Positions 1 to 64,000 of a DNA stretch of 64,000 nt are shown here, piece by piece. The notes beneath the pieces were generated by a model. That model saw only the letters and a list, made by a program, of their open reading frames with translations. It ran no database searches and was not told the DNA's origin. The position numbers were made by a program, and so were the translations under genes. Numbering within the stretch: position 1 is the stretch's first letter; each line of letters opens with the position of its first letter. The DNA is from a virus (lineage: Duplodnaviria > Caudoviricetes): IMG/VR virus record IMGVR_UViG_3300037295_000263, positions 128,001 to 192,000 of that record. The stretch is one strand, 5' to 3'.

Positions 1-3000
1 GATATACTTCTTCAGTATCTTCAAATACTAATCCAGTACTAGGTCGCGTGGCAACATTTACTACATTGCCTGTAAGCACGATAGATTCTAGCTGCCGAAT
101 GGTCATTTTAGTATTATTAGGAACAGAGGCAACTAGTCCAGATGAGCCAAAACCTGAATTAGCATCCAATGACAATCTTGCAACCCCAACAGGCAATGCG
201 TCTGTTGATACTGCAGAAATTCCATATCTGAAAATTCCCAACGGGCCGTGATCAATTTCTATTTCACTATTGTTTAACGGAACGTACTTGTAATTTGAAA
301 CATAAATTACAACACCCTCGACAGTATTGGCAAAGCTCGGCGACGGAAAGTAGCAAGTAACTCCTTGCGAAAAATCAAAATAGTTGGTTACTGGTGTAGG
401 AACTTCTAACGGGTCAGCGCCTTCGGCAACTAACGCATATACGCCATGCGCACTAGAGCTTGAAATACTTCTAATCTGTGCGCCATTTAACGAATACATC
501 GAAGTATAACAATAGTATGTAAACACACTCACAGCTTCGCATAAGCCGCTGTTGGTGGCTAAAATACCGTAACCCATGTCGTTAATTTGAGTAAAGTCGT
601 TTGCCAGCATACTTCTGTTACCTGGCATCAATACTTCGTGAATTCTAGAATCGGGAGGAAACGGCCACGGTGTAGTTTCATCTAACACAAACGATGCAGT
701 AGAACCTTCAGTGTTAAATGAAAAATCTCTAACATAATTAATACGGTACCTGATATCGTTAACGATGAAACTTGCTGGCAACTGAGGAAAACGGGTCAAC
801 CCTGATACTCTTAAAAAAGTGTCGGAGTCTTTGCTTGTAATTTGGAATTGTAAATTACCTGAAAAACCGTCAATAAACATTCCACCTGCAAATGTTTGTT
901 TGTTGATACTTCGCGAAAAACTAGAACATTCCTGTGCATACGGCGACTTTGATAATATTTGACCAGTTGGGTCCAACACCATTGCAAATCCGCCTTGTCC
1001 TTGCATTCCCATTGCTTGAAATCTAACAGCATCGTTACACATAAACATATCTAAACTGTCGTTAGACTTAGGCATATTCACGACATTTATATCTTGTATA
1101 ATATCCAGAGATGCATCAAGAAGTGCTGTTGATACGCCTCCTAAATTGTTTGCTAACCCGCCACTAACATAACTGCTAAATCCTAAACCGTTGACTGCTT
1201 GCAACAAACCTGGATCGGAGTATAATTCAAAAGTTGTTTGATCTACAACAGAAACATAAAAATTTCCATTTATTTCTGCCATGCCAGTTACATTTGCAAT
1301 ATTAATTTTCTCTCCACGTAAAAATCCGTGGTTACTTGCGGTTGTAATTACAACAGGGTTCGATGAAGTAGCATTAATAACTGTAGCAGTATTGTCGACG
1401 CTGCTGCTTTCTGCAGTATATGAAGGATCGATAATTTGTATAGCAGCCAATTGATAAGTTACATCGATTGGCTGATTTTTAATTACAGATGTTATTAAAC
1501 TCTTTAGATGAGTTAATGTAGCAACAAATTCTGCAAGACTTGTTTCGATATCAAATAATTCAGCATTATGAAATTTCAACGCAGTAGAAATGGTCCTGTC
1601 TGACTCTCCCCACTTTAAATCGTATATCATCGAATCGACAATGAATGCAATACTCTTTTCTAAAGATACTTGATTAAATGTAAAAACAGAAGTGAACGGG
1701 CTAACGCTATTGCTAATTTGATAGTTAACCCATGCTATTATTTCTCTTTTTAGAAAATCTCTGTTTACGCTTAATAATTGTGCAGCCGAATTAAAAAAAC
1801 CTTTGTTGTTTATAGGTGAATAAATCGGAAAAGATACGTCGGAAAGATAATGATAACCGAATGGCTGAGATGCAATTGTTAAATTATCAATTAACGGATC
1901 TCTTCTAAAATTAATAAAAGCCCATGGGCTAGTGCTATCCCCAGCTTTTGGTCTTATCAACACACGCCGGAATTCGTCGCCGACGATAGAGACATTTGCA
2001 GGAACTCGTAACGGTAAGTTTTCTTCGTATATACCGCTTTCTACAAGTATAGTGATTTGTTTAGTATTAGCAATGTCGCCGTAAGCGATTGTTTCTCCTA
2101 ATTCGAAAGATCCATATTTAATATCCATGTCAAACAATTCATTGCCATCACCGTCGAGAACTCCGTTGTGAGACAGTATTTGAGCAAGAGCGTTAGAATT
2201 GTTTCCTTTTAAGTATAAACCTTCTCTAATATCTCGAGTTCTACTAGCTGCAATTGTAGGATTTACTACATCTCCGGTAAAATCAGTTCGCAAGCCGTTT
2301 GTAAAAATAGCAAACCTTGGCAGATTTACCAGTACGTTAGGTAATGAACTAAAATTACTGCCAGCATCAGTTATTGTTATACCTTGAATAGCAGTGTTTA
2401 ATACTTCAGCAGTACCAAACGCGCCAGTCCCGCCACCGCCGATAATTCTAACAGATACTAGTCCGTATCCGGTTCCTTGAGAAATAATATTTACTTTACT
2501 AACTTTATACGTAAGATCAAACGTTGCACTATTTCCTGGAGGGAGTTCAATAGTAGGTACTCCAATATTTCCTGGCAATAAGCTATAAGAGCCGCCAGTA
2601 ATCAATTTTGCTGAAATAATTGCACCCGGTGACCCTAGTGTAGATAATACTTCAAATTTAGCAGGCTCCGAAAAGTCCCCACCCGAGACAGTTATAATAT
2701 CTCCTTGAGTGTAATTAAAACCTCTGGAGTTAATTTTAAAAGAATCGATGGTCATTAACACTTGACCAGTAAATCCTACGCCGGAATTTGGAACAGCTTC
2801 GATAGAACTTAAAGTACACTCATTAGCACCGTTATCGTAAGTTAATGTCTTTGCATAAGGCCCTAATTCGAGCCTTGAAGATAACATGTCATCTTCCGCA
2901 CGTTTTAGTGCATATTCAAGCGAACTATACGCATACGCGAGTGCCCTGCCTTGAACTTCATCGCTGACCCCAGGGCGATAATCTGCTCCAGACTTAGCAA

Positions 3001-3676
3001 CGTATAAGTTAATGCTGCTGCCAAACGCTGCATTATCTACATAGCGTTTTGTAGCAGCTATTAATCCAGAGTATGCTTCGTCATCACTAAGTTGCGGATC
3101 TCTTGATAATATTAGCGGTCCTGACATAATTCCAAATTGTGAATTTTTTAAACCAGTGCCAGGGTCTATTGCATCGATTCCGCTTAGAGATACTTTGGAA
3201 TCTGCGTAAGCTTTGTTGACCGCTTCGTGTTTAAATAGCGGCTGTAATGGAGTTTCTGTGGTTCCGAGATTTATAATACGGCGTTGTATTACTCCGCTGA
3301 TTGCGCTTAGGTCTCCGCCTAATGTCGGGTTAGGATCTGTTTCTATAATGTTGAAAGTAGAAGTAACCTTAATTTCATCAGGATTTGAAACATAATCAAA
3401 ATTAACCCCCAACCCGGCAGTTAGTTTTTTAAACATTATTCCGTTTTGTTCGTTATTTACTGTAACAATAGGAGTAGCGTTCAGTGAAGTTACTAACCCG
3501 TCATAACTAACTAGGTCAGGAGTGTCGCTCAACCCTAAAAATGTTAAGCGTTCTCCTAACCCTAGTGAACTGTATAGCTCTCGAAAGTTGTCATTAACTT
3601 TCCTAAACGAGTCGCGTATGCTATCGCCCGTGCCGTCGTTTCCTACAGCTCCAATATCGATGATTTTTCTTGCCAT
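1..3676 (-). CDS. Large virion structural protein (baseplate/tail-fibre associated), 3'-partial, over 1225 aa
   Basis: ATG at 3676; I translated it by hand with no stop to the window edge. N-terminus MARKIIDIGAVGNDGTGDSIRDSFRKVNDNFRELY resembles the T4 gp9/gp10-type DGTGD motif. Gly/Thr/Ser-rich beta-repeat segments. Absent from the ORF track. Confidence 0.85.
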   Translation of the reverse strand, partial: MARKIIDIGAVGNDGTGDSIRDSFRKVNDNFRELYSSLGLGERLTFLGLSDTPDLVSYDGLVTSLNATPIVTVNNEQNGIMFKKLTAGLGVNFDYVSNPDEIKVTSTFNIIETDPNPTLGGDLSAISGVIQRRIINLGTTETPLQPLFKHEAVNKAYADSKVSLSGIDAIDPGTGLKNSQFGIMSGPLILSRDPQLSDDEAYSGLIAATKRYVDNAAFGSSINLYVAKSGADYRPGVSDEVQGRALAYAYSSLEYALKRAEDDMLSSRLELGPYAKTLTYDNGANECTLSSIEAVPNSGVGFTGQVLMTIDSFKINSRGFNYTQGDIITVSGGDFSEPAKFEVLSTLGSPGAIISAKLITGGSYSLLPGNIGVPTIELPPGNSATFDLTYKVSKVNIISQGTGYGLVSVRIIGGGGTGAFGTAEVLNTAIQGITITDAGSNFSSLPNVLVNLPRFAIFTNGLRTDFTGDVVNPTIAASRTRDIREGLYLKGNNSNALAQILSHNGVLDGDGNELFDMDIKYGSFELGETIAYGDIANTKQITILVESGIYEENLPLRVPANVSIVGDEFRRVLIRPKAGDSTSPWAFINFRRDPLIDNLTIASQPFGYHYLSDVSFPIYSPINNKGFFNSAAQLLSVNRDFLKREIIAWVNYQISNSVSPFTSVFTFNQVSLEKSIAFIVDSMIYDLKWGESDRTISTALKFHNAELFDIETSLAEFVATLTHLKSLITSVIKNQPIDVTYQLAAIQIIDPSYTAESSSVDNTATVINATSSNPVVITTASNHGFLRGEKINIANVTGMAEINGNFYVSVVDQTTFELYSDPGLLQAVNGLGFSSYVSGGLANNLGGVSTALLDASLDIIQDINVVNMPKSNDSLDMFMCNDAVRFQAMGMQGQGGFAMVLDPTGQILSKSPYAQECSSFSRSINKQTFAGGMFIDGFSGNLQFQITSKDSDTFLRVSGLTRFPQLPASFIVNDIRYRINYVRDFSFNTEGSTASFVLDETTPWPFPPDSRIHEVLMPGNRSMLANDFTQINDMGYGILATNSGLCEAVSVFTYYCYTSMYSLNGAQIRSISSSSAHGVYALVAEGADPLEVPTPVTNYFDFSQGVTCYFPSPSFANTVEGVVIYVSNYKYVPLNNSEIEIDHGPLGIFRYGISAVSTDALPVGVARLSLDANSGFGSSGLVASVPNNTKMTIRQLESIVLTGNVVNVATRPSTGLVFEDTEEVY

Positions 3677-3712
3677 GATTTACCCTAATAAACAGTGTTG
3701 ACAAGTATTTAT

Positions 3713-4039
3713 CTATACTGTAAAGCTTTCCCCGCACCCGCAACGAGCTTTTTCTTTGGAGTTTATGAATTCAAACCCTTCGTTAAGACCTTTCTTTTGC
3801 CAGTCTATTGTGATGCCATCTATATAGATAATGCTCTTACCATCTACCCAAATTTTAAAACCTGGCTGTTCGAACACCTGTTGATCCCTAGTCATAGGAG
3901 CACAGTCTACATATTCTAGTACATAAGCAAGACCCGAGCATCCTGTGGTTTTAACACCAATACGGATACCTAATCCTCTACCTCTTTTAGACAGCATGCG
4001 ATTAACTTTTTCTACAGCTAGATCAGTTAGTGTAATCAT
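3713..4039 (-). CDS. iscA: Fe-S cluster assembly A-type carrier (IscA/HesB family)
   Basis: GCSGLAY and CGCGESF motifs, 108 aa. Confidence 0.95.
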   Translation of the reverse strand: MITLTDLAVEKVNRMLSKRGRGLGIRIGVKTTGCSGLAYVLEYVDCAPMTRDQQVFEQPGFKIWVDGKSIIYIDGITIDWQKKGLNEGFEFINSKEKARCGCGESFTV

Positions 4040-4419
4040 TAATGTTTCTTTTTGTAATCTTCAACTGCTGCCTTAATGGCCTCTTCGGCCAAAATGCTGC
4101 AATGTATCTTAACTGGTGGTAAGGCCAGTTCTTGAGCAATGTGAGTATTTTTAATCTCTAGTGCTTCATCAAGATTCTTACCCTTGACCCATTCTGTTAC
4201 CAAGCTACTGGAAGCAATAGCTGAGCCACATCCATACGTTTTGAACTTGGCATCTGTTATGATACCTGTGACGGCGTCTACCTGTATCTGCAGCTTTAAA
4301 ACGTCGCCGCAGCTAGGTGCTCCTACTAAACCCGTTCCAACACTGTCATCGTTAACATCCAACTTTCCTACGTTGCGTGGATTTTCGTAGTGATCAAGTA
4401 CCTGGGGTGAATAAGCCAT
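4039..4419 (-). CDS. iscU: Fe-S cluster scaffold IscU
   Basis: DHYENPRNVG, APSCGD, GCGSAIASSS, PPVKIHCS motifs. Confidence 0.97.
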   Translation of the reverse strand: MAYSPQVLDHYENPRNVGKLDVNDDSVGTGLVGAPSCGDVLKLQIQVDAVTGIITDAKFKTYGCGSAIASSSLVTEWVKGKNLDEALEIKNTHIAQELALPPVKIHCSILAEEAIKAAVEDYKKKH

Positions 4420-5011
4420 TAGTCTCTCCTATTATGTTTTTTACTACTTCAGTAGGCTGATCGTAGTGCCACTTTTTACGATTCTCCTCGCCTGTTATAA
4501 ACTGTATATTATTTCTTTTTCCTAGCAACACAGGATCTATTCCTAACTTGAATCCTTGCATTATAGGAATAATATGATCCAACTGCATATCAGACGGCAG
4601 CTTGCCTAGTATTGGAACATGATCCCCATTGCGTTTCATTTCTCTAATAGTCCTATATGTTTCGTATCTTACCTTACTACGATAAATCTTTAACAAATCA
4701 GTCTGTGGATTTTTTGGTCTTAAATTATTTGTTTTACCATTCCAATTAGGATTGCGTTCTCCTAAAATATATTGTCTCGCTAATTCATTTGGAATGCCTT
4801 TATTCCAACCCCGCCCTTTCTCTAATCCTGATGTATTCTGCTTTTCTTTTTGTTCTTTAGTAAGTTTAATACCTTTGTTCCAAGGGGTATGCCCGGGCCT
4901 GTTATTTGGATTCTTACAAGGTTGCGAACAATATAAATTAAATCGTGGACGAGTAGTAAACTCACCATCGCAATACAAACATTTTTTAATGATACCATAG
5001 TTACTTTTCAT
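4394..5011 (-). mobile_element. Free-standing HNH homing endonuclease with Zn-ribbon and NUMOD3-like repeats
   Basis: CxxC...YCSxxC N-terminus, PWNKG and GWNKG motifs, LDHIIP...N...N HNH-like motif. Confidence 0.75.
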
Positions 5012-5063
5012 ACAACTATTTAGTATCGTTGGCGCTCCCGCTATTACGAAAGTTTAACTTTGA

Positions 5064-5183
5064 TTATGTTACAACTACGATTAAATTTGTAACACGTTGC
5101 TGCAAAGATTTAGCCCAATCTGGCTGCGGCAAATTCCAACCTACAAATGCTCCAAGAACTATCCAAAATATTGTTTCTAACAT
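5064..5183 (-). CDS. Small membrane protein MLETIFWIVLGAFVGWNLPQPDWAKSLQQRVTNLIVVVT (39 aa)
   Basis: GGAG RBS upstream, one hydrophobic helix; below the ORF track size cut-off. Confidence 0.75.
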   Translation of the reverse strand: MLETIFWIVLGAFVGWNLPQPDWAKSLQQRVTNLIVVVT

Positions 5184-5194
5184 TTTACTTCTCC

Positions 5195-6118
5195 TTATAA
5201 TAAACTACACAAGTTTTTAATAATACTCTTGCTAGTTTGTATTTCGTTTATATAATTTATGCCTTTTCCTGCAAATACATGTCCTGCAGTACCGGTTTTT
5301 ATACCTTGTACAAGACCTTCGGTGTTATTTTCTTTATTTTGATCAATGTTACTAAAAACTAGAGCATTTTGATTCAAATCATAGGTATCTAAGGTTTCGA
5401 TATTTTTAAAAGTAGACTCTATCATTCTTTTTTTTGTTTCAATACTAAGTATACTTTCTTGAGAAGCAGCAAATAATGTTCCTATTCCTACTGCTCCTGC
5501 TCCGCAATCTATTAATTGTTTCACTTCAACTGGAGATCCGACACCGCCACTTGCTATTATAAATTTGTCAGGATAGTTTTTTATAAACATTTCAGTTAAC
5601 ATCTGTAAAGTGTAGGTTTTATCAGATAACACACGTCCAGCACCGAGTGATCCTTTTACAATAATGCCGTCAAAATTTTCTTTAATATAGTTATTCCACT
5701 TGTTAGCAGAATCTAAAGGTGCAAACATTTTAGTAAGTAGCTTTATATTAGCAGATAACAGATCATCAATCAAGAATTTGACTTTTAAAAATTGTTCATT
5801 ATCTGCAAAAAAATTAACAAGAATTTCTACATATTTAATTTTGTATTCTTTAAAAATCGAAATTAAATAACTATGAGTTAATAAAAAATTATCATCGAGA
5901 CTAATAACTAAGTCATACTGATGGTGGTCAAATAAACTTAAATCATTTCTTAATTTTTCAACATTAAATATATTGTCATTTCTTGTAGATACATAATTAA
6001 AACAAGAAATGGTAGGAATTCCTCCTGCTTCAGCAACTGCAATAGCAAGAGTTATATCAGACACCTTATTCATACCAACTGCTACTATTGGATATTTTGA
6101 ATTAAATATTTTTGCCAT
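5195..6118 (-). CDS. Nitronate monooxygenase / FabK-like FMN TIM-barrel oxidoreductase
   Basis: YPIVAVGMNKVSD...AVAEAGG and ASGGVG...GAGAVGIGTLFAASQES motifs; start moved to ATG 6118. Confidence 0.8.
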   Translation of the reverse strand: MAKIFNSKYPIVAVGMNKVSDITLAIAVAEAGGIPTISCFNYVSTRNDNIFNVEKLRNDLSLFDHHQYDLVISLDDNFLLTHSYLISIFKEYKIKYVEILVNFFADNEQFLKVKFLIDDLLSANIKLLTKMFAPLDSANKWNNYIKENFDGIIVKGSLGAGRVLSDKTYTLQMLTEMFIKNYPDKFIIASGGVGSPVEVKQLIDCGAGAVGIGTLFAASQESILSIETKKRMIESTFKNIETLDTYDLNQNALVFSNIDQNKENNTEGLVQGIKTGTAGHVFAGKGINYINEIQTSKSIIKNLCSLL

Positions 6119-6174
6119 AATTATATTTATCGCTTTTTTTAAAGTGTAAATAATATACAAGGAGAATTAACACT

Positions 6175-6441
6175 ATGTTTAATTGGTTAAAAAAGTTATT
6201 TACAGGTGCTGAGCACACAGCAGCTGGTGCGGTAGGACATGTTCCGGCTGCGCCATACAAGGTAGAACCGCAACAGACGCATCAAGCAGAGGTACGTAAA
6301 GAAAAGCCTGTTAAACCGGCTGTTAAGCTGCAACAGTCTGTACCTAAAAAGTCAGCGCCCCTTAAGGCAAAGCCGGGTCCAAAAAAAGCAGGTAATGGTT
6401 CTAAGCCAAAAGTGAAATCACACCCACCACGTGCTAAGTAA
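6175..6441 (+). CDS. Hypothetical Lys/Pro/Ala-rich basic protein
   Basis: GGAG RBS and TAAATA upstream; low-complexity basic tail. Confidence 0.75.
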   Translation: MFNWLKKLFTGAEHTAAGAVGHVPAAPYKVEPQQTHQAEVRKEKPVKPAVKLQQSVPKKSAPLKAKPGPKKAGNGSKPKVKSHPPRAK

Positions 6442-6450
6442 ATTTTTAGC

Positions 6451-7455
6451 TTACGCTAGAAGGGCGTGAGCAGCAATGTTCTTTCCTTTGCTCTCCGCCA
6501 TTATATCAAAGTAGTCTCGAAAACTTAGTGCCCATTCATTAACTGCTGTATTCCAGTAGAATTCCGAATGTGCTCTGAGCTTTTGCTTTTTGTAACCAGC
6601 AGCTAATAGCGCAGGCATATCCGGTAATGTGTTAGGGCAGTGATCTACCAATACATTTTCTCTGCTAACACTATAATGCATAACAGGACGAACACCGCGC
6701 CAGGAATCCCGTACACGCTTAACGCTATCCGAATTTGGGTCAATATATTCGCCTTCTCTGCACCAGTTGTGGTGAACATCAAGAACAATAGGCACAATAT
6801 CACTAATACTGAGACAATCATCTAATCCCCATGAGTTTTCTTCGTTTTCGATTGTGATACAGTTTCTCGCTTCATTAGAAAGTCTAGGATACGCTGCTCT
6901 AATACCATCTGGGCCGAGTCGGCCGCTAATGTGTACATTGATTTTAAAGTCTTGAAAAGTTCGTCCATATCCCATCCACCTTGCCATATCAGCATGATAC
7001 TCAAATTCTTCTATACTCCTATTTACAATATCAGGAGTTTCGCTTGCCAAAACAGTAAACTGGCCAGGGTGGAAAGAAAGACGTACATTAAGCAGTCTTG
7101 CACTAGCACCCACTTGCTCAAAATGCCTAGACGCATATTCTTGTACGTCATTACGACGCCAGAAATAGCTAAAATCAGGCTGAGTATATACAGGCAAAAT
7201 ATCACTGCCAAGCCGAACCATTCTAAATTCATCAGGTAATTCTCCCACGCGGTTTACCAGCAGTCTAATACTTTCTATGTTTTGAACCATTAAATCCCAC
7301 AGCTTTTGTTCAGCTTCGTCGCGAGGTTGCCGCTTGAGCCAAGCTACTGTAGTACCACCCGTATTATATTTCTTACAGTCGTCTGTAGGTTTGATACCGT
7401 TAATTTGATCTACAGTATCAATCCACTTACAGGCAAATCCAATTTTGTTAGTCAT
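6451..7455 (-). CDS. uvsE: UV DNA damage endonuclease UvsE/UVDE
   Basis: IGFACK, RLSFHPGQFTVLAS, ENEE, LDVHH, HYS, LRAHS, ESKGK motifs. Confidence 0.93.
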   Translation of the reverse strand: MTNKIGFACKWIDTVDQINGIKPTDDCKKYNTGGTTVAWLKRQPRDEAEQKLWDLMVQNIESIRLLVNRVGELPDEFRMVRLGSDILPVYTQPDFSYFWRRNDVQEYASRHFEQVGASARLLNVRLSFHPGQFTVLASETPDIVNRSIEEFEYHADMARWMGYGRTFQDFKINVHISGRLGPDGIRAAYPRLSNEARNCITIENEENSWGLDDCLSISDIVPIVLDVHHNWCREGEYIDPNSDSVKRVRDSWRGVRPVMHYSVSRENVLVDHCPNTLPDMPALLAAGYKKQKLRAHSEFYWNTAVNEWALSFRDYFDIMAESKGKNIAAHALLA

Positions 7456-7658
7456 GCTTTTTTAATCATCTTAAAAAGACTATGATACGAATTTTTACAC
7501 TGCTGAAGTGCCCATGGCACTTGCCGGAGTGGAATATCGTCAACAACTTGATTTATATCTTTGTCTAGATTAGTCGGTGAGTACATGAGTTTGAACACCC
7601 TGTGGTTATGTGTTGATAATTTGCTAAGAAAATTTTTAATTTGTTCACGGCTTGTCAT
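7452..7658 (-). CDS. Hypothetical protein
   Basis: 68 aa ORF coupled to uvsE, sigma70 promoter upstream. Confidence 0.7.
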   Translation of the reverse strand: MTSREQIKNFLSKLSTHNHRVFKLMYSPTNLDKDINQVVDDIPLRQVPWALQQCKNSYHSLFKMIKKA

Positions 7659-7664
7659 GTATCT

Positions 7665-7693
7665 ATTTTAGCATCGATATTGCCGATTGTCAA
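7665..7693 (-). promoter_or_regulatory. Sigma70-type promoter TTGACA-17-TAAAAT
   Basis: Read directly from the minus strand. Confidence 0.75.
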
Positions 7694-7726
7694 AATTCTT
7701 TTATGTAAATAAATGAAGAGGGCATT

Positions 7727-8164
7727 ATGCAATTTAAAGAAACACAAACTCGCACAATAGCTAAAGTTATTTCGTGGAGAGTTTTTATTACCTTAAGTCA
7801 TTTTATAAATGCATTGATAGTAACAGGAAGTATTGCAGTTGGTTTACAGATTGCAGGTTTAGCAACTGTTATCAACAGCGTATTATTCTGGACACATGAA
7901 AGGGTATGGAATTATTTTCAATGGAATAGGAAAAAAGATACACTTTTGAAATTTAACGAAGGGTACCCTAGATCGGTAAGCAAGATTGTTTCTTGGAGAA
8001 TATTGATTACATTTAGTAATTTTTTAATTCCTTTTATTATTACAGGCAGCTGGGGATCAGCAGTAATGTTTGCCGGGATGGCTACTGCGGTTAATATAAT
8101 AATTTACTGGAGTCATGAAAGATTGTGGAACTGGTTTAAGTGGGGCAAAGTTGTTTTAAAATGA
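7727..8164 (+). CDS. Membrane protein with tandem DUF2061-like domains
   Basis: Two repeats of R...KxxSWR...TGS...HERxW. Confidence 0.8.
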   Translation: MQFKETQTRTIAKVISWRVFITLSHFINALIVTGSIAVGLQIAGLATVINSVLFWTHERVWNYFQWNRKKDTLLKFNEGYPRSVSKIVSWRILITFSNFLIPFIITGSWGSAVMFAGMATAVNIIIYWSHERLWNWFKWGKVVLK

Positions 8165-9324
8165 CACCCATTAATAAAAAATTAGGATATTACACAGTAG
8201 ATAGTTTAGAGTTCGATTCTAAGATTCGAGCATGTTTGTATGCATCCTGTGAAAATAAAGAAGTACAATGGCATTTTAATAATAAATGTTTTGAAAATTA
8301 CGATTGGAGTGTAGAACCTGATTACACGCTTGACCAATTGTACGATAAAAGGACTAGAGAATTAAGAGAACAATACGACTATATTATAATTAGTTATAGC
8401 GGCGGCGCCGACAGTCACAACATTGTTGCAAGTTTTATTCGGCAAAACTTGCACATTGATGAAATTATTGTAAACACGATGAAACAGCTTACTGATAAGT
8501 CTACTATTCTAGATTGTAATGTAAAAAATGCTGAAAATGCTGCTGCGGAATATGACCTTCAAACAGTACCAAGATTAAAAGAAATTAGTGCCCAGTGTCC
8601 TAAAACTAAAATCAGTGTGTTAGACATGTCCGACTATCTGTTAAAGTCTTGGTTAGAGATTGGAAATGCTAGTTGGATAATGGACAAACGCGAAGGCCTT
8701 AATCCTCTCAATGTAACTAGATTTAATTATATACACTTTAACAAGGTTCGAAAACAATTCGACAAGAGTAAATCGATTGCACTGATATTAGGCGTCGAAA
8801 AACCTAGAACTACTATCGGGCCTGACAATAAATTCTTTATTTCATTTTCTGACAGAGCAACAAATATAGTAACAATTGCAGAGCATGTAAAAGAATATAC
8901 AAATTCTACAGTAGAATATTTTTATTGGAGTCCGCAAGGCGCCGATATCGTATGCAAACAATCCCATGTTATTAAACAATGGCTAGAACAAGATACCAGT
9001 AGATGGCCACTATGGGACAGGAATTGTAACAACAATGTATATAGATTGTACCATGAAAGAATTTTACGACCATTAATTTATACTACTTGGAAAGACGAGT
9101 GGTATCAAGCCGACAAGGCTACAAAAGATTGGTATAGTGAATTTGACTCTTGGTTTATTAACGGACACAATGGCACTACGCAGCATAGAATATGGCTAGA
9201 CGGTATCGTATATATGCAAAAACATGCTAAAAAGTTTGTAAGCAATCATAATGGAATTAATGATGGACTACTAGTATTTGCCCATCATTATTTTGTAGAT
9301 TATATGAAAGACTATGCACGCTAA
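8161..9324 (+). CDS. PP-loop (adenine nucleotide alpha-hydrolase-like) protein
   Basis: YIIISYSGGADSHN; ATGA overlap with the upstream gene. Confidence 0.7.
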   Translation: MTPINKKLGYYTVDSLEFDSKIRACLYASCENKEVQWHFNNKCFENYDWSVEPDYTLDQLYDKRTRELREQYDYIIISYSGGADSHNIVASFIRQNLHIDEIIVNTMKQLTDKSTILDCNVKNAENAAAEYDLQTVPRLKEISAQCPKTKISVLDMSDYLLKSWLEIGNASWIMDKREGLNPLNVTRFNYIHFNKVRKQFDKSKSIALILGVEKPRTTIGPDNKFFISFSDRATNIVTIAEHVKEYTNSTVEYFYWSPQGADIVCKQSHVIKQWLEQDTSRWPLWDRNCNNNVYRLYHERILRPLIYTTWKDEWYQADKATKDWYSEFDSWFINGHNGTTQHRIWLDGIVYMQKHAKKFVSNHNGINDGLLVFAHHYFVDYMKDYAR

Positions 9325-10234
9325 CAACTTAGATATTGGAATTAATTTTGGTTTCGAAGATAATAAGTTCTATGTAGAATACAGGTCCTGTGGGTATACG
9401 GTCGGAAATCTTCGACAAGAATTTGATAAAAGAGCAAGGCAATTGTACAAAATTAGTGATAAATTAATGTTAGGCATTAGTTCGGGCATGGATAGTCAAG
9501 CAGTTATGCATAGTTTTTGTAGTCAAGACTTGCATATTAAATATGCATTTTTATATATGCCAGGTTACAACGAAATAGAATTTCAGCAATTACAAATACT
9601 AATTAAAAAATATTCTATAGACCCATTCATTATAGAATTAGATCCTGCAGCACTTAAAGACGAATTAATAAACGAATTCAATTTAACTGGGATCGCTCCT
9701 AATCAACAATTGCATCGAAAATTTCTAAGTATGTTGCCTTCGGAAAATGATTTTATTCAGGGAATTCACGGCCCTGATTTCTTTTTTAAAGACAATACAG
9801 TATTCATCGTGGAGACAGCCAATTCTTTAGAGCTATCGAGGTTACTGGCATTTCAAACTCTTAATCGAAAAGGATCAATTATAGGGTGGGAAAGAACTAG
9901 CGAAATCTTAACTAGTTTGTTAACCGATGATGTTGTTACTTCTTTCATATATTCGTATAATTACATATCAAAAAATAGATTAGTATATGACGATGGCCAG
10001 CAAATTCCACTTATTGATTATTGGGATTTGTATATTAAACCCTATGTCTATGGAAAATATTGGAAAGATGAATTGGAATATTTTCCAAAATATCAAGGAT
10101 GTGAAGAAATAGATTGGATAATGAACAGTAGATGGCACGACTTTGGAAAGAATCGAGTAGCAATATCTTACGACCTTTTAATCCAACATCTTACTTCAAC
10201 AGTAAACGGTAGTAAAAAATTTTACGAATCGTGA
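9314..10234 (+). CDS. PP-loop-like protein
   Basis: LMLGISSGMDSQAV motif. Confidence 0.6.
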   Translation: MHANNLDIGINFGFEDNKFYVEYRSCGYTVGNLRQEFDKRARQLYKISDKLMLGISSGMDSQAVMHSFCSQDLHIKYAFLYMPGYNEIEFQQLQILIKKYSIDPFIIELDPAALKDELINEFNLTGIAPNQQLHRKFLSMLPSENDFIQGIHGPDFFFKDNTVFIVETANSLELSRLLAFQTLNRKGSIIGWERTSEILTSLLTDDVVTSFIYSYNYISKNRLVYDDGQQIPLIDYWDLYIKPYVYGKYWKDELEYFPKYQGCEEIDWIMNSRWHDFGKNRVAISYDLLIQHLTSTVNGSKKFYES

Positions 10235-10683
10235 TGTTTAAAGGTATTAAACAATTTATCCCAAATAGGAAAAAACAATCCGTAATTTTTTTCCGGATTA
10301 CTATGGTGAACCAAGTGGGATTTGCCACTAGTTAATACAGGATATAAATCAAACGTTATATCGTGTTCTATTCTTTCTTGAATTATTGCGGCCCAGCAAT
10401 AATAAAATATCGAAATCCACCATTGCCCAGTTAGTATCGAGAATACCAACGTAGGAATTACTTCAGTCAACCATAAATCAATAGTGCTGTTCATTGTATC
10501 ATTAAACAGAAACAAATTATTCCAGTGCCATGTACTTTGATTCTTTTTAGTTTTTAATGAAACAGAGATGAATTTATGGTGATCTCTATGATAGTTTAGT
10601 AAAAATTTATTTGCATGAGCAGCTCTATGAATCCAATATAAAATAAAAGTCCATAATACAAAATAAAAAATATACTCAATCAT
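10222..10683 (-). CDS. Sterol desaturase / fatty acid hydroxylase superfamily membrane protein
   Basis: His boxes YWIHRAAH, HRDHH, HLVHH followed by NYG. Confidence 0.85.
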   Translation of the reverse strand: MIEYIFYFVLWTFILYWIHRAAHANKFLLNYHRDHHKFISVSLKTKKNQSTWHWNNLFLFNDTMNSTIDLWLTEVIPTLVFSILTGQWWISIFYYCWAAIIQERIEHDITFDLYPVLTSGKSHLVHHSNPEKNYGLFFPIWDKLFNTFKHHDS

Positions 10684-11187
10684 TTAACTGAATAAATCCT
10701 CGTTCCATTCTCTATGTCCTTCTCGGAAAGCCATGTTACTTTGTGTTTCGCGAACTTCCACACGATAACACCATAAGCGTTCTGCTTCAGAAGGACCCCA
10801 CATATCTGGAATATAAACACCATTTACATATTTGTACAGCATATCGGCTAATCCTTCGCACCCTAATTTTGGAAGAATTGTTAGTTTAGCTAATTTCTTT
10901 TCTTGTAATAACTTGTAGGTATCTAATTCTGGATCGTCTTCTGCTACTAACAATGTGTGATCGAATTGGTTCTCTAAGATTCCTTTGAGTTCTTTAAGAC
11001 CTCCGTAGTCAGCTGCCCAGTTTCTAACATCCAGACTGTCTGTTCCAAAATAAAACTTCATGCTAAAACTGTAGCCGTGAATCAAATTACAATGGCTGTC
11101 GGCTCTCCACTGTCTATATGCAACAGGAAATGCATCGTGATATTCTTTAGTGCTGGTATATTTGTATTGTCTTGATTGATTTGCCAT
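10684..11187 (-). CDS. queD: 6-carboxytetrahydropterin synthase / PTPS (QueD family)
   Basis: YHDAF...SHCNLIHGYS, DH, E...ET motifs; GGAG RBS before ATG 11187. Confidence 0.8.
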   Translation of the reverse strand: MANQSRQYKYTSTKEYHDAFPVAYRQWRADSHCNLIHGYSFSMKFYFGTDSLDVRNWAADYGGLKELKGILENQFDHTLLVAEDDPELDTYKLLQEKKLAKLTILPKLGCEGLADMLYKYVNGVYIPDMWGPSEAERLWCYRVEVRETQSNMAFREGHREWNEDLFS

Positions 11188-11280
11188 CTCTAGTCTCCTT
11201 AATGGTAGCAAGTTTGACGGCTGCAGAGTATTTAAAGTGGGTTGAAGCCATAAAGTCCACTGGTTGTATTTAACAATAAT

Positions 11281-12444
11281 TTAAACTACTTTCAACAATA
11301 CAGTATCCTCGTTAATTCTGCCATTCAATTTAATGTCAACTGCATTAATATCTTCAAGGAACTTTCTTAATTGGACTTTGCCCATAGAGTTAAAAGACTT
11401 TAGCTGTTCTGCAGGCTTTCTTAATGTTTTTTGTAAGCTCTTTTCCACATCAAAATTAATAATAGTTGTGCCTTTAACACTCAAATCACTAAATTCAGCA
11501 GCAATGTATTTTCCAATTTTTCTAGTTTTAGTATTATAGATCCAAAGTTCTTTAGAACCCACTACATCCAATGGATTAACCGAAACTAATTTTAAACCAG
11601 TATCGGTCTTTTTAAATTTAAGTTTAGCAATTAATTTATCTTTGCTCACTGATTTTACTGCACGGGGCTTTCGATTTATCTTAGCTTCTTGTCCTAGCAT
11701 TTCGCAAGCACTAATAATTTCGTTGTAAAAGTCTAAAATCTTTTTAAGATTCTTTTTGCCAAGATGTTCGTACGCTTCTTTCAGTGTTTCGTCTTTTTTA
11801 TTGGTATATGCTTCTTGCAATTCTTGTTGGTTGTTCTTATACAGCCCTTGAATAATCCGAGCATGCGCTGCTTTAACTTGCCGACTCCTCAAGAGATTTA
11901 CTAATTTAAATGATTTAGGATCGAATGTTTCTGGATCTTTCTGAAATAACTCAATAGCATCTTCAATTTCATCAGTCATCCTTAAACTAGATTCGCGTAA
12001 CCGTTCTTGAATACTAGGAGTATAAGTAGGCTTACTATCTACTACCACTTCTTCTGTATCGTTGATCCCTTCTTTGAGTACTTCATCTATTTCTTTTTTC
12101 AACCACTCGGCAGAGTTTTTACTTTGATTAAATTCTTCTCTCGAATCTGGCATACCACGTAACAAGTTACTAGCAACAGCACCCATAGTGCCACTGCACC
12201 GATAGTCTTTAGTGGATTTGAATTGTTTAATAGTATCCTTAGAGTATTCAACACGACTCATCCAATTAATTACCCGGCTTTTTAGTTCAGCAGATTTATG
12301 ATTAATGTGATAATATTTCATAGCCTCATGAAAGAAACTAAAGAACACTTCATTATTCCATGTTTCATGACCAGCCCAATTAGGACTAGGATCTTTAATT
12401 CGAATTGCACGTGCTTCTGCTGCCTTTGCTGATTTAACTGCCAT
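11281..12444 (-). CDS. Hypothetical phage protein (387 aa)
   Basis: Long ORF with its own promoter; no family recognised with certainty. Confidence 0.8.
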   Translation of the reverse strand: MAVKSAKAAEARAIRIKDPSPNWAGHETWNNEVFFSFFHEAMKYYHINHKSAELKSRVINWMSRVEYSKDTIKQFKSTKDYRCSGTMGAVASNLLRGMPDSREEFNQSKNSAEWLKKEIDEVLKEGINDTEEVVVDSKPTYTPSIQERLRESSLRMTDEIEDAIELFQKDPETFDPKSFKLVNLLRSRQVKAAHARIIQGLYKNNQQELQEAYTNKKDETLKEAYEHLGKKNLKKILDFYNEIISACEMLGQEAKINRKPRAVKSVSKDKLIAKLKFKKTDTGLKLVSVNPLDVVGSKELWIYNTKTRKIGKYIAAEFSDLSVKGTTIINFDVEKSLQKTLRKPAEQLKSFNSMGKVQLRKFLEDINAVDIKLNGRINEDTVLLKVV

Positions 12445-12472
12445 TATTATACTCCGTAGTTAAGATGTACAT

Positions 12473-12501
12473 AGTGTACTATAAAATTTATTTACTGTCA
12501 A
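12473..12501 (-). promoter_or_regulatory. Sigma70-type promoter TTGACA-17-TACACT
   Basis: Read directly from the minus strand. Confidence 0.65.
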
Positions 12502-12503
12502 TA

Positions 12504-13034
12504 TTAGAACTTTTCCCAGTCGCCTCCAGGCGCAAGAACCCAACCTAATGTTTTTAAGTCAGTTCTGATTTCTTCTGTTACACATCCTTCCGGTATACTT
12601 GTATTTTTTGAATCACTAGGATCATAGTTGTGTGACATGCCCGAGCAATACCAATTGATGTAATCGCCTTCTTGCCTCATATCTGCAACAACGCCGCCTG
12701 CATACCTCCAGCTAAATCCCACAGTGTCTTCTTTAAGGATAGAAATTACATCTAATTTTTGAAAACTGTTATTACAAAACGCGGCATATAGACTTTGCGA
12801 ATACACCTCGCTAGTTCGTACTTTTTCTAAAATCCAGTCAGTGGTTAGTAAGTCGTATTCAAGATTATTTTCTCGAGAAGCTGGGTCTGAAAATTTATTT
12901 TTATGTTGGGTAATAACTTTGTCAAACATGTCTACATATTCTTGACTAACTGGCTCATTTTTTTCTTCTTTACGTTTCATGTAATTTGCTTTTTGAAAAG
13001 TAAATCTATCAGGACTTGTTGAATGATTGGACAT
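12504..13034 (-). CDS. Hypothetical protein
   Basis: 176 aa ORF in a tightly packed minus-strand run. Confidence 0.75.
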   Translation of the reverse strand: MSNHSTSPDRFTFQKANYMKRKEEKNEPVSQEYVDMFDKVITQHKNKFSDPASRENNLEYDLLTTDWILEKVRTSEVYSQSLYAAFCNNSFQKLDVISILKEDTVGFSWRYAGGVVADMRQEGDYINWYCSGMSHNYDPSDSKNTSIPEGCVTEEIRTDLKTLGWVLAPGGDWEKF

Positions 13035-13335
13035 CGGTAACTGCCTGCTTGATAGTTTCTGCGTAAGTCAATGCCTGCTGTTCGTTCATAACTAACGTAT
13101 TTTCAAACTTTGCAGAACCTGTAGTTAACAACTGCCAAATGTAGTGCCATCTTGAGCGGTCCCAAAAAGCAGTTCGTACAGTGGTATAGATTGTAACGTT
13201 TACTGAATCGTCAGTCTCAATGTCAATTGTATGCGTATGCTCGTCGTCACCGCACTGGCATACTGCCTTGTACATTTTTGATGTTCCCCAATCGTTTACT
13301 AATAAAATTCCTTCTGCTGGCTTTTGTGGTTTCAC
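13009..13335 (-). CDS. Hypothetical protein with CxC...H motif
   Basis: 108 aa ORF, GTG start. Confidence 0.7.
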   Translation of the reverse strand: MKPQKPAEGILLVNDWGTSKMYKAVCQCGDDEHTHTIDIETDDSVNVTIYTTVRTAFWDRSRWHYIWQLLTTGSAKFENTLVMNEQQALTYAETIKQAVTDVQSFNKS

Positions 13336-13362
13336 TATACTGCCCTTGAGTTAAATGTAAAT

Positions 13363-13602
13363 TTATTGATAGTAATTCGGTGGTGCATTTATAATTTTAA
13401 CATCACCTCGTAAATCCGAAATACGGTCTACAATGTTGTTATAACCTTCTTCCGATAGCACAGTTTTATAAAGAGTTAGTGCGTGAGTCATTAAAATTGC
13501 AGCTATTTCAATAGGGTTATTTTCTTCCATCTTTGTAGCATGAAAATCCCAGTAATCACTGCTAAGATCAGTTAGTTCTGCGTTGTCTGTGTCTATATTC
13601 AC
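13363..13602 (-). CDS. Hypothetical protein
   Basis: 79 aa ORF, packed. Confidence 0.65.
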   Translation of the reverse strand: MNIDTDNAELTDLSSDYWDFHATKMEENNPIEIAAILMTHALTLYKTVLSEEGYNNIVDRISDLRGDVKIINAPPNYYQ

Positions 13603-13741
13603 GTTTTAACCACCATTTGTAATTGTTCCAATATTGATTAATTGTAGCAGGACTTTCGCTGTACGTCAACCGTTCGTCGCAGTTCTGCCTCCACAACTCT
13701 TCGACCCACTGCCTAAAAGCACTTGATTTTTGAATTGACAT
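13568..13741 (-). CDS. Small Trp-rich hypothetical protein
   Basis: GGAGG RBS; start moved to ATG 13741. Confidence 0.65.
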   Translation of the reverse strand: MSIQKSSAFRQWVEELWRQNCDERLTYSESPATINQYWNNYKWWLKREYRHRQRRTN

Positions 13742-13752
13742 AACATGGCCTC

Positions 13753-14589
13753 CTAGGTCCATAATCCGTGGCGTACTCGAATTAATCTTATCATCATATC
13801 TTCTTCTTCCTGCTCGTAATTTGCTTCCATTTTAGTTAGAATTTTGTAAGCACAGTCGTGTTCTTCTCGCAGCACAGGATCTGTCGGCTGACTAAAACTT
13901 AGCCTACCGCCGTTTTCTTGTCGTTGTCGCTCGCAAACGGCTGACCATCCACTAGCATGGTAAGGATCTGGACGGTTACGATATGTGTCAGTCCACCAAA
14001 TGTAGAGATCTAATATTTCTTGAGCTTTGATTGCTTGTTGAGTTAACTTGTCCACATCTGGGCTGTCTTCTCCAACTTCATCTTCTTGCCATCGTAAGTT
14101 ACGTTGCCATTCTAAGTTGTCTAAACCTGCTTGTGTGCTGCGCCATGTTCTTGATCTAAACCAGCCCGTGGCCCAAAATGGTGCAGAATATTTTTTACAC
14201 TGTTCTTCGTCGCCCCACGCAATTTGGCTCCATGCTAGTTCAACTTCGACAAAATCAACTAGTTCATTAAACAGGCAAGGAAGAAACCGGTTGCCGGTAT
14301 CACACCAGCTGCCTGGTTTGATATCTTTTTTATCTGCAGTAAGAGCGTGTGTGCGAGTTACCCATCTGTTGTTTATATAGTACTTGATGCTGTGTAAAGT
14401 ATCCGGAATGTAATAGACTACATTTGAGATATACCGTAGTCCTTCTTCTGCTATCCAGTAACGTATTGGATGTGATAATTTGGCAGCATCGTCCCATTCG
14501 TCCCACCCTTCGCTTGTAGCACAGGAAGGCTTTTTAGTTCCCCTAAGCCAATCGGCAAACTTTGAACAACTCCAATAGTGCGATCTCAT
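13753..14589 (-). CDS. Trp-rich hypothetical phage protein
   Basis: 278 aa ORF, AAGGA RBS. Confidence 0.75.
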   Translation of the reverse strand: MRSHYWSCSKFADWLRGTKKPSCATSEGWDEWDDAAKLSHPIRYWIAEEGLRYISNVVYYIPDTLHSIKYYINNRWVTRTHALTADKKDIKPGSWCDTGNRFLPCLFNELVDFVEVELAWSQIAWGDEEQCKKYSAPFWATGWFRSRTWRSTQAGLDNLEWQRNLRWQEDEVGEDSPDVDKLTQQAIKAQEILDLYIWWTDTYRNRPDPYHASGWSAVCERQRQENGGRLSFSQPTDPVLREEHDCAYKILTKMEANYEQEEEDMMIRLIRVRHGLWT

Positions 14590-14609
14590 ATACTTCCTTT
14601 AGTGTTAAA

Positions 14610-15281
14610 TTACTTTCGATTTCCAAACAACTGTAGTAGCTGTAAAAACAAATTGATAAAGTCCAGGTACAATGTCAATGCGCCCATAATCTCTGCTTTG
14701 CTTGTATCGCCACCATACGACACTGCTTCGCGAATCTTCTGAGTGTCATACGCAGTCAATCCTAGAAACACGATAATAGCAATAGCCGAGATGGTCATTT
14801 GCAGCGCAGTTGATCCAATAAACAGATTTATCACACTGGCAATAATCACAGCAATAAGCCCCACAAACATATATTGACCAAGACTGGTTAAATCTTTTTT
14901 GGTAAAGTAACCATAAAAACTTAGTACTCCAAATAGCACAGCCGCTCCCATAAACGCAGTAAAGATACTGCCCATAGTATAAACAGCAAAGATCATGGAA
15001 AAACTCAATCCCATTAATGCCGCAAAGCCGTATAGGAATAGTTGTAATCCGGTTTTAGTAAAGTGTTCCATGGCAAAGCTCATTACTAGTATAGCAGCCA
15101 ACGGAGAAAGAATCACGATCCATTTTAATATGCCAGTAAAAAAGAACTGTAGTAATTCTGGACTTGATCCTACAAAATAGCTAACCACCATACTGATTAA
15201 TACTGCTATGCCCATATGGCCATAAACTCGACCCATTGCTTCGTTTAGTTCCGAAGCTGAACGATAAGAAGTTGCGTACAT
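14610..15281 (-). CDS. Bax inhibitor-1/YccA family membrane protein
   Basis: About 7 TM helices, YDTQKI and ALTLYLDFINLF motifs. Confidence 0.92.
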   Translation of the reverse strand: MYATSYRSASELNEAMGRVYGHMGIAVLISMVVSYFVGSSPELLQFFFTGILKWIVILSPLAAILVMSFAMEHFTKTGLQLFLYGFAALMGLSFSMIFAVYTMGSIFTAFMGAAVLFGVLSFYGYFTKKDLTSLGQYMFVGLIAVIIASVINLFIGSTALQMTISAIAIIVFLGLTAYDTQKIREAVSYGGDTSKAEIMGALTLYLDFINLFLQLLQLFGNRK

Positions 15282-15292
15282 TATAATCCTTG

Positions 15293-16135
15293 TTAAACAG
15301 CCATATCGGCCTTGATTGGTGGGTGCGGAATGTACCCATCTAGTTTAAAGCTATCAACAGTATACTGGTCTATTGGCTTTGTGTCAAACTTTAAAGTAGG
15401 AAGTGGACGAATATCTCTACTTAATTGTTCGCGTACCGCATCAAAGTGGTTGTTGTAGATATGACAATCACCACCTGTCCAAATAAAGTCGCCTACTTCG
15501 AGTCCACACTCCCTAGCAATGATATGAGTAAGTAAGCTATAGCTGGCAATGTTAAAAGGTACACCTAAAAACATATCACAACTACGTTGATACATTTGAC
15601 AACTAAGTTCACCGTCTGTAACATCAAATTGGCTCAGTATGTGGCACGGAGGTAATACCATGTAGTTTAGCTCAGCAGGATTCCACGCTGACACAATATG
15701 ACGCCTACTGCTAGGATCTTTCTTGATACCGTCAATTAAATTTTTAATTTGATCAACGGAAACTCCGCCTCTTGGAGATTCCCATCTACGCCATTGTACT
15801 CCGTATACTCGTCCTAGGTCACCCGGAAACAGAGCTTTTTGTTTCCAGTAATCGGCTTGAGCATTTGCTGTCCAAATAGTTTTCTTGTCCGATTCGTCCG
15901 AACCATGCAATATCTTGGCCAGTCTGCGCTCATTACCACTTCCTTCCAAAAACCAAAGTAGCTCACTTACTACAGCACGCCATGCCAATTGCTTTGTAGT
16001 AACTGCCGGAAACGAATGACGCAAGTCAAATCTCATTTGGTATCCAAATACTGACCTAGTACCTACTCCAGTACGATCTGTCTTGTCACGTCCATGGGCC
16101 ATGACATGTTCTAATGCTTGACTATATTCTTTCAT
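15293..16135 (-). CDS. thyA: Thymidylate synthase
   Basis: DRTGVGT, LPPCH, YQRSCDMFLGVPFNIASY. Confidence 0.98.
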   Translation of the reverse strand: MKEYSQALEHVMAHGRDKTDRTGVGTRSVFGYQMRFDLRHSFPAVTTKQLAWRAVVSELLWFLEGSGNERRLAKILHGSDESDKKTIWTANAQADYWKQKALFPGDLGRVYGVQWRRWESPRGGVSVDQIKNLIDGIKKDPSSRRHIVSAWNPAELNYMVLPPCHILSQFDVTDGELSCQMYQRSCDMFLGVPFNIASYSLLTHIIARECGLEVGDFIWTGGDCHIYNNHFDAVREQLSRDIRPLPTLKFDTKPIDQYTVDSFKLDGYIPHPPIKADMAV

Positions 16136-16604
16136 AAACCTCCACAGTGCAGGAACTACAGTCTCTGCTATTTGTTAATTTAAATCCTGATAAAATTTCC
16201 GGTAAATTTAAATGAGTATCGCACATAAAATCTCCAGGAATCCGTGTAATGTACAAGCATTCTAAAACAGGCAATGCTTGTTTTAATATGTTAGCACCTC
16301 CTATAACAAATAAATTTTTAGTAGGTCGAAGCTTGTAAAATTTTAAAAGGCCTTCACATACATCCCCGCTAAATTGATCGATGTCTAGACGATCAAGAAA
16401 GTTATTAGTTATTACAACATTAACTCTATTAGGTAACGGTTTGACCATATCAGGACTGTCCCAGGTCTGTCTTCCCATTACTACCACACTATCTGTAGTT
16501 ATATGTTTAAACCACTGCATGTCTTCCTTGTTACGAGGCCATGGTATAGTTCCATCTCTTCCTATTCCACCGAGGTCATCGACTGCAAATACTGCTCCGA
16601 TCAT
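16122..16604 (-). CDS. folA: Dihydrofolate reductase
   Basis: GGIG...IPW...DMQWF, VVMGR.TW, PLPNRVN, IGGA. Confidence 0.93.
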   Translation of the reverse strand: MIGAVFAVDDLGGIGRDGTIPWPRNKEDMQWFKHITTDSVVVMGRQTWDSPDMVKPLPNRVNVVITNNFLDRLDIDQFSGDVCEGLLKFYKLRPTKNLFVIGGANILKQALPVLECLYITRIPGDFMCDTHLNLPEILSGFKLTNSRDCSSCTVEVYERI

Positions 16605-16996
16605 CTTTTTAAAATCTCCATTAATTTTTCTTTCTCTAAGATTTCTTTTTCCAATGCTTCATATTGTTCTTTTATTTGCCTAAGACTATCCCACTTTGTT
16701 TCTAGTTCAGGATTACCATTTAAAATAACTAAGCGTTTTTCTATAGCGTCTAACGATTTAACTAAACTTTTGCCTGCAAGTACTATGTCATCTTCTGTTA
16801 TGCAAGTGCGACCGACAGTAATGTACGATGTTGGAGAATAACTCATATCCGGATTACAGGTGTAGTTGTAGTTAACAGGGTACGTTGATGAATCCATAGT
16901 AATAGTATTAGTAGTGCTTCCGCCAGTAATAGTTAAATCACTATAAGTGTAGCCACTACCAAGACTAACAGTTACAATGTCGTCTTGATCGTCCAT
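16601..16996 (-). CDS. Hypothetical protein with Thr/Ser-rich N-terminus and coiled-coil C-terminus
   Basis: 131 aa ORF, packed. Confidence 0.7.
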   Translation of the reverse strand: MDDQDDIVTVSLGSGYTYSDLTITGGSTTNTITMDSSTYPVNYNYTCNPDMSYSPTSYITVGRTCITEDDIVLAGKSLVKSLDAIEKRLVILNGNPELETKWDSLRQIKEQYEALEKEILEKEKLMEILKR

Positions 16997-16998
16997 AG

Positions 16999-17196
16999 TT
17001 ACGCTGCTTTTTTAGCTTCTGCTCTAGCATTTTTTTCAGCAGTAATTTCATTGCGGCGTGCTTTTACACCTTTGGCAACTTCTTGCAATGCTTTGCGACT
17101 GCGTGTGCCTGCTGCTGCATTTCCTGCTGAAAACTTAGTATCTTCTGCTAAAAATTCTTCAAAGTCTTTTTTTAATTGCTCTACTGTGTTTGACAT
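16999..17196 (-). CDS. Histone H1-like Hc1-family nucleoid protein
   Basis: GNAAAGTRSRKALQE motif, Ala/Lys-rich, 65 aa. Confidence 0.7.
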   Translation of the reverse strand: MSNTVEQLKKDFEEFLAEDTKFSAGNAAAGTRSRKALQEVAKGVKARRNEITAEKNARAEAKKAA

Positions 17197-17240
17197 ATTG
17201 TTTCCTTTTAAAATGTCTTTTACTTATATCGTATTACTTA

Positions 17241-17340
17241 TATGGCTGGTAGGACTCGAACCTACAAAGCGGTATCTATGATGTTGCTATTCCCTTTAAA
17301 CTAAGTTTATCGGAGGTCTGCCAATTCCTCTCACAGCCAT
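17241..17340 (-). ncRNA. tRNA-like RNA (Leu-type D and T arms) lacking a normal anticodon loop
   Basis: Acceptor ATGGCTG/CAGCCAT, D arm AGG-AATTGGCAGA-CCT, T arm GTAGG-TTCGAGT-CCTAC; no CCA. Confidence 0.6.
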
Positions 17341-17346
17341 GTCACT

Positions 17347-17375
17347 AGTATATAACCGCATTTTATTAAAATCAA
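17347..17375 (-). promoter_or_regulatory. Sigma70-type promoter TTGATT-17-TATACT driving the tRNA-like RNA and Hc1 operon
   Basis: Read directly; ends 6 nt before the RNA 5' end. Confidence 0.6.
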
Positions 17376-17400
17376 TGCCGCGTTTATTAAATAATACTAG

Positions 17401-18393
17401 ATGATGACAACTAAATTTAAAAATATTCCGTTTCAAAGTATTGCGAAATTTGGACAGCGTACTATGCTGTCGCGCCCTTTATTCTCAACAAGTTGGATTT
17501 TGGGAAGGTTCTGCAACTATAAGTGTAGCTACTGCTGGCCTTATGCTCGCAGTGACAAAATAGATCACCAGTCATTGGAAACTTACACGCATACTATAGA
17601 CGAAATTAAACGGCAGGCTCGCCAAAATGGATTCACCGAGTTCCACTGGAGCTTTAGTGGAGGTGAGCCTACTGCTTACAAACAGTTAACAGAATTAATT
17701 AAACACTTAGACGATGGTGATGCAACACCGTATCAAAGCATTCACATGACAACCAATTTATCGCCAGGTGTGAAATGGTGGAAATCATGGGTTGAAACAA
17801 CAAGAGTACTGCAACGATGCAGCATCACTGCCAGCTTTCATGATGAGTTTGCCAAGGAACAAGAGTTTGGAGACAAGATCTTATACCTAATGAGTGAGGG
17901 GGTGCATGTCACAATCAATCAAGTAATGGTTCCGGAAAAGTTTAACGAACTGTATGAACGCTTAGCACGTTTTGCCTACCTCGGGATTAATGTCACCCTG
18001 AAACCTCAAAGTGATCCCACTGCCAGTCAAGTAGTATCCGGTTATACCGATAGCATGATTTCCGCCATGCGTACAGGATTCCCACAACACGCCAACGGTG
18101 AAGACACTTATCAGATAGCACTATACGATGCAAATGATACTGAATACTTGTTTGATCAAGCAGAACGATTTAATGCGTTTGGATTCAACAAGTTTACCAA
18201 TTGGACTTGCAATTCAGGGTATCAAAGTGTTATAATAAGAGGTAATGAAGTTAAACGTGGCTATAGTTGCCACGATCACCCGTTAGGCAATATATTAACA
18301 GGATTTGATCTGTTCAATGAGCCACAATCATGTATAACACCCAGTTGTGTTAGTTCAGCGGATTCAAAGATACCAAAATGCAAAATTATTTAA
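17401..18393 (+). CDS. Radical SAM protein with C-terminal Cys-rich (SPASM/twitch-like) domain
   Basis: CNYKCSYC, SGGEPT, C-terminal CNSG...SC...C...C. Confidence 0.9.
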   Translation: MMTTKFKNIPFQSIAKFGQRTMLSRPLFSTSWILGRFCNYKCSYCWPYARSDKIDHQSLETYTHTIDEIKRQARQNGFTEFHWSFSGGEPTAYKQLTELIKHLDDGDATPYQSIHMTTNLSPGVKWWKSWVETTRVLQRCSITASFHDEFAKEQEFGDKILYLMSEGVHVTINQVMVPEKFNELYERLARFAYLGINVTLKPQSDPTASQVVSGYTDSMISAMRTGFPQHANGEDTYQIALYDANDTEYLFDQAERFNAFGFNKFTNWTCNSGYQSVIIRGNEVKRGYSCHDHPLGNILTGFDLFNEPQSCITPSCVSSADSKIPKCKII

Positions 18394-19139
18394 TCTGGAA
18401 TACAATGTTAGATGACGTCAGGAAGAATAGATTTCTCCCTGTAGATTGCAAAATGTCTAAGATCTTTGCAGAATCAGACACTGAAGAGCTGTTTAATGCT
18501 AACTTAAAAACTCAACCCGCAGATTGGGAATATCGAACTAAACCAATTAATTATACCTATAACAAAGACTTCTACAGAACAGGTGAATTTAAAAACTTAG
18601 ATTGGGCAAATAGTATTGTGATATTCGGATGCAGTAATGTTTTTGGAGTTGGGCAAGACGAGTACGACACCGTGTCCAGCACAGTAGAACGACTGGTAGG
18701 AATGCCAGTTATCAATATGGGGGTAGGTGGGTCGAGTATTAATTTTTCATTGCATAACAGCATTATAATGAGTCGAGAGTACCCAACACCAAAGGCTGTA
18801 GTGCATCTCTGGACCGAAGAGTCTCGATGCGTATATTATTCTAAAAAGAAATTATTTAATCTAGGTAGTTGGAATAGGAGAGAACGATATGATTATTTTA
18901 ATGCGTGGACTGCTGACCCTTATAACTATAAGACTAATGCACTTTTTGCTAGTTTAATTAGCCAACAGCTATGGGAAGGAAAATGCAAGTATTATGAGGC
19001 CAGTTATTTTGAAGAAACCTCCAAGACTTTAAAGTGCGATAAACTTAAAAGTATTGATCTATCAAGAGATATTATACATTACGGTCCCAAGACAACATTG
19101 TATGCAGCAACAAAAATTGCTAATAATTTAAACTTATGA
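18378..19139 (+). CDS. SGNH-hydrolase-like protein
   Basis: IFGCSNVFG and INMGVGGSS blocks. Confidence 0.55.
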   Translation: MQNYLIWNTMLDDVRKNRFLPVDCKMSKIFAESDTEELFNANLKTQPADWEYRTKPINYTYNKDFYRTGEFKNLDWANSIVIFGCSNVFGVGQDEYDTVSSTVERLVGMPVINMGVGGSSINFSLHNSIIMSREYPTPKAVVHLWTEESRCVYYSKKKLFNLGSWNRRERYDYFNAWTADPYNYKTNALFASLISQQLWEGKCKYYEASYFEETSKTLKCDKLKSIDLSRDIIHYGPKTTLYAATKIANNLNL

Positions 19140-19726
19140 ACATAGATACAGATCACTTGCATTATTGGATGCAAGCAATACGTCAGAGCACAGATCCTAT
19201 GCGTACTATGGATGCGTTTTGGTCAGGACAAATTAAAAGCAAAGAATGGCTAATTAGTTGTTTAACACAATATGTAAACAAACCGGTGACTATAGATATA
19301 CACGGTGGATGGGTTGGCACTTTAGCAAGTTTATTATTTCAAAGCAGTCTTCCTATAAAACACATTAATAGCATCGACATAGATCCATGTGTGAATTCGA
19401 TTGCTATTAACATGAATAAACTAGAAGAAATAGAAGGAAGATTTCAAGCGTTTACAGCAGATATGTGCAACACTCATTCAGTTGCAGATATTATTATAAA
19501 TACTAGCTGCGAACATATTACCCAAGAACAATACAATACGTGGCTTAAGAATCAGCCAACCGATAGTATATTACTAGTACAAAGTAACAATTACGATATA
19601 CCTGAGCATATAAGAACAGCAAGTTCCTTAGATCATTTTGTTGAACAAAGCAACCTGGATGTATCATTAGCAGTAGAACTAACATTACCGTTATATAAAA
19701 GATTTATGATTATCGGAAAAAAATAG
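19136..19726 (+). CDS. Class I SAM-dependent methyltransferase
   Basis: IHGGWVG, IDID, ADM, NTSCEH. Confidence 0.75.
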   Translation: MNIDTDHLHYWMQAIRQSTDPMRTMDAFWSGQIKSKEWLISCLTQYVNKPVTIDIHGGWVGTLASLLFQSSLPIKHINSIDIDPCVNSIAINMNKLEEIEGRFQAFTADMCNTHSVADIIINTSCEHITQEQYNTWLKNQPTDSILLVQSNNYDIPEHIRTASSLDHFVEQSNLDVSLAVELTLPLYKRFMIIGKK

Positions 19727-19802
19727 CATATCTGTTTTGTTTATAGGTTAAATTTTCTTTGATAATTAAGTGTACAACATTACTTTTAAACTTAAAAATT
19801 AT

Positions 19803-20723
19803 ATGAAAATTTTAATAACAGGAACTTCAGGGTTCATCGGTTCGCATTTGTCAACGTTTCTGGCAGTGAACAATGCAGTACACTCGCTAACGAGCGATTT
19901 GCTAGACCATGCAGCAGTACAAGAAGAAGTAAAATCTATATCTCCCGATATCATTGTACACTTGGCAGCAAGAACAGAAGTAGAAAAAAGCTTTTACGAA
20001 CAAGTAACATTTAGCGAAATAAATTATGTAGGCACAGTCAATCTAATTGAAGCTGCTGCCAAAGTAAAAAATTTAAAAAACTTTGTATTCGCTAGTACTA
20101 TGGAAGTATACGGGTGGCAGCCAATTAGCGACGAAGTTCAGTCACATAGTATTCCACAGACATTTATTTCATTCGATGAAAATACTCAGCCTAATCCGAA
20201 TGCTCCGTATTCTGTAGCTAAGTATGCTTGTGAAAAATATTTACAGTATGCCCATAGATGCTTAGGACTCCCGTTTACAATTATACGTCAAACAAATGCA
20301 TACGGTCGCAGAGATAATGTATTTTTTGTAACTGAACAAATTATTACACAAATGCTAAATTGTCCTACTGAAATAAATCTAGGATACTCCGAACCTTATA
20401 GAAATTTTATTTTTATCACCGACTTATTAGCAGCATGGCAAGTAGTTGTTGGCAACCCCGCGAAAGTTAATGACGGCAAAATTTTTACCATCGGGCCTGA
20501 CAATCCTATCAAAATACGAGACTACGCTAATCTAATTGCTAAAAAGCTAAATTGGAATGGGCAAATTAATTGGGACACTAAACCGCATCGTCCAGGAGAA
20601 ATATTTTGGTTAAATAGCAATCATAACTTGATTACAGAGCTTACCGGGTGGAAACCTGAAGTTAGCTTAGATACCGGACTAGATTTAACTATCGACATTT
20701 GGAAACAAAAAATTAAAAAATGA
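19803..20723 (+). CDS. NAD-dependent nucleotide-sugar epimerase/dehydratase
   Basis: GTSGFIG, HLAA, STMEVYG, YSVAK, N.YG. Confidence 0.92.
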   Translation: MKILITGTSGFIGSHLSTFLAVNNAVHSLTSDLLDHAAVQEEVKSISPDIIVHLAARTEVEKSFYEQVTFSEINYVGTVNLIEAAAKVKNLKNFVFASTMEVYGWQPISDEVQSHSIPQTFISFDENTQPNPNAPYSVAKYACEKYLQYAHRCLGLPFTIIRQTNAYGRRDNVFFVTEQIITQMLNCPTEINLGYSEPYRNFIFITDLLAAWQVVVGNPAKVNDGKIFTIGPDNPIKIRDYANLIAKKLNWNGQINWDTKPHRPGEIFWLNSNHNLITELTGWKPEVSLDTGLDLTIDIWKQKIKK

Positions 20724-21403
20724 CTACTAAAAACTGGAAACCTTATCTCAAGTTAGGTGCTAACGGTTTTCCGTGCATGGCACAGCAGACGTATGAACCA
20801 CTAGTAAGCCCTGACGGAGATACATTTTGTAAAAATTATAACTTTCCAAATAACTATCAGTATTTAGAAACTAAAGATAGACCGTTATATACTCAAGAAG
20901 TAGTTGACTGGTTTTTCCAAAACGAAGTAAGATGGATTGAATATTTTAAAAACAAACCATACAGTCCTGAAATAATCGACATTGATTTCAAACGTAAAAA
21001 AATATTCTTAAAATGGTATAAAGAATCGTGCAACCAAGTAATGTTTTCCGGCAGAAGTTGGCCTACTGAATGGCTAGATAAAATAAAAAATATAATTCTA
21101 GACCAGTATGCTACAGGAGTGTATAAATTAACCATGTATCCACATTGTCACTATATCGACAGTCACGACAACATGCGAGCAATCGATTGGTACGGATGTG
21201 TGTTAGTGGCAAATCCGTACATAGAAGAAAAATACATGCAAGGGATTATTCACGAAACTGCACAATTTCGATTAGATGAAACAGGATCTGCTATCGATAA
21301 TAAACTAAATTTAGAGATTATGTTTAAAAGAAGTTTAGGACAACATGTTATGTGGGGAGAACAAAACATGAGTTATATATACAAGGAATTATTCGATGCC
21401 TAA
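20720..21403 (+). CDS. Protein-kinase-like fold protein with degenerate motifs
   Basis: FQNEV...PEIIDID...KLTMYP...AIDWY; paralog of 32349-33047. Confidence 0.45.
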   Translation: MTTKNWKPYLKLGANGFPCMAQQTYEPLVSPDGDTFCKNYNFPNNYQYLETKDRPLYTQEVVDWFFQNEVRWIEYFKNKPYSPEIIDIDFKRKKIFLKWYKESCNQVMFSGRSWPTEWLDKIKNIILDQYATGVYKLTMYPHCHYIDSHDNMRAIDWYGCVLVANPYIEEKYMQGIIHETAQFRLDETGSAIDNKLNLEIMFKRSLGQHVMWGEQNMSYIYKELFDA

Positions 21404-21977
21404 GTTTATTTGCAATACTAATAATTTTATAAACTGGAATAATTTTATAGAAACTATCGACTATCACGGCAGTGTTATGCCTAACTTCTTATTTGATGTG
21501 TCAAAAACTATAGAAGAAAATTTAGTTATAGAAGTACCAGAAGGAAAAGGATTGCCTACTGATGATTACACATCCATCGAAAACACTACTCGGTCTCCAT
21601 TTAACTGGCATTCGGTAAATTGGACTGACTATAACTTAGAACACTCTGCAATCGTTGACAAGATTTCTTTATATTTAGAAGTAAATGTGCTGCGATCATT
21701 TGTTTCAAAAGTAGATCCCGGTATCTGTGTTCCGTTGCACTGGGACATCGGAGATGTACAATTTAGGACCAAGGATAACTTAGATAAAATATTCAGATAT
21801 ACTTGTTTCATACGTCCGCCTGTAGCAGGACAGACATTTTCGGTCGATCAGCATTGCTTTTATAACGAAAAAGAAGGAAACTTGTACGAGTGGAACCACT
21901 ACACCGATGTGCATTCTACATTCAATGCCAGCACAGAACCACATTATATATTCCATCTAGTAGGCGAGAAAAAATGA
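21396..21977 (+). CDS. AspH-like 2OG-Fe(II) oxygenase
   Basis: PLHWD...VHSTFN facial triad. Confidence 0.75.
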   Translation: MPKFICNTNNFINWNNFIETIDYHGSVMPNFLFDVSKTIEENLVIEVPEGKGLPTDDYTSIENTTRSPFNWHSVNWTDYNLEHSAIVDKISLYLEVNVLRSFVSKVDPGICVPLHWDIGDVQFRTKDNLDKIFRYTCFIRPPVAGQTFSVDQHCFYNEKEGNLYEWNHYTDVHSTFNASTEPHYIFHLVGEKK

Positions 21978-22561
21978 AAATTAAATTAATAGGAAATACT
22001 GCAGACTTAATCGATTGGGATCGTATTATATTAACATGTCAAGAGAATTTCGAAAATTCCGACAAAAATACGGTTACCTCAGTAGTAGACCGAAGTGAGG
22101 CTGGAGATTCAACAGAAGACAATTGGTTATTAGATAATTACCGATCTGTAATTGGTAATTGGAAAAATGCAGGATATAACTTATCAGAAATAGTGTGGTA
22201 CGACTATTATCCAGGGCAACACTTTCCGATGGAGATACAGGAAGTATTTTCTAAATTTGTCGGAGCTGAACCGTTGCGTGTTTTTATTAGCGAAGTTCTT
22301 CCAGGCGCAGTTATTCCTTATCACTGGGACGTGGAAGATAAAGAACAAGAATGGCTTGCAAATTATGGACAATTGTACAGATATGTATGTTGCATAGATA
22401 AACCCAAAACTGGTGCTGGGCTGTTTTTCGATGAAGATTACTTATATCTTAATAAACAAGGAGATGTTTACGAATGGGCCAATTATAAAGATCATCATTC
22501 TAGTGCAAATTCAGGGGAGCATCCATCATATTACTTCCACTTTTTAGGATACAAAAAATGA
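21974..22561 (+). CDS. AspH-like 2OG-Fe(II) oxygenase
   Basis: PYHWD...HHSSAN; start moved to ATG 21974. Confidence 0.75.
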   Translation: MKIKLIGNTADLIDWDRIILTCQENFENSDKNTVTSVVDRSEAGDSTEDNWLLDNYRSVIGNWKNAGYNLSEIVWYDYYPGQHFPMEIQEVFSKFVGAEPLRVFISEVLPGAVIPYHWDVEDKEQEWLANYGQLYRYVCCIDKPKTGAGLFFDEDYLYLNKQGDVYEWANYKDHHSSANSGEHPSYYFHFLGYKK

Positions 22562-23106
22562 AATATATTGGAAATTGTAGTAACATTATTGATTGGGATA
22601 CTGTTATATCCAGTTTCGAATTTGCAACTCCTTCTTATGTAGGACCTAGCCACAAAAAAGGCGACAACATTCCTGGATTAGACGAAGTTGCTGACTTATG
22701 GGAACGAGCAAAATTTAGAACAGTTCACGACGACTCTAATGGTACTGTGGGATGGGATATGTTTTTATCTGGAAAAGATTTTGACGAAAGAATCACAGAG
22801 AAATTTTTAAATTTTGTAAACGTTCCTGGATACACTTCTTGTTGGATAAGCAGAATTAATATAGGAAAGATGGCTCCGTGGCATTGGGACGTAAATGATA
22901 ACGAAGAACAATTATCAAAAGAACCTGAAAAGAAAAGATTTCACTGTCATATAGGTAAACCTCAACACGGGCATGTCTTTTTACTAGAAGACCAGTGCTT
23001 TTATAATCAAAAACAAGGAGCAACTTACGAATGGTCTGCAAGAACATTGTGGCATGCAGGTATGAATTCCGGATTAACTCCCAAATACATTTTAAACTTA
23101 TGGTAA
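22558..23106 (+). CDS. AspH-like 2OG-Fe(II) oxygenase
   Basis: PWHWD...WHAGMN. Confidence 0.75.
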   Translation: MKYIGNCSNIIDWDTVISSFEFATPSYVGPSHKKGDNIPGLDEVADLWERAKFRTVHDDSNGTVGWDMFLSGKDFDERITEKFLNFVNVPGYTSCWISRINIGKMAPWHWDVNDNEEQLSKEPEKKRFHCHIGKPQHGHVFLLEDQCFYNQKQGATYEWSARTLWHAGMNSGLTPKYILNLW

Positions 23107-23110
23107 CATT

Positions 23111-23713
23111 ATGATGGTTGAAAAAGAAATATTAAATATGCCCCGCATTTCTGTTTTTACTAACGTACTAAGCGACGAAGAATCTGACTACATTGTCGAC
23201 AAATATTCTAAAATAGGATTGAATCCAGTAGCAGGTATGGAATCGAGACAGCAAACGTATGGGCAAATTACAGAAGAAGTAGAACAACGTAGCATTAGTT
23301 GGGACACTTCAATAGAAGATAAAGATTTATTTAAAAATAAGTTGTTGCAAGCAGTAGGAATTCCAGTAAGTCATATCGAAGCTGGTGATATTTACAAATA
23401 CGATCCAGGGCAGGAATTCGGTCCACACCATGATTTTCCATACGTTCCGAAAAAAGTTCCTTATTATCAAAATGGTGGTGACAGAGCTGCTACTGCAATA
23501 TTTTGGCTTAATGACGGGTATACTGGAGGGGAGCTAATTTTTCCATTATTAGATATTCGAATAACTCCAGTCAAGAATGGATTAGTGTATTTTGAATACG
23601 ATTACGATGACGAAATATTAAACATGTCGACATGGCATAAAGCACTGAGTGTTAGGCATAATCCAAAATGGATTGCAGCATTTTTCTGTGCCAATGGCCC
23701 TCGTGTAGAGTAA
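23111..23713 (+). CDS. Prolyl-4-hydroxylase-like 2OG-Fe(II) oxygenase
   Basis: PHHD, RAATAIFWLND...GGELIFP, WHKA...KW. Confidence 0.85.
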   Translation: MMVEKEILNMPRISVFTNVLSDEESDYIVDKYSKIGLNPVAGMESRQQTYGQITEEVEQRSISWDTSIEDKDLFKNKLLQAVGIPVSHIEAGDIYKYDPGQEFGPHHDFPYVPKKVPYYQNGGDRAATAIFWLNDGYTGGELIFPLLDIRITPVKNGLVYFEYDYDDEILNMSTWHKALSVRHNPKWIAAFFCANGPRVE

Positions 23714-23714
23714 T

Positions 23715-24734
23715 ATGTATCCTAGTAAATCTTCAGTAATACATATTGAGCTTACTGACAAGTGTCAAGCTAGTTGTCCTATGTGTGCTAGAAATATCAA
23801 CGGAGGTGCCGAAAGAAACTTTGTTGGCAACAATGAAATTACACTTTCCCAGTTTAAAGCATGGTTTCCTGCAGAATTTTTATCTAACGTAGTTAATTTT
23901 TATGCTTGCGGAAATTACGGAGACCCTATTATTGCTAAAGACTGTTTGGAAATTTTTGAATATGTCAGAAGTGTTAACAACGAATGCCGATTATCTATCC
24001 ATACAAACGGTAGTGCTAGGTCTACAGAATGGTGGAAGAAATTAGCAAACGTGTTAGGCGATCACCATATGGTAACATTTGGAATCGATGGATTCTCTGA
24101 TAGTCATAAATTATATCGCAGAGGAACAGATTGGCATAAAATTATTGAAAATGCATGTGCATTTATTAGTGTCGGAGGTAAAGCAGAAATAGATTGTTTA
24201 GTTTTCAAGCATAACGAAAACGAAGTAGACGAATTCAAAAGACAAATGCTCGAGAAGGGATTCTTTAAAGTAAATTTAAAATATACAAGAAGGTTCTATG
24301 ACATGCTAGCATTTCCTGTTCAAGATAAATCTGGTAACTTTGAATACAATCTCGAGCCGGCAAGTTTTAAACAGAATGTACAATTTATACCTCTTGAAAA
24401 AATTAGTAAAGATATTAAAATATGGGAACGTACTGTTGAGGCTTCGGAAATATCTCCTAAATGCATCAGTAATAACGAAATGTACATCGATGCTCGCGGC
24501 AACGTGTTTCCTTGTTGCTGGATCGGTTCTGATTTAATAGAGGAACCGATTGTAGAAAAAATGCCAATTCAAAAATTGAGAAATTTAGTAGTAGAAAATT
24601 CTAAAGATAAATTTTCAAAATATGCAATGGGTAATCTTAATGAAACAGAAATTTCAAAAATTATTTGGTATAACTTCGACAGCTTTATAAAAAATGAAAA
24701 ACCTTGGACTTGTGTGAAAAATTGTAATGGATAA
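23715..24734 (+). CDS. Radical SAM/SPASM-like protein
   Basis: CQASCPMC, GNYGDP, C-terminal C...YIDARGNVFPCC...C..C. Confidence 0.9.
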   Translation: MYPSKSSVIHIELTDKCQASCPMCARNINGGAERNFVGNNEITLSQFKAWFPAEFLSNVVNFYACGNYGDPIIAKDCLEIFEYVRSVNNECRLSIHTNGSARSTEWWKKLANVLGDHHMVTFGIDGFSDSHKLYRRGTDWHKIIENACAFISVGGKAEIDCLVFKHNENEVDEFKRQMLEKGFFKVNLKYTRRFYDMLAFPVQDKSGNFEYNLEPASFKQNVQFIPLEKISKDIKIWERTVEASEISPKCISNNEMYIDARGNVFPCCWIGSDLIEEPIVEKMPIQKLRNLVVENSKDKFSKYAMGNLNETEISKIIWYNFDSFIKNEKPWTCVKNCNG

Positions 24735-26139
24735 AATATTTTGGCTGCAACCCGCTGAAAGTAAAATTGGTCAGTGGCAAAACAGGATAAAAACTTTAAG
24801 TAACAGTGATACATTTTGTGTGTTGCCATGGATTCATTTTGCTACTAGGCCAAATGGAGATATGCGACTATGTTGCAACAGCAACTCTAGTGGTGCTGGT
24901 GGAGATCATGAAATTGGATTAGTTAAAAATGAAACAGGGCGTCCTGCTAATTTTGGAAAAGAAACTCCAATGAGCGCATGGAACAACGACTATATGAAAT
25001 CAGTCAGAACAACCATGCTAAGTGGAAATATTCCGGCAAGCTGCAAAAAATGTTTCGACGAAGAATCTAAAGGAGTAGCCAGCAAGCGTATATGGGAAAC
25101 TGCAACGTGGGTTGAAGAAGGTATTAGCATTGAAGAGCTTGTTGCAGAAACACAACAAGACGGAACTGTTCCTGAAAAATTAGTCTACTTAGATCTCAGG
25201 CTGGGACATACTTGCAACTTAAAATGTATTATGTGCAGTCCGCACGATAGTAGCAAATGGGTAGCGGATCATAAGAAAGTATTTCCGTTATTTCAAAATA
25301 GCGAATTAAAAAGGCAAATGCAATGGGACCAATCATCATTTAATAATAAATGGCACGAAAATCCAGATTTTTGGAAAGAAATGTATTCTCAAATTCCTAA
25401 TCTTCGTCAAGTATATTTTGCTGGTGGCGAACCGTTAATGATTAAAGAACATAAAACATTTCTAGAAGAAATTGTGCGACAAGGCTATGCTGACAAAATA
25501 TTAATAAGGTATAATACAAACGGATTATTAATCGATGATGATATGATCGAGCTGTGGACTAAATTTAAAAAAGTAAAAGTAGGTGTGAGTATCGATGCAG
25601 TAGGAGAACGTAATCACTATATTAGATATCCAACTGACTGGAAAACAATAGTATCAACTTTACATAAGCTAGATAATAGTCCTATCAATATTCAAACTAG
25701 TATTGCAACAGCTATCCAAATACTCAACATTAAACATTTACCCGAGTTGGCAAAATGGAAAATACAACAAGGATTTAAAAAGATAAATTTTGAAAATGTC
25801 ACCGGCGGAATAGAAGCTGGCGGCGGTATATTCAATATGCATTTGTTGTATATACCTACTTACTTGAGTATACGATGTTTGCCCGAGCAAGATAAAATAG
25901 AAGTAAGAAAGAAGTTTGCAGAATTTGCAGATTGGTTATACAACAACTATAGAACTGACGAAGACTTTTGGAAAACTAACCCGTACGGATGGAAAAGGTG
26001 GCAGGCTATTTTAGATTTTATGAATAGTGAAGATCACACTCACTTACTTCCCGCCTTTCAAGAATATATCAACAAAATGGATTCTGTTAGAAAGATTAAT
26101 TGTAGCTACATATTTCCAGAGATTTCACATTTAATATGA
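24727..26139 (+). CDS. Radical SAM protein with N-terminal twitch/SPASM-like domain
   Basis: FCVLPW...RLCC...CKKC, then CNLKCIMC, AGGEP, YNTNG. Confidence 0.92.
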   Translation: MDKIFWLQPAESKIGQWQNRIKTLSNSDTFCVLPWIHFATRPNGDMRLCCNSNSSGAGGDHEIGLVKNETGRPANFGKETPMSAWNNDYMKSVRTTMLSGNIPASCKKCFDEESKGVASKRIWETATWVEEGISIEELVAETQQDGTVPEKLVYLDLRLGHTCNLKCIMCSPHDSSKWVADHKKVFPLFQNSELKRQMQWDQSSFNNKWHENPDFWKEMYSQIPNLRQVYFAGGEPLMIKEHKTFLEEIVRQGYADKILIRYNTNGLLIDDDMIELWTKFKKVKVGVSIDAVGERNHYIRYPTDWKTIVSTLHKLDNSPINIQTSIATAIQILNIKHLPELAKWKIQQGFKKINFENVTGGIEAGGGIFNMHLLYIPTYLSIRCLPEQDKIEVRKKFAEFADWLYNNYRTDEDFWKTNPYGWKRWQAILDFMNSEDHTHLLPAFQEYINKMDSVRKINCSYIFPEISHLI

Positions 26140-27128
26140 AAAAAATTATTAAAATAGACTCTAATACTCCTTCAAATTTTTTAAGAATAGAATTATTTTT
26201 AAGTAATCTTTGTAACTACAAATGTTGGTATTGTTTTCCAGGATGTAATGAAGGAACAGTAAATTGGCCGGAATTAGAATTGTTGAAAAAAAATCTCGGA
26301 CACTTACTTAAATATTATAAAGACAAACAAAATAAAGAAGTAATACTTCTGCATATCATCGGGGGCGAGCCTACATTGTGGAGTAAATTGGGGGAATTTG
26401 TTAAGTATTTTAAAGAAATACATAATTGCTTAATTAGCATTTCAACGAACGGATCTAGGACTTATAGGTGGTGGGACGAATATGGACATTATATGGACCA
26501 CATTATGTTTAGTTGTCATCATGAAAATATGGATAACAATCATATTATAAAGGTAATGGACTTGCTATATTCCAAGGACGTTAATGTGTCTGCTATGGTA
26601 TTAATGGATGCTTATCAATGGGATAAATGTGTAAGCATTGTAGAAGATTTAAAAAATAGTCAGTATCGATGGTCAATTACAGCTATTAATTTAATCACTG
26701 ACAAGTTCAAGTACACTGATGAGCAAAAAAAATATCTCGAACATGCTGATAAAAGAATGCCAGATCTTGAGTACTGGCACCGAACTAATAAACGACCACG
26801 CGAAGACTCTACTATTACGTTCGACGATGGCGAACGACTACAAGTTAACGACAATTGGGTGGCGTTAAACAATTTAAATTATTTTTATAATTGGGAATGT
26901 TCTTTGGGTATTGAAACCTTTTATATCGACACTGACGGATACATTCGAGGAGCATGCAACCAATACTTATATAATTTAGATTATCGTTATAATATTTTCG
27001 ATTCTGATTTTACAAATTTATTTAAACCAAATATTGTTCCAGTAATATGCAAACGAGCCAATGCGTGTACTTGCCAACCAGAAATTAATGCATCAAAGAA
27101 AAAAATTATTCCTATAATTGCTTCTTAG
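26136..27128 (+). CDS. Radical SAM protein with C-terminal Cys-rich domain
   Basis: CNYKCWYC, GGEPT, STNG, C...GAC...C...CTC. Confidence 0.9.
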   Translation: MKKIIKIDSNTPSNFLRIELFLSNLCNYKCWYCFPGCNEGTVNWPELELLKKNLGHLLKYYKDKQNKEVILLHIIGGEPTLWSKLGEFVKYFKEIHNCLISISTNGSRTYRWWDEYGHYMDHIMFSCHHENMDNNHIIKVMDLLYSKDVNVSAMVLMDAYQWDKCVSIVEDLKNSQYRWSITAINLITDKFKYTDEQKKYLEHADKRMPDLEYWHRTNKRPREDSTITFDDGERLQVNDNWVALNNLNYFYNWECSLGIETFYIDTDGYIRGACNQYLYNLDYRYNIFDSDFTNLFKPNIVPVICKRANACTCQPEINASKKKIIPIIAS

Positions 27129-27999
27129 TTATTGGAATATCTGCTGCACAAGTGCAATAATTCCTATCGCATATAACAGGCTCAATAGGTAAAATAAAAC
27201 TACTTTGGTAAATATTTCCCAAGCTGCCTCCGACTCTGCAAGTAGCACGATGTACATCACCATCCCAATTTATCATAAGACTTTCTATACCCGCATTGCA
27301 TGACCAGCCTTTATACTTGTTTAAATGTAATTTAATTATATCGTTGGCATGGATAGTTTGTGTTCCATCAATTACACAATTACCCTGCACGGTTGCATCT
27401 TGTTCTTTAATCCATTTTAAGTCATCTGGATGGTATCGCATATCATCAAACAAGTCGTGATCACCTTCAGTCCAGCGTATACGGCGAACGGTGCTAGGAA
27501 TTTCAGCTAGTAAACACCTAGCACGTAACTGCATTACAGCATCCATGTAATCGTGGTGTGCCATAATCTGTGCTATTACTTTTGTTTGAGTTAAATCTAC
27601 TATACTTTCTACAGTATTAAATACACGTTTCCAGTCGTACTCTAAATGAATACTAAACACTAGTTGATCAACTTTTAGACCAGCATAAAACTCATAAGGC
27701 AATGTGCCATTAGTTGTGACACTAATCCACTCAACACCTGCATGATTACAGTGGTGTATTAGTTCTTTAAATTTAGGGTGTACACAAGGTTCTCCACCTG
27801 TAAAACTTAATCGCACAGGTTTTCCCAAAGTGATGAGTTTATCTACTGTGGATTTTAAGATTTCGATATCAGTGTGTGGACTTGTGCTATCGTGTATAGA
27901 ACTAGGGCAGTAACTGCAATCGTAGTTGCAACGCTTGCCCAGGTTCCATTCAATCTTAATACTACCCTGATGTGGCCACCTGCTGGTTACACTATGCAT
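27112..27999 (-). CDS. Radical SAM protein with C-terminal Cys-rich domain
   Basis: CNYDCSYC, TGGEP, TTNG, CNAG...ATC...CDRNYCTC. Confidence 0.9.
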   Translation of the reverse strand: MHSVTSRWPHQGSIKIEWNLGKRCNYDCSYCPSSIHDSTSPHTDIEILKSTVDKLITLGKPVRLSFTGGEPCVHPKFKELIHHCNHAGVEWISVTTNGTLPYEFYAGLKVDQLVFSIHLEYDWKRVFNTVESIVDLTQTKVIAQIMAHHDYMDAVMQLRARCLLAEIPSTVRRIRWTEGDHDLFDDMRYHPDDLKWIKEQDATVQGNCVIDGTQTIHANDIIKLHLNKYKGWSCNAGIESLMINWDGDVHRATCRVGGSLGNIYQSSFILPIEPVICDRNYCTCAADIPITKKQL

Positions 28000-29308
28000 A
28001 CGGTTTAAACTCTGGTATTGTTTCTAATAAATTTTGATTCCTGGTAGCATCTAATTGGTAGTTAAATTCTAAAAAATCTGGCCACAGATTAAATTGGTCT
28101 CTGGATTCGAGATAATTTATATTATCTCGAATTTGTTGTTGTGTTATGATTTCAAGCAACGGATATTTTGTAACAGCTTCCCAGGTGTTTACTTTTAAAC
28201 TAACTGCTTTTAATCTGTCTATTGCAATTATCTTTAAATCTGCAGGTAGCACTTGTGCCGATAGACAATTTGGATAACTCACTCTATGACTGTAAAATAC
28301 AATGCCCATCTTGTTAATAAAATAATCAATGCATTCCGCAGCTTGCAATATATTTCCAGCTTGGGCGGTGAACGCACCTACTACTCTACTTACATTGGGG
28401 ATTTTTTTTATTTCTTTAATGTTCTCTTCCACTTGAGAAAAGTCACCGTTGCCGCGAATGTAATTATAAACATCATGAATGCCGTCAATGCTGACATTAA
28501 CTGCAACACTTTTGAAATGTGGCCAATAGTCATGGACGGTTCTTCCTTTACTAATGCCTAGAGTAGTTCCATTAGTAGCATATTTAATTTCGATATTTTT
28601 ACCATAGGGTTTCAACATGTCCAATATACGGTAATGTTGCGGATCCATTAATGGCTCGCCTCCTGCAAATTCTACCCTTCTAAAATAAGGTAATAATTTC
28701 TTAAAGCTATCCCACCAGTTATCACTATCGTCAAACGCTCCTATATATTGTCCAGGCGATTTAACAAGCTTTTCAATTGTAGGCACAAGGTAATTATTTT
28801 CTTTTTTATAAAAAGGAACTACTTTGTTCCAATCTTTCCAATTAGTGCTATCTAACGGATTGCACATTCGACATTTAAGATTGCACAAGTTGTTTAGTTT
28901 AATTTCCATTGTAGGAAATTCAAATGGCATCGAGTAGTCTTCTCGTAATGTATCTAAAGCATTGGGATACAAATTAATCCTAGCTTCGGGTATAATACCT
29001 TTTATGTGACGTTGACGTAGACTTTCTACTCCTTGGTCTTCTAGATCAAAACACGGTTTGCATACATCTGCACGTTCTCCGCATAAGACTTTTTTTCGTA
29101 CATCTTTAATAATGTCGTTATTCCAAATTTCTTCCAAAGTATTATCTTGAATGTTTCCAATTGGCGCACTTCGACAACAGACTTTAACAGCCCCGTCTTC
29201 CCTTGTTGCTAATCCAGTAAACGGATGCATACAAAATGTTTTACTTTGTTTGTTCAATTGCCCACTCTCTTTCTTTGCACCAAAAGCACTTTCCACATAC
29301 TGGAACAA
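27992..29308 (-). CDS. Radical SAM protein with N-terminal twitch-like domain (start uncertain)
   Basis: FCMHPF...KVCC...CKPC, CNLKCRMC, AGGEP. Confidence 0.9.
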   Translation of the reverse strand: MFQYVESAFGAKKESGQLNKQSKTFCMHPFTGLATREDGAVKVCCRSAPIGNIQDNTLEEIWNNDIIKDVRKKVLCGERADVCKPCFDLEDQGVESLRQRHIKGIIPEARINLYPNALDTLREDYSMPFEFPTMEIKLNNLCNLKCRMCNPLDSTNWKDWNKVVPFYKKENNYLVPTIEKLVKSPGQYIGAFDDSDNWWDSFKKLLPYFRRVEFAGGEPLMDPQHYRILDMLKPYGKNIEIKYATNGTTLGISKGRTVHDYWPHFKSVAVNVSIDGIHDVYNYIRGNGDFSQVEENIKEIKKIPNVSRVVGAFTAQAGNILQAAECIDYFINKMGIVFYSHRVSYPNCLSAQVLPADLKIIAIDRLKAVSLKVNTWEAVTKYPLLEIITQQQIRDNINYLESRDQFNLWPDFLEFNYQLDATRNQNLLETIPEFKPYA

Positions 29309-30011
29309 GCTGATGGTGTAGATAATTAGTATAATCTAATCCTTCAATTATGCCTTCGCAACTACGAGTAATTGACAATAAATCAGTGATTCCTAAACGG
29401 GAATATTGTTTTATAATCCAATCTTTAGTTGTAAATCTAAATGGATGACATGCAATTATACCTAAATGATTCATTATAGTCAAGTGAAAGTTTTCTTTAC
29501 AAGGTTCTGCATCTCTAGTAGGCATTCCTCCCGAAACTACAGGTGGATTTTTTGTAACAGCATTAAAGTATGCAGGAATATCGTTAGTAGTGCATACATA
29601 TTCAGTAAATGCTCTTAACTCTATGTTATCTCCACTAACTAGCTTTCCGTACTCATCTAGCATAGTCGGTCCGGTATCTCCCCATTCAAACTCCGGAGGT
29701 ATAAAATTTTTATGTAAAAAAAATTTAATATTGGTAAATCTATCATTAAAATACGTAACAACTTCTGCTGCAATATGTTGTTGCCACGGTTTTGTCTTCC
29801 ATTCTCGTATACTGTTAATGAAATGAACTTCTACTGACAAATCGAATTCTGTTATTATTTGACATATTAAAAATGCCAACATCGCACTGTCTGCGCCACC
29901 GCTTAACGCAATGCTTACTTTTTTCCAAGATTTGTCGAAAGGAATTATTTGTCCGTCTATTTCGTGCATAATTTTATTGTACGGACTATCATTATATAGT
30001 TGTTGTATCAT
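29241..30011 (-). CDS. QueC-like PP-loop ATPase
   Basis: IALSGGADS plus TRSC...CGKCFWC..R zinc motif; start moved to ATG 30011. Confidence 0.65.
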   Translation of the reverse strand: MIQQLYNDSPYNKIMHEIDGQIIPFDKSWKKVSIALSGGADSAMLAFLICQIITEFDLSVEVHFINSIREWKTKPWQQHIAAEVVTYFNDRFTNIKFFLHKNFIPPEFEWGDTGPTMLDEYGKLVSGDNIELRAFTEYVCTTNDIPAYFNAVTKNPPVVSGGMPTRDAEPCKENFHLTIMNHLGIIACHPFRFTTKDWIIKQYSRLGITDLLSITRSCEGIIEGLDYTNYLHHQLVPVCGKCFWCKEREWAIEQTK

Positions 30012-30051
30012 GATAATATTTACACAGGATCGACAGTGCATAAATATTTTC

Positions 30052-30720
30052 ATGTTATCTAAAACTATTCACACTGTGCCATTATCTATAATAGATAATG
30101 CTATTGAAGAAATGCCTTTAGTAGATTTTAAAATGCCATTAAATGCGCCTTCTGGGAATTTCTTCTACGATCCCTGGCATATTCGCCCTGAATTTGTAGG
30201 ATCTATATGGGAAACTATTTTAAATACTTTACCTTTTGATTTAGGGGAAGCACGCATTATTAAATTAGAACCTGGAAATAGTTATCTAAGCCACGCTGAC
30301 ATAGACGATAGATGGCACTTGTCATTGACTGGAAATAGATCATATTTAATTGATCTAGATAGCCATAAGGTTCACTTATTAAAAAAAGACGGGATATGGT
30401 ACAAGATGAATGCTGGCAAGTTACACACTGCTTCTAACTTTGGCCAAATACCTCGATATCAGCTAGTAGTAAGAAAGCTATTAAAAAATAGCTGCTTAAC
30501 TAATGTAAAATTGGTAAAAATTGAACCTGCATACCCACAATTTGACTATCGATATACATTTGATAATACAATAAGCCCTTGGCTAAACTACGCAGCCAAA
30601 CAACATTATCTTTTAAATTTTTCAGTAAATGAATCGACAGTTCAATTTCATTTATTAGAATCTCAAATTAGTAGTTTAAATGGTATTTTAACTAATAATT
30701 TTAAAGTAACTTATGAATAA
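30052..30720 (+). CDS. AspH-like 2OG-Fe(II) oxygenase
   Basis: SHAD.DDRWH...LHTASN; TAAATA just upstream. Confidence 0.75.
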   Translation: MLSKTIHTVPLSIIDNAIEEMPLVDFKMPLNAPSGNFFYDPWHIRPEFVGSIWETILNTLPFDLGEARIIKLEPGNSYLSHADIDDRWHLSLTGNRSYLIDLDSHKVHLLKKDGIWYKMNAGKLHTASNFGQIPRYQLVVRKLLKNSCLTNVKLVKIEPAYPQFDYRYTFDNTISPWLNYAAKQHYLLNFSVNESTVQFHLLESQISSLNGILTNNFKVTYE

Positions 30721-31204
30721 GGTATGCTGTATAACTGGACATACTACAGGGCTTGGAAAATTCTTATATGATTATTTTATAAATCAAGGGTGGACAGTAG
30801 TAGGATTTAGCAGATCTTCGGGATTTAATATTGAACAAGATCCTGTCAAAGTGGCAAACCTGATACAGGGTTGCGAGTTGTTTATTAACAATGCGTATGC
30901 CCACGGAGCTCAATTAGACTTAATTAATCTTACAGTAGGGCATGTTAAAAAAATGGTAGTATGCGGATCTGTTGCTGCAGACTATCCTGATCCTGCAATG
31001 GTTGAATATAGTCAACATAAAAAAATTATAGAAGATAGATGCAATGCTCTTTCTGATGTAAAAATAAATAACACTGACATATTGTTACTAAAGCTCACAA
31101 GCAGTTCTTACAAAGACTACCTTACAGTTTCTAGTACTATCAATTTTTGGTTAGATAACCCGTCTATTACCCAAATTAAATTTAATGTAAAGGAAATAAT
31201 ATGA
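30713..31204 (+). CDS. Minimal short-chain dehydrogenase/reductase
   Basis: ITGHTTGLG, NNA, YSQHK. Confidence 0.7.
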   Translation: MNKVCCITGHTTGLGKFLYDYFINQGWTVVGFSRSSGFNIEQDPVKVANLIQGCELFINNAYAHGAQLDLINLTVGHVKKMVVCGSVAADYPDPAMVEYSQHKKIIEDRCNALSDVKINNTDILLLKLTSSSYKDYLTVSSTINFWLDNPSITQIKFNVKEII

Positions 31205-31815
31205 AATGTGTAATAACTGGCCATACGTCTGGTATAGGAAAAACTCTATACGAACACTACACAGCATTAGGGTGGACAGTAGTTGGATTGTCGAGATCTA
31301 ACGGTTACAATATTAAAGAAAATTTTAAAAAAGTTGTAGATGCCGTACAAGGATGCGACTTGTTTATTAACAATGCTTACCGAGATCAACAACAACTAGA
31401 ATTACTAATAGCACTAAAACGTAGTGTTAAAAAAATAGTAGTGTGTGGCTCTGTTAGCAGATTGTATCCTGACCTTATTAAAACCGACTACGTAGAAGAT
31501 AAACTAGACTTATCGGAATATTGCAGGATGATGTCATTAAGTGATGATCCAACATTAGCAACGGTATTGCATTTAGATTTAAGTTTTATCGAAAGTACGC
31601 CTGTTGACTTGTCCGACCCTAATAGTTTTACTAGTGACTATTTTATTACCTATTCTCAAATAACATCAGCTATTGACTTTTGGCTATCTAATACATCAAT
31701 ACGACAAATAGAATTTACTTGGAAATTAACGCCTTTTGTTTATGAACAACTTCAACGTGCAAATACAAATACAGCACCGTTAAATAAATTGCTTGAACAA
31801 GTTAAATCCATCTAG
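31201..31815 (+). CDS. Minimal short-chain dehydrogenase/reductase
   Basis: ITGHTSGIG, NNA, YVEDK; tandem paralog of the upstream gene. Confidence 0.7.
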   Translation: MKCVITGHTSGIGKTLYEHYTALGWTVVGLSRSNGYNIKENFKKVVDAVQGCDLFINNAYRDQQQLELLIALKRSVKKIVVCGSVSRLYPDLIKTDYVEDKLDLSEYCRMMSLSDDPTLATVLHLDLSFIESTPVDLSDPNSFTSDYFITYSQITSAIDFWLSNTSIRQIEFTWKLTPFVYEQLQRANTNTAPLNKLLEQVKSI

Positions 31816-32356
31816 GATATTTGTTTAAACTTTCCTCAAAAGCATCAGCATCTAACTTCCATACTGTTTGTTCGAGGCCTCTGTATACTACGTTCTTTAT
31901 TCTAGCAGCTATGCCTTTTTGTTCTAACCCTGGAAAGTAGTAATTATGCACAAGTCTTTGCGACCCCATTTTACTGTCGTTAGATGTAGCATATAAATTT
32001 TTTCTACCAGCCCAGTCTGCACAAATTGGAAAGAAAAACTGATCTGTTAAAGTTTGATGTTCCATTAGTTTTTTAAAAGTCAGCAGCTTTTTATCTTTCC
32101 TTGCTTCAGCAAAACTGCAAACCCTAGTTAGCACTCGATAACTACCTTCTCCCATAACATCGTCAAAGCTATGTGCAGCTACTGAACCCACCGGATCGTT
32201 ATCTTGATAAAGTATCCATACTTGTTTTTGTTTTTCATTATTAAAACAATCTACCATTACTTTTTGACTAGAATTATTTTCAAATCCTCGCACAGCAGCT
32301 TTGGCATAAAATTCAGTCAAGTCTAAATCAACAGACCATTCTTTTAACTTATACAT
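31802..32356 (-). CDS. GNAT-fold acyltransferase-like protein
   Basis: VWILY....VGSVAAH...YRVLTR pattern. Confidence 0.45.
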   Translation of the reverse strand: MYKLKEWSVDLDLTEFYAKAAVRGFENNSSQKVMVDCFNNEKQKQVWILYQDNDPVGSVAAHSFDDVMGEGSYRVLTRVCSFAEARKDKKLLTFKKLMEHQTLTDQFFFPICADWAGRKNLYATSNDSKMGSQRLVHNYYFPGLEQKGIAARIKNVVYRGLEQTVWKLDADAFEESLNKYPRWI

Positions 32357-33047
32357 ATAGCAGTTTTGCTTCTTCCATGAAATCGTCGGGGAAATTAGTT
32401 TTAAAACTTTCAAATGCTAATAATTGTATTTTTGAAAAAGCAACAGGCAACGCAGGATCGATTCCGAGAGCAGTCATTTTAGGAAATAGATCTTCTTGCC
32501 TATTTTCACTTATATGACTCATTACGCTATTCATTGAAATATTTTTATCGTCGTTTGTGTAACAAAAAAAGTAATTGATACTTTTAAGTTTTCCATCAAC
32601 AATAAAATAACTACTAGGATGTAAACTGTATTTAAAAATACCTAGCGAATGATGTGCTTTAAATATGTCCATCATTTGTGTACGCCAATCAGGCAACACC
32701 AAATCAAAAGGGCAGTTATTGTTGTCTATGCTACGTTGCCAAATGTCATCTCCGTCGATGCTTAAATAAATCTTTTTATTGTTTAAATCGATATCGATTA
32801 TATCAGGTACCATGTTTGGATATTTTGCATTCATCACAGTTAAGAACGTTAGTTCTCTGTTCCATTTCTCGTCCATTAAGGAAGGATCAACTACTTGATT
32901 CTGTCCTCGGTGATAGTCAGTATCGTTATGATACCATTGGCAAAATACTTTCTTGTCGTTGCTAATAAGGCTAGTGTAAATCAGATTATTCCTGCAAAGT
33001 CCTTTTCCAGGCACATTATTATAATAATAATTAAAATTGTTTTCCAT
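32349..33047 (-). CDS. Protein-kinase-like fold protein with degenerate motifs
   Basis: WNREL...PDIIDID...KYSLHP...SINYF. Confidence 0.45.
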   Translation of the reverse strand: MENNFNYYYNNVPGKGLCRNNLIYTSLISNDKKVFCQWYHNDTDYHRGQNQVVDPSLMDEKWNRELTFLTVMNAKYPNMVPDIIDIDLNNKKIYLSIDGDDIWQRSIDNNNCPFDLVLPDWRTQMMDIFKAHHSLGIFKYSLHPSSYFIVDGKLKSINYFFCYTNDDKNISMNSVMSHISENRQEDLFPKMTALGIDPALPVAFSKIQLLAFESFKTNFPDDFMEEAKLLYV

Positions 33048-33072
33048 GAAATATTTAATTAATAAATACATT

Positions 33073-33888
33073 ATGATACGCGGAATTGGTAGCTTACCCT
33101 ATATTAATTTAGATCCCTACTTAGACATAGACGGATTCAAACTATTACACCCCGAGATTTGTAAAGGATTTGCGTTGGCTCGCGAATATGCTAAAGAAGG
33201 CACCTGGATGTCTCCGGGGTTTGATTGGAAAGATGCTAGTTATATTATTAACTGGAAGCCTATATACCAAGCGTTTAATGAGTATCAAAATCTTCCAGAT
33301 AATGATCCTATCAAATTAGCAGGTAACGATATCTTTCCTGCAGATTTTAAAGATTATAAACAACGAAATATTTTCACAAGATATCTTAAAACTACCATGA
33401 ATGCAAATGATCCGTACACATATTATTTTTTGTGGAACGAAGGCGATTGGAATTCAAGAAATTCAGAAAAGCAAAAGACTAATGAAAGTAAATTCTTCCC
33501 GGGTGTAGTAACATGGGTAGAAAAATTAGTCACCGATGGCATTATTGATCAAATTGGACGTGTTTTGTTTTTTCATTGTGATCACAATGGAAAAGCATTT
33601 GAACACAGGGATCTAGATGCTAAAAATGGAATTTTAGAAAAAAATACATACACCACGCACAATAACGAATTTATTCATATACGGTATAGAACAAAAAGAG
33701 GATTTTATATTTGGGATCCTGAAACAGAAAATAAATTTTATATTAATGCAAATGCAGCATTTTGGAATGACCAAGATTGGCACGGTGGAGAAGAATCTAA
33801 AGAGATAGAATACGGATTACGTATCGATTGCAAGTTTTCAAATTCATTCAAAAAAACTTTAAATATCGAGAATTTACAAGGATATTGA
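33073..33888 (+). CDS. Putative 2OG-Fe(II)/cupin oxygenase
   Basis: FEHRD...WHGG...LRID. Confidence 0.6.
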   Translation: MIRGIGSLPYINLDPYLDIDGFKLLHPEICKGFALAREYAKEGTWMSPGFDWKDASYIINWKPIYQAFNEYQNLPDNDPIKLAGNDIFPADFKDYKQRNIFTRYLKTTMNANDPYTYYFLWNEGDWNSRNSEKQKTNESKFFPGVVTWVEKLVTDGIIDQIGRVLFFHCDHNGKAFEHRDLDAKNGILEKNTYTTHNNEFIHIRYRTKRGFYIWDPETENKFYINANAAFWNDQDWHGGEESKEIEYGLRIDCKFSNSFKKTLNIENLQGY

Positions 33889-34444
33889 TGTCACCGACAT
33901 ATTGTCCATTAGCTTGGACTTCAGTTAATTTTCACGACAACAGAGCGTCTCCGTGCTGTGGTTGGCTGGGAGAAGGAACCAAAGTAGCAAGTGTAGCAGA
34001 TGCGTTAACTTCCCAGTTATTCATACAAACTAGATCAAATATGCTAACGGGAAAGGAAAGTCACGGATGCGCACAATGTTATCAAGAAGAAAGCTTAGGA
34101 ATTTCATCAAGAAGAATGCATGCGTTAGCACAAGTTGGAGTAACTACTAACATTAAATTACGTTCTTTAGATATATCATTTGATAACATTTGCAATTTAA
34201 AATGCCGAGGATGTGTTAGTAGTAACAGTCATTTAATACGCAATGATGAAATAGAAATATATGGTGAATCTTTTTCTGAAACAAAATACTGGCAAAATAA
34301 TATACCAGTAGATGTATCCAATTTAGAAGAAATAAACATTGCAGGAAGAGAGCCATTTCTTTCAAAAAATTTTAAGAATTTTTCAAATGCACTACTGTTT
34401 CTAGTAAAAAGTTTTTTGCAATACAAAAAGAAATAATAAAATGA
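33888..34444 (+). pseudogene. Internally deleted twitch-domain radical SAM gene
   Basis: Twitch Cys pattern and CNLKCRGC intact; GGEP changed to GREP; stop at 34436 mid-barrel; an alternative frame ends at TGA overlapping the next ATG. Confidence 0.65.
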
Positions 34445-34935
34445 TTTTTATAAAAAACTATAGCTCTTGGATTAGTGCAAAATGGATTAATACAATAATT
34501 AACAATCCAGGCCAAGCACGTCCTAGAGATTGGCCTCCTGAATCTGCTGCAGAAAGTGCAGAATATTCTAAGTACAAAGAAGCAGGGTATGATCTCGATG
34601 ATGTAAATTGGTGGGTATACGAACAAGTTGATCTCGGTGAAGAATTATACCCTCCATGGACTAGCGGAAAAGTACATTGGTGGTTTACTAAATTAAACCC
34701 TGGACAATATATGCCAATGCACAAAGATCCTCATGTAGTTGGTAATAATTGTTTACGGTACTGGATGCCATTACAAGACTACGAATCCGGGCATGTTTTT
34801 ATCTATAATAATTATATGATTAACGATTATAAAAAGGGAGATGTTTTTCAATTTAGTAATTCGGAAGAAGTGCATGGAGCTGCTAATATAGGCCACACTC
34901 CCCGGATCATGTTGTTAATTACAGAATATTTATGA
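34441..34935 (+). CDS. 2OG-Fe(II)/AspH-like oxygenase
   Basis: PMHKD...VHGAAN. Confidence 0.75.
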   Translation: MIFIKNYSSWISAKWINTIINNPGQARPRDWPPESAAESAEYSKYKEAGYDLDDVNWWVYEQVDLGEELYPPWTSGKVHWWFTKLNPGQYMPMHKDPHVVGNNCLRYWMPLQDYESGHVFIYNNYMINDYKKGDVFQFSNSEEVHGAANIGHTPRIMLLITEYL

Positions 34936-35603
34936 AGATTGGATTTTACGGCGATAGCTTTTGTAATGAGGTGAACAATGCACATAATTTGTACTACAAG
35001 TATGAAACGTACATAAAAAAATTAAAAAAGCATTACAATGCTGACATTACGCATTTGGGCACAGGCGGAAGTTCTCATTGGGACGTTATTCTAAATCAAT
35101 TTAAAATCGATAATAATTTACCAGATGTTTGTATTTTTTGTTGGACTGATTATGCTAGATTATATAATTCAAAAGTTCGAGACTTAACATATAATTCAGT
35201 ACTATCGGCCAAAGCTAAAGATTGGAAGCCCAACAGGTTATTAAATCCTTTTATACATACCGCAGCAAAACACTATTTTAACCATTTATACGATAATGAT
35301 AAATCTATGATTGAATATCTTTCAGCATTATATTATTTTGATAAAATGATTCTGTCTCAAATAAGCAGTAGTACTAAAATTATACATTTATGGAGTTTTA
35401 ATAGCAACGGTCATCGTTGGACCACTGGGCTCACTGTAAAAACACCACTAGTATCAATAACTAATCTCAAAGACGAATTGCCTAATAGTAGTATTGGTCC
35501 AAATCATTTCGGTGATGCAAATAAAAATCAGATAGCATTTGAATGGATAAAAGAAGCAATTGACAATTATCAGCTAGGGGACGAATTAGAGTTTAAGATT
35601 TAA
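34932..35603 (+). CDS. SGNH-hydrolase-like protein
   Basis: IGFYGDSF, HLGTGGSS, PNH. Confidence 0.55.
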   Translation: MKIGFYGDSFCNEVNNAHNLYYKYETYIKKLKKHYNADITHLGTGGSSHWDVILNQFKIDNNLPDVCIFCWTDYARLYNSKVRDLTYNSVLSAKAKDWKPNRLLNPFIHTAAKHYFNHLYDNDKSMIEYLSALYYFDKMILSQISSSTKIIHLWSFNSNGHRWTTGLTVKTPLVSITNLKDELPNSSIGPNHFGDANKNQIAFEWIKEAIDNYQLGDELEFKI

Positions 35604-36838
35604 TTCCATTCTTGGTTAAATCTCCAAGTTGGTTTTTTAAGTAAAGACAAAGGTATCGATTCAAACTCTCGAGCTCTTCCTTGACACGGCGCATCGATAA
35701 ATCCAGCTGAAGCTCTTGAAGAAAATGTTATATACGATTCGGGGGAAATATCTTTAATAGCTTCGAGTAATTGATTCTCTTTATATAGTCGATAAGACAT
35801 CGGACTTAGTGCAATAGTTCCTTCGTAACAAAAGATATTAGACAAGCTAATCATTAATCTATTTTTATCTGTTGGTATTTGTCTGATTAAATTTAAAAAA
35901 CTAGTTTGATCTGCTAATAAATCAGAATGTATATATTCGTATTTTATATTTTTTTTCTTAGGGGCATGCTTTTTCCAATAATCGATAGCATTTAGATTAT
36001 AATCATAAAATACTACTTTAGATTTAACTTTTGGATCTAGCCAATCGAACCATAATGTGCCACTTGCTGGAATTACAATAGCATCCAGAAGATTTTCTAT
36101 TTTAAATGATTGTTCTGTATTACGAATATGAATCATTTCAAGAGCACAGTAGCGTTCTCTAAAATAAATCCACTGAGTAGATTTTAGAAAGTCTATATTC
36201 GATTCCGGGTAATAATGCTTCTTGCTATTCCTAAACTCTTCGTTGAAAATAATAATAGGGAAGTTTTTCTCAAATCCTGCTTTTAAAATATTCCACCCAT
36301 GGCATGCATGATTGTACAATTTCTTAGACTTTCCTTTAAAAACTTCTTTAGGGGTATAATCGTCGTGATGATTGGTCGTACTTCTTCCGGGTTTGGTCTG
36401 TTTATGAGAAAATCCTAGTTGCTGATTTCCTACATCCGGTTGATTTATTTTTTTATACAATTCTAAATTTAAAATATAGCATTGTTGGTGTAATTCGTAA
36501 TATGCATCTTTTCTGTCAAGAACATGGCCGCAGATAAAAAAATCTTGTTTTATTATTTTTTCTAAATTTTTAAAAAACGAATCGCCGTCTATAAATTCTG
36601 TTCCTGTACTGAATACAACCGCATGTTTATATCCTAACTGGGCTACATGACGAATTAACTGATCTTCGTCTAGTCCTTGATATAAATCGTATTTTTTGTG
36701 AAATATATTTGATATTACAAAATCAGATATATTTTTAATTATTTCTTTAGCCCATTCCGATTGTATCGACGCTGTTCTGTCAACAAGGCAAAATGCTACT
36801 GAAGACTTTGTACTACTTTTAAATTCTATAATGTTCAT
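35600..36838 (-). CDS. Hypothetical protein (412 aa)
   Basis: Long ORF in the enzyme island; no family recognised. Confidence 0.75.
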   Translation of the reverse strand: MNIIEFKSSTKSSVAFCLVDRTASIQSEWAKEIIKNISDFVISNIFHKKYDLYQGLDEDQLIRHVAQLGYKHAVVFSTGTEFIDGDSFFKNLEKIIKQDFFICGHVLDRKDAYYELHQQCYILNLELYKKINQPDVGNQQLGFSHKQTKPGRSTTNHHDDYTPKEVFKGKSKKLYNHACHGWNILKAGFEKNFPIIIFNEEFRNSKKHYYPESNIDFLKSTQWIYFRERYCALEMIHIRNTEQSFKIENLLDAIVIPASGTLWFDWLDPKVKSKVVFYDYNLNAIDYWKKHAPKKKNIKYEYIHSDLLADQTSFLNLIRQIPTDKNRLMISLSNIFCYEGTIALSPMSYRLYKENQLLEAIKDISPESYITFSSRASAGFIDAPCQGRAREFESIPLSLLKKPTWRFNQEWN

Positions 36839-37571
36839 ATTGTTTTTTGTAGCTGTTAGCTATAAGAGTTGCGAATTGAGAAATCTGTGTACCGTATCCA
36901 AAGCTATGTCCAATAACGTGTACACGCGGAGTATTAGAGAAATTTAATACCGAATGAGTATGCCTAATATTTATTATAAACATCTTACCTTGTTTAAACG
37001 GAACTATTCCTTTGCCCTCTAAAACCATAAAACATTCTGCTGGATGAATAACTGCAATATTAACAGGTACTCCGAATTGTAATGCATCGAAGTTGTCCTC
37101 CCCCGGAAGTCTACCAGGCATGTCGCTATGTGGATGAATTGCACTATCAGGCATTAATTCCATAAACCTTATTCGCCTATAGCTATCTGAAGGAAATTTA
37201 CTTTGCCAAAAATCTTTAATTACAGGAGTAGTTACTGACAAGCTAGTCCAGTTATAGGGAACTTGCGATTCTTCTGTATAACCGTATCTATTCCACGAAC
37301 CCGTTTTATCAATCGATATGCCATGTATACAACAACTATTCCACCCTTGATTATCTCGATGTTCCACAAAGTGCATTTTAGCATTGTTAGATTCCTGCTG
37401 CCATTGTGGCAAATCTATAGGAATATCTAACTCAATCCATCCGAAGTCGGAGTAGTTTAGTAACCAATTAGCAATTTCTGTATCAGTAGTTAGATTAGAA
37501 GGTATAGGGTCCAGAGTCCAGTTACAAGATTTATTTTTATTGAAAAAATCTAAAGCAGAGTTTGTTATCAT
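36819..37571 (-). CDS. AspH-like 2OG-Fe(II) oxygenase
   Basis: RIRFMEL...HPHSD...HTHSVLN....RVH. Confidence 0.8.
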   Translation of the reverse strand: MITNSALDFFNKNKSCNWTLDPIPSNLTTDTEIANWLLNYSDFGWIELDIPIDLPQWQQESNNAKMHFVEHRDNQGWNSCCIHGISIDKTGSWNRYGYTEESQVPYNWTSLSVTTPVIKDFWQSKFPSDSYRRIRFMELMPDSAIHPHSDMPGRLPGEDNFDALQFGVPVNIAVIHPAECFMVLEGKGIVPFKQGKMFIINIRHTHSVLNFSNTPRVHVIGHSFGYGTQISQFATLIANSYKKQYEHYRI

Positions 37572-38560
37572 GGCAAGGTGTAGTTTTTAATTGGTATTAC
37601 ATTATTATAAGATTTTTTTACAGAAAAATCATTATTACTAGGGCACATATCACATTGAGGTACTGACTGGAATTTAGATCCAGAAAACGCAGTAACCTGC
37701 TCTGCTGTACAATTTTCTAAGTCTAGTGGATTGTACTGTAAGTACTGCTTCCAGGCTGTATCTTCTTTTGATTTATGTAGTTGTAAAAATTTCTCTAAAG
37801 TTCCTAGTGCTCCACATTTATACAATTTAGTTTCAAATAAAAAACTACAAAATGGACTACAGCATCCGTTCTCATAAGACATTTGTGGATCGCCACTGGC
37901 AAACGGCTTAGGTTTTCCGTTTTGCAAATAGTAATGAGACTTAAACTCGTTTTGATCTTTAAACAATATTATGATAGTTCTATCGTTGTTAGTGTATGCA
38001 AAATTACCCCCAAGGTCTTCTGTTGCTTTTCCGCTACGATTAAGGAATTCTTGCCAATCTGGATCTGCACTTTGGTTATATAGATCGAAATGCAGATCAG
38101 ATATTTCAAACATTGGTACTTGTTTTAAGTTAAGTTTTTTAACAATTTCCATGCAGTTATTAGATAATTGAGAAGATAATGTTTTATCTGCAAATGCAGA
38201 AAAATGATTTGAAATAGAAAGGGTAATTTTATAATTTTCTATAATATCGAGCACAGAGCTTTGAAATTTATTAATTAGTGTTCCGTTGGACGGAAGGAAA
38301 ATATTGGTCGACGGAGCGATTGATCTAATATGTTCCAACAGGTTTTTAGTTTTGTCTAAGTATAACAAAGGTTCACCGCCCAACAATGAGTAGTTGTCTA
38401 TTTTAAAATTTTCAGATGCTAATAATATCCCCAGTTTTGTTTTTTCTAAATCCGGGTCTAATTTCTTAGTTCGTATTTCATCGCTTCTGGTATCACATTG
38501 CTTACAGGTAAGATTGCATTGGTTGCCAATAAAGACGTCGAGAATTTTTAAACTATTCAT
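37568..38560 (-). CDS. Radical SAM protein with C-terminal Cys-rich domain
   Basis: CNLTCKQC, GGEP, C...C...YKC...CDMC; start moved to ATG 38560. Confidence 0.85.
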   Translation of the reverse strand: MNSLKILDVFIGNQCNLTCKQCDTRSDEIRTKKLDPDLEKTKLGILLASENFKIDNYSLLGGEPLLYLDKTKNLLEHIRSIAPSTNIFLPSNGTLINKFQSSVLDIIENYKITLSISNHFSAFADKTLSSQLSNNCMEIVKKLNLKQVPMFEISDLHFDLYNQSADPDWQEFLNRSGKATEDLGGNFAYTNNDRTIIILFKDQNEFKSHYYLQNGKPKPFASGDPQMSYENGCCSPFCSFLFETKLYKCGALGTLEKFLQLHKSKEDTAWKQYLQYNPLDLENCTAEQVTAFSGSKFQSVPQCDMCPSNNDFSVKKSYNNVIPIKNYTLP

Positions 38561-38599
38561 AAGTATAATTATGCAAAAACACATCTGATAAGTAGTATT

Positions 38600-39475
38600 A
38601 TGGATAGAGCATATACCGACTTCGTGTCTTTTTACATTACTAATGTCTGCGGACTTAGTTGCAAAGGATGTGCTAGTTTTAATAACTACGCAGTAAAGCA
38701 CCATTATAAATGGGAAGTTGCTAGAGAAAAAACTTATAAATGGGGAACTCTATTATCAACCAGGCAAATTAGTATAATCGGCGGCGAGCCATTGCTAAAT
38801 CCAGAAATTGATCTTTGGGTTGCTGGCATCAGAGATGCATTCCGACACGTTGACGATATACGAGTATACACAGGGCTTACCGGAAAGAGTTTACTAAGAT
38901 ACAAGGATCAAATTAGAAAATGGTTAAGTCAAAATGTTATAATACAAATTAGTGTACACGATCCTTCTTGGTGGGAAGAATCTATTGAAACTGCCTGTGA
39001 GATTTTAGAAGGCTTGGATTTTGAAATTCAAAAAACAATAGACCAGGGAACTTTCCCATTAAAAGCTGTCAATTTTATATCCCCCGAAGGAGTAGTACTT
39101 TTCTCTATGTTAGAACAATGGGCATTTTTCCCCAGCGCAATACAAAAAGTGCAAAATGGTACTATATATTTCCATAACAACGATCCTGAAAAATCTCATG
39201 CAGCGTGTCATTGTAAAGATTGCCATTATCTAGTAGATGGGGATATGTATAAGTGTGTCATTACTGGAACTGCAAAAATGGTACTGGATCAATTGCCCAT
39301 AGATCAAAGGTCATCGGAATTACTTAAACAGGTTAAAGGATTAGATCCATTTATCGACGGGTGGAACCCAAATATTAAAGAAGTAATTCCGCAGTGTTCG
39401 CTATGTACTAGCGATACGCAAACACGGGTAATGGCATTTCCTATTCCTGTTAAAAAAGAAAAAATACCAAAATGA
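38600..39475 (+). CDS. Radical SAM protein with C-terminal Cys-rich domain
   Basis: CGLSCKGC, GGEP, CHCKDC...YKC...CSLC. Confidence 0.85.
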   Translation: MDRAYTDFVSFYITNVCGLSCKGCASFNNYAVKHHYKWEVAREKTYKWGTLLSTRQISIIGGEPLLNPEIDLWVAGIRDAFRHVDDIRVYTGLTGKSLLRYKDQIRKWLSQNVIIQISVHDPSWWEESIETACEILEGLDFEIQKTIDQGTFPLKAVNFISPEGVVLFSMLEQWAFFPSAIQKVQNGTIYFHNNDPEKSHAACHCKDCHYLVDGDMYKCVITGTAKMVLDQLPIDQRSSELLKQVKGLDPFIDGWNPNIKEVIPQCSLCTSDTQTRVMAFPIPVKKEKIPK

Positions 39476-40398
39476 CTATTAGATATCCTTACGATAAAAG
39501 GCATTTGAATTTTGGAAATTCGTCTGCTATAAAAGATCCTGCAGTATTGTCGTTATTATCTAATTTAAATTTAAATTTAGTAGATATTTTACAAAACGAA
39601 CGGATTGTTAAAGAATTTATAAACGATTACAAAACGTGGATTGAATCTTCTAAATTAAATAAAATAAAAGGCCTTGCAGATTTTAACTATGCATGCTACT
39701 CTAATGGAACTACTGAAGCATTTGATAAGTTTTATTTAAAAAATAACACTAGACGATTTAGATGCTTTCACGGCGAATATATGTATCATCAACTAATGTG
39801 GAGGAATTGTTATCCTTCTTGGGAATTTATTAGTGACTGCGATCTAGATATCAACGATGCAGTTGTAATTAGTTTGCCTTTTGCCGATACAGGAAATCAA
39901 CATTCTGAATATAAAAAATTAATTGCTACTTGCGAAAAACTTAATGTTCCAGTTTTAGTCGACTGTGCATATTTAGGAATTTGCCAAGGTATTGAATTTG
40001 ACTTTTCTAGTACTTGTATAACTGATGTGACTTTTAGCTTATCAAAAACTTTTCCTATATCGCATGCAAGGATAGGACTAAGGCTCACACGTAGCGACAA
40101 TGACGATTCTTTATTTGTTGTAAATAAGGGCGACTATGTTAATCGTCTAGGTGCATATATAGGCTCAACACTAATTAAGAATTTTTCTTCCGATTATATT
40201 GTTACCGAATATCGAGACATTCAAACAAAATTTTGTAACCACCTTAAGGTAGTGCCAAGTAATACTGTGCTATTTGGCATTGGCAATTTATTGTGGAATG
40301 AATATAATCGAGGTAGAGGATCGAATCGTTTAAGTTTCCATAACTACTATCATTTACAGTCTGATAAATTTTATGAAGAAAATTCTCCCCGTGCCTAA
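39472..40398 (+). CDS. PLP-dependent fold-type I aminotransferase-like protein
   Basis: VLVDCAY and SLSKTF.....RIG. Confidence 0.75.
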   Translation: MTIRYPYDKRHLNFGNSSAIKDPAVLSLLSNLNLNLVDILQNERIVKEFINDYKTWIESSKLNKIKGLADFNYACYSNGTTEAFDKFYLKNNTRRFRCFHGEYMYHQLMWRNCYPSWEFISDCDLDINDAVVISLPFADTGNQHSEYKKLIATCEKLNVPVLVDCAYLGICQGIEFDFSSTCITDVTFSLSKTFPISHARIGLRLTRSDNDDSLFVVNKGDYVNRLGAYIGSTLIKNFSSDYIVTEYRDIQTKFCNHLKVVPSNTVLFGIGNLLWNEYNRGRGSNRLSFHNYYHLQSDKFYEENSPRA

Positions 40399-41569
40399 CG
40401 CTAAAATATTAAATTTTGAATTATTGTACTTAAATGAGAATAACTACTCAGATCAAAAAATTGCTGATGTTAATTTTAGATTAGTATCTGCTGATATTAA
40501 AAATGCAGCAAAGGAAGGTTGCGATACAATATTTGGATTGTTATTGCTAGATGGATTTTTATATAAAAACAATACATTGTTTTTTGATTGGTTACGATCT
40601 ATAGAAAAATTATGCTATCAAGAAAATATACATAATCTTATATTAGTTCCAGGGATGTGTGAAGATTTTAAAAATGTATTAGAACAACAGGAAATAACTG
40701 CCAATATAGAATTTTTTGATTTTACACACAGAATGGTGTACAATAGTTATTGTAATAAACTTGATACATTGCCTCGCTGGAATAAAGATGCAACAGATTT
40801 TCTTTTTCTGGGCGGAATTCCTTCTAGGCCGAATAGGATCAGGTTACTATCAAAATTTTATCAAAAGACAGGATTAAAAAATTGCAAGTGGAGTTTTTTT
40901 AAACCGGTGTCCGATGAAGATAAATCCATTTGTAGATTGCTAATGAAAGATTTTTCCAATGAAGAATATCGAGATTTCGTTGATAGTTGCGAAAACTCTG
41001 TCGATGACTTATATATCGAAACGCAAGAGTATTCACGGCTGACCGGCCCTGATATTATAAAAACTAATATATACAGTAAACCTTGGCTTAAAGACCCGGT
41101 GTGGATAGATACTTCAATATTTGAAAATACTAAATTCAGTATCGTGTCAGAGGGCAACGCTTATCCTCCTGCAACTAGTTATAAATTCCTTACAGAAAAA
41201 ACATGGAGAGCTGTTGCAAATCGGCATCCTTTTATCATAGCAGGTCATGCAGATCAAATATATTATGCACATCGGCGTGGCTTATGCACCTTTGAAAATT
41301 ATATGGACTCGGATTTTTATAATTCCCCTGAAGAAGAAAAGTTTGATGCAATTGTACGCAATGCAACGGAATGGCTCGATAATTTAAACTTCCATGAAGT
41401 CAACAACGATGTAGAAAAGAATTATCAAAGATTTTTAGAAATTGCTCAAGAGCAAAATTATTGGCTACAAACGTTAAACGAAGAATATCAAGTACCACTT
41501 GTAGAAATTAATAAATGGTTTAACCAGCTAGGATTTTCTCATTTAATAAGAGTGCCCGATGGATTCTAA
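40373..41569 (+). CDS. Glycosyltransferase-like protein (GT10/GT-B-like C-terminal LTEK motif)
   Basis: KFSIVSE...FLTEKTW...HPFII; paralog of 62207-63397. Confidence 0.45.
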   Translation: MKKILPVPNAKILNFELLYLNENNYSDQKIADVNFRLVSADIKNAAKEGCDTIFGLLLLDGFLYKNNTLFFDWLRSIEKLCYQENIHNLILVPGMCEDFKNVLEQQEITANIEFFDFTHRMVYNSYCNKLDTLPRWNKDATDFLFLGGIPSRPNRIRLLSKFYQKTGLKNCKWSFFKPVSDEDKSICRLLMKDFSNEEYRDFVDSCENSVDDLYIETQEYSRLTGPDIIKTNIYSKPWLKDPVWIDTSIFENTKFSIVSEGNAYPPATSYKFLTEKTWRAVANRHPFIIAGHADQIYYAHRRGLCTFENYMDSDFYNSPEEEKFDAIVRNATEWLDNLNFHEVNNDVEKNYQRFLEIAQEQNYWLQTLNEEYQVPLVEINKWFNQLGFSHLIRVPDGF

Positions 41570-42482
41570 ATGTGCAGCATTTTGGCATCATACTAATATT
41601 CGAAGCGACAATCGAATCTTTCCATGTTGCCGATTTAAAGAACCTGTTGCTACATTCCATGGGACTGTAGATAATATTTTGCTACTACCCGAGTACGTGC
41701 AGTTAAGGAAACAAAGCTCTGAAGGCGAATATATATCTAGTTGCCAAAAATGCTACAAAGAAGAATCGCAAGGCAAACAAAGCCTGCGTCAAGTGTTTAA
41801 CAAAGAATACAATACAGATACTGTTAGTTTAGAATATTTAGAAATTGGATTTGATAATATATGCAATTTAACTTGCGATGGTTGTTGGGAGGAATTTAGT
41901 TCGGAATGGGGCAAAAAACTTATGGTAGTAAAATCAAAAATTGTTAAGTCTACTGCCGAATTTACACAAATTTCTGATACTATTTCCAAAGTACTATTCT
42001 TAGGTGGCGAGCCTTTAATGACTACTCGACACCAAAAGTTTTTAGAATCATTTAACGATTTATCAAAATTAACGGTAATATACAATACTAACGGAACATT
42101 TTTGCTAGATGACAAAACTATAAATATTCTTAATCAGTGTAAGTCTGCAGAATTTATTGTAAGTATAGACGGATATGCTGACCTTAATTCCCGAGTACGA
42201 CCAGGTAGTAATTGGAAGGATATCTTATTGTTAATAGATCAAATTAAGTCTCTACAATTTAAATTATCAGTACATTCAGTAATACATTTAAATAACTGGA
42301 AAGGATTAAAAGAGTTATCTAAATTTGTTAAATCGTTAGATGTAAACTGGACAGTGAATGTGCTTACGTATCCACATCGTCTTGATATTATTAATATAGA
42401 AAATAAACAAGAATTTATTAGTTTAATCGAAAGTATAGATGTTCCAACTAAAGAGTATATTATTGCACATGTTAAAATTTAA
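41559..42482 (+). CDS. Radical SAM protein with N-terminal twitch-like domain
   Basis: C...PCC...CQKC, CNLTCDGC, GGEP, YNTNG. Confidence 0.9.
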   Translation: MDSKCAAFWHHTNIRSDNRIFPCCRFKEPVATFHGTVDNILLLPEYVQLRKQSSEGEYISSCQKCYKEESQGKQSLRQVFNKEYNTDTVSLEYLEIGFDNICNLTCDGCWEEFSSEWGKKLMVVKSKIVKSTAEFTQISDTISKVLFLGGEPLMTTRHQKFLESFNDLSKLTVIYNTNGTFLLDDKTINILNQCKSAEFIVSIDGYADLNSRVRPGSNWKDILLLIDQIKSLQFKLSVHSVIHLNNWKGLKELSKFVKSLDVNWTVNVLTYPHRLDIINIENKQEFISLIESIDVPTKEYIIAHVKI

Positions 42483-43068
42483 AAACTACGTCGATCATCA
42501 AATTATAAATGATGCATTGTTTACTATCAAAAGCAGCGTCAAGGCCTTCGATTGGCGAGAACTTGGAAACTTGTTAAGGTTGGAAGAAAAAGATTTTTCT
42601 TCATTTTTATTTTCTTGGTTTTCTTTAAAAACCGATGACTCCGGATCATATTTCGAATCTAGCGGTAGCTTTCCTGAACTTGACCAAACTAACTGTTCGT
42701 TGCCTAGTTCTGAATTATTGTCGATAGATTTACAACTATTAGATGCTCCGCAATTTAAAGAATTAAAAGAACTAGTAAACAATATTAAAGGCGTAGATTA
42801 CGCAGGATTTATGTTTATGAGTCCTGGATCACATATACCTGCACACAACGACGGAGAAGTTAACAGTATAATAATAACATTAAACATAGAAGAAAATAAT
42901 GCAGATGCGTTTCTTAGAATTAATAAAGATCATTATTATTTTAGTAAATCAGAAATTTTTACATTCGATGCATCTATTCCACACGAAGCTAAGAATCTTT
43001 CAAAAACTGACTGGATTATGTTCGTGTTAAGAATAGAAAAAGAATATTTCACAAAGGAAGAATATTGA
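42469..43068 (+). CDS. AspH-like 2OG-Fe(II) oxygenase
   Basis: PAHND...FDASIPHEAKN. Confidence 0.8.
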   Translation: MLKFKNYVDHQIINDALFTIKSSVKAFDWRELGNLLRLEEKDFSSFLFSWFSLKTDDSGSYFESSGSFPELDQTNCSLPSSELLSIDLQLLDAPQFKELKELVNNIKGVDYAGFMFMSPGSHIPAHNDGEVNSIIITLNIEENNADAFLRINKDHYYFSKSEIFTFDASIPHEAKNLSKTDWIMFVLRIEKEYFTKEEY

Positions 43069-44120
43069 AAGTATTAACAAACAACCACTGGGACCCGTTA
43101 CAAGAAATTATTGTAGGGATTGCTGACTATGCAAGAGTTCCTACAGTAGACAGAAGCACAATGAGCATGAGTTATACAAATCATCCTATAGACTTAATCA
43201 AACCATTAGAGGGAGAGTATCCCAGATGGCTGATAGACGAAGCCAACGAAGACTTGCAAGGGTTAGTGGATGTGCTATCAAAAGCAGGAGTCATAGTGCA
43301 TAGACCTGCTGCTATAGACCATAGCGTAGAATTTAGTACTCCGGATTGGAAAACGACTGGATGGTATACATGGTGTCCGCGTGATTTATTATTACCTTTA
43401 AATAATTTAGTAATAGAGACTCCGAGTGCATGTCGCGCAAGACACTACGAAACTCGAGCATATAAACATATCATGTTAGAAGCAATTAACGATGGAGTCG
43501 AATGGATTGCAGCACCTAAACCTACGTTACTAGACAATAGCTATCAATTTGAAGATATTGACGGTAAGCCTAGCTTACTAAATTTAGAGCCTATTTTTGA
43601 TGCACCTAACTGTGTAAGAATGGGTAAAGATATATTGTTTCAAATTTCTAATACAGGAAATCACTGGGGATTAAAATGGCTACAAAATACATTAACCCCC
43701 CGGGGATACAATATACATCCTGCTGAACACATTTACAGCTACGGGCATTTTGATAGTACTATAGTGCCTTTACGTCCAGGGTTAGTGTTGCTGAACAGCA
43801 GCAGAGTAACTAAGGAAAATTGTCCTAAGATTTTTGAAAAATGGGATAAAATATGGTTTGACGACTGCATTTCTCAAGGAAGTAAAATTCCAGGAGGAGT
43901 AGCACCATGTAGTCCGTATATAGGTATGAATATATTAAGCATCGATCATAATACTGTTGTTGTAGATGATACACAGATTCCACTGATGCGAGAATTGGAA
44001 AAATATAATATCACTAGTGTTCCTATTAGATTTAGACACGCAATGACTCTAAGTGGTGGTATACATTGCACAACTTTGGATCTTCGTAGAAAAGGGTCGC
44101 TTGAAGATTATTTTTCATGA
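43065..44120 (+). CDS. Amidinotransferase (glycine/inosamine-phosphate amidinotransferase family)
   Basis: WDPLQEIIVG, CPRD, FDAP, HFDST, GGIHCTTLD. Confidence 0.92.
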   Translation: MKVLTNNHWDPLQEIIVGIADYARVPTVDRSTMSMSYTNHPIDLIKPLEGEYPRWLIDEANEDLQGLVDVLSKAGVIVHRPAAIDHSVEFSTPDWKTTGWYTWCPRDLLLPLNNLVIETPSACRARHYETRAYKHIMLEAINDGVEWIAAPKPTLLDNSYQFEDIDGKPSLLNLEPIFDAPNCVRMGKDILFQISNTGNHWGLKWLQNTLTPRGYNIHPAEHIYSYGHFDSTIVPLRPGLVLLNSSRVTKENCPKIFEKWDKIWFDDCISQGSKIPGGVAPCSPYIGMNILSIDHNTVVVDDTQIPLMRELEKYNITSVPIRFRHAMTLSGGIHCTTLDLRRKGSLEDYFS

Positions 44121-44614
44121 TACGATTTTTCGGAACTATCGAAGATTTTTGGTCAGCCGATTTAAAAAGCTATCAATTTGTAAATAGATATTCTGCAGGA
44201 CAACGATCTTCTTTTCATAAAAACTATTCAAATACAAACAATGATCTACTGCAAGGATTTGATAGCGAGCTACCAGTAAAAGGAAGATTATTCCTCCAGC
44301 AACTAAAGTTAACAATTGGAACAGTATCCTGGACATGCATTGAACCAGGTCAATCTATTCCAGTGCATACTGATGCATTTTATAAATTTAGAATAGAAAA
44401 CGATATCGACATCAGCCAGTGTATAAGATATTTAATATTTTTACAAGATTGGAGTTTTGGGCATGTAGTAGAATTTGAAGAGCTGTCACTTACTAAGTGG
44501 AAATGTGGCGACGTCTGGGTGTTTGATCACAATTCTAAACATTTTGCATCAAATGCAAGCAATACCGATTTTATAACATGTCAAGTGAATACAATAGTAA
44601 ATACTGGTACTTAA
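44117..44614 (+). CDS. 2OG-Fe(II) oxygenase
   Basis: PVHTD...KHFASN. Confidence 0.7.
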   Translation: MIRFFGTIEDFWSADLKSYQFVNRYSAGQRSSFHKNYSNTNNDLLQGFDSELPVKGRLFLQQLKLTIGTVSWTCIEPGQSIPVHTDAFYKFRIENDIDISQCIRYLIFLQDWSFGHVVEFEELSLTKWKCGDVWVFDHNSKHFASNASNTDFITCQVNTIVNTGT

Positions 44615-44625
44615 TAGGAATTATC

Positions 44626-45747
44626 ATGTCATTAGACGCTCTTCAGATTCACTGGGACAATCAAACACTAAATTATGATTTGGAAAAATATAACTGGCCG
44701 GCATGGGCACTATCGGTAATACAAGAAGTTGCACCGCAAGTAACAGAATTAGAAACATTGCATAATGTATTGACCCCTGTTGAAATTGTAAAAGTTAGTC
44801 AACATGTACAGAATGCCTGTAGTAGACTTGACTTTATGAAAAAGTTTGATGACTTTGTGCAAGGATTCGTTCCTGAAAGAATACAAAATAAAAGATATTT
44901 AATTCAGCGTCAAGGAACATTAAGAGTTGTTATTCCTAATCAGTCTAGCGTTGGCAGACGATTAGCGTTTCATCAAGGCATTTTCGTCGGTAATGGGCGA
45001 GGCTGCAGAACTATATGGACTCCATTTACTCAAGCTAAAGGCACCAACACTATGTGGATGATGGACCTTGATATTTCAAGAGAAATATCCAAGCGTGTGC
45101 TATCAGAAAAATGGAGTTTAGAAAAGTTCGAAGATGAATGTTTAAAATATGCATGGCCAGTTACGCTACAGCCAGGGCAAAGTCATTTATTTTTTCAAGA
45201 ACATATTCACGGCAATGTAGATAATAAAGAAAATTATACCCGAGTTAGTATGGATATGCGTATACTAATCGAAGGCGAAGAGTGGGGTAGAAGACTTCCT
45301 GGGGGATTTATGAGATTACCGGGAGATTATCAAGTTACAGAACAGTTAGACTACACCGGTAAAAAGTTTATTACATACGCAGGTTGGAATAGTCAGTTCA
45401 GTAAAGGAATCCCGCTGCCAATGCAACGTGCGATAATCGAACCTTATTGCCAGTCTAATAAAATTAATTATTCATCTTACGAGTTTGAAAATGAACACAT
45501 GGATTGGCAGCCTGGACTGGAACATTATATTAAAGAAAAACCTGACGGAATAGTATTGTGCAGCATGTACAGCTTAACTGACGACGCTGAAAGATGCTTA
45601 GAGTTGTTAAATCTCGCACTAGACAGTGGCGTTGAGCTACATTTTGCAAATGAGCTGTGTTCATTAAGAACAAAAGACGATTTAGAAAGAATTGTAACTT
45701 ATATAAACTTTGCGGTACCTAAAAAAGGTCCGCAAGTTTGGGAATAG
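44626..45747 (+). CDS. Two-domain protein: PhyH-like 2OG-Fe(II) domain with HxG motif plus C-terminal alpha/beta domain
   Basis: AFHQG...IWTPF...HIHGN...RVSMDMR; the C-terminal domain resembles the sporadic carbohydrate cluster protein family as I recall it. Confidence 0.7.
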   Translation: MSLDALQIHWDNQTLNYDLEKYNWPAWALSVIQEVAPQVTELETLHNVLTPVEIVKVSQHVQNACSRLDFMKKFDDFVQGFVPERIQNKRYLIQRQGTLRVVIPNQSSVGRRLAFHQGIFVGNGRGCRTIWTPFTQAKGTNTMWMMDLDISREISKRVLSEKWSLEKFEDECLKYAWPVTLQPGQSHLFFQEHIHGNVDNKENYTRVSMDMRILIEGEEWGRRLPGGFMRLPGDYQVTEQLDYTGKKFITYAGWNSQFSKGIPLPMQRAIIEPYCQSNKINYSSYEFENEHMDWQPGLEHYIKEKPDGIVLCSMYSLTDDAERCLELLNLALDSGVELHFANELCSLRTKDDLERIVTYINFAVPKKGPQVWE

Positions 45748-45751
45748 TTAT

Positions 45752-47023
45752 TTAAGGATTGATTGCGTACAACGGCATTGCGTATAGAGTTGATCCTACT
45801 TTTATTTTTACAAAAGCTGTAGGACCGCTGTTATTTACTTGTCCACTACCAGAACCAGCAACTACTAAATTTCGGTCATTAAGACTTATAATTTGATCTG
45901 ATCCAATTATAAGACCTGTTCGCATAACGCCTGTTGGGTCGTTAGTGTTTATTTCGAATCTTCCAGGAGTTGTACTAGTTTGATTGTTGCCGTCTACTGC
46001 AACTTGTATATCCGCAAGCATTGAAAAATTACTGCTGTTATCATATCCGCCCCATACAAAATTAAATACCCGCTGATTTGCTACTAACGGTCCAGGATTT
46101 TCAACAGTGTTAGATCCGGTAACAAATAATGATGAGTTAGCAATAGGAGTATTATTGGCGCTTTCTATGCTGAAAATATCATAGTCAACGTTAGGACTAT
46201 TATTAACAATCTTTATTCCAGCACCGTTGCCCAAAGTGGACAATACTAAGCTGGTCGATTTAATAGTATTGTTATCGACGTCGGCAAAGACGATTCCCGA
46301 TACTGCATCGACTAGAATAGTACTGGTTTGATCTAACACAGATCCAGTTAAGTCTCCGTATATTCCCCCTAGTGCAGTAATACTACTTTCACCAGAGTCT
46401 ACTATTCTATCTCCTGAGAAATCTAAAACATTTATATCGTAGCTTCCTCCAGGAATTACTCCACTTCCAGAATTAATAATTTCTCCACCGACTGTTGACC
46501 CAGTAGGCAAATTAATAGTAGAACCTGATGAATTAATTAATGCTGCATTAAGGTATATATTGTTACCTCGTAAATATAAATCTTTAAACCGATTGGTATT
46601 GTCGCCTAGATCGTAAGATGCATCCGAAAAAGGCACTATATTTGTACGAACGGTACCGTTTAATTGAAATGATTTTAATGTAGCATCGACTAGCAGATCA
46701 TTGTCGTAGGCAAACAGTGATCCTTTAAATCCTCCGGTTGCTGAAATAGATCCTGAAAAATCTGTTAAATCTACCGAAGCACTAATAGTTTTCCCTACTT
46801 CATCATACACAAAATCGATATTTGAATGAGTTCCTGTCTCGAACATCGAACCGCTAATATCCTTAACTGCGTCGTCGGATATGGAACCGGTAGTAATACC
46901 GCCGGGTGTTGAGTTATCTCCTATGTATAATAGGTTTTCTTCAGAATCGTATACTAGTTCTCCTGCAAGAGGAGTAATAGTTAGTCGTTCTGTAGTCGAT
47001 CCTCGTCTGATTTGTAATGGCAT
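45752..47023 (-). CDS. Tail fibre / receptor-binding-like virion protein
   Basis: MPLQIRRG...GELVYD...YIGD...GG N-terminus typical of Mtd-N-like fibre anchors; TAAATA upstream. Confidence 0.7.
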   Translation of the reverse strand: MPLQIRRGSTTERLTITPLAGELVYDSEENLLYIGDNSTPGGITTGSISDDAVKDISGSMFETGTHSNIDFVYDEVGKTISASVDLTDFSGSISATGGFKGSLFAYDNDLLVDATLKSFQLNGTVRTNIVPFSDASYDLGDNTNRFKDLYLRGNNIYLNAALINSSGSTINLPTGSTVGGEIINSGSGVIPGGSYDINVLDFSGDRIVDSGESSITALGGIYGDLTGSVLDQTSTILVDAVSGIVFADVDNNTIKSTSLVLSTLGNGAGIKIVNNSPNVDYDIFSIESANNTPIANSSLFVTGSNTVENPGPLVANQRVFNFVWGGYDNSSNFSMLADIQVAVDGNNQTSTTPGRFEINTNDPTGVMRTGLIIGSDQIISLNDRNLVVAGSGSGQVNNSGPTAFVKIKVGSTLYAMPLYAINP

Positions 47024-47091
47024 ATATAAACTCCAGGAATTATAATAATATTATTTATGCCATTATTGACCAAAAATCTAAATAAAGATGA

Positions 47092-47703
47092 TTAATCGGC
47101 ACAGTTGTTTAAATTTTTTGTGTTTTTAAACCCTGCAACGCCGCCTTGATCGATGATTTTTTGTACTACTTCCTCTAAGAGAATAGGAGCAAACCCAATA
47201 TGTTCTACACATGCACACCAATATCTGGGATCAATTTCTGTCGAATACTGTATTTCTCCAGTAAGTGCGTCTATACCGGATGGCTTGCATACGCGATTAG
47301 AGTGAAGATGGCCATGTATGTTACAGCCGAATCTTCCAAGACTATCTTCGTGTACCGGAATATGACTTAAAATCATACCGTTTATAACATGGTATGCACG
47401 AAGTTCTCTAAAATATTTTCTGTAGTCAGTATCTTGAAAAATATCATGGTTTCCGCGAATTAGTACTTTGTCACCATTAAGTCTAGCTATAGTAGGCAAA
47501 GCTTTGCGGTTAATCACTACATCACCTAAGTGATAAACTTTATCGGAAGGTTTGACTCTCTGATTCCACAATTCTACCATGGCTTCATCCATCTCGTCAG
47601 CATTATCCCAGGGACGGAGTTTAGTTATACCGTCATTCCTTGTAAATTGGCAAACGCCTGTATGTCCAAAGTGTGTATCGCTAACTAACCATACTGATGG
47701 CAT
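47092..47703 (-). CDS. Calcineurin-like metallophosphoesterase
   Basis: SDTHFGH, HLGD, GNHD, HGHLH. Confidence 0.9.
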   Translation of the reverse strand: MPSVWLVSDTHFGHTGVCQFTRNDGITKLRPWDNADEMDEAMVELWNQRVKPSDKVYHLGDVVINRKALPTIARLNGDKVLIRGNHDIFQDTDYRKYFRELRAYHVINGMILSHIPVHEDSLGRFGCNIHGHLHSNRVCKPSGIDALTGEIQYSTEIDPRYWCACVEHIGFAPILLEEVVQKIIDQGGVAGFKNTKNLNNCAD

Positions 47704-47733
47704 TTTTTCTCCGTAATTTTATTATATAAATTA

Positions 47734-47762
47734 ATTATACACGAGTTTATGTAACTTGTAAA
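47734..47762 (-). promoter_or_regulatory. Sigma70-type promoter TTTACA-17-TATAAT
   Basis: Read directly. Confidence 0.6.
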
Positions 47763-47770
47763 ATACAGAG

Positions 47771-47968
47771 TCAATTGTATTTTAATAAAAAGAATGTTTC
47801 ATCATTAGCAGATTCGAATTTTAATTTCATCGTAAATGTGAGAGTTTTGCTATTAAAGTGATGTACTACTGTGTAATTTCCAGGAAAATTCTCTTGCATC
47901 GCGTTATGCGCTTTGCTTTCTAAACTTTCCGGAGTGGGCGTGTTACTGTCAAAGATTATCATGTTCAT
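47771..47968 (-). CDS. Small hypothetical protein (C-terminal FLLKY motif)
   Basis: 65 aa; C-terminal motif shared with neighbour. Confidence 0.65.
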   Translation of the reverse strand: MNMIIFDSNTPTPESLESKAHNAMQENFPGNYTVVHHFNSKTLTFTMKLKFESANDETFFLLKYN

Positions 47969-48020
47969 TCCGTCTAAATATTATTGCCAACCTTTTGTTG
48001 GATTTGCTCTTAGAAACATC

Positions 48021-48221
48021 TTAACTCCACTTTAATAAAAATATAATACTGTGATTAGCGTCTTTAAAATAATAGTCTATCTTGTCAGAATGATATATTA
48101 CAGACCACTCTTTACCTCTATACCCTACTTTCTGAGTTAGCCACAATTCTCTGCTGTTATCGTTTACGGTATCTATCCTAGCTTTACCCGGCCACAGAGT
48201 GCGATTTAGTTCTCGAGTCAT
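48021..48221 (-). CDS. Small hypothetical protein (C-terminal FLLKW motif)
   Basis: 66 aa. Confidence 0.65.
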   Translation of the reverse strand: MTRELNRTLWPGKARIDTVNDNSRELWLTQKVGYRGKEWSVIYHSDKIDYYFKDANHSIIFLLKWS

Positions 48222-48258
48222 TATGTTTACTTTAATAAAAATAGCACTTACGTGACAA

Positions 48259-48480
48259 TTACCAGTTTTCTGAGCCTGAAACTTCTACTTCAAAGTTCCC
48301 AATAATCCCGTTGACTTCTGTTTGAAGTCGCATAATAACTGTTGATCCGATGCCGCTACTTGAATCTTGTATTAATTCTACTGAGGTACTTTCTGGAAAT
48401 TGTTTTAATACTTTCATAATTTTTTCTATTTCATGTATATTTAATTTCACTTTATTCACCTGTTTGTTGTCTGCGTTCAC
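48259..48480 (-). CDS. Hypothetical protein
   Basis: 73 aa, packed. Confidence 0.65.
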   Translation of the reverse strand: MNADNKQVNKVKLNIHEIEKIMKVLKQFPESTSVELIQDSSSGIGSTVIMRLQTEVNGIIGNFEVEVSGSENW

Positions 48481-49009
48481 GTCTGGCTGCTGCTAAAGCA
48501 AATACTTTTTCATTGTTAGTTTCCCACTCTATTTGTTGAGCTGGTACAGTAACGCCACTAGCAGTTTCATACCCATTAAATGAATGTTGTTCTTGTTCAT
48601 CATACAACCATCCTAGTTCCTTCATCATCAGGTGTTTGACCATTAAATTGGGACTGCGAAATATGCCTGTGTCCTCAAAGCCCAACATAACTCCAACTTC
48701 GCATACAGCACCTGATCTACAAATACCTGCATGGCAATGGACAATGACGTTTTTACCATCACGTAGTGCATATTGTAAAACGGTGACTAAATTTTTAGCA
48801 TCCTTTTCTTTGACTTTATCAGATTCCGGATTAGGATCTTTAACTTCAGCATCTAGGAATTTGAATTGATAAATTTGCTCAAATTGATGCGTGGGTATTG
48901 GGAATTCAGTATCGGGATCAACAATTTGAATTAGTATTGAATTGACACCTGGATCAACGTGAGTTCCATTCTTTACTGCTGACAACGAAACGTTTTGTAT
49001 AAATGGCAT
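48452..49009 (-). CDS. Cys-based (PTP/dual-specificity) phosphatase-like protein
   Basis: VIVHCHAGICRSGA (HCxxGxxRS). Confidence 0.85.
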   Translation of the reverse strand: MPFIQNVSLSAVKNGTHVDPGVNSILIQIVDPDTEFPIPTHQFEQIYQFKFLDAEVKDPNPESDKVKEKDAKNLVTVLQYALRDGKNVIVHCHAGICRSGAVCEVGVMLGFEDTGIFRSPNLMVKHLMMKELGWLYDEQEQHSFNGYETASGVTVPAQQIEWETNNEKVFALAAARRERRQQTGE

Positions 49010-49017
49010 ATTATTCC

Positions 49018-49239
49018 TCAATAATCACTTTCGTATTCTTCTGTGTAGCCTTCGCTCATGTCAATAATGTTACTGAGGTTATTAGCGCCACGACGAATGT
49101 AACTGTTGCCGCCATCTGTGAATATCTCTCCACATTTACAATGTACCATATCATGGCGATAGGTACTAGTAATAATGTCTTCACATAATTTACATTGGCA
49201 GCGATTAAGTGTTACAACTACTCTAGTTCTTGTAGGCAT
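49018..49239 (-). CDS. Small zinc-binding protein
   Basis: CKLC...HD...CKCG...DGG. Confidence 0.75.
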   Translation of the reverse strand: MPTRTRVVVTLNRCQCKLCEDIITSTYRHDMVHCKCGEIFTDGGNSYIRRGANNLSNIIDMSEGYTEEYESDY

Positions 49240-49496
49240 TAGTTTTCCTTTTTTAACAAATACATGGTTACCATAGCAGGATCTGCTTTAACTAAATCTT
49301 TTGCATATTTATTGACATTGCTATTACCCCATTTTCTCTTACTATCGAGACTATTGATGGTCACCATCTTAGCTGTAAATTTAACTATTGTGCCTACATC
49401 GAGTCCTTTATTAAAACCAACAAATAGTACACAATCTTCAACTGCTAACAGTGTTCCAAATTTGTCATATTTCGAAGAAGGCAGTTTTTTAGCCAT
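49239..49496 (-). CDS. Hypothetical protein (KOW/SH3-like pattern)
   Basis: DKFGTLLAVEDCV...GTIVKFT. Confidence 0.65.
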   Translation of the reverse strand: MAKKLPSSKYDKFGTLLAVEDCVLFVGFNKGLDVGTIVKFTAKMVTINSLDSKRKWGNSNVNKYAKDLVKADPAMVTMYLLKKEN

Positions 49497-49691
49497 TTAT
49501 AAAAAGTCTTTTAAATTTGCCAGTTGCTGCTGACTTAAAATTATTTCAAATTGTGTTTGTGCAGATCCGTCACGTCTTGCGTGGTCCCACACCGTTGTAA
49601 ATTTTAATAATTTATATCCCGGCGGATGCGCGGCTGGACTCACTTCGACAATATGTTTAAAGCCATCGTTATTATTTAATACCATTTCCAT
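49497..49691 (-). CDS. Hypothetical protein
   Basis: 64 aa, packed. Confidence 0.65.
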   Translation of the reverse strand: MEMVLNNNDGFKHIVEVSPAAHPPGYKLLKFTTVWDHARRDGSAQTQFEIILSQQQLANLKDFL

Positions 49692-49703
49692 GTTTGTTCC
49701 TAA

Positions 49704-50288
49704 TTATAGTATATTTTCTTGAGTTAATATAGATACAACTTCTTCACTTAGCGGAATCTCTGTTTTAACATTTAAATTTAATACTTCGTCGTTTAATTTT
49801 TGTTTTTGTTTTTTAAGATTTAGTATTTCAATTCTTGCTTGATCAATTTGACTTTGAGAAAGCACTCCTGTGATAATTCCTTCAGAATGTCCAAATATTG
49901 TTCGACTTGTTTCTTTATAATTTTTCAATTTTTCAATTTGACCATGTATCATTTCAATAGGTTTCATCGGTGTAGCACCAGATAACGAATTTAGTTGAGA
50001 GATACGCTTCTCCAAAAAAGCTGCCTTTGTTAATGCAATATCGATACCAGAGCTAGAGTTAGCAGTACCAACTAGCCCACGGATGTTATATACTGCTAAT
50101 AGCAATTTTTGTCTGCGCATATCTTTAGTAAAAACTAAATCATTAGCCGATTGCAGAGTTGAAGTAACATTTTCAAATTCACTAATATCAACAACTAAAT
50201 TTAATTCAATTTTTTCTAATAGTTCTACTATATTGTGCTGCAATGCATTTGCTTGCCTCAAAGATATATTCATTATCGAATTCTCCAA
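49704..50288 (-). CDS. Coiled-coil hypothetical protein
   Basis: 194 aa. Confidence 0.7.
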   Translation of the reverse strand: MENSIMNISLRQANALQHNIVELLEKIELNLVVDISEFENVTSTLQSANDLVFTKDMRRQKLLLAVYNIRGLVGTANSSSGIDIALTKAAFLEKRISQLNSLSGATPMKPIEMIHGQIEKLKNYKETSRTIFGHSEGIITGVLSQSQIDQARIEILNLKKQKQKLNDEVLNLNVKTEIPLSEEVVSILTQENIL

Positions 50289-50506
50289 TTAGTGTTACGT
50301 GTGACTTTGTCAGCTTTAAAGTTTTTTAAATAATCTTCCCAAGTGTACCTTCCTTCTTCGATATCTCGAATAGCAGATATTACAATTCCTTCTTTTCTTG
50401 GTAAGTCTTGTTTATCAAGCTGCCTTGCTCGTTGCACAGCAGCTAGTACTAATCTAAACTGACCGCCGACTTGCTTAGCAGCTTCTTGTGAAGTATAACG
50501 AGCCAT
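50273..50506 (-). CDS. rpoZ: RNA polymerase omega subunit-like protein
   Basis: MARYTSQEA...FRLVLAAVQRARQL...AIRDIEEG matches the RpoZ pattern; AAGGA RBS. Confidence 0.75.
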   Translation of the reverse strand: MARYTSQEAAKQVGGQFRLVLAAVQRARQLDKQDLPRKEGIVISAIRDIEEGRYTWEDYLKNFKADKVTRNTNWRIR

Positions 50507-50524
50507 TTAATTTCCTTAGGTTAA

Positions 50525-50724
50525 CGAATTAGTAAAAGGTTGAGCGGTAAACTGTACAATATACATGCAGCGTACTGCAAACAGCTGACATCTAACAACT
50601 TACAATAAGGTATATTTCCGGTTAGCAAAATACAAAGTTTTAAACCGGATCATACTCAAGAAGGCAAATAAGCCAAGTTTCAAGAAAAATCTTGTTGTCT
50701 ACTCTCTTTACCCTTTACTATTCG
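50525..50724 (-). ncRNA. Candidate structured RNA of about 200 nt in the leader of the rpoZ-like operon
   Basis: About 15-bp closing stem and at least six internal helices; promoter at 50772-50800. Confidence 0.55.
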
Positions 50725-50771
50725 GACAGATATTACAGAATCTGTCAGTCTGATTAACTATAATATAAACA

Positions 50772-50800
50772 ATTATACAAGTTTTTTAACATTAAGTCAA
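50772..50800 (-). promoter_or_regulatory. Sigma70-type promoter TTGACT-17-TATAAT
   Basis: Read directly. Confidence 0.75.
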
Positions 50801-50853
50801 CTGTTGTGTAATATTTTTTCATTATAGATATATACACGATAAGGAAATTTAAT

Positions 50854-52050
50854 ATGAAAATTGCAGTCACCGGTCTCGGTGTAGTATCGTGTCTTGGTAA
50901 TTCGGTAGACGAATTATGGGATAATATTTGCCAAGGCAATACTGGCATACTGCCGTTTGAATTTGAGTCTGACGTTATTAAAACTAAAAAAGTTGGAAAG
51001 GTGAAAAATTTTATATTAAATCCAGAGTTCGATGCAAGATGGAAATCTAAAACTGACAAACATATACAATTTGCATTAAATGCTACTAAACAAGCAATTG
51101 ATCAAAGTGGATTAAATTTCGAATCCGTTGATCCGGGCAGAGTGCATACTGTAATCGGAACAACTGCAGGCGGCTACGATTTTATTATCAATAACCAAAA
51201 AAGAATCGATGCAGGAAAACCCTGCTTACCTAATTTTATTCCAGGACATATTAACAATATGATGAGTTCTTATATTAATATGCACTGGGGCATCGAAGGC
51301 AGCGGACTAGGAATCTCTGGAGCATGTGCTGCAGGAAGCCAGGCAATATCTGTTGCTGCCATGTTAATAGAAACTGGTCAAGCGGACGTTGTAGTATGCG
51401 GAGCCAGCGACAGTTGGCTATCCGAACTAACTATTAGCGGATTCGAAAGTTTAGGAGCACTTAGCTTTAATGAAGTTATGCCAAAACCGTTTGATCAATT
51501 TCGAGATGGATTTGCAATTAGTGAAGGGTCTGCCATTATAATTTTAGAAAGTATGGAACATGCGCAGTCCAGAAATGCAAATGTGTTAGCTGTGTTGTCT
51601 GGATATGGAATCAGTAACGATGCTTATCATCCTACTAGTCCTAATCCCGAAGGCCGGGCGTTTTTAAGAATGACTGACCAAGCAATGAATAGGGCAGGTA
51701 TCTCACACAACCAAGTTGATTATATAAATGCGCATGCTACTGCTACCAAAGTCGGAGATGCTGTAGAGTGTCAAAACTTATTTAAAATATTTAAAGATAA
51801 TCCGTTTATAAGCAGCACTAAAAGTATGACAGGACATAGCATCGGAAGTACTAGTGCTATAGAAGCTGTTATATCTATTCTTTCAGTAAAAAACAATATT
51901 ATTCCTGGAACTATTAATTTAACTAATATAGATCCACTCTGCCCAGGAAAACATGTTAAAGAAACTATTAGTCATTCTATAAATCATGCAGCTAGCACTA
52001 GCTTTGGTTTCGGAGGTACCAATGGAATTTTACTTTTTAGTAAAAATTAA
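50854..52050 (+). CDS. fabF: Beta-ketoacyl-ACP synthase II family
   Basis: VTGLG, GACAAG catalytic Cys, NAHATAT, KSMTGHS, SFGFGGTN. Confidence 0.92.
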   Translation: MKIAVTGLGVVSCLGNSVDELWDNICQGNTGILPFEFESDVIKTKKVGKVKNFILNPEFDARWKSKTDKHIQFALNATKQAIDQSGLNFESVDPGRVHTVIGTTAGGYDFIINNQKRIDAGKPCLPNFIPGHINNMMSSYINMHWGIEGSGLGISGACAAGSQAISVAAMLIETGQADVVVCGASDSWLSELTISGFESLGALSFNEVMPKPFDQFRDGFAISEGSAIIILESMEHAQSRNANVLAVLSGYGISNDAYHPTSPNPEGRAFLRMTDQAMNRAGISHNQVDYINAHATATKVGDAVECQNLFKIFKDNPFISSTKSMTGHSIGSTSAIEAVISILSVKNNIIPGTINLTNIDPLCPGKHVKETISHSINHAASTSFGFGGTNGILLFSKN

Positions 52051-52325
52051 TCTGCGTACTCTTGATAGGTATCAGTAGAATGATCCCAGTGTCTGCCATC
52101 GTAAAATTGAAAATGAAAGCAAAATCCCAACGCTCCGATCTCGAAATCCAATCCAGCATGACTTTGGCGTGTAGTAATATCTAGAGATAGAGATACAAGC
52201 CTGGAATCACGATATACTTCCAATTCAACGCATTTGTTTTTAAACGGAGTTGAAAAAGAAGTATGCCATAAATTACTGAACCTATCACTGTAGGGGTTTC
52301 TAATATTGAAACGAAACTGTATCAT
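52047..52325 (-). CDS. Hypothetical protein
   Basis: 92 aa. Confidence 0.7.
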   Translation of the reverse strand: MIQFRFNIRNPYSDRFSNLWHTSFSTPFKNKCVELEVYRDSRLVSLSLDITTRQSHAGLDFEIGALGFCFHFQFYDGRHWDHSTDTYQEYAD

Positions 52326-52555
52326 TCAATAGTACCAAACGGTTCTGGAGCAGTGTACCTTGCTAACTCTCCACGCAGGTCGGCTACTTGTTCTTTTAAT
52401 TCGCTAATCTGCTGTAACATTGCGTACAACACTAAGTATGTGTCTTTTGGATGTTGTTTAATCATTTGGTTAATTTCTTCTAACTCTGAATCGTAGTAAT
52501 CGTTCATAATCTCTCCAAATTCTTCTACTTCTACTTCTAAATCATACCATTCCAT
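52322..52555 (-). CDS. Acidic hypothetical protein
   Basis: 77 aa, AAGGA RBS, promoter upstream. Confidence 0.65.
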   Translation of the reverse strand: MEWYDLEVEVEEFGEIMNDYYDSELEEINQMIKQHPKDTYLVLYAMLQQISELKEQVADLRGELARYTAPEPFGTIE

Positions 52556-52578
52556 AATATGTCCTTATTTTAACTTGT

Positions 52579-52607
52579 ATTGTAACATGCACAGCAACAT
52601 TGGTCAA
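52579..52607 (-). promoter_or_regulatory. Sigma70-type promoter TTGACC-17-TACAAT
   Basis: Read directly. Confidence 0.65.
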
Positions 52608-52655
52608 CTCCATTTTAACAAGAAGAATGTTCAGCCGCAGGGTGTGAAGTTAGTA

Positions 52656-52679
52656 ACGACACTGATATATCAGTGTCGT
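52656..52679. repeat. Perfect 24-bp palindrome ACGACACTGATATATCAGTGTCGT
   Basis: Arms checked base by base. Confidence 0.9.
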
Positions 52680-52704
52680 ACATGATATTCCTAGGAATTA
52701 TTAA

Positions 52705-53787
52705 TTAAAACGCATCGAAGTAATTGCCGTACTGCGGTGCTTTTACTTTGTCTAACACCACAGTAAATCCTTCTTGATTTGTAAACACAAAATTTCCAGT
52801 CTGACTGTCAATTTTAACTAAGTCTATAGAATGAAATCTAGCGGCTAACCATTCGCGATCACCATCTTCGTCAAGTGTTTTTCCATGATAGTCGATTCGA
52901 ACAACACCTTGCAACGGATTGCCACTCCAACGTTGTGAATCTAAATCATCGCCCGACATTTCTTCACCATGGTGAATTAATTTAACATTATAATGATTGC
53001 CATCATCAAATTCTGCTTTAACGTTGAGCATGCGTAGTGCATCCTGCGGACCTTCGTTGTAGCGATTCATTTCTTCAACTACGGCTTTTAACATGTCAAA
53101 GTTAAACTGTTTAAATAAAGAAGCGATTTGACACAGCTTGTCAATATGAATTTTAAGTTGATCTTTCAAGTTGTCGTTACAGTATTCTGTGATAAACTCA
53201 GCGTCAAGACCTTTGTAATCCAGCATGTAAAACAGTCGTCCAGGGCGGTTACGCATGTGTTGGTTAACACGCCATTTGTCATTACATGTCAGCACAAACA
53301 GCTTCTGGCTAGAAAACACACCGTCTAATAGAGTTAGTGCTTTTTCTTGATCCTCGTCGTCGTACACTTTTTCAAATTCGTCAAACAGCACAACACATGG
53401 CTGTTCGATAGTCTGCATAAAAGTATTAAACTTGTCACCACACCACGGAGCATTGATTACAATGCAAGGAATACTGTGTCGATCAGCAGCCACAACTGCT
53501 AAATTCTTAGCCAATAAACTTTTTCCAGAACCTTTCTCACCAGCTAACATAACGCCTGTGCTGTTGCTACGACTCAGGAACGTGGTGAGTATACGATCTG
53601 TATTTTTATCAAGATCGCCGTACCGCTTGCCTTTGATTTCAAACGAGTCAATATGTTCAAGATACAATGGGCCGTCCATGGGTCTTTCTTTAACAACATA
53701 GTTGCCTGCTGGCAAAAGGTCGTGGATATCAACTTCTTCGTTTGAAGCTACGCTATATGTGTTGCCTGATTTGATAAAATATGACAC
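52705..53787 (-). CDS. AAA+ family ATPase
   Basis: Walker A GEKGSGKS, Walker B VLFDEFEK, RPGR arginine finger. Confidence 0.9.
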   Translation of the reverse strand: MSYFIKSGNTYSVASNEEVDIHDLLPAGNYVVKERPMDGPLYLEHIDSFEIKGKRYGDLDKNTDRILTTFLSRSNSTGVMLAGEKGSGKSLLAKNLAVVAADRHSIPCIVINAPWCGDKFNTFMQTIEQPCVVLFDEFEKVYDDEDQEKALTLLDGVFSSQKLFVLTCNDKWRVNQHMRNRPGRLFYMLDYKGLDAEFITEYCNDNLKDQLKIHIDKLCQIASLFKQFNFDMLKAVVEEMNRYNEGPQDALRMLNVKAEFDDGNHYNVKLIHHGEEMSGDDLDSQRWSGNPLQGVVRIDYHGKTLDEDGDREWLAARFHSIDLVKIDSQTGNFVFTNQEGFTVVLDKVKAPQYGNYFDAF

Positions 53788-53816
53788 GTGTGTCCTTAGT
53801 GTGTGAGTATTAGTTA

Positions 53817-53845
53817 ATTATAACAAATTTGTTGATTACTGTCAA
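53817..53845 (-). promoter_or_regulatory. Consensus sigma70 promoter TTGACA-17-TATAAT
   Basis: Read directly. Confidence 0.85.
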
Positions 53846-54462
53846 TCCTTTCGTTTAACATAATTAAGTCGAGACATGTTATTGGCTTGGTGTTTTTTAA
53901 TTTTGCCAGTAATAACAACTTTTTCATCAGCTTGATATTTTTCTTTAGTAAAAAATGTTACATAGTGACTGTCCACCCATCCGCCTACAGCATATTTTCC
54001 GTAAAATTCAACCCATTCGGATTTAGTAACATTTAAGGTGCCACCTACTTTGTCTCCGCGGTCACCACTAATAGGACTAGTGTATAATAATTCACGGTTT
54101 AAATTAATGCTAATGCGTTCTTCTCTAGCTATTTTAGGTAAACAGCTAACTATTGAAATTTCAGTAGTATCTGAACCAGTAAACTCGTTTATGTTGCACG
54201 TCTTAACAACCATTTTTTCAAACCCAGATAACGAACGTTTTAGCATAGTTAATAAATAACAATTAAAATGTTTCCTGTAATCTTGGCCTGCTTCTACTTC
54301 TTCTGGAGTAGCTTCTATATTTTCTATTAACCATTTTTTTAATAAAATCTTGTTGGCTATTTTGTCTTCTGTTTCGGTATGTATGGAGATTTTACAATAC
54401 CCATCATTAAGCGTATCGGCTCTAACAGCAAGCCCCCATACTTGATCAGCTGAATATGTCAT
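53842..54462 (-). CDS. Hypothetical protein, possible C-terminal OB fold
   Basis: Start moved to ATG 54462 (ATGA overlap). Confidence 0.7.
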   Translation of the reverse strand: MTYSADQVWGLAVRADTLNDGYCKISIHTETEDKIANKILLKKWLIENIEATPEEVEAGQDYRKHFNCYLLTMLKRSLSGFEKMVVKTCNINEFTGSDTTEISIVSCLPKIAREERISINLNRELLYTSPISGDRGDKVGGTLNVTKSEWVEFYGKYAVGGWVDSHYVTFFTKEKYQADEKVVITGKIKKHQANNMSRLNYVKRKD

Positions 54463-54626
54463 TCTGTAGTGTCCCATACAAGTTTAGCAGCAACGCAAGC
54501 CATCAAAAACAATCCAAGTATACAAATGAAAAGACTAGGAAATATATCGGCTCCGTTATCCAGAGCTCCTACACCTCCATACACCATTAATAGCCCGACA
54601 ATAAAACAAAATGTAGATAAATTCAT
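54459..54626 (-). CDS. Small two-helix membrane protein (55 aa, MNLSTFCFIVG...)
   Basis: GGAG RBS, two hydrophobic segments; not in the ORF track. Confidence 0.7.
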   Translation of the reverse strand: MNLSTFCFIVGLLMVYGGVGALDNGADIFPSLFICILGLFLMACVAAKLVWDTTE

Positions 54627-54661
54627 TTCTGCTCCTAGTGTGTATAGTTTTAGTAGTTGTC

Positions 54662-54690
54662 ATTGTAGCGCAGATATTTTCAAGTGTCAA
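54662..54690 (-). promoter_or_regulatory. Sigma70 promoter TTGACA-17-TACAAT
   Basis: Read directly. Confidence 0.8.
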
Positions 54691-54696
54691 ACGTTT

Positions 54697-54885
54697 TTAA
54701 ATATTATTATCGAGAGTACTGTCTGCCCGTTTAAGCCCTGATAAACTGCAGGCTCCTCAGTAGCTGTGCGGCCCACCACAGGCCATCTCCAAATTGAAGA
54801 CATAGGTACAAGGATCGTATTCGCTTTAGACAGTTAAGCTGTTGGTTAAACACTTTACTCCCGGACTCTCGATAATAATATTTAA
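54697..54885 (-). ncRNA. Candidate structured RNA closed by a perfect 21-bp inverted repeat
   Basis: ttaaatattattatcgagagt / actctcgataataatatttaa; several internal hairpins. Confidence 0.55.
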
Positions 54886-54917
54886 CACTGTTTACTTAGA
54901 TTCTAAGTAAACAGTGT
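54885..54917. repeat. 16-bp perfect inverted repeat with 1-nt spacer
   Basis: acactgtttacttaga-t-tctaagtaaacagtgt. Confidence 0.9.
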
Positions 54918-55039
54918 CTGCACTAACGTTACGACGTCGGCAATATTTCTCGAACTTGATATCCATATTTTTTAATAACGTGGTTAGGTTGTTGTGACGC
55001 TTTCATTATAATATTATCGTTAGTTAATGTTATGCTGTA

Positions 55040-55068
55040 ATTATACACAAGATACTACACAGTGTCAA
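55040..55068 (-). promoter_or_regulatory. Consensus sigma70 promoter TTGACA-17-TATAAT
   Basis: Read directly. Confidence 0.85.
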
Positions 55069-55080
55069 CTGTTTAAAAAT

Positions 55081-55171
55081 CGGCGGAAGGCTAGAGAGTC
55101 GAACTCTAAAGGCGCTATTAACACTCGGCTGTTTTCAAGACAGATCCCATCACCAGTTGGGTTGGCCTTCC
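55081..55171 (-). tRNA. tRNA-Ser(TGA)
   Basis: Acceptor GGAAGGC/GCCTTCC, loop CTTGAAA, long V arm, TTCGA; ends CCG rather than CCA. Confidence 0.85.
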
Positions 55172-55178
55172 TTTACTT

Positions 55179-55254
55179 TGGAGTACATGACAGGAATCGA
55201 ACCTGCATACACAGGATTTGCAATCCTGTCCCTAGCCTTTCGGGTCACATGTAC
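55179..55254 (-). tRNA. tRNA-Cys(GCA)
   Basis: Full cloverleaf, CAGGA-TTGCAAA-TCCTG, CCA. Confidence 0.93.
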
Positions 55255-55261
55255 ATTGTTT

Positions 55262-55337
55262 TGGCATCCCCGGAAGGCCTCGAACCTTCAACCTCTGGTT
55301 TTGGAGACCAGCACTCTGCCAATTGAGCTACGGAGAT
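55262..55337 (-). tRNA. tRNA-Trp(CCA)
   Basis: CTGGT-CTCCAAA-ACCAG, CCA end. Confidence 0.93.
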
Positions 55338-55343
55338 ATTGAT

Positions 55344-55400
55344 TGGTACAGCGTACGGAATTCGAACTCTCAAATACACCTTGGCAAGGTGTCAGGCGTG
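55344..55400 (-). pseudogene. Degenerate tRNA-Gly(GCC) remnant
   Basis: Perfect anticodon arm ACACC-TTGCCAA-GGTGT, TTCGAAT and CCA; T stem broken and 5' half missing. Confidence 0.6.
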
Positions 55401-55446
55401 ATAACGATTGTGGGTTTAGTATAGCTGTTCATGATATTTCCTGTAG

Positions 55447-55547
55447 GTTATATTAAAGCACACAGTGTTTTGAGGTATTTAAACTATGCCATTGGGGTTA
55501 CCAAATTCACGAGATTCCCGTCTCGATCCTATGTGCTTTAATATAAC
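55447..55547 (-). ncRNA. Inverted-repeat-bounded element A (16-bp perfect stem)
   Basis: gttatattaaagcaca / tgtgctttaatataac; begins just after promoter 55552-55580. Confidence 0.5.
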
Positions 55548-55551
55548 AATA

Positions 55552-55580
55552 ATTGTACTAGGTTAACGTTGACTTGTCAA
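55552..55580 (-). promoter_or_regulatory. Sigma70 promoter TTGACA-17-TACAAT
   Basis: Read directly. Confidence 0.8.
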
Positions 55581-55588
55581 CTATGTTG

Positions 55589-55664
55589 TGGTATCTCCAA
55601 CCGGATTTGAACCGGTGTGGTTCCCGTGAAAGGGGAAAATCCTAGGCCGCTAGATGATGGAGAT
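55589..55664 (-). tRNA. tRNA-Glu(TTC)
   Basis: TTCCC-CTTTCAC-GGGAA, CCA end. Confidence 0.93.
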
Positions 55665-55762
55665 AATTGTTGGCTCCAAATATTAGCTTGGAACCTAGTA
55701 GACATAAATTATGAAAATTAAAACAACTAGTTAATGAGTACGATAAGAAATAATACACTCTG

Positions 55763-55843
55763 CTCCGCCTCGAGGATTCGAACCTCGCCCTTTCGGATCT
55801 CCGGTTAACAGCCGGGTGCCTTCGCCTAGCCAGCCCAAGCGGA
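55763..55843 (-). tRNA. Atypical tRNA-Asn(GTT) with extended variable arm
   Basis: Loop CTGTTAA, T arm CGAGG-TTCGAAT-CCTCG, V region GATCCGAAAGGG, no CCA. Confidence 0.75.
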
Positions 55844-55939
55844 GCACAGTATACTGCATCGAAATAAACTTTACTTCTATTAATTATCTTGTTAAACAAG
55901 ATAAAACTAATTCTTACGGTTTTACACAAGACAGGATAA

Positions 55940-56158
55940 CCGAAAACTTGTCATATTTCCTTACGGACTTGTTTCTATTTAATTCCATTAATTATGTTGT
56001 TTCGTTATGGAACAGGCCCAACCCCGTTCATTTGCTTTTAACAAACTATGCTTACATACAGGATGATCAATCCAATCTCGTCATAGTTTAACTCGTGTAC
56101 CTTGATAGTCGACATCCAGTACAGTGAGAGTGCATTATGATATACGCCCAATTTTCCA
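55940..56158 (-). ncRNA. Candidate structured RNA of about 220 nt
   Basis: Helices AAACTATG/CATAGTTT, GGAT/ATCC, TTCCAT/ATGGAA, TGTAC/GTACA and a TCC-GTAA-GGA GNRA hairpin. Confidence 0.45.
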
Positions 56159-56234
56159 AAACAACATAATTAATGCAATTTATCTTTAGATGAATTAAAA
56201 AATAAAATTAAAATCTGGAATCAAAAGTACATCG

Positions 56235-56307
56235 AGCGGCGTATCGGGCTTGAACCGATGACCTCTAACTTGGAAGGATAGCGTTCTACCAACTGAACTA
56301 ACGCCGC
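56235..56307 (-). tRNA. tRNA-Gly(TCC)
   Basis: GCGGCGT/ACGCCGC, loop CTTCCAA; no CCA; flanks pair for 10 further bp. Confidence 0.9.
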
Positions 56308-56361
56308 TCGATGTACTCTGTTACCATTAAACTAATCCCGCATATTAATTACTATACACTA

Positions 56362-56390
56362 ATTATAAACTACTTGTTACTGTTTGTCAA
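56362..56390 (-). promoter_or_regulatory. Consensus sigma70 promoter TTGACA-17-TATAAT
   Basis: Read directly. Confidence 0.85.
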
Positions 56391-56424
56391 CCTATTTACT
56401 ACATAAAGATTATTTAAAATGGTA

Positions 56425-56574
56425 TCTTGTTCCCGTCCTTCGGGCCAATGTGTTGGGCTTTATTGCTCTCTACCTATTCAGCCATTCCCACCGTCGAGAG
56501 TCAGTGGGAAACATCTTAACACACCATCTGATAAAATACTAGCACTTGTAAACAAGCTCTTATCAGCAGTCAGT
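56425..56574 (-). ncRNA. Candidate kissing-loop structured RNA of about 150 nt
   Basis: CTGATAA/TTATCAG, TTCCCAC/GTGGGAA and GGCT/AGCC stems; loop CTCTC complementary to loop GAGAG. Confidence 0.55.
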
Positions 56575-56663
56575 TACCATAGTAAAACATATTGTGTGCT
56601 TGCGCCCTTACTTCCAGTTCTCTGAGTTGAGTTCTTTACGTCACAATATGTTTTACTATGGTA
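56575..56663 (-). ncRNA. Inverted-repeat-bounded element E (22-bp perfect stem)
   Basis: taccatagtaaaacatattgtg / cacaatatgttttactatggta, 45-nt interior. Confidence 0.5.
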
Positions 56664-56665
56664 TA

Positions 56666-56761
56666 TAAGTAGTGTGGGATTCGAACCCACGGACATAATA
56701 AACATGTATCAGCGAATTGACATTGTCAAAAGGCCGTCTTAATCCACTCGACCAACTACTC
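56666..56761 (-). ncRNA. Class II-type tRNA-like RNA without a canonical anticodon loop
   Basis: Acceptor GAGTAGT/ACTACTT, D arm GTC-GAGTGGATTAA-GAC, T arm GTGGG-TTCGAAT-CCCAC. Confidence 0.6.
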
Positions 56762-56766
56762 ATGTA

Positions 56767-56842
56767 CCATATTGAAACACACTACTTACGTCTTCGTGTA
56801 GAACCAAATAACACGATATTTGGCTAATGTGTTCTAATATGG
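56767..56842 (-). ncRNA. Inverted-repeat-bounded element B (76 nt) with internal pseudoknot
   Basis: 15-bp closing stem; CCAAATA/TATTTGG stem whose loop TCGTGT pairs with downstream ACACGA. Confidence 0.5.
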
Positions 56843-56858
56843 CGTGTACCATATACTA

Positions 56859-56887
56859 ATTATAAACTACTTTTTATATCTTGTCAA
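56859..56887 (-). promoter_or_regulatory. Consensus sigma70 promoter TTGACA-17-TATAAT
   Basis: Read directly; sits just upstream of element B. Confidence 0.85.
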
Positions 56888-56904
56888 CTATAATTTAATG
56901 CATT

Positions 56905-56996
56905 TGGCGGAACGGGTGAGATTCGAACTCACGGTACGTAATAAAACGTACGACAGGTTAGCAACCTGCTGCCTTAGGCCACTCAGCCACCGTTCC
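56905..56996 (-). tRNA. tRNA-Ser(GCT)
   Basis: GCAGG-TTGCTAA-CCTGT, long V arm, GCCA end. Confidence 0.95.
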
Positions 56997-57006
56997 GTAA
57001 AATATA

Positions 57007-57035
57007 ATTATACTGTATATTTTATACAATGTCAA
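57007..57035 (-). promoter_or_regulatory. Consensus sigma70 promoter TTGACA-17-TATAAT
   Basis: Read directly. Confidence 0.85.
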
Positions 57036-57183
57036 ATTTTATAATTGACACATGCTTATTTCCGTACAAAGCTTTTGCATGTTTGATAGCTTCTTTACGA
57101 TCTGCCACATGTACAATTCTACGATCTAATGCTTGTCCCATAGGAGAAATTACGTATTTGTAAAGTTGCTTTGATTCGTTCAT
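57022..57183 (-). CDS. Small hypothetical protein MNESKQLYKYVISPMGQ... (53 aa)
   Basis: AAGGA RBS and dedicated promoter; not in the ORF track. Confidence 0.65.
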   Translation of the reverse strand: MNESKQLYKYVISPMGQALDRRIVHVADRKEAIKHAKALYGNKHVSIIKFDIV

Positions 57184-57207
57184 AGTGTTTCCTTGTAAAA
57201 TAGAATT

Positions 57208-57236
57208 ATTATAAACTATTTGTTGCCGTTTGTCAA
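57208..57236 (-). promoter_or_regulatory. Consensus sigma70 promoter TTGACA-17-TATAAT
   Basis: Read directly. Confidence 0.85.
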
Positions 57237-57241
57237 ATTGT

Positions 57242-57314
57242 TTTTAATATAGCAGTCGCTACTGGGCATTGTAACTCCGCCCATATTACAGTTAGTTGGA
57301 CTGCTATATTAAAA
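57242..57314 (-). ncRNA. Inverted-repeat-bounded element C (73 nt) with internal pseudoknot
   Basis: 16-bp perfect stem; TGTAAT/GTTACA crossed by TGGGC/GCCCA. Confidence 0.55.
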
Positions 57315-57320
57315 CAAACT

Positions 57321-57396
57321 TGGTGCCGCCACGAGGATTCGAACCCCGGACATCTTCATTACAAGTGAAACACTCTACCAACTGAGCTATGGCGGC
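57321..57396 (-). tRNA. tRNA-Thr(TGT)
   Basis: Full cloverleaf, CTTGTAA loop, ACCA end. Confidence 0.95.
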
Positions 57397-57424
57397 AATA
57401 CTGTACAATTTTTACTACACTGTT

Positions 57425-57453
57425 ATTGTAACACTAAAAACTTTACGTGTCAA
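57425..57453 (-). promoter_or_regulatory. Sigma70 promoter TTGACA-17-TACAAT
   Basis: Read directly. Confidence 0.8.
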
Positions 57454-57462
57454 CTACTTGTT

Positions 57463-57536
57463 TGGTGGAGAATAAGAGAATCGAACTCTTAATTTCGGCA
57501 TGCAAAGCCAACGTTATCCCATTTAACTAATTCCCC
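57463..57536 (-). tRNA. tRNA-Ala(TGC)
   Basis: GGGGAAT/ATTCTCC with G3:U70, loop TTTGCAT, ACCA end. Confidence 0.92.
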
Positions 57537-57541
57537 ATAAC

Positions 57542-57621
57542 TGGTCTCTTGTGTAGGATTCCAACCTACGTTATTCTTGGTCCCAAACCAAGTGCCATTG
57601 AGCAGACTAGGCGAACAAGAG
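57542..57621 (-). tRNA. tRNA-Pro(TGG), atypical D and T loops
   Basis: CTTGG-TTTGGGA-CCAAG, ACCA end; T loop TTGGAAT; D loop lacks GG. Confidence 0.8.
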
Positions 57622-57627
57622 TAAAAC

Positions 57628-57702
57628 TGGCGACTCGTGCCGGAATCGAACCGGCGTAATAGGATAGACAATCCCACGTAATAACCTCTATACGAACGAG
57701 CC
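57628..57702 (-). tRNA. tRNA-Asp(GTC)
   Basis: TGGGA-TTGTCTA-TCCTA, GCCA end. Confidence 0.92.
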
Positions 57703-57711
57703 TTAAATTGT

Positions 57712-57794
57712 TGGTGGAGTATACTGGAATTGAACCAGTCGTGCCTAAGGCAGCGGAAGGCCTTCCACTGCATCACCATTGATGCTTCTACTCC
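57712..57794 (-). ncRNA. Tyr-type tRNA body with the anticodon loop replaced by 6-nt AGGCCT
   Basis: D arm GCATC/GATGC, stem GTGGA/TCCGC, V arm GCC-TTA-GGC, T arm ACTGG/CCAGT, ACCA end. Confidence 0.65.
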
Positions 57795-57847
57795 GTAATT
57801 TTAACACACTCTTTAGAATGTGTGTACTAAAGCAGACTAAAATGAGT

Positions 57848-58297
57848 TTATTTTAAAGGAAAGTAATCTTGGTTTGAAAATTTACTAACTAAGCTAGTTT
57901 GTCGATTTTGTCGAGCAGGTTGTCCAGTTCCACTCTCGTCGTGGGTAAAAACACCATAAAGTCTAATTATATGCGGATTGTTACCTGATATAGAATAAAA
58001 TATACTAATATCGACAGTAAGTTTCGAATGCCGTATATTAGACCATATATTTTTGTTTTTAAACCCTTCGTCTTTTCCGTAAGGACTAGTTGGATTTTGT
58101 GATTTAAATATTAGAAATTGTTCCAAGTTATTTTTAACTTGTACATTATCTCTTTTGTCTAACAATGATTTCTTGTACAGTTCACTAATTTCGAATACAA
58201 CTTCAGGTGCTGGATTAGCTACAGGCAAAGGAATCGATGGTGTTTTCTTCTTTGACGCTTCGTTAATGATATCGATATATTTACGCAAAATGCTCAT
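57848..58297 (-). CDS. Putative RelE/YafQ-fold endoribonuclease
   Basis: HSKLTVDISIFY...IRLYGVFTHDE resembles the YafQ C-terminal H...LLIY...L...GSH pattern. Confidence 0.5.
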   Translation of the reverse strand: MSILRKYIDIINEASKKKTPSIPLPVANPAPEVVFEISELYKKSLLDKRDNVQVKNNLEQFLIFKSQNPTSPYGKDEGFKNKNIWSNIRHSKLTVDISIFYSISGNNPHIIRLYGVFTHDESGTGQPARQNRQTSLVSKFSNQDYFPLK

Positions 58298-58473
58298 TTT
58301 AATAAAGATTCGTTTAATGATAGAAGCTGCGATAGAGATAAGATTTCTGTCTTGGCATTGCGCGATTCTAAAATAATATTGCTCAGATCTTCCGTTGAAA
58401 AATTTGTATTATTTTCCAAGTTAGTTTGTTCACAAATTATTTTGATTTCTTTAGGTAACAAGTTAGTAGTCAT
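58294..58473 (-). CDS. Small hypothetical protein, possible antitoxin
   Basis: ATGA overlap with the RelE-like gene; start moved to ATG 58473. Confidence 0.5.
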   Translation of the reverse strand: MTTNLLPKEIKIICEQTNLENNTNFSTEDLSNIILESRNAKTEILSLSQLLSLNESLLK

Positions 58474-58675
58474 AATATTATTTATCCTGTAAGTTGCTAT
58501 ATTAGTCAACATTATAACAAACTTTATCAAGTATGTCAAGTAGCAATAATCTGCTTTAATACGCTGTAGTTTTTCACACCACAAAAGGTGTTTTCATCGT
58601 ACAGGCCGCCCATTTAAAACTTTTATAGTGGTTTAAGGATCTCGTTTCCTATATCACTTTAGTGCTGCGCTAATG

Positions 58676-58709
58676 AAAAACTCCAGGGTTTTTATTCCTG
58701 GAGTCTTTT
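58676..58709 (-). terminator. Intrinsic terminator-like hairpin
   Basis: ACTCCAGG/CCTGGAGT stem followed by a T run on both strands. Confidence 0.7.
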
Positions 58710-58713
58710 AAAG

Positions 58714-58867
58714 TTACAGTATTTTGTATTTCTACACAACACCTACCTCTCCAGACTCCGTCTTAATCCCCTCTGGTGTACAATCATTACTATTAAATTC
58801 GCATACCTGCCAAGGGGTGGACATTGTGCCCGCCGGATTAGCGTTAACATGCGATTGATAACTGTAA
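58714..58867 (-). ncRNA. Candidate kissing-loop structured RNA of about 155 nt with its own promoter and terminator
   Basis: TTACAGT/ACTGTAA closing stem; TCGCAT/ATGCGA and CCAGA/TCTGG arms with complementary loops. Confidence 0.6.
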
Positions 58868-58907
58868 TTCTGTACTAACATAAGTTTTTCCTTTTATTCT
58901 ATAACTA

Positions 58908-58936
58908 ATTTTACTATCTTTTATTTATGCTGTCAA
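58908..58936 (-). promoter_or_regulatory. Sigma70 promoter TTGACA-17-TAAAAT with embedded TAAATA
   Basis: Read directly. Confidence 0.75.
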
Positions 58937-58980
58937 TCATTTTATTACTTTAATAGAGAATTCGTTCCACTGTCCGTACA

Positions 58981-59046
58981 TTAGTGGTTCGATTTTGATT
59001 TTGACCATTCCCAACCGGATGTGTGCTGAGTTGTTTCTGATTTCAT
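58981..59046 (-). CDS. 21-aa peptide MKSETTQHTSGWEWSKSKSNH, candidate darobactin-like RiPP precursor
   Basis: AAGGA 5 nt before ATG; starts 26 nt after the radical SAM stop codon; WxWSKS motif. Confidence 0.55.
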   Translation of the reverse strand: MKSETTQHTSGWEWSKSKSNH

Positions 59047-59072
59047 ACCAGTCCTTTTTATGCATTATAATA

Positions 59073-60428
59073 TCATAATACTACACTGGAACAATGTTTT
59101 TGAATTAATTCTTTGACATCTCTTAATGTTGTACGCCAGTTAGTGCCTCGGCGAATGTCGAGGATGTCCATAACTCTAACAAATTCTTGGATTGCTGCTT
59201 GATTTTCAAAATCAATATAAGAATTTAACAAATTGATCTGAGACCGTATCCATCGTTCTCTTGTAGGTGTATTTTCAATCTTTTGCAATCTGTCTATTAT
59301 TTCTAATTTTGCAGATTTAGGCAAGTTTCTAATATCGTAACATACTGGACCTTCTATATATCTTATGTTTAAATCTACTTCTAATTCTTCAGATAACGGT
59401 AACAGTCTTTCAAGGGTATAAGGAGTAGCAATGCCGATACAACTTGAAATATAAGTAATTTCTATTCCATTGTTTTTAATTATTTTTAAGTTTTCGATTA
59501 TTCTTTCATACTTTCCAGGAAATCGAATTAAGTTATACCTGTCTTCGGTTTCGTCAAGACTTATACACAAAAATACTTTTTTAAAATGTTTCCATCTGTT
59601 TATTATTTTGTTGTTGATTACACTTAAATTTGTATCGTATCTAAGATATATGTTTTTAGCTGAACCATTTGCTATTAATCTATCCAAACACTCAGCCATT
59701 GCCGGTACGATCAACGGTTCTCCACCAGTAAAATAAATATGTCTCAACTGCGAAGAAATATGTTCAAATTTACTCCACCATACATTAGTTTCCCACCACG
59801 GCACAGTAACATTGCCAGTATTTGATTTCAAGTAAAAAGATTTGTAATTTTCTTTTTTAAAATTACTAGTCATTATATTATTTCTCATAGGCAATCTTCC
59901 TACTGCCTCCCAATCATCATACCATTGATTACTGTGTTCTGGGCTACACATGATACATTTTTGATTGCATAAATTTCCAAATCTAATATCTAAATTTATA
60001 ACTTTTGGATTAGTTATCGATCCGTCGGCGTTCATTACACTTTTAGCAGTGTCTACTGTGATGTATTCAGGTATATTTTTTACAGTTACGTTTAAAACTC
60101 GTTGGCGCTTGCTTATTCCTGTTTTTGCATTTTTGCCCCATGAAATTATTCCCCGAGTACTATCCTCCGAGTCGTAACAACTCCTGCATCGTTTTACTTT
60201 AATATTTTGTGCAAGTTCTAATCTATGACTTTTATGAGTTTCGCTATTAATAGCTTCTTCAAACGAATGCGTCATGATGTTCATAGTTTTTCCATTACTA
60301 TCAACAGCCATCCCAAAGTCTTTATCAAAATTGGCAAGGCAGCAAATTTTAAAATCTCCACTAGGGCTTATTTCCAACTGACTCCATGGTTCCGGGCAAA
60401 AGCTCTCGATGTTAAAATTTGTTGTCAT
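59073..60428 (-). CDS. Radical SAM protein with N-terminal twitch/SPASM-like domain
   Basis: FCPEPW...KICC...CRSC, CNQKCIMC, TGGEP, YDTN. Confidence 0.92.
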   Translation of the reverse strand: MTTNFNIESFCPEPWSQLEISPSGDFKICCLANFDKDFGMAVDSNGKTMNIMTHSFEEAINSETHKSHRLELAQNIKVKRCRSCYDSEDSTRGIISWGKNAKTGISKRQRVLNVTVKNIPEYITVDTAKSVMNADGSITNPKVINLDIRFGNLCNQKCIMCSPEHSNQWYDDWEAVGRLPMRNNIMTSNFKKENYKSFYLKSNTGNVTVPWWETNVWWSKFEHISSQLRHIYFTGGEPLIVPAMAECLDRLIANGSAKNIYLRYDTNLSVINNKIINRWKHFKKVFLCISLDETEDRYNLIRFPGKYERIIENLKIIKNNGIEITYISSCIGIATPYTLERLLPLSEELEVDLNIRYIEGPVCYDIRNLPKSAKLEIIDRLQKIENTPTRERWIRSQINLLNSYIDFENQAAIQEFVRVMDILDIRRGTNWRTTLRDVKELIQKHCSSVVL

Positions 60429-60439
60429 TTTTAAGTTCC

Positions 60440-61573
60440 TTATCTGTAATAAAAGTTGTAATCTGTATCGATAGCCAATACTTTTTTGTTCAAGTACAGT
60501 TTGGCATTTTTAGGCGTACTAACTTCCTTGTTCTTGTATTTAAAGTAATCTAAGTCATTGTTGAATTCATAAATGTATTTTTTGTAAATATACTTCTGAA
60601 TGTTCCCTCGGCTCATTAATTCTTGTCCGAGTAAGCTTACTGCCCAATTTTGAAATTCTTGTCCGTTATACCAAAAAAAACAATTTTGTTCTATAAACTT
60701 CTTTGAATTAATAGTGTCATCGAGCTGTTGGTAATTCCACAACATAGATACAATGTCGATATCGTGCCCCCAATTAAAATTTACCCACCATAAAAATTCA
60801 TAAACAGTGCGTAAATCAATCTTGGCAGACTGAGCAGTTTCAATTATTTCATTGTATGTAAAAACAGCAGAGTTAATATTTGTATTTTCAGTAAAATATT
60901 TTAAAATCTCGTTCACGTGATTTTTCCAAGGACGAGTGTGTATACCCGGATATCGTTCATTAAAGTTTTCAAAGCTGTCAAATGATATTAACGGGCCACC
61001 GATTTCTCCCGAAGTGTATAAGTTGTTGTGAGAGAACTGTATGTTACTATCAAAAAACTCATCTGTAGATATAGTAGCTAATTTTCCTTCTATGTAATTT
61101 GTGTACATATCAGGATATTCTGCAATGCTATGCTTGTTTAAAACTACTACAATCTTCGAAAGATTTTTAAAATTTCTAAGAACAGAACATAGCACTAACG
61201 TGGAATCTATTCCGCCACTCCAAAATATATACACTTTATCATAGTCTTCCGCAGAAGCTTGCAACTGTAAAGATCTAAGATCAAACAAGGAAGTACTATC
61301 CAATGCAGTTTCATGATTTGGAATAAAATGAATGGATGGATTACGCTTTACAGTATGACTTATTCTATCTAGATTAAATCTAGGATATACCAGAGTTTCA
61401 TTAGTAGCTATATGTATCATAAATCTTGCACGATCTATGCTATCTATATTTTTTAAAAATTCATATTTATTTTTAGTAGTATAAATTATTCCGTTAACAT
61501 TAATGTAGATTAATTCTTTTTCTTTTAATGGCAGTGATTTAGTTGTTTGCTGTAAATGAATATATGTTGACAT
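60440..61573 (-). CDS. PP-loop / asparagine-synthase-like protein
   Basis: VYIFWSGGIDST, TSGEIG. Confidence 0.65.
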   Translation of the reverse strand: MSTYIHLQQTTKSLPLKEKELIYINVNGIIYTTKNKYEFLKNIDSIDRARFMIHIATNETLVYPRFNLDRISHTVKRNPSIHFIPNHETALDSTSLFDLRSLQLQASAEDYDKVYIFWSGGIDSTLVLCSVLRNFKNLSKIVVVLNKHSIAEYPDMYTNYIEGKLATISTDEFFDSNIQFSHNNLYTSGEIGGPLISFDSFENFNERYPGIHTRPWKNHVNEILKYFTENTNINSAVFTYNEIIETAQSAKIDLRTVYEFLWWVNFNWGHDIDIVSMLWNYQQLDDTINSKKFIEQNCFFWYNGQEFQNWAVSLLGQELMSRGNIQKYIYKKYIYEFNNDLDYFKYKNKEVSTPKNAKLYLNKKVLAIDTDYNFYYR

Positions 61574-61575
61574 TG

Positions 61576-62214
61576 TTAAAATTCAAATCCGTAGTCTTGA
61601 ATATCGGTTTTATATATTTCAGCAATTATTTTTTTAGTCTCGTCGGTATAGTACAGCTGATGTTCATTTGATTGTGGACTGATCCCACTAGGTAATTCTA
61701 CCGGCATGTTGGTACAGAAAAAATTCTGAATCTGCGTAAAGTCGTCGACGAAGTATTCTTTTCTAATAGTAAATGTAGGCTTTTGTAATATGCCGTTGTC
61801 ATCTGTATAAGTAATCCATGCAGTTCCGGTGGTCGCCGGAGTGAACCATACTTGCGGAATATGTCGATGATGCGGTAGTTGTTTAATAAAATTTTCAAAT
61901 GACGATAAATCGAAATTAAAAAGAACGTGCATAGGATGCGATGTTCCTTGCGATTCTAACATTGTTAACTTTTTAAATGCATTAAAATTTTTAATCCATG
62001 GATTTGAAATAATTGCAACAGTTTCAACTCCAGGATATACTGATCGAATCATTTTTAAATTCGGAACTTGTTCATCAATTACATTATCGATAATATGCCT
62101 ATATCTAAACTGCGGCACTTTAAAAGACCAATCATAATAGTAATTGGGCCACATAAAATCTCCTGCAGTTAAGGTTATAAAAAAATTGTCGTTTTCTTTA
62201 TAATTGTTAATCAC
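61576..62214 (-). CDS. Sulfotransferase-family-2-like protein (degenerate)
   Basis: AIISNPW and IRKEYFVDDF resemble the VRNPW / RFENL.EDF motifs; C-terminal Y...T...I...Y..D...FG. Confidence 0.5.
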   Translation of the reverse strand: MINNYKENDNFFITLTAGDFMWPNYYYDWSFKVPQFRYRHIIDNVIDEQVPNLKMIRSVYPGVETVAIISNPWIKNFNAFKKLTMLESQGTSHPMHVLFNFDLSSFENFIKQLPHHRHIPQVWFTPATTGTAWITYTDDNGILQKPTFTIRKEYFVDDFTQIQNFFCTNMPVELPSGISPQSNEHQLYYTDETKKIIAEIYKTDIQDYGFEF

Positions 62215-63397
62215 TCAAATCCTTTATAATATTGTTAAACTGATATTTTGCTCTGTTCTTGTAAAATATATACATTTCAGATTTGGCGAAATTTATATTC
62301 TTTTCGAACCTTGCACGGTTGTTGGACCATAATTCTTTAGTACGTTGATTGTCAGTCAACAACACAATGTTATTCTTAATGGCACTATACATTCGTTCGA
62401 TCGGGTCGTCTATTTGATCATACGTGTGGTCAACTATATCATCGAATGTGTCCATGCCCATGTTTCTTAAGAAATCAACAGTGCCTTTACTACTTAATAA
62501 TATAGGAAAACTACAGCCGTATATGCTATTTAATGTTTTTTCAGTTAGCAAGAAACATTTTTCAAAATACGAAGTTTCGCTTACTAGTTCAACAAATGTA
62601 TTTCGGTAATGAATAGCTAATTTATTTTTAAAATTACTAACATTATCATTTCCTTGCGTTGGGTATATATCTGGACTTTCTGTTAGCAATATCGATGAGT
62701 TTTTAAAATTGTAGTAACCGGTAGCTACTAGATTATATATCAAATTTTGTTCTGAAGAAAATAACTGTTTACCTTCCAATACTTCAGCTTCATGAAACTC
62801 GTCTTTAAACATTGCCGAAACTAGCCCGTGCTCTGCTGTCTTTAATCCGTGTTGTAGAAATACAGACAATGCTCGGTGTAACCTCATTCCTCTATTTAGA
62901 CTAAGATAAGTCGATGTACTGTCCAGATTTTTTTCCAGAACAGGAGACATTGCCTTGTACTCTAGTTCTTGGTTAGTAATATCCCCTCCCCACGGAACTA
63001 TAAACAGGTTATCTCGTTTTATACATTGTTCTAGATTTTCCAGCGATGTTAATATTATAAATTTTTTATCAGGATATAAATCAAACAGCATACTTAAATT
63101 ATCAATAGAAGAATTCACACACTGTTTTTCAAAGTTATATTTCCCGTATGTTAAATGATCCTTGATCCCTATAATAATCAAATCTTGTTTAATATTATCT
63201 AAAATTGAATTTCGAAAATCTAATTCAAATTTGTTAATGTTTTCATTTGTTAAATGTACTATTTCTGAATATGTTGGTTCGAATATAATAGACCAAATAT
63301 AAAAACTATCATTCGCGATAGGCACATTGTTGGTCAACTCATAAAATAATCGAAATGCAAAAGCATCGCCGGGCGGTCTTTTTATTATTGTTTTCAT
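62207..63397 (-). CDS. Glycosyltransferase-like protein (LTEK motif family)
   Basis: FVELVSET...LLTEKT...FPILL...GMDTF. Confidence 0.45.
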   Translation of the reverse strand: MKTIIKRPPGDAFAFRLFYELTNNVPIANDSFYIWSIIFEPTYSEIVHLTNENINKFELDFRNSILDNIKQDLIIIGIKDHLTYGKYNFEKQCVNSSIDNLSMLFDLYPDKKFIILTSLENLEQCIKRDNLFIVPWGGDITNQELEYKAMSPVLEKNLDSTSTYLSLNRGMRLHRALSVFLQHGLKTAEHGLVSAMFKDEFHEAEVLEGKQLFSSEQNLIYNLVATGYYNFKNSSILLTESPDIYPTQGNDNVSNFKNKLAIHYRNTFVELVSETSYFEKCFLLTEKTLNSIYGCSFPILLSSKGTVDFLRNMGMDTFDDIVDHTYDQIDDPIERMYSAIKNNIVLLTDNQRTKELWSNNRARFEKNINFAKSEMYIFYKNRAKYQFNNIIKDLSD

Positions 63398-64000
63398 TTA
63401 GATAATATCGACTTCATCTTACCATATTCGTTTTGTAAAAAATTCGAATCAACTGATACAGGAGTTTGGATTCCTACTTGCGATGTCAATTCATCTCTTA
63501 AATCATTATTGTTAAGACGTTTAGACAATTCAGTTAATACAGCAGGATCCGATGAAGAGTTAGCCACTACAGAATGCCATCTGTAATATTCTTTATCATC
63601 AACTCCTAATTCGCCAAGAGTTGGTATATTCGGATATTCAGAAAGTCGATGGTTGGACAATACAGCAATAGGGATTAAGTCTCCTGATGAAATAAACCCG
63701 GACAATGTTGCATTGGATTCCAATAGCCATTGAACATCGTTGGCAAGTAAGCCCAAAATAGCAGCACTACCTCCTTGGTATGGCACATGTATCAAATTTT
63801 TATTGTTATTGGCAATTATATTTGCAGATATATGACTATTAGTTCCTATTCCTGCTGAGCCGTAAAATAGAGTTTTTTCTTTGAAAGTTTTTTGAAATTC
63901 TTGAAAAGATTTAATTCCACTTGATTTGTTAACTACTAAAATAGTAGGTTCTATTCCTACATAATCTATTAGCACAAAGTCTTTTTCTATTTGGTATTTA
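63394..64000 (-). CDS. Tripartite tricarboxylate transporter substrate-binding protein (Bug/TctC family), 5'-partial
   Basis: YGSAGIG...H, HVPYQGG, P.IPTL.E.G; the frame stays open to the window edge (KYQIEKDF...). Confidence 0.85.
   Translation of the reverse strand, partial: KYQIEKDFVLIDYVGIEPTILVVNKSSGIKSFQEFQKTFKEKTLFYGSAGIGTNSHISANIIANNNKNLIHVPYQGGSAAILGLLANDVQWLLESNATLSGFISSGDLIPIAVLSNHRLSEYPNIPTLGELGVDDKEYYRWHSVVANSSSDPAVLTELSKRLNNNDLRDELTSQVGIQTPVSVDSNFLQNEYGKMKSILSK

Follow-up and report, generated by a model that had tools for sequence, protein, structure and literature searches.

What becomes of a phage tRNA when its anticodon loop is exchanged for a palindrome? This question is raised by an 83-nt gene on the minus strand at 57712-57794 of a 64,000-nt stretch of DNA (hereafter the window), which corresponds to bases 128001-192000 of a linear 216.7-kb IMG/VR virus record. 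The record has an estimated completeness of 59% and comes from an uncultured freshwater phage. The initial annotation had described a Tyr-type tRNA in which AGGCCT sits between the two strands of the anticodon stem, and this description matches the sequence exactly when the minus strand is read. It had also proposed that the product is a mimic or decoy rather than a decayed tRNA. Here, we find that the gene is the homologue of a decoding tRNA-Tyr, that it occupies a conserved position in a tRNA array, that its anticodon loop is gone and that this change is unique among everything we searched. Most likely, it is a gene that was disabled fairly recently and not a proven decoy.

A tRNA gene with a sealed anticodon arm

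The acceptor with ACCA and the D, V and T arms, all said to be intact when the locus was first described, are confirmed on the minus strand. The acceptor, GGAGUAG/AUACUCC, has a single G.A mismatch at its inner end and is followed by A73 and an encoded CCA. The D arm (57770-57785, minus strand), which has the same sequence in most members of the family described below, is predicted to form a 6-bp stem with a 4-nt loop. The long variable region (57740-57752, minus strand) contains a 3-bp hairpin, GCC-UUA-GGC, making it class II and of Tyr type, and the T arm (57723-57739, minus strand) reads ACUGG-UUCAAUU-CCAGU. Acceptor stem, A73, CCA, long variable arm and the T-loop consensus are all present, and RNAfold predicts a cloverleaf of -32.3 kcal/mol (z = -3.1 relative to shuffled sequences).

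The anticodon arm is another matter. Its stem strands, GUGGA/UCCGC, enclose AGGCCU (57763-57758, minus strand), six nucleotides that by alignment to the family take the place of a 7-nt YUGUAAM loop. As had been noticed from the start, the inner stem and the new loop form a perfect palindrome, GGAAGGCCTTCC, which spans 12 nt (57755-57766, no strand) and has one copy in the record. U33, the GUA anticodon and the purine at 37 are all missing. By RNAfold, the arm (57752-57769, minus strand) is predicted to close into a 7-bp helix with a GGCC cap, with the T at 57752 adding a basal A-U pair; folded alone, it reaches -7.0 kcal/mol versus -4.7 kcal/mol for the family arm. We refer to the gene as sealed for this reason. 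Palindromes of 12 nt occur genome-wide at chance frequency (93 observed versus 86 +/- 11 in shuffles), thus it is the location of this one, not its existence, that is non-random.

Several explanations of the new loop were tried and rejected. A repeated motif is out because GGAAGGCCTTCC is single copy, and so is an avoided restriction site, the counts of GGCC and AGGCCT being near expectation. An 8-nt-loop tRNA of the quadruplet-reading kind is out given that U33 and purine 37 are lacking and that the closed helix is the stable fold. A hairpin template-switch "correction" is out as well, judging from the ancestral arm, which contains neither half of the new palindrome.

The sealed gene is the first gene of a minus-strand tRNA array that runs from about 57794 down to 55082, and tRNA-Asp(GUC) (57628-57702, minus strand) follows 9 nt downstream. 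ARAGORN calls ten tRNAs in the array and the sealed gene is not among them; two more genes come from Rfam, one of them tRNA-Ser(UGA)-like (55085-55171) and the other an aberrant tRNA-like sequence (56666-56761). At the sealed gene itself, the lone match listed by Rfam is to the tRNA-Sec model RF01852, with 21.9 bits against a cut-off of 47. RF00005 (tRNA; gathering threshold 29 bits) has no match among those listed there, where lower-scoring overlapping matches of the same clan (here RF00005 versus RF01852) are left out. A second tRNA-Tyr is absent from the 216.7-kb record, which is an estimated 59% complete.

The parent is a phage-specific tRNA-Tyr

To which tRNA does the sealed gene belong? 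In IMG/VR, a degenerate pattern built from the candidate and the sequence of a relative (G001), with a free loop of 5-8 nt, matched 69 contigs, and a looser pattern with a free anticodon arm contributed 11 additional loci. Together these scans yielded a family set of 79 full-length tRNA-Tyr genes, representing 40 distinct sequences. The 7-nt loop YTGTAAM, with anticodon GUA, is present in 79/79 loci and 40/40 distinct sequences as well as in Limnohabitans phage DC31 and G001, so that the loop the initial annotation would have expected, CTGTAAA or the like, is what the recovered homologues carry.

The 5' half of the sealed gene is identical at 31/31 bases to most of the 79 members. Many of the family contigs come from the broad phage group to which this phage belongs, with protein identities of roughly 25-79%. 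The sole cultured match is the annotated tRNA-Tyr of DC31 (PQ492658.1, 12705-12790), with 79% identity to the sealed gene. G001 was reached through a neighbouring radical-SAM gene (451 aa; about 55% protein identity) and has an array of 21 tRNAs, in which a canonical tRNA-Tyr(gta) with the loop CUGUAAA lies directly upstream of tRNA-Asp(gtc). The same Tyr-Asp order is found on several other family contigs. The 451-aa protein has three relatives at about 55% identity without tRNAs nearby; one of the three is G001, whose array is located elsewhere. Thus, the assignment of the locus to the Tyr type is borne out by the identity to DC31, by the 5' half and by the slot upstream of tRNA-Asp.

The family pattern has zero matches in 185,579 species-representative bacterial and archaeal genomes. 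This type of tRNA-Tyr is therefore phage-specific and not a host copy, and a direct copy of a host tRNA is not supported as the origin of the sealed gene. In fact, the family has features of its own: a conserved acceptor mismatch, G7.A66, and a D arm predicted to have 6 bp in its stem and 4 nt in its loop (L016-L100, 79 IMG/VR loci; L101:1501-1586). Default ARAGORN misses many canonical members, and the type is probably under-annotated in phage genomes. Since ARAGORN also skips these canonical genes, its miss of the sealed gene does not come from the loop alone. The sealed gene also brings to light a tRNA-Tyr type that is phage-specific, widespread and often missed by standard gene finders, with conserved features as odd as the acceptor mismatch and the long predicted D stem.

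The sealed gene diverges in its loop

Aligned to its nearest family members, the sealed gene differs in 6/7 loop columns (five substitutions and one deletion) and in 3/68 body columns (Fisher p = 2.8e-6). Six of the seven aligned loop columns differ from each of the 40 distinct family sequences, and the body distance falls inside the family's own range of 0-4. This agrees with the earlier view that the remaining cloverleaf is preserved. In the T arm, the T at 57728 is present also in one family member. Two of the three body differences are private: a C to T change at 57752, just past the 3' stem strand, where all family members have C, and a G to A change at 57731, in the T loop, where all other members have G. 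Both are GC-to-AT transitions at positions that are invariant across the 40 family sequences; among these 40, private changes at invariant positions number none in 37, one in 3 and never more. Both changes obey general tRNA rules and leave all stems paired, and a pair between the T at 57752 and the A preceding the stem can make the closed helix one pair longer. From the alignment, two private GC-to-AT changes at invariant sites hint at relaxed constraint.

Is the loop real? If the loop were an error of assembly or sequencing, or if the consensus had taken up a minority strain variant, the true phage would carry CTGTAAA, and the loop was indeed seen on one contig only. We consider this highly improbable, however, because six of seven positions and the length have changed, unlike known short-read or consensus errors, and because the extra private substitutions nearby suggest a real diverged allele. 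Both flanks also run on as tRNA halves in the correct orientation, hence a fold-back misassembly is out.

How many such genes are there? A second sealed tRNA-Tyr was found in neither of the two IMG/VR pattern scans, which are able to catch other loop lengths. The sealed arm has five matches in metagenome contigs, all of them in unrelated coding sequence. Two exact patterns that included the candidate's own 3' context gave no match, because the family has C where the candidate has T. We also surveyed 83 related array loci (about 780 kb, about 1,300 tRNA-shaped genes) for replaced loops. In this survey, the sealed tRNA-Tyr alone has a replaced loop on an intact body together with a canonical homologue that is nearly identical; point changes, for example U33 to C, account for the remaining near-canonical outliers. 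The phage itself has been sampled once, since a search of 5.8 billion protein clusters places the 149-aa protein encoded next to the array on one contig only. The initial annotation had named a change restricted to this genome as one half of what would speak against a mimic, and comparison with the orthologous tRNA-Tyr of relatives finds the loop change to be unique.

A clustered multi-base change of this kind also fits the repair of a DNA break. In that case the conserved tRNA-Tyr would have been targeted by a host CRISPR spacer or by the homing endonuclease of a rival phage, and the loop would be the product of repair or escape, with the tRNA sacrificed. The extreme conservation of the family would make it a suitable target: most of the 79 contigs agree base for base over the 5' half of the gene, and the proteins of these phages are only about 25-79% identical to those of this one. 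Moreover, the new loop and the 3' stem together read AGGCCTTCCG, a 10-mer that is also found in the T arm of the array tRNA-Trp (55271-55280, minus strand), and GGAAGGCC and GCCTTCCGC are the two ends of the array tRNA-Ser(UGA) (55083-55091 and 55164-55171, minus strand), which makes these tRNAs possible ectopic repair templates. But by chance the genome also contains several unrelated 10- to 11-mer matches to this region, so the donor idea is statistically weak, and we rejected the tRNA-Trp T arm and the tRNA-Ser ends as donors because they do not rise above chance level. Furthermore, one or two substitutions are usually enough for simple escape, and neither an endonuclease gene nor a spacer was identified. 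Escape at the DNA level thus seems very unlikely.

Expression and neighbourhood

Would the sealed gene still be expressed? The nearest upstream promoter of the sigma-70 type (58511-58539, minus strand) is a 12/12 match with TG, assigned by consensus match only. It probably drives a small ORF, a RelE-like gene and the first block of the tRNA array. The sealed gene lies in the same strand block as Asp-Pro-Ala, and no terminator-like site separates it from the promoter at 58539-58511. Because of this arrangement, and because acceptor, T arm and CCA are kept, we infer that transcription of the array probably still includes the sealed gene and that its RNA is probably trimmed as tRNAs are.

Promoter-like sites are dense in this region. 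On the array strand (54800-59200, minus strand), six perfect 12/12 TTGACA-17-TATAAT sites and three 11/12 sites lie within 4.4 kb; promoter-like sites number 35 in all, versus 15.9 +/- 4.1 in shuffles. To judge from these matches, the array seems to be divided among several units, each strongly promoted.

Directly upstream of the array, at 57848-58297 on the minus strand, is the gene for the 149-aa protein, and the small ORF ahead of it extends up to about 58500. The 149-aa protein has no Pfam or PHROG match and no tblastn relatives in IMG/VR; its two distant homologues are on contigs of about 1 kb. For its C-terminal two thirds, a fold like that of RelE/YafQ/YoeB is predicted (pLDDT 64; Foldseek E = 2e-4, target TM 0.63-0.79). 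RelE, YafQ and YoeB are ribosome-dependent mRNA endonuclease toxins.

Genes of an RNA-repair type are found farther away. A T4 Rnl1-type RNA ligase (PF09511, 54.8 bits) is encoded outside the window at G000:C1:196746-197339, and a Metallophos phosphoesterase and a DSP-type phosphatase are encoded in the window at 47092-47703 and 48452-49009. Homologues of all three adjoin tRNA-Tyr in many related contigs, and by this co-occurrence they look like an RNA-repair gene set that travels with tRNA arrays. With such genes near the arrays, cleavage of tRNA by the host is a plausible selective pressure.

Other non-canonical tRNA-like genes

The sealed gene is not the only unusual tRNA-like gene of this phage. 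The aberrant gene at 56666-56761 (minus strand) scores 38 bits with the Rfam tRNA model. Its acceptor, D and T arms are good and its body is class II, with 39 nt that include the near-palindrome UUGACAAUGUCAA in place of the anticodon-arm region. A fuzzy search for homologues of this gene in the 83 related array loci found none. A Leu-like tRNA-shaped sequence at 17241-17345 (minus strand) has a good acceptor and T arm, with a UAAAC-UUA-GUUUA hairpin at the site of the anticodon arm; a pattern scan for sequences of this kind, of low specificity, returned mostly ordinary tRNA-Leu genes. The tRNA-Ser(UGA)-like gene (55082-55171, minus strand), missed by default ARAGORN, scores 47.2 bits with the tRNA-Sec model, just at threshold. 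Yersinia phage vB_YenM_P778 has a stretch with 92% identity to it, annotated there as a hypothetical protein, and G001 has a near-identical gene (L015, 4462-4548).

Related arrays are likewise rich in non-canonical tRNA-like genes (L027, L029, L067/L071, L062, L063, L075, L096, L059, L084 and L015 6673-6750). Some of these are truncated 5' halves of tRNAs, and a remnant has a CCCC-GAAA-GGG hairpin. Two kinds recur, namely a tRNA-like gene of 66 nt and a family with a GGCAGGTTCRATTCCTGT T arm but without an obvious anticodon arm. In two loci (L039 and L072), a second gene directly downstream of tRNA-Tyr combines a Tyr-like D arm with a short variable region and the loop CTCTTAC (register CUU); going by these features, it may be a Tyr-derived tRNA of changed identity. 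Two otherwise canonical tRNAs (L065 10863-10933 and L076 5261-5333, both plus strand) have the anticodon loop CCGATAA, with C33 instead of U. These are single-base loop variants, of the kind discussed as nuclease evasion in phage tRNAs.

A disabled tRNA or a decoy?

We propose that in one lineage AGGCCU overwrote the anticodon loop (CUGUAAA in relatives) of the phage's resident tRNA-Tyr(GUA), the first gene of the array. The resulting RNA would have the shape of a tRNA, with its anticodon arm closed as a 7-bp helix with a GGCC cap. Lacking an anticodon, this RNA cannot read codons; the claim that it is non-decoding was thus well founded, the 6-nt AGGCCU loop leaving no anticodon. Bacterial TyrRS relies on the anticodon bases G34/U35 as identity elements. 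Because these bases are lost, the sealed RNA should be charged poorly by TyrRS, if at all.

What remains is to ask whether such an RNA is a casualty or a tool. We favour a lineage-specific loss-of-function allele (a pseudo-tRNA, and not a brand new one) over an RNA selected for a new job, with a probability of roughly 0.55. The gene has one mark of a tRNA pseudogene, an essential element being lost while relatives have canonical homologues. Loss of function is favoured because the loop change is unique, because the sealed gene replaces the decoding gene instead of being an extra copy, because two private GC-to-AT changes have occurred at invariant sites, because truncated and decayed tRNA remnants lie downstream of tRNA-Tyr in relatives' arrays (L027, L029, L067), and because a phage tRNA-Tyr loses its power to rescue from retron-Eco7 once its anticodon is altered (PMC11555353).

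Several observations sit less easily with plain loss. The body is otherwise intact and the cloverleaf fold is kept. Instead of being a simple point mutation, the lesion exchanges seven nucleotides for six in a complex replacement that stays within the loop, and it results in a perfectly sealed helix that the private T at 57752 extends by one pair. Further tRNA-like genes without a normal anticodon arm are present at 56666-56761, in the same array, and at 17241-17345 (the Leu-like sequence). Finally, an Rnl1-type ligase and phosphatases are encoded near the group's tRNA arrays. The rival reading is a non-decoding look-alike of tRNA-Tyr that is kept by selection, its body retained and its arm closed. 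It could act as a decoy or competitive inhibitor of a host protein that recognises tRNA-Tyr, for example by occupying a tRNA-Tyr-directed defence nuclease while remaining uncut in the loop and outside translation. The replacement of the entire loop on a preserved body with all stems intact, and a predicted arm stabler than that of the family, speak for such a role, as do the other anticodon-less tRNA-like genes of the same genome and the RNA-repair-type genes (Rnl1 ligase, Metallophos and DSP phosphatases) of the phage group.

Nevertheless, we regard a selected look-alike as possible but doubtful. A sealed arm on an otherwise intact tRNA body is there, but conservation across independent lineages is absent: the design occurs in 0/79 homologues, in 0 metagenome contigs and in 1 of about 1,300 array tRNAs. 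The sealed gene also substitutes for a decoding gene and adds nothing beside it, and it has private GC-to-AT changes at family-invariant positions. In addition, the lone tested phage counter-measure that uses tRNA-Tyr requires a working anticodon (PMC11555353). The preference for a mimic over decay expressed in the initial annotation is therefore not upheld, given the uniqueness of the change, the two private changes at invariant sites and this anticodon requirement. The full scenario, in which the phage turned its own conserved tRNA-Tyr into an uncleavable, anticodon-less decoy or inhibitor kept by selection, a mimic born from an identifiable parent, appears unlikely to us.

If the sealed gene is a disabled tRNA-Tyr, the event was an ordinary one. 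It nonetheless provides a clean example, since every base of the parent family is known and the lesion does not reach beyond the loop. If it was selected, it would show how anticodon-less tRNA look-alikes arise from working tRNAs, and it would provide a defined pair of canonical and sealed tRNA-Tyr for decoy tests against tRNA-targeting defences.

Comparison with known systems

The closest known genes are the tRNA-Tyr of DC31 and those of the family. What the sealed gene has in common with them is the G.A mismatch at the inner end of the acceptor, the long predicted D stem, the long variable arm, A73, the encoded CCA and, where the order is conserved, its place upstream of tRNA-Asp. It differs in its 6-nt AGGCCU loop, the family loop being the 7-nt YUGUAAM, and in having two private changes at family-invariant positions. 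The long variable arm and the D arm, whose predicted stem is long and whose loop has 4 nt, also recall tRNA-Sec (RF01852). Unlike tRNA-Sec, the sealed gene has no UCA and scores far below threshold, and its D-arm features are those of the whole Tyr(GUA) family. We thus rejected tRNA-Sec and allo-tRNA, the D-arm shape being common to all canonical Tyr members.

Phage tRNAs with substituted anticodon loops that evade defence are another point of reference, and they probably still decode. In the cited passages, tRNAs with nuclease-resistant anticodon-loop substitutions evade or neutralise host defence (PMC10264068; T5 tRNA-Lys versus PARIS, PMC11464382). As far as these passages describe them, they resemble the sealed gene in having their changes concentrated in the anticodon loop, whereas in the sealed gene the entire loop is both replaced and shortened. 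The tRNA-Tyr of phages T5 and SP15 rescues phages from PtuAB of retron-Eco7 (Ec78) (PMC11555353; PMC12673091), and this rescue is abolished by changing the anticodon or the stem-loops (PMC11555353). As with the sealed gene, the tRNA-Tyr is phage-encoded and lies in a region rich in tRNAs, and there are host defences by which tRNA-Tyr is depleted. The T5/SP15 gene, however, restores decoding, while the sealed RNA is without an anticodon and cannot act that way.

The tRNA clusters of T4 and T5 also encode stable RNAs of unknown function that are tRNA-like and non-decoding. In bacteria, the YrlA Y RNAs contain a tRNA-like domain and are called widespread in the cited part of the source (PMC4201824). 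Like these RNAs, as they are presented there, the sealed RNA is tRNA-shaped with no usable anticodon, and the phage cases are encoded among tRNA genes. They have been reported from more than one genome, in contrast to the sealed gene, which is a single-genome derivative of a canonical tRNA. Disabled or non-decoding tRNA genes in phage arrays are already known as a kind, and the sealed tRNA-Tyr is a fresh instance of it.
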